Source: an archaeon (GTDB taxonomy: Archaea; Asgardarchaeota; Heimdallarchaeia; Heimdallarchaeales; Kariarchaeaceae). From it: a stretch of DNA of 9,144 nt. The notes under the pieces were generated by a model, which was given only the letters and a program-made list of their open reading frames with translations, was not told where the DNA came from and did not search any database. How positions within the stretch are numbered: position 1 is the stretch's first letter; every line of letters begins with the position of its first letter. A program made the position numbers and the translations under genes. Location of the stretch: positions 1 to 9,144 of the forward strand of contig JAJRQD010000040.1 in NCBI GenBank assembly GCA_024280435.1, given 5' to 3'. Below are positions 1-9,144 of the stretch, in pieces.

Positions 1-342
1 CACTCCAATCGTCCGATCCGCCAATCCATAAAGCTCTGGTGCATCATCTCTCAATTCCAACACAAGTGTTAATGGCCCGGGCAATAATTCCAACAATGGT
101 TTTATTCTATCAGTAATCACTGCATATTTTTCCACCTGTTCAACTGATGCAAAAGCATAGGATACAGGTTTGCTGAGATCTCTTTTCTTCAGCTCAAATA
201 GCCGTTTCACTGATCTTTCATTATCACCAACACAGCCAATTCCCACCACAGTCTCTGTGGGATAAACCATTATTGCACCCTTCCTCAACATATTAATGAT
301 CTGTATGCTGTATCTGTCAATATCATCCAACTCTATATCCAT
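1..342 (-). CDS. sua5: L-threonylcarbamoyladenylate synthase (Sua5/YrdC/YwlC family), N-terminal 114 codons; the 3' end runs off the left edge of the window
   Basis: Absent from the ORF track because it is open at the window edge. Hand translation of the minus strand from the ATG at 342-340 gives MDIELDDIDRYSIQIINMLRKGAIMVYPTETVVGIGCVGDNERSVKRLFELKKRDLSKPVSYAFASVEQVEKYAVITDRIKPLLELLPGPLTLVLELRDDAPELYGLADRTIGV. The YPTETVxGxG segment followed by K(K)RxxxKP is the YrdC-domain signature as I remember it. A GAGGTGA Shine-Dalgarno lies 7 nt upstream. The start is 8 nt downstream of the preceding gene's stop. Confidence 0.8.
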   Translation of the reverse strand, partial: MDIELDDIDRYSIQIINMLRKGAIMVYPTETVVGIGCVGDNERSVKRLFELKKRDLSKPVSYAFASVEQVEKYAVITDRIKPLLELLPGPLTLVLELRDDAPELYGLADRTIGV

Positions 343-349
343 AATGAAA

Positions 350-1285
350 TCACCTCTTAGCATTGAACCAATCTATAATCCACTGATGTAATTTATCCCT
401 CTCAGGCCCCATCAATGATGAATGAGGGGAATTCTCAAGATCTCTGAATTCAGTTGGAGTATCAGGAAAGAACTTTCTGAACTCTTCTGGTTGATCTATC
501 AGGGTCTTATGATCATTCAAGGAACGTACATACAGAACTGGTAATTTCAATCTATCATTTCTCTTTCTAAGTACCTTACCAACCTCAAATATTCCTGCCA
601 CAGCATATAACGGTTGTACAAGATATGAACTCAATCCTGCATCTTTTATCATTCTCTTCTTTCTTCTGGATCTGGGCCAGTATTTGATGAATGCAGATAG
701 TTGTCTCACAAATCTTGCAGATGGGATATGCAGATTAACAGGTGTATTCAATGTGATTATTGTCTCAATTGGATAAATAGTGCTAAGTAGCAATCCAAGA
801 GTACCACCTAGTGAATGCCCAAGATAGAATACTCTGTTGTATTTTTCGGGTATCTGTTGATAATGCCACACAACAGATGCAAACCAGTGTTCACCACTAG
901 TTATAGCCATATGTGCGGGAGTAGTACCATGTCCGGATAGACGAATTGTACGGAAATAATAACCCTGTTCTGCAAGAAGTACCCCGATCTCTCTGAATAT
1001 CTCAGGTGTGGATCCAAAGCCATGACTTGCTAGGATTGCAATACCATTTGGGTTTTCTGGATGTATCTCATAGTATCTTGCCTGTGGTCTAATACCTCGA
1101 TCCACTGTTTTAGGAGAGAATATCCATTTGAACAGAGTAATAGGATCTTTGAATGAGGAGGAGAGAACTGTACGGATTAATCTTAACTCCTTTTTAATTA
1201 CTCTTCTGAAAATACTCAACATAGAGGGTTTTCTATAGATTTCCACTTTCTCCACATCAAATTTCTCTTCCAACATCTGCTTCAT
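350..1285 (-). CDS. alpha/beta-fold hydrolase (carboxylesterase / lysophospholipase-like), 311 aa
   Basis: ORF track. HGFGSTP oxyanion-region motif. GHSLGG nucleophile elbow (GxSxG). Candidate acid and His residues lie late in the protein (SLNDH, SPHSS). ATG start with a GGAGG SD upstream. Packed 3 nt from the upstream ORF and 8 nt from sua5. Confidence 0.8.
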   Translation of the reverse strand: MKQMLEEKFDVEKVEIYRKPSMLSIFRRVIKKELRLIRTVLSSSFKDPITLFKWIFSPKTVDRGIRPQARYYEIHPENPNGIAILASHGFGSTPEIFREIGVLLAEQGYYFRTIRLSGHGTTPAHMAITSGEHWFASVVWHYQQIPEKYNRVFYLGHSLGGTLGLLLSTIYPIETIITLNTPVNLHIPSARFVRQLSAFIKYWPRSRRKKRMIKDAGLSSYLVQPLYAVAGIFEVGKVLRKRNDRLKLPVLYVRSLNDHKTLIDQPEEFRKFFPDTPTEFRDLENSPHSSLMGPERDKLHQWIIDWFNAKR

Positions 1286-1288
1286 TTA

Positions 1289-1753
1289 CTATTCCTCCAG
1301 TGAATCTATCAGTTGCTCCAGTATATCAATATGAGCAGGTTCTTTTCTAGCCAACCTAGAGATTATTGGCATGATTATAACAAATGTAAACATCGGAATA
1401 ATTACATTGAGTGCCCAGTCCAATTGCATGAAACCTTTATTCTCACCTGTTGATCGATCAAGGAAAAAGAAAAACAATACAAACAACATACCACCTATTG
1501 GGACAAATAACCAGCCATAATCGGGATTTGTTCTAAGAAACTGTGTTGTTATGTAGAATATCCAGATACCAACAGTCGCCCAATGAGCCCATTCCAAACC
1601 ATCTGAATTCTTATTATTCACTATATCCAATGCAATCAGCATCAATGATAGTAGTGTAATAATTGAAGGAGTGGCCCATTTATGAAAGGAATACACACTG
1701 GGAACCCTCAGATCATAGCCACAGGAGGGACAGCGTTCCATTTTTTTATTCAT
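1289..1753 (-). CDS. hypothetical integral membrane protein with an N-terminal CxxC zinc-ribbon-like motif (about 154 aa from ATG 1753)
   Basis: The ORF track starts at a GTG at 1789. I prefer the ATG at 1753 (MNKKMERCPSCGYDL...) because a TATA-like TTATATTT (minus strand, plus coordinates 1778-1785) is centred about 28 nt upstream of it, which fits a leaderless mRNA. CPSCGYDL is followed by about four hydrophobic segments. No family recognised. Confidence 0.6.
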   Translation of the reverse strand: MNKKMERCPSCGYDLRVPSVYSFHKWATPSIITLLSLMLIALDIVNNKNSDGLEWAHWATVGIWIFYITTQFLRTNPDYGWLFVPIGGMLFVLFFFFLDRSTGENKGFMQLDWALNVIIPMFTFVIIMPIISRLARKEPAHIDILEQLIDSLEE

Positions 1754-1777
1754 ATCTGTTTGATCGTTCACATTACT

Positions 1778-1785
1778 AAAATATA
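1778..1785 (-). promoter_or_regulatory. candidate TATA box for the membrane protein / hydrolase / sua5 transcription unit
   Basis: Minus strand reads GTTATATTTTAG, centred about 28 nt upstream of ATG 1753. Identified by spacing and composition only, in a very AT-rich spacer. Confidence 0.3.
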
Positions 1786-2286
1786 ACACACTTTTATGAA
1801 GTTATACACCTACTAGTAGCTAGAATAAAAAATATTATGAATAAACTTGTGTCCAAATAAAATATAACTTGGATTTATTGTCAAAAATAATTTACTTGGA
1901 TTTGTATTAGATGGAAAAATGTAGCTGAGAAAAGTATTAAATTAATAGATGCATATCAAACGCGGAAAAAGAATGGATTAGGAGATATGTCAGTTATCTC
2001 ATATCCACTATTATTGCATCTAAATACGTACAAATCCAGATTTACAAAAATAATGGTATTTTTATACTGATCTGATATTTATACGTGAATGAATACTAAT
2101 TTTATCGATATTCCATGTGCTAGATCAACAACCATCTTAAAAAAAAAATATATAACCAATAATAACCACAGTAAAACAAGAACTCAAAATAAATTGAGAA
2201 ACAAGATGTATGATATCATCAAGTTAAAAATAACTGATACAATAGAAATATCAGTAATAATTGTAATTATAAAATATTACAAGAAT

Positions 2287-2359
2287 GGGCTGTTAGCTCA
2301 GCTGGTAGAGCGTTTGGTTCGCAATCAAAAGGCCGCGGGTTCAAATCCCGCACAGTCCA
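2287..2359 (+). tRNA. tRNA-Ala (anticodon CGC), 73 nt, no encoded CCA, no intron
   Basis: Hand-folded cloverleaf: acceptor GGGCTGT/ACAGTCC with the G3:U70 alanine identity pair. D arm GCTC-AGCTGGTA-GAGC. Anticodon arm TTTGG-TTCGCAA-TCAAA (positions 34-36 = CGC). Variable loop AGGCC. T arm GCGGG-TTCAAAT-CCCGC. Discriminator A. Confidence 0.93.
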
Positions 2360-2590
2360 TAAAATTAAATTACAATCATGAGAGCCATACATCACAGACA
2401 TATTTCAACTGTGAAATTATAAGACGAACAGAGGACAGGTACAATAGCTGTCGATAGAAATGCAATAAAAGTAACACCAGAGAACCAAAATACATTCAAT
2501 AGTGACATCACCTGTACTTGTGAAAATAACCTCTCAACTTAAAATTTGTACGTGCAAATAAGATGATGCAATATATAAACCAAAAATAAA

Positions 2591-3088
2591 CTACCCCTCA
2601 ATACCACCAAACTCATCCACTCTCAACTGAGTAGAAGATACAAGCCGCCCAGATTTATCCCTCAACCAAGGTATCACAATAACATCCAACGGAACCAAAC
2701 CATTCCCCTCACGAATAGAATTTATACTCACACCACTAGACTGTGTCTCCCTGGAAACCACAAGAGCGCCATTATCAGTCTCATCATAAGGTGCAGGACC
2801 CCAGTAATCAAACAACTCACCCACCGCAAACTCTATACCAAATGTAGACAGAAAATCAACCACACTAACAGACCTAAGATCATACGATTGTATCTTATCA
2901 CCATGTACCTTGTTACTAAACAACTCTAAACCCAACTCATCAGATACAACCCCAACAAACACATTATCAGAAATCATCACCGCAGTACGTATCAAAGACT
3001 CATGCGCATGATGAAATCTATCAAATGTACCACCCAAAAATGCCATATCATAGGGTTTCTTATCAGTATAAATATTCTCGAAATCCAT
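2591..3088 (-). CDS. coaD: archaeal-type phosphopantetheine adenylyltransferase (cytidylyltransferase-like fold), about 165 aa
   Basis: ORF track protein carries the GGTFDRFHHAH nucleotidyltransferase (H/T)xGH motif. It also has the C-terminal ...VVSRET...PL..IVIP......G..VSST.LR pattern seen in archaeal PPATs (from memory). The track start at 3106 is a TTG. I prefer the ATG at 3088 (MDFENIY...) because TTTAAATT on the minus strand (3119-3126) sits too close to 3106 to serve it. Confidence 0.75.
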   Translation of the reverse strand: MDFENIYTDKKPYDMAFLGGTFDRFHHAHESLIRTAVMISDNVFVGVVSDELGLELFSNKVHGDKIQSYDLRSVSVVDFLSTFGIEFAVGELFDYWGPAPYDETDNGALVVSRETQSSGVSINSIREGNGLVPLDVIVIPWLRDKSGRLVSSTQLRVDEFGGIEG

Positions 3089-3156
3089 AGTTTTATTACT
3101 TAGCAACCATTTTAATACAATTTAAACATTTACTTAACGCGTTAGCGAACTTTAAG

Positions 3157-3164
3157 TTTAAATA
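3157..3164 (+). promoter_or_regulatory. candidate TATA box (TTTAAATA) for the 5S rRNA transcription unit
   Basis: TTTAAATA at 3157-3164. The expected TSS about 23-25 nt downstream falls near G3187, which is exactly where the G+C-richer structured sequence begins. It is divergent from the PPAT TATA candidate at 3119-3126. Confidence 0.4.
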
Positions 3165-3239
3165 TAACAGCAATAGATATTGATTTGTCGAAAAACACTC
3201 ACGAGTGAACCGACAACCAATCCACTCCGGTGGAAGTAA

Positions 3240-3436
3240 ATGCTTACCCACTATTTTAAAGGTCGCTTTCAACAAGAAAGTTAAGCCTCTCATCGTATGC
3301 TTCTGTACTAATTTGCGCGAGCAATTGGGAACATCATAACGCTGGCACTCGATGCCGGCCATAGAGAGAGGGTTCACCAAGTAACATCCGAACCTTGATA
3401 TTGATTGTGATGCTGATTAGAATAGTGGGTAGGCAT
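3240..3436 (+). rRNA. 5S rRNA gene in circularly permuted order, with flanking inverted repeat. The 3' part of 5S (helix II 3' strand through helix I 3' strand) is 3277-3347, the CUCGA cap is 3348-3352, and the 5' part (helix I 5' strand through loop C and helix III) is 3353-3398
   Basis: Segment 3277-3347 reads AAAGUUAAGCCUCUCAUCGUAUGCUUCUGUACUAAUUUGCGCGAGCAAUUGGGAACAUCAUAACGCUGGCA. It matches the remembered archaeal 5S 3' portion (GAAGUUAAGCC ... GAGUACUGGAGUGCGCGAGCCUCUGGGAAAC ...). Segment 3353-3398 reads UGCCGGCCAUAGAGAGAGGGUUCACCAAGUAACAUCCGAACCUUGA. It matches the 5S 5' portion (GGCGGCCACAGCGG....CCAUCCCGAAC). Every 5S helix can be formed across the two pieces: helix I GCUGGCA(3341-3347)/UGCCGGC(3353-3359); helix II GAGAGG(3366-3371)/CCUCUC(3286-3291); helix III CAAG(3378-3381)/CUUG(3394-3397) around the 12-nt loop UAACAUCCGAAC; helix IV CUAAUU(3308-3313)/AAUUGG(3323-3328) around UGCGCGAGC; helix V UAUG(3296-3299)/CAUA(3335-3338). 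The two pieces total 46+71 = 117 nt. The unit is flanked by the 20-bp inverted repeat 3240-3259/3417-3436 and followed by T7. Confidence 0.75.
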
Positions 3437-3442
3437 TTTTTT
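3436..3442 (+). terminator. oligo-T (T7) archaeal-type terminator directly after the 3' arm of the 5S flanking stem
   Basis: TTTTTTT at 3436-3442 on the plus strand, immediately following the inverted-repeat arm. Confidence 0.5.
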
Positions 3443-3599
3443 ATCGAAAAATTTTGTATTTTTGGTTATTGATGTTATGTGTTGGTTATTTATAAGCAAG
3501 CATGATATTTCACCTGATCTCTGCAATAGTCACATTTATTGCAATCTATTGGTTCATACTGAGAGGTGGGTACATCGCAAATTATTTTTTATTGTTATT

Positions 3600-3795
3600 A
3601 TTTTTTCAAAGTCTTATTTCATGGATGTACTTTTTTTTCTAAAAAAATAATTTGCGCGAGTAATTGGGAACATTATGAGATGGGTGCTTGATGACGGACA
3701 TATATGGTTTTTACCAGATGTATCCGAATTTTTAAAAAAATGATTTTATTGTGTTGGTAAGTATGTATTCAGATACAATAATAGTGGATATGGGG
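3600..3795 (+). pseudogene. decayed paralogue of the permuted 5S unit, in the same permuted order and probably non-functional
   Basis: 3648-3673 TAATTTGCGCGAGTAATTGGGAACAT matches 3309-3334 at 25/26 positions. GATGACGGACATA matches GATGCCGGCCATA at 11/13. ATCCGAA (3722-3728) is conserved. AATAGTGGATATGG (3779-3792) resembles AATAGTGGGTAGGC (3421-3434). However, the helix I and helix II strands no longer pair, and a T8-CT-A7 block (3631-3647) is inserted inside it. Boundaries are approximate. Confidence 0.5.
3729..3740. terminator. T5/A7 block, a possible bidirectional oligo-T terminator
   Basis: TTTTTAAAAAAA at 3729-3740 gives T5 on the plus strand and T7 on the minus strand. It is the first minus-strand T-run downstream of nop10, so the aIF2-alpha/nop10 transcript may read through the tandem array to this point. 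Confidence 0.3.
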
Positions 3796-3796
3796 C

Positions 3797-4020
3797 TACT
3801 GTTCTGTGTGGTCATATTATTGGAGTTTATCATTTTCTGAATACTGTTTTTTGTATGGTCAGATTATTGGAGCTTATTACTTTCTGTATGGTCTTATTAT
3901 TGGAGTTCATCACTTTCTGAATACTGTTTTTTGTATGGTCAGATTATTGGAGTTCATCACTTTCTGAATACTGTTTTCTGTATGGTCAGATTATAGGTGT
4001 TCATTATTTTCTGTACAGTC
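3797..4020 (-). repeat. tandem repeat array of five full units (33, 47, 47, 33, 47 nt) plus a partial unit; the first unit contains the last five codons and the stop codon of nop10
   Basis: Units read on the minus strand: 4020-3988 GACTGTACAGAAAATAATGAACACCTATAATCT; 3987-3941 GACCATACAGAAAACAGTATTCAGAAAGTGATGAACTCCAATAATCT; 3940-3894 GACCATACAAAAAACAGTATTCAGAAAGTGATGAACTCCAATAATAA; 3893-3861 GACCATACAGAAAGTAATAAGCTCCAATAATCT; 3860-3814 GACCATACAAAAAACAGTATTCAGAAAATGATAAACTCCAATAATAT; 3813-3797 partial. The long units equal the short unit plus a 14-nt insertion. Confidence 0.9.
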
Positions 4021-4147
4021 TTCTGAATTTCTTCTCTTTAACAAGTGAGAACCTTGCGGGGTATGGATGGATTGATTTACCACCACATTGGCATTTATCA
4101 TGAAGACTATATTTTCCACATTCAATGCATCTGTACATAGTTTTCAT
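4004..4147 (-). CDS. nop10: H/ACA ribonucleoprotein complex subunit Nop10 (47 aa); missing from the ORF track
   Basis: Hand translation of the minus strand from ATG 4147-4145 gives MKTMYRCIECGKYSLHDKCQCGGKSIHPYPARFSLVKEKKFRRLYRK, with the stop TAA at 4006-4004. It has the four-Cys zinc ribbon plus the P.P.RFS segment typical of archaeal Nop10. An AGGTG SD lies upstream. It sits 9 nt downstream of the aIF2-alpha stop, which is the conserved archaeal aIF2-alpha/nop10 gene pair. Confidence 0.9.
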   Translation of the reverse strand: MKTMYRCIECGKYSLHDKCQCGGKSIHPYPARFSLVKEKKFRRLYRK

Positions 4148-4156
4148 TATTTACAC

Positions 4157-4966
4157 CTAGTTTTTATTTTTCTGTTGAACTATTTTGTATTCAACATTGA
4201 GATCTTTGCTTGCCTCTGTAAGATTTTTCTCAATTGCAATATATGCCTCATTTATTTCAGGATAAGATCTTCCTTCAAGATGAATTCGATATTGTGGACT
4301 ACCAATTGTGGTGATCTCACTCTCAATCTCTGGAAATTGTTTCACAGTATCCTCTGCTACTTTTAATAGACTTTTTACCTGTTCCACACCATCAGGAGAG
4401 AATGAACGTATACCAACATCAGCAGAGATCACAACAGTGGATACCTGAATACTCATCACAGCAGATTCATGTATTATTTTTGCAAGTTCGGGATCTATAT
4501 CCATGAAATCAAGTACTTCAATACCTGTAAATGCTAATTCTTCAAATCCCACATATAAAGAGCCGAATTCCCTGAGAAATGGTTTCTCAAGTAGTTCTCT
4601 CAGCTCTTCTGCAGTCTGTGGTACTTTTTTAGCAATTATACCAATCAACGCAAGTGCGGAGTTCTGTTTTTTATATTCTGCAATTTTATCTTTCTTCAGC
4701 GATTCAGATACTCTTTTGATACTGAGATCTATCTGATTGGTCACTCTGTTTACCCTTAACACACGTCCAACTATTGATTGATCCTGTCTTACAAAATTCC
4801 TTATATTTCTTACCCATGCACCGGTGATCTCTGATACATGTACGTATCCCTCTACACCCTCATATTCTTTTAATTTCACATATACACCGTGTTTGGTAAT
4901 TTTACTTACCACACCAATTACAAAGTCATGCTTTTGTGGTAACTTAATTTTTGTTTTCTCTGACAT
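4157..4966 (-). CDS. eif2a: translation initiation factor 2 subunit alpha (aIF2-alpha), 269 aa
   Basis: ORF track. The N-terminal S1/OB domain (P..G..V.G.V..I...G.YV.L.EY.G.EG.VH.SE......RNIR) is followed by helical and alpha/beta domains. The length is typical for the family. ATG start with a GGTGA SD. nop10 lies directly downstream. Confidence 0.9.
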   Translation of the reverse strand: MSEKTKIKLPQKHDFVIGVVSKITKHGVYVKLKEYEGVEGYVHVSEITGAWVRNIRNFVRQDQSIVGRVLRVNRVTNQIDLSIKRVSESLKKDKIAEYKKQNSALALIGIIAKKVPQTAEELRELLEKPFLREFGSLYVGFEELAFTGIEVLDFMDIDPELAKIIHESAVMSIQVSTVVISADVGIRSFSPDGVEQVKSLLKVAEDTVKQFPEIESEITTIGSPQYRIHLEGRSYPEINEAYIAIEKNLTEASKDLNVEYKIVQQKNKN

Positions 4967-5071
4967 TTATTTCACCTATCTATAATAATAATATTTCATC
5001 GATTGATATAAAGTTGAAGTTAGTATCATGTTATTATTTGTACGTACAAATTTTAAGTTCTACTAAAAATA

Positions 5072-5422
5072 CTAGATAGATTTGTTTTTATTTTCCAGAT
5101 ATTTATCGATTAATTGTTTTATATGTGTAAGATTGATTGAGCTATCATTTTCTATGTATACAGAGCCATAGGTGATTTTATTCACTTGTTTTGATATTAT
5201 CTGAGTGATTGCAGTTGCAAATGCTTCGTTTTTTCCGGTAAAAATAACTATTCTGTCCAGCATTCCAGGATATGCAACCGAGTATGATCCCATTTTTATA
5301 TTGTTATCATATATTGATAGATGGATGGCATTTTCATACTCAGTAACAAACAGGTTCAATATCAATTCATCATGTATCTCAAGATCAAAATGTAGTGTGT
5401 TTGGGATTATCTTATCTTCCAT
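5072..5422 (-). CDS. hypothetical protein, 116 aa; family not recognised
   Basis: ORF track. ATG start with an AGGTGG SD. It overlaps the 3' end of the upstream 71-aa ORF by 16 nt, which suggests translational coupling. Composition matches the neighbouring genes. I cannot assign a family from the sequence. Confidence 0.6.
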   Translation of the reverse strand: MEDKIIPNTLHFDLEIHDELILNLFVTEYENAIHLSIYDNNIKMGSYSVAYPGMLDRIVIFTGKNEAFATAITQIISKQVNKITYGSVYIENDSSINLTHIKQLIDKYLENKNKSI

Positions 5423-5622
5423 ATAAAACCACCTTTTCCTATTTCTCGTGTAATCAATCCCTCTTCCAACAGCTTCATAGCAATTCTAATGATATTACTA
5501 CCAGATCTGCATCCTCTGCAAATATCGGGATATTTTCTTGCCTCTGTAAGTATGTCATGAGTGCTCATATAGTTGGCATTGTTCAGTATGCGAAGTATAC
5601 ACTCACGAGATCTATCATACAT
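5407..5622 (-). CDS. small winged-helix (wHTH) DNA-binding protein, 71 aa
   Basis: ORF track. It shows an ILRIL....MSTHDIL......(recognition-helix-like IIRIAMKLLEEGLI)..E...GGFIWKI pattern typical of minimal wHTH proteins. A CRGC pair is present. It starts 10 nt after the FAU-1 stop and overlaps the next ORF. Confidence 0.6.
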   Translation of the reverse strand: MYDRSRECILRILNNANYMSTHDILTEARKYPDICRGCRSGSNIIRIAMKLLEEGLITREIGKGGFIWKIR

Positions 5623-5631
5623 TTGAAAAAC

Positions 5632-7062
5632 CTATTTGAATATAATATACTCGTCGTTTTCCTGTAATCTATCAGATGCGAACCTGTATACCTCTCCAAG
5701 CTTCTCATTCATAGCATCAGAGATCATATTCTGATCAACCATATTCAATTCATTGTGATCTGTCAACAGATTGATCAGCTCGCCATTGGCATAGTATAGA
5801 TCCATACCCATATCGAATGCTCTTACTCTGCCTCTGTATATCATATCGAGTGGTGTGATAATCTTCACTCTCTGTCCAATCAACTCATTAGATATACCAG
5901 AATAGTATTTGTAATGTATGGTCCATGAACCGGGTACAAATATTACCTCCATTATATCCTGTACTGCAAGATCAAGATTAGATACCGCATCAACATCTGA
6001 TTGCGACATTGATTTTCTGGTGATGAAATATTCTTTGTTCTCAATTATATCACCAAGATTGTACTCTTCATTAATTCCATCTGCAAAATGGAACTCTGCT
6101 TTGATATGATTATTTATGGGATAATCCCGTTCCATTATCATCGCATTCAGTGTATTACTCATCTCATCAACAGTGATCTTATCAAGGAATTTCTTGGCAA
6201 AATCAAGTGTGAACCCAGTAGAATATGAATATGCTTTGAAATGATGATAATTTGGAATTGTTGTCTCTATATCAGCTCTTATCTCATCAAAGTATTTTTT
6301 ACTATCATATCCGAATATTATCTCTGATTGTACCTCTCCGGAGACCAGTCTTTTTGGCTCTCTCTCATCATCCAGTTCCTCATCTATATCTTTCCACAGA
6401 TTGGCCAACTGCTCTATCTCAAAGTTAAGAGATTCTTTATCTATATTGGTGGCACTTGTTCTGATTATTATTCCAAAGCCATCGGGTAGTAATTCTTTTC
6501 CAATATCATGTAATCTCTTTCTCTCTGCTCCTTTGATCTTTCTAGAGACTCTGACAAAGGATGAACCGATCTCAAGTATCACATAGTTTCCACTTAATGT
6601 CAATAATTCAGAACATACAGGTAATTTACCTTTCTCTGCGGTGAGCTCCTTAACCTGTACCAGTATCAACTGCCCCTGTTGTCCCTCAAAATTGAACAGA
6701 ATTGCCTGTCTCTCATTTCCAATATCCAGTATAGCAAGTTTCTTACGATAAATATGCTTGCTAACTCTTGCAAGATATATTGAATCCTGTTGAATCTCCT
6801 GTTTAAACAGTACACAGTCGGGTAATTCCTCTTGTAATGTATTCTCAATCATTTTCACAGCACTGGATATACCTTTTATCTGTATTCCAATACGCTTATC
6901 CAGATCACCGATATGCACATCATGAGGTTGTATATTTGCATCTGTATTCTGATTTAAATTGTGTGAGGAGAGAATTGAGAAGTTCCCTGTATCCTTTAGT
7001 ATTTTACCAAGAGCCAGATCATATATTGAATCGATCCTAACTCTGGCTAGTATTTCTGTCAT
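5632..7062 (-). CDS. fau-1: RNA-binding protein / probable ribonuclease FAU-1 (archaeal RNase E/G-like domain plus a C-terminal DUF402-like region), 476 aa
   Basis: ORF track. The length matches archaeal FAU-1 (about 470 aa). The central GFGIIIRTSA motif and the preceding S1-like segment resemble the RNase E/G catalytic core. CTTTAAAC on the minus strand (TTTAAA at 7088-7093) is centred about 28 nt upstream of the ATG, consistent with a leaderless mRNA. Confidence 0.7.
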   Translation of the reverse strand: MTEILARVRIDSIYDLALGKILKDTGNFSILSSHNLNQNTDANIQPHDVHIGDLDKRIGIQIKGISSAVKMIENTLQEELPDCVLFKQEIQQDSIYLARVSKHIYRKKLAILDIGNERQAILFNFEGQQGQLILVQVKELTAEKGKLPVCSELLTLSGNYVILEIGSSFVRVSRKIKGAERKRLHDIGKELLPDGFGIIIRTSATNIDKESLNFEIEQLANLWKDIDEELDDEREPKRLVSGEVQSEIIFGYDSKKYFDEIRADIETTIPNYHHFKAYSYSTGFTLDFAKKFLDKITVDEMSNTLNAMIMERDYPINNHIKAEFHFADGINEEYNLGDIIENKEYFITRKSMSQSDVDAVSNLDLAVQDIMEVIFVPGSWTIHYKYYSGISNELIGQRVKIITPLDMIYRGRVRAFDMGMDLYYANGELINLLTDHNELNMVDQNMISDAMNEKLGEVYRFASDRLQENDEYIIFK

Positions 7063-7087
7063 CTATAATTTGCAATTTCAGCAAGTG

Positions 7088-7093
7088 TTTAAA
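7088..7093 (-). promoter_or_regulatory. candidate TATA box for the FAU-1 / wHTH / 116-aa unit
   Basis: Minus strand reads TTTCTTTAAACAC, centred about 28 nt upstream of ATG 7062. Identified by spacing only. Confidence 0.3.
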
Positions 7094-7144
7094 GAAATTA
7101 TTAAAGTAATACTAGTGATTAAGTGTAGATATAAAAATAATTGA

Positions 7145-7702
7145 TCAATCTGGGTTCCATGGTTTGAGCAGGCTATGCTTTATTCCCAACAGGTTCAGTA
7201 CCTTCCCCACCACAAAATCAATGATATCTTCAATTGATTTTGGATTGTAATAAAACCCAGGTGATGCGGGTAATATTGATGCACCAGCTTCTTTTGCAAG
7301 TATCATATTCTTCAGATGTATCATATTGAGAGGTGTCTCTCGAAGCACTAGTATCAATCTCTGCTCCTCTTTCAATCTGCAATCTGCTGCTCTATGAATA
7401 AGGTTCTGAGATAGTCCATTTGCAATAGCTGCAAGTGTTTTCATAGAGCATGGAACTACCACCATACCATCAGATGGATGGGTACCCGATGCAATAGCAG
7501 CACCTATATTCTTGATATCATAGCTAACAGTTGCTTTGTTGAATATATGATCCACAGATTTTTTTACCTCGTATTCAATTACTTTCCTAGCACCATCTGA
7601 TACAACCAGATCTATCTCATGACCTAGTTCATACAGTACTTCTATTAATCTTAACCCATACTGTACACCACTGGCACCAGATATTGCAACTATTACTCTC
7701 AC
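7145..7702 (-). CDS. ubiX: flavin prenyltransferase UbiX (prenyl-FMN synthase), 185 aa
   Basis: ORF track. The N-terminal (M)RVIVAISGASG flavoprotein motif, the ...VVVPCSMKTLAAIANG... segment and the typical length support the call. The start codon is GTG. It is supported by AAAATAAAT on the minus strand (plus coordinates 7725-7733), centred about 27 nt upstream, which fits a leaderless mRNA. Confidence 0.85.
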   Translation of the reverse strand: MRVIVAISGASGVQYGLRLIEVLYELGHEIDLVVSDGARKVIEYEVKKSVDHIFNKATVSYDIKNIGAAIASGTHPSDGMVVVPCSMKTLAAIANGLSQNLIHRAADCRLKEEQRLILVLRETPLNMIHLKNMILAKEAGASILPASPGFYYNPKSIEDIIDFVVGKVLNLLGIKHSLLKPWNPD

Positions 7703-7887
7703 GTATTACAGATAATGATAGAACATTTATTTTCATCTATTGATGAGGCTGATTTTATCAACAATTTAAGTGAATACATTGAATTCAATAATATAATCAA
7801 TTGAATATGTATCACTAATTCATACGCTTATAATTGATATATGGATGATAAAATTGTATTACAATTAAAACCTATTGTGAGACAAGA

Positions 7888-9120
7888 TTAACAATATTCA
7901 TGCCCTGTATTCTTAAGTTTGGATAATAATCCAGGACCCGATCTGATTCCAAATGGATCATCAGAATGTAAAATTGAATTAACAGGTATACCATCACTCC
8001 ACAAGCCCATATCCCAGGCATTATCACCAAGAAAGTAAGTACTGGCTGTGTCATCTCCTGCAATAAATGCAGCCATTGCATCTATTCTCTTGTAATATCC
8101 ATATATAGATAATGGATCAATCAATGCATCTGCTGGAAGATAATGTGTTGCAACCAATCTTGGAAAACCATATCTATCAGATTGAATCAGTAAATACTCA
8201 ATATTATCATGATTGAGGTCGGATGAATTATCTCTTGAAATCATTCTCTCATACTGCCTCATCCCGATGCATTGACTTACTAGATGGTCCTCATCATAGC
8301 CTACAACATTTACCCAGGTATTATTTGGTAATATACTCATATCAACATCAAATCCCTCCCATTGCAATGTGATATAAGGTGCTTCCATATCAAGTACAAG
8401 TCTATTATCAGCCCATCCTTTTTTAATCATCTCAGTTGCAACCCAGGGAACCATGCCCCCTCCCATACTATGACCGAGTATAAGCATATTATCCAGATCC
8501 ACTGTATTGTTATTCATCAGAATATCAAGATTACTTATTCTACTGCTATTACCAACTACTGCCTCTAATGCCTGTAGTAATCCGGACATCAGCATTTTGT
8601 ATCTCACCATCATATATTGATCATGCGTATAGTTTGCATCAACCTCCAACTCCTTAGAGACAGTTATTTGTGTGGCATACTGCACATAGATTGCAATAGT
8701 ACCTCTTGATGCAAGAGTAGACATTGTTGTCTTGTAATCAGAATATGTACCTGCATAGCCATGCAGTAAAATTGATACCGGTAGCTGTTTGGATACCTCA
8801 GTTATCGGGATATATATCCGAGTATACCATGTATTATTAGCCATATCAACTTCAGGATGGATAATATCTGAGATATCAGATGGGATTGAATGTTCAATAC
8901 TGATAATATTGTATTCAAATGGTCTTGTACTTCCTCCATATCCAGTCTCTGGTTGTTCAGGTGGTTTTGGATAGAACCCCAGCATTGGAACAATATTTGG
9001 AACAATCAGACTGAATGCAATGACTAGTACTAGCATATATTTCAATGCCTTCAGTTTATTCTTATAACCCTTGATAATGGTCTTATTAGTAATGATCTCT
9101 CTATCATTAATTATCTGCAC
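7888..9120 (-). CDS. membrane-anchored or secreted alpha/beta-fold hydrolase (esterase/lipase-like), about 410 aa; start uncertain
   Basis: ORF track. A Lys-rich N-terminus is followed by one hydrophobic segment (MLVLVIAFSLIVPNIVPML), then a PKPPEQPE linker. LLHGYAG and the GHSMGGG nucleophile elbow are present. The track start is a GTG at 9120. The frame stays open to the window edge (9144), and an internal ATG lies at 9036, so the true start is unresolved. Confidence 0.7.
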   Translation of the reverse strand: MQIINDREIITNKTIIKGYKNKLKALKYMLVLVIAFSLIVPNIVPMLGFYPKPPEQPETGYGGSTRPFEYNIISIEHSIPSDISDIIHPEVDMANNTWYTRIYIPITEVSKQLPVSILLHGYAGTYSDYKTTMSTLASRGTIAIYVQYATQITVSKELEVDANYTHDQYMMVRYKMLMSGLLQALEAVVGNSSRISNLDILMNNNTVDLDNMLILGHSMGGGMVPWVATEMIKKGWADNRLVLDMEAPYITLQWEGFDVDMSILPNNTWVNVVGYDEDHLVSQCIGMRQYERMISRDNSSDLNHDNIEYLLIQSDRYGFPRLVATHYLPADALIDPLSIYGYYKRIDAMAAFIAGDDTASTYFLGDNAWDMGLWSDGIPVNSILHSDDPFGIRSGPGLLSKLKNTGHEYC

Positions 9121-9144
9121 TGAGATTACTATTAAAAAAATAAA

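What the first reader, a model, noticed from the sequence alone, without database searches (positions are those of the whole stretch)
3240..3436. Circularly permuted 5S rRNA gene (3' two-thirds, then a 5-nt cap, then the 5' third)
Seen in sequence: 3277-3347 carries the hallmark 3' portion of archaeal 5S, namely AAGUUAAGCC and then UGUACUAAUUUGCGCGAGCAAUUGGGAAC. This corresponds to the remembered consensus GAGUACUGGAGUGCGCGAGCCUCUGGGAAAC. The helix IV pairs are changed from GGAG/CUCU to AAUU/AAUU, so pairing is kept through compensatory changes. The hallmark 5' portion (GCCGGCCAUAG, the helix II strand GAGAGG, and loop C CAUCCGAAC closed by CAAG/CUUG) lies downstream of it at 3353-3398. The native 3' and 5' ends (GCUGGCA and UGCCGGC) are joined by only CUCGA, so helix I becomes a capped hairpin. 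The helix II strands CCUCUC (3286-3291) and GAGAGG (3366-3371) are complementary only when the two pieces are read in swapped order. Swapped, the pieces give a 117-nt molecule with all five helices. The break maps to the 3' strand of loop B, between helix III and AAGUUAAGCC. Established knowledge, from memory: permuted genes rescued by cleavage and ligation are known for some tRNAs and for an archaeal SRP RNA, and permuted 5S rRNAs have been reported in organelles. I do not know of a described permuted chromosomal 5S rRNA in an archaeon. Inference: the functional 5S here is either circularised or is a linear molecule with new termini in loop B.
Basis: partly seen in the sequence, partly recalled or inferred. 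Interest (0 to 1): 0.88.

Follow-up and report, generated by a model that had tools for sequence, protein, structure and literature searches.

The report
Circularly permuted archaeal 5S rRNA gene
This Heimdall-group (Asgard) archaeon encodes its 5S ribosomal RNA with the two parts in swapped order, flanked by a tRNA-intron-type splicing signal that should cut it out and close it into a 121-nt circle; this could explain why standard tools report no 5S gene in such genomes.

Summary
Window 3279-3399 (+) holds a complete 5S rRNA in the order 3' two-thirds, 5-nt cap (CUCGA), 5' third. Rfam sees only a 16.9-bit sub-threshold match in native order. The two pieces tile RF00001 as complementary truncated matches. 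A covariance model built only from in-silico un-permuted sequences finds genuine canonical 5S rRNAs (E 3e-17 to 2e-10). Ten distinct permuted loci from independent assemblies share the breakpoint, nine of them full length. They form two clades affiliated with Heimdallarchaeota. In the nine full-length sequences, 97% of cells in the canonical 5S helices pair and 19 of 32 pairs show compensatory changes.

New here: leader and trailer form a canonical bulge-helix-bulge (BHB) motif exactly at the permutation junction. It is strict in all four full clade-A loci, and both its central and outer helices covary. Predicted cuts at 3278|3279 and 3399|3400 give a 121-nt RNA, most likely ligated into a circle, as for the permuted SRP RNA of Thermoproteus. 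I found no description of a permuted archaeal 5S gene. A 2022 paper on closed Heimdallarchaeum genomes reports that no 5S gene could be predicted. Ligation and ribosome incorporation are inferred, not shown.

The parts
3157..3166 (+). TATA-like box (TTTAAATATA) of the presumed archaeal promoter
   Evidence: It is read directly from the sequence. An A/T-rich box followed by ACAG is conserved at the same place in clade-A homologues L044 and L043. The transcription start, at about 3190, is inferred.
3233..3259 (+). Leader strand of the long outer leader-trailer helix
   Evidence: It pairs with 3417-3442 in the minimum-free-energy fold. The z-score of the precursor fold is -5.7. Compensatory changes occur in homologues, ACCCAC/GUGGGU against AUCCAC/GUGGAU.
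3263..3266 (+). Leader strand (UCGC) of an inner leader-trailer segment
   Evidence: It pairs with GUGA at 3407-3410. The equivalents are UCUG/CAGA in L044 and CCAG/CUGG in L043, read from alignment A1.
3269..3272 (+). BHB outer helix h, leader strand (UCAA)
   Evidence: It pairs with UUGA at 3401-3404. All 4 pairs show changes on both sides across the 4 clade-A sequences.
3273..3276 (+). BHB central 4-bp helix H, leader strand (CAAG)
   Evidence: It pairs with CUUG at 3394-3397, which is the helix III 3' strand. It covaries: CGAG/CUCG in L044 and L083, and CAGG/CCUG in L043.
3277..3279 (+). BHB 5' bulge (AAA), with the predicted cut between 3278 and 3279
   Evidence: The strict hBHBh' scan finds it. 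The scan's polarity and cut position were calibrated on intron-containing tRNAs of relatives.
3279..3347 (+). 5S rRNA 3' two-thirds
   Evidence: It comprises the loop B 3' strand, helix II 3' strand, helix V, loop E, helix IV, loop D and helix I 3' strand. RF00001 gives a 5'-truncated match to model positions 48-114 at 20.6 bits. Covariation is shown.
3348..3352 (+). 5-nt cap (CUCGA) closing helix I
   Evidence: It is read directly from the sequence. The homologous caps are CAUGA, CAUGA and UUCGA in clade A, and the UNCG tetraloops UUCG, UACG and UGCG in clade B.
3353..3399 (+). 5S rRNA 5' third, up to the predicted 3' cut
   Evidence: It comprises the helix I 5' strand, loop A, helix II 5' strand, helix III and loop C. 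RF00001 gives a 3'-truncated match to model positions 6-51 at 9.7 bits. Helices I and II pair across the two pieces, with 100% and 98% of cells paired and 4 compensatory pairs each.
3398..3400 (+). BHB 3' bulge (AUA), with the predicted cut between 3399 and 3400
   Evidence: Found by the strict scan. The homologues have AUA or CUA at this place.
3401..3442 (+). Trailer strand of the leader-trailer helix
   Evidence: It consists of UUGA, then UU, GUGA and UGCUGA, then the 26-nt outer strand.
3436..3442 (+). Run of 7 T, the presumed archaeal terminator
   Evidence: It is read directly from the sequence. TTTTTTTATC is conserved in L044 and L043, and L083 has a T9 run.
3648..3728 (+). Decayed fragment of a second permuted copy (pseudogene)
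   Evidence: It is 72% identical to 3309-3392 and in the same order. Complementarity of helices I, II and III is lost. Model R1 does not find it at E <= 1.

Best explanation
Window 3157-3442 (+) is a stand-alone, functional, circularly permuted 5S rRNA gene of a Heimdallarchaeota-affiliated Asgard archaeon.

The transcript is proposed to start after a TATA-like box and to end at a T7 run. It carries the 5S 3' two-thirds, a 5-nt hairpin cap that closes helix I, and then the 5S 5' third.

Leader and trailer pair into a long helix. Its innermost part is a canonical bulge-helix-bulge motif:
- outer helix h, UCAA/UUGA;
- central helix H, CAAG/CUUG;
- two 3-nt bulges, AAA and AUA;
- inner helix h', GUU/AAC.

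The central helix borrows the helix III 3' strand. The inner helix borrows the conserved GUU of AAGUUAAGC and the AAC of loop C.

The tRNA splicing endonuclease is proposed to cut after the second nucleotide of each bulge, at 3278|3279 and 3399|3400. RtcB ligase would then join the ends, as it does for BHB-excised tRNA introns and pre-16S/23S rRNAs. The product would be a covalently closed 121-nt 5S rRNA whose loop B reads CUUG-AUA-GUUAAGCC. Once the leader is released, helix III can form.

What is shown: the permuted order, full-length 5S homology, conservation and covariation, and the conserved BHB.
What is inferred: the cleavage enzyme, ligation, persistence of the circle in ribosomes, and that this is the only 5S gene.
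For: 1. Homology. The two halves tile RF00001. Model R1, built only from un-permuted sequences, finds canonical bacterial and eukaryotic 5S rRNAs full length at E 3e-17 to 2e-10. Rfam confirms these as 5S at 101 bits or more.

2. Conservation. There are ten distinct loci with the same order and breakpoint, nine of them full length. They come from independent NCBI, ENA, JGI and Logan assemblies. Neighbouring proteins are named Candidatus Heimdallarchaeota.

3. Selection on structure. On the canonical 5S structure, 97.2% of cells pair and 19 of 32 pairs show compensatory changes. This includes 4 pairs each in helices I and II, which join the two pieces. Slid controls pair at 24-44% and show at most 4 such pairs.

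4. BHB. The strict hBHBh' motif sits at the homologous position in all four full clade-A loci. The predicted products are 121-123 nt. H and h pair in 31 of 32 cells, and 6 of 8 pairs are compensatory. The scan's polarity and cut sites reproduce the known introns of a tRNA-Pro and a tRNA-Leu from relatives. The BHB conformer lies only 1.5-3.9 kcal/mol above the minimum free energy.

4a. A splicing substrate is present. An intron-containing tRNA-Leu lies on the same contig as the permuted 5S of L043.

5. The caps are short stable loops, UNCG tetraloops in clade B. This fits a cap that stays in the mature RNA.

6. Precedent. The permuted SRP RNA of Thermoproteus is cut at a BHB by the splicing endonuclease and circularised (PMC4731332).

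7. Absence of a canonical gene. No canonical 5S was found in the window, in L001, in the fetched 20.8 kb of L043 that holds the 23S 3' end, or in the other fetched loci of these lineages. 5S genes could not be predicted in closed Heimdallarchaeum genomes (PMC8813620).
Against: - No RNA data exist. Transcription, cleavage, ligation and presence in ribosomes are all untested.
- The whole source genome could not be scanned, so a canonical 5S elsewhere is not excluded.
- Strict BHB-like arrangements occur by chance about 1.6 times per shuffled 295-nt precursor. The argument therefore rests on position, conservation and covariation in only four sequences.
- Clade B lacks the simple strict motif. 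There a ~31-nt insert with a hairpin follows the leader bulge. The central helix is perfect in only 2 of 5 sequences and has a G-A mismatch in 3 of 5.
- The predicted junction leaves 3 unpaired nucleotides (AUA) where canonical 5S has 2 (AA).
- EndA and RtcB genes were not looked for in this genome.
Confidence: 0.7

Rival explanations
1. The 5S gene is permuted and functional, but the mature RNA stays linear with a nick in loop B. Its ends would lie near 3279 and 3399. This would resemble the permuted mitochondrial 5S of brown algae, where the final product is also permuted.
For: - Organellar permuted 5S rRNAs are linear in their final form (PMC4267664).
- A nick in the 3' strand of an internal loop leaves all helices intact.
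- Clade B lacks a clean BHB.
- No ligation evidence exists.
Against: - A strict, covarying BHB sits at the junction in all four clade-A loci.
- From established knowledge, BHB cleavage leaves a 2',3'-cyclic phosphate and a 5'-OH. RtcB ligates these ends, and BHB-excised tRNA introns, pre-rRNAs and the permuted SRP RNA are circularised in archaea (PMC4731332, PMC12918454).
Confidence: 0.2
2. The circular RNA is only an intermediate. It is re-opened in the helix I cap to restore canonical 5' and 3' ends, as with permuted tRNA genes, whose intervening sequence is removed.
For: - Permuted tRNA genes of Cyanidioschyzon are expressed through a circular intermediate that is then re-opened (cited in PMC4267664).
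Against: - The cap is only 4-5 nt.
- In clade B it is a UNCG-family tetraloop (UUCG, UACG or UGCG) on a covarying helix I. This looks like a stable structural loop, not a processing spacer.
- No flanking signal for a known end-maturation nuclease is apparent.
Confidence: 0.06
3. The locus is not a working gene. It would be an assembly artefact of tandem 5S copies, a pseudogene, or a 5S-derived element.
For: - A decayed partial copy lies 250 nt downstream.
- Rfam does not call the locus.
Against: - The same order and breakpoint occur in ten distinct loci from independent assemblies, including contigs of 345 kb and 400 kb.
- Only 4-5 nt separate the native ends, and they form a hairpin loop.
- The flanks are a leader and a trailer, not further 5S sequence.
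- Covariation shows strong purifying selection on all helices.
- Synteny with the PPAT-like gene is stable in clade A and in L063.
Confidence: 0.02

Closest known systems
Circularly permuted SRP RNA gene of Thermoproteus tenax and T. uzoniensis (Plagens et al. 2015, PMC4731332)
   Same: - A structured non-coding RNA gene is encoded in permuted order.
- Leader and trailer form a BHB at the junction.
- The tRNA splicing endonuclease cuts there, and the ends are joined into a functional circular RNA.
- The canonical gene is undetectable by standard models.
   Different: - The RNA here is 5S rRNA, a ribosomal component.
- The lineage is Heimdall-group Asgard, not Thermoproteales.
- Part of the BHB (H and h') is built from mature 5S nucleotides: the helix III 3' strand, GUU and AAC.
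- For the SRP RNA, cleavage and circles were shown experimentally. Here they are only predicted.
Circularly permuted tRNA genes (Cyanidioschyzon merolae; cited in PMC4267664)
   Same: The 3' part precedes the 5' part, a BHB forms at the junction, and maturation involves a circular RNA.
   Different: In tRNAs the linker between the native ends is removed afterwards to give a linear tRNA. Here the 4-5-nt cap looks like a permanent hairpin loop.
Permuted mitochondrial 5S rRNA of brown algae and other stramenopiles (Rfam mtPerm-5S; Valach et al. 2014, PMC4267664)
   Same: It is a 5S rRNA whose helix I is a closed hairpin and whose ends lie elsewhere in the molecule.
   Different: - The organellar ends lie at the three-way junction between the alpha and gamma domains. 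Here the break is in the 3' strand of loop B.
- The organellar RNA stays linear and has no BHB.
- Rfam gave no match to that family at E <= 10.
Post-transcriptionally permuted or circular 23S rRNA (Pyrococcus furiosus PMC7758197; Thermococcus barophilus bioRxiv 2026.03.23.713588; circular 23S in ribosomes PMC12918454)
   Same: BHB-dependent excision and circularisation of an rRNA. Circular or permuted rRNA is tolerated in archaeal ribosomes.
   Different: Those genes are collinear and the permutation arises only at RNA level. Here the gene itself is permuted, and circularisation would restore the canonical connectivity. PMC12918454 states that this pathway concerns 16S and 23S 'but not 5S'.
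Low-abundance circular forms of canonical 5S rRNA (Sulfolobus, Pyrococcus abyssi, Halobacterium; PMC12558985, bioRxiv 2026.03.23.713588)
   Same: Circular 5S-derived RNAs exist in archaea.
   Different: Those arise from collinear genes, without a BHB and with variable junctions. They are interpreted as intermediates or degradation products, not as the obligatory functional form.

Membership tests
5S rRNA (Rfam RF00001) | Three-way junction with helix I, helices II-III and helices IV-V | tested here: met
   After in-silico un-permutation, RNAalifold recovers the fold. On 9 sequences 97.2% of cells pair and 19 of 32 pairs are compensatory.
5S rRNA (Rfam RF00001) | Conserved loop motifs: loop A CCAUAG, loop C CAUCCGAAC, AAGUUAAGC, and GUACUA...GGGAAC of loop E | tested here: met
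   The truncated RF00001 alignments cover model positions 6-51 and 48-114 with high posterior probabilities.
5S rRNA (Rfam RF00001) | Genomic sequence reaches the family's gathering score of 38 bits | tested here: not met
   The native order scores 16.9 bits, E 1.4. None of the permuted loci included in the gathering-threshold scan (window, L001, L043, L044, L054, L063) is called. This failure is the expected result of the permutation, not of a lack of homology.
5S rRNA (Rfam RF00001) | Reciprocal recognition of genuine 5S rRNAs | tested here: met
   Model R1, built only from the un-permuted sequences, hits L078, L057 and L076 full length at 69, 61 and 46 bits. Rfam scores these at 108, 106 and 101 bits.
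5S rRNA (Rfam RF00001) | Present in the large ribosomal subunit | not testable with these tools
   This needs RNA from ribosomes.
BHB-processed circularly permuted RNA genes (tRNA, SRP RNA) | Gene order is 3' part, short linker, 5' part | tested here: met
   The same order is found in ten distinct loci.
BHB-processed circularly permuted RNA genes (tRNA, SRP RNA) | Leader and trailer form helix, 4-bp helix and 3-nt bulges (hBHBh') at the junction | tested here: met
   The motif is strict in 4 of 4 full clade-A loci at the homologous position and covaries. The scan was calibrated on tRNA introns. In clade B only relaxed or interrupted versions occur.
BHB-processed circularly permuted RNA genes (tRNA, SRP RNA) | Splicing endonuclease (EndA) and RtcB ligase encoded by the organism | not tested
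Indirect evidence: an intron-containing tRNA-Leu with a BHB lies on the same contig as the permuted 5S of L043.
BHB-processed circularly permuted RNA genes (tRNA, SRP RNA) | Ligated junction observed in RNA | not testable with these tools
   No transcriptome data are reachable.
Organellar permuted 5S (mtPerm-5S) | Ends at the alpha/gamma junction, with helix I replaced by a 5' hairpin | tested here: not met
   The break here lies between the helix III 3' strand and AAGUUAAGC, in loop B. No mtPerm-5S match appears at E <= 10. The family is described in PMC4267664.

The most novel reading that the evidence does not exclude
In a large part of the Heimdall-group Asgard archaea, the archaeal lineage usually placed closest to eukaryotes, the only 5S rRNA gene is circularly permuted. 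The ribosome would then carry a covalently closed circular 5S rRNA made by the tRNA splicing machinery.

In one clade (clade B) maturation may need two successive BHB events. The first would circularise the RNA. The second would remove a ~31-nt intron-like insert through a BHB that forms only across the first ligation junction.

This reading would explain why no 5S gene could be predicted in closed Heimdallarchaeum genomes.
Probability: 0.5. Interest if true: 0.9.

Novelty: new variant of a known kind. Interest (0 to 1): 0.85.

Why it matters
- **A first for rRNA.** As far as I could find, this would be the first ribosomal RNA gene of a cellular, non-organelle genome that is permuted at DNA level. 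It would also be the first case in which 5S rRNA depends on the tRNA splicing endonuclease and ligase. Current reviews state that archaeal 16S and 23S, but not 5S, pass through BHB-dependent circularisation.
- **A practical puzzle.** The authors of closed Heimdallarchaeum genomes reported that no 5S gene could be predicted. MAG quality standards require a 5S gene, so these lineages are systematically penalised. A permuted covariance model would find the gene.
- **A new handle.** It offers a natural test of how a circular or nicked 5S is accommodated in the central protuberance. It also gives a marker for Heimdall-group lineages.

Tried and rejected
1. My first BHB scan found nothing conserved because I had the polarity wrong, placing the bulge 5' of the central helix. 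I re-derived the polarity from pre-tRNA geometry and calibrated it on two intron-containing tRNAs. The corrected scan gave the conserved motif.

I replaced this test with truncated half-matches and with a reciprocal model built from swapped sequences.

3. I looked for canonical 5S genes in 41 Asgard, Thermoproteota and other loci fetched through aIF2-alpha. None was present, so no comparison with canonical Asgard 5S was possible.

4. A viral-contig scan with the permuted pattern gave 0 hits.

5. The metagenome scan returned 33 stretches. Only 3 (L054, L074, L063; two distinct sequences) are permuted 5S. The rest are chance matches or canonical 5S genes followed by a chance CCGAAC.

6. A local hairpin in the window's minimum-free-energy fold, GCUUUC/GAAAGU at 3265-3281, is not conserved in homologues. 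I rejected it in favour of the BHB conformer.

7. For clade B I tried a clade-A-type BHB (CGGG against CUGA: only 2 of 4 positions pair) and two relaxed alternatives. Neither alternative can be preferred on covariation.

8. The FAU-1/RNase W-like neighbour was considered as a processing enzyme. The only evidence is conserved synteny, so I did not pursue it.

Full report
**Source and context**

The window is the reverse complement of part of NCBI contig JAJRTV010000449.1 (GCA_024278115.1). A second NCBI assembly has a 9144-bp contig that encodes the neighbouring PPAT-like protein at 99% identity. The 216-nt 5S precursor region is 100% identical between the window and L001.

The flanking genes are archaeal:
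- aIF2-alpha at 4157-4966 (-);
- a FAU-1/RNase E/G-like protein at 5632-7062 (-);
- a cytidylyltransferase (PPAT)-like protein at 2591-3106 (-);
- tRNA-Ala at 2286-2360 (+).

The closest named relatives of these proteins are labelled Candidatus Heimdallarchaeota or Kariarchaeaceae. GTDB representative genomes reach only 39% identity for aIF2-alpha, and those best hits are Asgard lineages.

**Check of the observation**

Rfam at gathering threshold finds only the tRNA. With relaxed thresholds the native sequence gives a 16.9-bit 5S match (E 1.4). In that match the 3' two-thirds align well and the 5' third is forced onto leader sequence.

Searched separately, the two pieces behave as the model's two halves:
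- 3356-3399 matches RF00001 positions 6-51, truncated at the 3' side (9.7 bits).
- 3276-3344 matches positions 48-114, truncated at the 5' side (20.6 bits).

These scores exclude the helix I and II pairs, which span the two pieces. The swapped 117-nt sequence folds into the 5S three-way junction.

**Reciprocal test in place of scoring the swapped sequence**

Instead I un-permuted five homologues in silico and built a covariance model from them alone (R1). I then searched 895 kb of fetched loci.

R1 found three genuine canonical 5S rRNAs full length:

| Locus | R1 bits | R1 E-value | Rfam RF00001 bits |
|---|---|---|---|
| L078 | 69.3 | 3e-17 | 108 |
| L057 | 60.7 | 1e-14 | 106 |
| L076 | 46.4 | 2e-10 | 101 |

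The un-permuted sequences are therefore full-length 5S homologues. None of the permuted loci tested reaches Rfam's threshold, so standard annotation misses them.

**Relatives**

Three routes gave ten distinct permuted loci, nine of them full length: neighbour-gene look-ups, one metagenome pattern scan, and model searches.

- **Clade A:** the window (= L001); L044:1921-2127 (-); L043:5596-5770 (+), on a 400-kb contig; L083 (= L084 = L085); and the truncated L082.
- **Clade B:** L054 (= L074), L063, L089, L086 and L087.

All have the same order and the same breakpoint. Native-order cores measure 121-123 nt in the six loci measured.

Proteins next to clade-B loci are up to 89% identical to proteins named Candidatus Heimdallarchaeota. 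The PPAT-like gene sits divergently next to the 5S gene in clade A and in L063.

The fetched 20.8 kb of L043's contig also holds the 3' end of a 23S rRNA about 13.6 kb away. No 5S follows it.

**Covariation**

I aligned the nine full sequences in un-permuted order. I then imposed the canonical 5S structure, taken from the Rfam alignment and the H. marismortui-type helix IV.

- 97.2% of cells form standard pairs.
- 19 of 32 pairs show changes on both sides.
- Sliding the partners by 1-3 columns gives 24-44% pairing and at most 4 such pairs.
- None of 500 shuffles reaches the observed values for four of the five measures.

Helices I and II exist only if the two pieces are read in swapped order. 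They are 100% and 98% paired, with four compensatory pairs each. Helix V shows a one-nucleotide register shift in the window, which MAFFT cannot represent. This accounts for most of the unpaired cells.

This rules out a pseudogene or a mis-assembled tandem array. Only 4-5 nt join the native ends, and the flanks are leader and trailer, not more 5S sequence.

The precursor folds much better than shuffled sequence (z = -5.7). A helix of about 26 bp joins 3233-3259 to 3417-3442 and ends at a T7 run.

The four leader nucleotides just before AAAGUUAAGCC copy the helix III 5' strand and covary with the helix III 3' strand:

| Locus | Leader strand | Helix III 3' strand |
|---|---|---|
| Window | CAAG | CUUG |
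| L044, L083 | CGAG | CUCG |
| L043 | CAGG | CCUG |

A 3-nt trailer bulge and a further covarying 4-bp helix follow. In these two helices 31 of 32 cells pair and 6 of 8 pairs are compensatory.

My first BHB scan used the wrong polarity and found nothing conserved. I re-derived the polarity from pre-tRNA geometry: on each strand, read 5' to 3', the order is helix, 4-nt central helix, 3-nt bulge, helix. I tested this on two intron-containing tRNAs of relatives. The scan excised exactly the 25-nt intron after position 37 of a tRNA-Pro (L048) and the 30-nt intron that ARAGORN predicts in a tRNA-Leu (L043).

With the correct polarity, all four full clade-A loci have a strict hBHBh' at the same homologous position. 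In the window it reads:

| Element | Leader | Trailer |
|---|---|---|
| Outer helix h | UCAA, 3269-3272 | UUGA, 3401-3404 |
| Central helix H | CAAG, 3273-3276 | CUUG, 3394-3397 |
| Bulge B | AAA, 3277-3279 | AUA, 3398-3400 |
| Inner helix h' | GUU, 3280-3282 | AAC, 3391-3393 |

Cuts after the second bulge nucleotide give 3279-3399, which is 121 nt. The homologues give 123, 122 and 122 nt.

Enforcing this conformer costs only 1.5-3.9 kcal/mol relative to the minimum free energy. For the window and L044, the rest of the 5S still folds canonically.

A strict BHB somewhere in a shuffled 295-nt precursor is not rare, about 1.6 per sequence. The weight of the argument therefore lies elsewhere: the position exactly at the permutation junction, the exact 4-bp and 3-nt geometry in four lineages, and the covariation.

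**Mechanism**

*Shown:* a conserved, selected, permuted 5S gene with its own promoter-like box and terminator, and a canonical BHB at the junction.

*From established knowledge:* archaeal EndA cuts BHB bulges and leaves a 2',3'-cyclic phosphate and a 5'-OH. RtcB joins such ends. BHB-excised tRNA introns, pre-16S/23S rRNAs and the permuted Thermoproteus SRP RNA are circularised (PMC4731332, PMC12918454).

*Inferred:* the 5S is excised and closed into a 121-nt circle with the junction CUUGAU|AGUUAAGCC. This restores the covalent continuity of loop B. The released helix III 3' strand then pairs with its mature partner. The caps are pentaloops in clade A and the UNCG tetraloops UUCG, UACG and UGCG in clade B. 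Such caps look like permanent stable loops, so I expect the circle to persist rather than be re-opened at helix I.

A linear nicked product, or re-opening at the cap, remain possible.

**Clade B is not fully explained**

The clade-B leader reads, in order: a 10-bp outer stem, (U/G)CAG, a 3-nt bulge, G, a 6-9-bp hairpin, two nucleotides, C(G/A)GG, A(A/U)A, and then GUUAAGC. The trailer reads CCGAAC, CUGA, AA(A/U), then the outer stem.

Without the ~31-nt insert this would be the clade-A motif exactly: UCAG/CUGA, AAA, GUU/AAC.

- The outer stem covaries in 6 of 10 pairs.
- The proximal helix is perfect in 2 of 5 sequences and has a G-A mismatch in 3 of 5.
- The distal helix C(G/A)GG/CCUG is paired in 5 of 5 sequences.

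A second BHB-like motif could form across the first ligation junction and remove the insert. That would yield the canonical CUGA-AA-GUUAAGC. This is speculation.

**Comparison with what is known, and novelty**

Full-text searches found no description of a permuted archaeal 5S gene.

- The only permuted 5S rRNAs described are mitochondrial. They have a different breakpoint and a linear product (PMC4267664).
- A 2026 paper states that the circularisation pathway concerns archaeal 16S and 23S 'but not 5S' (PMC12918454).
- Low-level circular forms of collinear 5S are known, but they are BHB-independent.
- The closest precedent is the permuted SRP RNA of Thermoproteus.
- Wu et al. [quoted passage not shown] A permuted gene would explain this. 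I could not scan those genomes.

I therefore rate this a new variant of a known kind: BHB-rescued permuted RNA genes, now extended to an rRNA.

**Limits**

- There are no RNA data.
- No whole-genome scan for a canonical 5S was possible.
- EndA and RtcB genes were not checked.
- The BHB covariation rests on four sequences.
- Two clade-B sequences used to build R1 lacked one A at the in-silico junction. This was corrected in later alignments and does not affect the result.

Noticed in passing
window 3648-3728: A decayed fragment of a second copy of the permuted 5S gene, 72% identical to 3309-3392 and in the same order. Complementarity of helices I-III is lost and the AAGUUAAGCC part is missing. 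The already-permuted gene was therefore duplicated and one copy decayed.
   Followed up: yes
window 3797-4013: A tandem repeat array between the 5S pseudogene and aIF2-alpha. The unit is 47 nt x 2.8 copies, also readable as 80 nt x 2.1, with 90-91% matches. Its function is unknown.
   Followed up: no
window 3198-3205 (CUCACGAG) within the leader at about 3185-3212: A leader motif, GAAUUGUYGGRAASCUCACGAG, lies upstream of the leader-trailer helix and is conserved in all clade-A loci (window, L044, L043, L083, L082). It does not belong to the BHB or the outer stem. Its role is unknown.
   Followed up: partly
window 5632-7062 (-); L043:8337-9767; L048:1-1239; L044:1-234: A FAU-1/RNase W-like gene (Pfam RNase_E_G) keeps conserved synteny near the locus. 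Archaeal FAU-1 has been linked to 5S maturation in vitro (cited in PMC11602121). Here the only evidence is neighbourhood.
   Followed up: partly
window 2591-3106 (-) with 3157-3442 (+); L044, L043, L083, L082, L063: The PPAT-like cytidylyltransferase gene is divergently adjacent to the permuted 5S gene in clade A and in one clade-B locus. A shared A/T-rich intergenic promoter region is conserved within clade A.
   Followed up: partly
L054:5851-6075 (-), L063:105-330 (-), L089:7437-7629 (+), L086:7985-8224 (+), L087:8513-8738 (+): A second clade of permuted 5S genes has UNCG tetraloop caps. A ~31-nt insert with a 6-9-bp hairpin sits right after the leader bulge of the BHB. Two mutually exclusive 4-bp helices can form with the helix III 3' strand. 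This may indicate two-step, intron-like processing.
   Followed up: partly
L043:19348-20801 (-) and L043:18116-18230 (-); L048:6416-6514 (-): The contig of a clade-A relative holds the 3' end of its 23S rRNA, and no 5S lies in the fetched sequence downstream of it. It also holds an intron-containing tRNA-Leu (30-nt intron, relaxed BHB). A more distant relative has a tRNA-Pro with a 25-nt intron in a strict BHB. These tRNAs show that BHB substrates are in use in these lineages.
   Followed up: yes
literature (PMC8813620, Methods); L088 = CP084167.1:2006588-2027895: The authors of closed Heimdallarchaeum genomes state that 5S rRNA genes could not be predicted by any approach. The 21-kb piece of a 3.33-Mb single-contig Heimdall-affiliated genome that I hold contains no 5S of either kind. 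The rest of that genome could not be scanned.
   Followed up: partly
window 2089-2457 (+), 3096-3380 (-), 3374-3526 (-): These mechanical ORFs overlap the tRNA-Ala gene or the 5S precursor and are almost certainly spurious. Of the three, only 2089-2457 (+) coincides with a called gene on the source contig (L001 7224-7475, - strand, 83 aa, no Pfam hit); nothing is called across the 5S precursor.
   Followed up: partly

What the first reader, a model, noticed from the sequence alone, without database searches (positions are those of the whole stretch)
3240..3442. Leader/trailer stem ending exactly at the 5S break point, with a 3-nt bulge next to a 4-bp helix (partial bulge-helix-bulge look)
Seen in sequence: AUGCUUACCCACUAUUUUAA (3240-3259) pairs with UUAGAAUAGUGGGUAGGCAU (3417-3436) over 20 consecutive bp, two of them G:U. 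The pairing can continue inward as follows. A3260:U3414 and G3261:C3413. Then GGUCGC region 3262-3266 with 3407-3411 (5 bp, two G:U). Then a 2x2 U/U internal loop. Then UCAA (3269-3272) with UUGA (3401-3404). Then a 3-nt bulge AUA (3398-3400) on the trailer strand. Finally CAAG (3273-3276) with CUUG (3394-3397). The last pair, G3276:C3394, abuts A3277 (start of AAAGUUAAGCC) and C3393 (end of loop C), which is the permutation break. CUUG 3394-3397 can therefore pair either with the leader CAAG (precursor stem) or with the internal CAAG 3378-3381 (mature helix III), so a conformational switch is possible. Established knowledge: archaeal rRNA, intron and permuted-gene precursors are cut by the splicing endonuclease at bulge-helix-bulge motifs (3-nt bulge, 4 bp, 3-nt bulge) and ligated into circles. 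Here only one strand shows the canonical 3-nt bulge. The other side is a U/U internal loop, so at best this is a relaxed motif.
Basis: partly seen in the sequence, partly recalled or inferred. Interest (0 to 1): 0.7.

Follow-up and report, generated by a model that had tools for sequence, protein, structure and literature searches.

The report
Permuted 5S rRNA gene with splicing motif

Summary
A 22-bp leader/trailer helix (3238-3259 / 3417-3438) continues inward to the break point of a circularly permuted 5S rRNA gene. In this gene the 3' part (3277-3344) comes first, helix I is closed by the loop CUCGA, and the 5' part (3351-3397) follows.

With CAAG 3273-76: CUUG 3394-97 as the 4-bp helix, both 3-nt bulges are present: AAA 3277-79 and AUA 3398-3400. 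They are flanked by UCAA:UUGA and GUU:AAC. The motif is therefore canonical, not relaxed.

The standard cleavage rule predicts cuts at A3278|A3279 and U3399|A3400. That gives a 121-nt circle whose junction rebuilds the consensus 5S sequence.

Twelve further permuted genes have the same geometry at the same place, with strong covariation. They come from Heimdall, Njord, Hel and Loki archaeal assemblies. Sifarchaeia carry a normal 5S gene at the syntenic locus.

I found no description of a permuted archaeal 5S gene in the searchable literature. One paper states that 5S could not be predicted in closed Heimdallarchaeum genomes.

Cleavage, ligation and the final circular form are inferred, not shown.

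The parts
3157..3166 (+). TATA-box-like element (TTTAAATATA), putative archaeal promoter of the pre-5S transcript
   Evidence: Read from the sequence. A comparable A/T box lies about 25-80 nt upstream of the stem in the related loci (sequences printed). This is an inference; no promoter model was run.
3238..3259 (+). Leader arm of the 22-bp distal processing helix
   Evidence: (I3), (22 bp against a shuffle maximum of 14).
3260..3268 (+). Leader side of the interrupted middle helix: A3260, G3261, 3262-3266 paired; U3267-68 in the U/U loop
   Evidence: the leader & trailer cofold reproduces it.
3269..3272 (+). BHB outer helix h, leader strand (UCAA), pairs with 3401-3404
   Evidence: The outer-helix columns covary in 13 loci.
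3273..3276 (+). BHB central 4-bp helix, leader strand (CAAG). It pairs with CUUG 3394-97 and copies the helix III 5' strand 3378-81
   Evidence: The central helix is 96% paired, and 3 of its 4 pairs show compensatory changes.
3277..3279 (+). BHB bulge on the leader strand (AAA). Predicted cut between A3278 and A3279; A3279 becomes the first retained nucleotide
   Evidence: Geometry. The cut position follows the BHB rule (after the second bulge nucleotide) and is an inference.
3279..3399 (+). Predicted excised and ligated product: a 121-nt circular 5S rRNA with junction ...CCUUGAU|AGUUAAGCC...
   Evidence: products of 121-124 nt in all 13 loci. Searches show that the re-opened products are colinear with canonical 5S and fold like it.
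3277..3344 (+). 5S rRNA 3' part: loop B 3' side, helix II 3' strand, helices V and IV, helix I 3' strand. Rfam RF00001 model 49-114
   Evidence: consensus fold.
3341..3359 (+). Helix I as a hairpin: GCUGGCA 3341-47 / UGCCGGC 3353-59, closed by loop CUCGA 3348-52 where a normal 5S has its two ends
   Evidence: In one search, 5 of the 7 helix I pairs show compensatory changes.
3351..3397 (+). 5S rRNA 5' part: helix I 5' strand, loop A (CAUAG), helix II 5' strand, helix III with loop C. Rfam RF00001 model 1-49
3391..3393 (+). BHB inner helix h', trailer-side strand (AAC), pairs with GUU 3280-82
   Evidence: It is present in the four Heimdall-type loci only (helix 3: 49% paired overall).
3394..3397 (+). 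BHB central helix, trailer-side strand (CUUG). The same four bases are the 3' strand of mature helix III
   Evidence: pairs with 3378-81; pairs with 3273-76.
3398..3400 (+). BHB bulge on the trailer strand (AUA). Predicted cut between U3399 and A3400
   Evidence: A 3-nt trailer bulge is present in all 13 loci.
3401..3404 (+). BHB outer helix h, trailer strand (UUGA)
3405..3416 (+). Trailer side of the interrupted middle helix: U/U loop, 3407-3411, G3412 bulge, C3413, U3414, GA bulge
3417..3438 (+). Trailer arm of the 22-bp distal helix
3436..3442 (+). Run of seven T, a likely archaeal transcription stop directly at the foot of the stem
   Evidence: T-runs follow the stem in L003, L013, L009 and L014 as well. 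This is an inference.
3607..3756 (+). Decayed tandem duplicate of the whole permuted unit (pseudogene). It is not part of the active element but bears on its origin
   Evidence: D2; aligns end to end, helices I-III broken; partial hit of only 12.4 bits.

Best explanation
The region is a self-contained transcription unit for a circularly permuted 5S rRNA. The stem is the processing signal that puts the RNA back in order.

Shown here:
- The gene order is 3' part, helix I hairpin, 5' part.
- The leader and trailer pair to form a 22-bp helix, an interrupted helix and, exactly at the permutation break, a canonical bulge-helix-bulge motif. Its parts are outer helix UCAA:UUGA, central helix CAAG:CUUG, bulges AAA and AUA, and inner helix GUU:AAC.
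- The same geometry, built from different sequences, is kept in 12 other permuted 5S genes.

Inferred:
- The archaeal splicing endonuclease (EndA) cuts after the second nucleotide of each bulge, at A3278|A3279 and U3399|A3400.
- The RtcB ligase joins U3399 to A3279, giving a 121-nt circle. The joined sequence restores the loop B / helix III strand of 5S rRNA.
- Once the leader is gone, CUUG 3394-97 re-pairs with the internal CAAG 3378-81 to form helix III.
- The circle probably stays closed and enters the ribosome with helix I capped by a loop. I put this last step at about 0.6.
For: Identity as 5S:
- The two halves match RF00001 model 49-114 and 1-49.
- The consensus fold of 10 permuted genes recovers helices I-V in permuted order, with 20 of 27 pairs showing compensatory changes.
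- Re-opened predicted products align colinearly with canonical 5S genes found here: two Asgard-type (L033, L035), one haloarchaeal (L008) and one Thermoplasmata (L011). Together they fold into the standard 5S shape, with 21 of 27 pairs compensatory.
- A covariance model built from 10 genes finds three loci outside its seed at 115-125 bits: L023, L024 and L037.

BHB:
- The strict motif is present at the junction.
- None of 20,000 shuffled leaders gave such a motif there.
- On an anchored 13-locus alignment, 81.4% of cells pair, against 47.6% when shuffled and 25-42% when slid by 1-3 columns. All 12 outer pairs and 3 of the 4 central pairs show double changes.
- Central helices seen: CAAG:CUUG, CGAG:CUCG, CCAG:CUGG, CCGG:UCGG, GCCG:CGGC, UCCG:CGGA.
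- Leader & trailer cofolding returns the central helix plus a 3-nt trailer bulge in 10 of 13 loci.

Cut sites:
- Applying the BHB rule gives products of 121-124 nt in every locus.
- The break is shifted by 1-3 nt between lineages, yet the predicted junction still restores ...ACGGAAG|UUAAGCC..., identical to canonical 5S.

Staying circular:
- Helix I is capped by UUCG in 7 of 13 loci and by UCCG in 1. These are stable caps, not obvious cleavage sites.

Context:
- Rfam detects a normal 5S at the syntenic locus in Sifarchaeia/Borrarchaeum and nothing in the permuted loci.
- Authors of closed Heimdallarchaeum genomes report that 5S could not be predicted (PMC8813620).
- The same machinery circularises a permuted SRP RNA in Thermoproteus (PMC4731332).
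Against: - No RNA data are available. Transcription, cleavage, ligation and circularity are all inferred.
- Each Rfam half-match is below the family's gathering score (38 bits).
- The minimum-free-energy fold of the whole precursor does not show the BHB. It forms a local leader hairpin instead, and it mis-folds the 5S core too.
- The outer helix next to the BHB is only 4 bp in this window.
- In Heimdall-type genes the predicted junction carries one nucleotide more than consensus (GAUAGUUAAGCC against GGAAGUUAAGCC). The exact cut sites could be off by one, or this lineage may have a 3-nt bulge there.
- The inner helix is not conserved outside the Heimdall type.
- I could not check whether the same genome also has a normal 5S gene elsewhere. 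Only this 16-kb contig was available.
- A 2026 paper states that archaeal 16S and 23S, but not 5S, rRNAs are processed through circles (PMC12918454).
Confidence: 0.75

Rival explanations
1. Circular intermediate, linear product. The BHB is cut and ligated as above. The circle is then opened in the helix I loop (CUCGA 3348-52) to give an ordinary linear 5S rRNA. Permuted tRNAs of Cyanidioschyzon are matured this way, and Pyrococcus 23S rRNA is re-opened in a similar manner.
For: Precedents exist: PMC3978253 and PMC7758197 (listed). Heimdall-type loops are 5-6 nt (CUCGA, CUUGA, CACGA, CUUUGA) rather than UNCG tetraloops, so they could carry a signal. An RNase E/G-like FAU-1 gene lies 2.2 kb away. 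That family has been linked to pre-5S processing (PMC7758197 text).
Against: 8 of 13 loci cap helix I with UUCG or UCCG. These are very stable loops with no shared cleavage motif. Helix I is only 7-9 bp, with no spare nucleotides for trimming. No conserved sequence is evident in the loop across lineages.
Confidence: 0.25
2. Permuted and linear in the final product. Leader and trailer are trimmed without ligation, by EndA or by other nucleases. The ribosome then carries a 5S whose ends lie between helix III and loop B, as in brown-algal mitochondrial permuted 5S rRNA.
For: The brown-algal mitochondrial 5S is permuted in the mature RNA too (PMC4267664). A nick at this position lies in an internal loop or bulge and might be tolerated.
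Against: A conserved, covarying BHB at exactly the break is not needed for simple trimming. EndA products held together by a helix are the normal substrate of RtcB (16S, 23S, introns, SRP RNA). The BHB-rule junction restores consensus length even where the break is shifted, which only matters if the ends are joined.
Confidence: 0.1
3. Not a functional element: a rearranged 5S pseudogene, an assembly artefact, or a chance hairpin or terminator.
For: A decayed copy sits next door. The sequence comes from a metagenome-assembled genome.
Against: The same permuted arrangement occurs in 13 genes from independent assemblies and metagenomes of at least four Asgard lineages. Compensatory changes occur in every helix. 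The adjacent pseudogene shows what decay looks like: broken helices and a score of 12 bits against 138.
Confidence: 0.02

Closest known systems
Circularly permuted SRP RNA gene of Thermoproteus tenax / T. uzoniensis (Plagens et al. 2015, PMC4731332)
   Same: An archaeal non-coding RNA gene with its 3' part upstream of its 5' part. Leader and trailer form a BHB at the junction. In Thermoproteus the splicing endonuclease cuts there and the product is a functional circle. The canonical gene was 'missing' from annotation for the same reason.
   Different: The RNA here is a ribosomal RNA, not SRP RNA. The arrangement spans several Asgard lineages rather than a few species of one genus. The motif here is a strict 3-4-3 BHB. 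Nothing has been shown experimentally for this case.
BHB processing stems of archaeal 16S and 23S pre-rRNA (circular pre-rRNA intermediates; circular or permuted 23S in ribosomes)
   Same: A long leader/trailer helix carrying a BHB, with EndA plus RtcB giving circular rRNA species (PMC7714728, PMC12918454, PMC7758197).
   Different: Those genes are colinear, so circularisation is a maturation detour there. Here circularisation would be needed to restore the molecule's connectivity. The literature I could search treats 5S as the rRNA that does not use this route. Only low-level, unvalidated 5S circles are reported, from normal genes (PMC3326292).
Permuted mitochondrial 5S rRNA of brown algae (Valach et al. 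2014, PMC4267664; Rfam mtPerm-5S)
   Same: A 5S rRNA whose gene order is circularly permuted, with a hairpin replacing the usual open end.
   Different: The break point and the compartment differ. There is no BHB, and the mature algal RNA stays permuted and linear. No Rfam family, mtPerm-5S included, matched 3240-3440 even at E up to 10.
Permuted tRNA genes (Cyanidioschyzon merolae; Thermofilum pendens)
   Same: 3' half before 5' half, BHB at the leader/trailer junction, circular RNA intermediate (PMC3978253, PMC3218864).
   Different: tRNA circles are re-opened by RNase P and tRNase Z at the acceptor stem. No equivalent opening signal is evident here.

Membership tests
5S rRNA (Rfam RF00001) | Sequence and structure match to the whole covariance model | tested here: met
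   Met in two pieces: model 49-114 at 3277-3344 (20.1 bits) and model 1-49 at 3351-3397 (15.3 bits). Each piece is below the 38-bit gathering score. Re-opened products align end to end with canonical 5S.
5S rRNA (Rfam RF00001) | Colinear 5'-to-3' order with free ends at helix I | tested here: not met
   No hit on the intact window, even at E up to 10. The order is permuted and helix I is a closed hairpin. It is a 5S homologue but not a canonical 5S gene.
5S rRNA (Rfam RF00001) | Helices I-V supported by covariation; conserved loop A (CAUAG), loop C (CCGAAC), UUAAGCC and GCGCGAG...GGGAA motifs | tested here: met
   20 of 27 pairs compensatory in permuted order. 21 of 27 compensatory in canonical order together with canonical genes. 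The motifs are invariant.
Bulge-helix-bulge (hBHBh') substrate of the archaeal splicing endonuclease | Central helix of exactly 4 bp | tested here: met
   CAAG 3273-76: CUUG 3394-97. 96% of cells pair across 13 loci, with compensatory changes in 3 of 4 pairs.
Bulge-helix-bulge (hBHBh') substrate of the archaeal splicing endonuclease | Two 3-nt bulges on opposite strands, each 3' of its strand's central-helix segment | tested here: met
   AAA 3277-79 and AUA 3398-3400. The trailer bulge is 3 nt in 13 of 13 loci. The leader has 3 unpaired nt in all loci, but outside the Heimdall type they open into a larger loop (bulge-helix-loop form).
Bulge-helix-bulge (hBHBh') substrate of the archaeal splicing endonuclease | Flanking helices h and h' | tested here: met
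   In the window, the outer helix is 4 bp (continued beyond a U/U loop into 5 + 2 + 22 bp) and the inner helix is 3 bp, GUU:AAC. Across loci the outer helix is conserved (85% paired) and the inner helix is not (49%).
Bulge-helix-bulge (hBHBh') substrate of the archaeal splicing endonuclease | Actual cleavage by EndA in both bulges | not testable with these tools
   Needs an enzyme assay or RNA end mapping.
Permuted non-coding RNA genes expressed through a circular RNA (tRNA, SRP RNA) | 3' part upstream of 5' part, native termini joined by a short loop, BHB formed by leader and trailer at the new termini | tested here: met
Permuted non-coding RNA genes expressed through a circular RNA (tRNA, SRP RNA) | Ligated junction or circular RNA observed | not testable with these tools
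   No transcriptome access. The predicted junction for this window is CAUCCGAACCUUGAU|AGUUAAGCCUCUCAUCG.
mtPerm-5S (brown-algal mitochondrial permuted 5S) | Match to the Rfam model; break between the alpha and gamma domains | tested here: not met
   No Rfam match at E up to 10. The break here lies between helix III and loop B.

The most novel reading that the evidence does not exclude
In a large part of the Asgard archaea (Heimdall-, Njord-, Hel- and Loki-type lineages, the closest known relatives of eukaryotes) the only 5S rRNA gene is circularly permuted. Ribosome biogenesis there depends on the tRNA-splicing endonuclease and ligase, and the mature ribosome carries a covalently closed circular 5S rRNA. 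On this reading the permutation arose in place, by tandem duplication, from a canonical gene like the one Sifarchaeia still have at the syntenic locus. It would also explain why 5S genes are 'missing' from closed Heimdallarchaeum genomes.
Probability: 0.5. Interest if true: 0.9.

Novelty: new variant of a known kind. Interest (0 to 1): 0.85.

Why it matters
5S rRNA is a universal ribosome component, and its gene is normally trivial to find. If this reading holds, four things follow.

1. A whole group of Asgard archaea encode 5S in scrambled order and rely on the tRNA-splicing machinery to rebuild it. That would make EndA and RtcB essential for ribosome assembly, not only for tRNA.
2. A standing annotation gap is explained. 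5S is 'not predictable' in closed Heimdallarchaeum genomes (PMC8813620), and MAG quality standards require a 5S gene, so these genomes are penalised. A permuted covariance model would fix this at once.
3. It would add the last rRNA to the list of archaeal rRNAs that pass through, or stay as, circles. This contradicts the current statement that 5S does not.
4. It gives a directly testable prediction, an exact junction sequence, in organisms now available in culture or in metatranscriptomes. It also gives a clean case of in-place gene permutation, with a canonical relative at the same locus.

Tried and rejected
Rejected because it puts the AUA bulge 5' of that helix on its own strand, which is the wrong handedness. 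The partner site is then a U/U loop, and a shifted register would give a product about 5 nt too long.
- Whole-precursor minimum-free-energy folding. It does not show the BHB or the 5S fold, so it is uninformative here. Leader & trailer cofolding and covariation were used instead.
- A bare strict-BHB scan of single loci. It returns several unrelated motifs per 350 nt, so the motif alone is not significant. Position plus conservation carries the argument.
- A second BHB inside this window's 22-bp helix (UUAA/UUAG or UUUA/UAGA). Rejected because it competes with the uninterrupted helix that every fold prefers. The Loki/Hel-type loci do have a real second BHB.
- Rfam mtPerm-5S or any other family at 3240-3440: no hit.
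- Eight of the 14 genome-scan hits were not permuted 5S genes. They were chance matches in bacterial or coding DNA, or normal 5S genes with a downstream chance match (L004-L008, L011, L012, L015).
- Synteny look-ups through PPAT homologues P0002, P0004 and P0006 gave contigs without any 5S.
- The copy at 3607-3756 as a second functional gene: rejected.
- Literature searches for an archaeal permuted or circular 5S gene found none. Only open-access papers and bioRxiv were searchable.

Full report
WHAT IS THERE

The window comes from an archaeal metagenome-assembled genome (GCA_024278115.1, contig JAJRTV010000449). It encodes aIF2-alpha, an RNase E/G-like FAU-1 protein and a phosphopantetheine adenylyltransferase-like gene (PPAT).

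The distal helix is 22 bp, 3238-3259 with 3417-3438. The longest stem in 200 dinucleotide shuffles of 3187-3450 was 14 bp, with a mean of 9.8. The fold of 3230-3445 has a z-score of -5.7.

IT ENCLOSES A PERMUTED 5S GENE

Rfam finds no 5S in the intact window, even at E up to 10. When each half is scanned as a truncated stretch, both hit RF00001 as the best match.
- 3277-3344 matches model 49-114 and is cut at the 5' end.
- 3351-3397 matches model 1-49 and is cut at the 3' end.

The two parts are joined by GCUGGCA-CUCGA-UGCCGGC. This is helix I closed by a loop where a normal 5S has its termini.

THE MOTIF IS CANONICAL, NOT RELAXED

In a BHB each 3-nt bulge lies 3' of the central-helix segment of its own strand, and cleavage follows the second bulge nucleotide. 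I derived this from the geometry of the archaeal pre-tRNA 37/38 intron, which is established knowledge.

With CAAG 3273-76: CUUG 3394-97 as the central helix, the motif is complete:
- outer helix UCAA 3269-72 : UUGA 3401-04
- leader bulge AAA 3277-79
- trailer bulge AUA 3398-3400
- inner helix GUU 3280-82 : AAC 3391-93

None of 20,000 shuffled leaders gave such a motif at this place. The rule predicts cuts at A3278|A3279 and U3399|A3400, and a 121-nt product spanning 3279-3399.

RELATIVES

A DNA pattern that encodes the permuted order was scanned against two collections. The order is helix IV/V motifs, then loop A, then loop C.
- The species-representative genome collection gave six true hits: Njordarchaeum guaymaensis, three Heimdallarchaeota MAGs and two unnamed archaea.
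- The metagenome collection gave four hits, two of them new sequences.

The PPAT gene is a syntenic neighbour of the 5S gene. Following its homologues gave further permuted genes in a Lokiarchaeota MAG, a Helarchaeota contig and an unclassified Asgard MAG with two tandem copies. A covariance model built from the first ten genes detected these at 101-125 bits.

The consensus fold of the permuted genes recovers all five 5S helices. 20 of 27 pairs show compensatory changes.

As a control, Rfam at gathering threshold finds ordinary 5S genes (85 and 82 bits) at the same DUF1512-x-PPAT locus in two other lineages. One of these is Borrarchaeum/Sifarchaeia by cluster names. In the same run it finds none in six permuted loci.

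COVARIATION OF THE ARMS

I anchored 13 loci on the central helix in a gap-free alignment of leader and trailer segments joined by a constant spacer. The results:
- 81.4% of cells pair, against 47.6% in shuffles and 25-42% when the partner is slid by 1-3 columns.
- The covariation score is 0.82, against 0.11-0.24 when slid.
- All 12 outer-helix pairs have double changes, and so do 3 of the 4 central-helix pairs.
- The inner helix is kept only in the Heimdall type (49% overall).

Leader & trailer cofolding gives the central helix plus a 3-nt trailer bulge in 10 of 13 loci.

THE PREDICTED JUNCTION RESTORES 5S

The same cleavage rule gives products of 121-124 nt in all loci. In Hel/Loki-type genes the break is shifted, so that 'AAG' comes from the trailer and 'UUAAGCC' from the leader. 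Even so, the joined sequence ...CGAACACGGAAG|UUAAGCC... is identical to canonical 5S.

Re-opened products align colinearly with four canonical 5S genes and fold with them into the standard structure, with 21 of 27 pairs compensatory.

Heimdall-type genes, this window included, come out one nucleotide longer at the junction (GAUAGUUAAGCC). I cannot resolve whether that is a lineage feature or a one-nucleotide error in the assumed cut.

CONFORMATIONAL SWITCH

CUUG 3394-97 pairs with the leader CAAG in the precursor and with CAAG 3378-81 in helix III. Both pairings covary across loci.

FINAL FORM

Helix I is capped by UUCG in 7 loci, by UCCG in 1, by 5-6-nt loops in the Heimdall type and by AUUUUA in the Lokiarchaeota locus. 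Stable tetraloops and the absence of a shared loop motif argue that the circle is not re-opened. That is an inference, which I put at about 0.6.

LITERATURE

Searches for an archaeal permuted or circular 5S gene found nothing. Relevant statements:
- 5S 'could not be predicted' in closed Heimdallarchaeum genomes (PMC8813620).
- 16S and 23S 'but not 5S' are processed through circles (PMC12918454).
- Low-level, unvalidated 5S circles occur in Sulfolobus and Halobacterium (PMC3326292).
- Borrarchaeum MAGs have a detectable 5S (PMC9723677), in line with my control.

The closest precedents are the permuted, BHB-processed circular SRP RNA of Thermoproteus (PMC4731332) and the brown-algal mitochondrial permuted 5S (PMC4267664). 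Only open-access papers and bioRxiv were searchable, so a prior report elsewhere cannot be excluded.

LIMITS

- No RNA evidence of any kind was available.
- Only one contig of this genome was seen, so a second, canonical 5S gene cannot be excluded here.
- The taxonomy of several loci rests on record titles or cluster names.
- The anchored alignment was built around the proposed structure. The slide controls address this only in part.

VERDICT

The feature is a canonical BHB processing stem of a circularly permuted 5S rRNA gene. It is conserved with covariation across several Asgard lineages, and it appears not to have been described before.

Noticed in passing
window 3607-3756 (+): A decayed tandem duplicate of the whole permuted 5S unit, including part of the trailer. 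It is 78% identical over 55 nt. Helices I-III are broken, and an A/T hairpin is inserted after GUAC. It is probably a pseudogene and fits an origin of the permutation by tandem duplication.
   Followed up: partly
window 2000-2031 and 3761-3792: A 32-nt inverted repeat, 91% complementary, with arms 1.7 kb apart. It brackets tRNA-Ala, the PPAT gene, the permuted 5S and its pseudogene. It may be the trace of an inversion or of a mobile or invertible segment.
   Followed up: no
window 3797-4022, read on the minus strand: Tandem repeats with periods of 33, 47 and 80 nt. On the minus strand the units carry C/D-box-like motifs: GUGAUGA, then 11 nt, then CUGA. Rfam gives only weak C/D-box hits (SNORD57, E 3.8). 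Plagens et al. noted C/D box sRNA genes next to the permuted SRP RNA gene.
   Followed up: partly
window 5632-7062 (-): An RNase E/G-like (FAU-1 type) gene lies 2.2 kb from the 5S unit. That protein family has been linked to pre-5S rRNA processing in Thermococcales. The proximity may be coincidental.
   Followed up: no
L014 about 3000-3205, L037 about 10580-10790, L023 about 8405-8610: Hel/Loki-type loci carry a second, textbook hBHBh' motif 20-21 nt further out on both strands. Its flanking helices are 10-16 bp, and its central helices are GUAC:GUAC, UACA:UGUA and UGCA:UGCA. The two BHBs are nested, which suggests two-step processing through a circle of about 165 nt. This window has no such second motif.
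   Followed up: partly
L035 946-1065, L033 77-196 (also L028-L032, L034): Canonical, Rfam-detectable 5S genes sit at the same DUF1512-x-PPAT synteny in Borrarchaeum/Sifarchaeia and one other lineage. The permutation therefore seems to have happened in place within Asgard archaea.
   Followed up: partly
L024 2486-2640 and 2676-2832 (-): Two tandem permuted 5S genes. The downstream copy has a divergent helix IV and junction region but a compensated helix II (GCUCUCA/UGAGAGG against GCUCUGA/UCAGAGG). It may be a functional paralogue. I could not find its BHB.
   Followed up: no
L019 about 494-700 (-): The leader contains an extra 10-bp hairpin (CUAAAUUCGG-CGAA-CCGAAUUUAG) whose 3' arm duplicates the junction sequence. 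The junction-proximal central helix has an A·C mismatch, and an alternative BHB (UGCC:GGCA) lies upstream. It is a variant architecture that I could not resolve.
   Followed up: no
window 2591-3106 (-) and loci L003, L010, L013, L014, L017: The PPAT-like gene (CTP_transf_like) is a conserved neighbour of the 5S gene across Asgard lineages. It served as a useful handle for finding more loci.
   Followed up: yes
window 8835-8913 (+): A sub-threshold Rfam match to 'PGK RNA' (34.4 bits against a gathering score of 50.8, E 0.34) lies inside the ORF at 7888-9120. It is probably chance.
   Followed up: no
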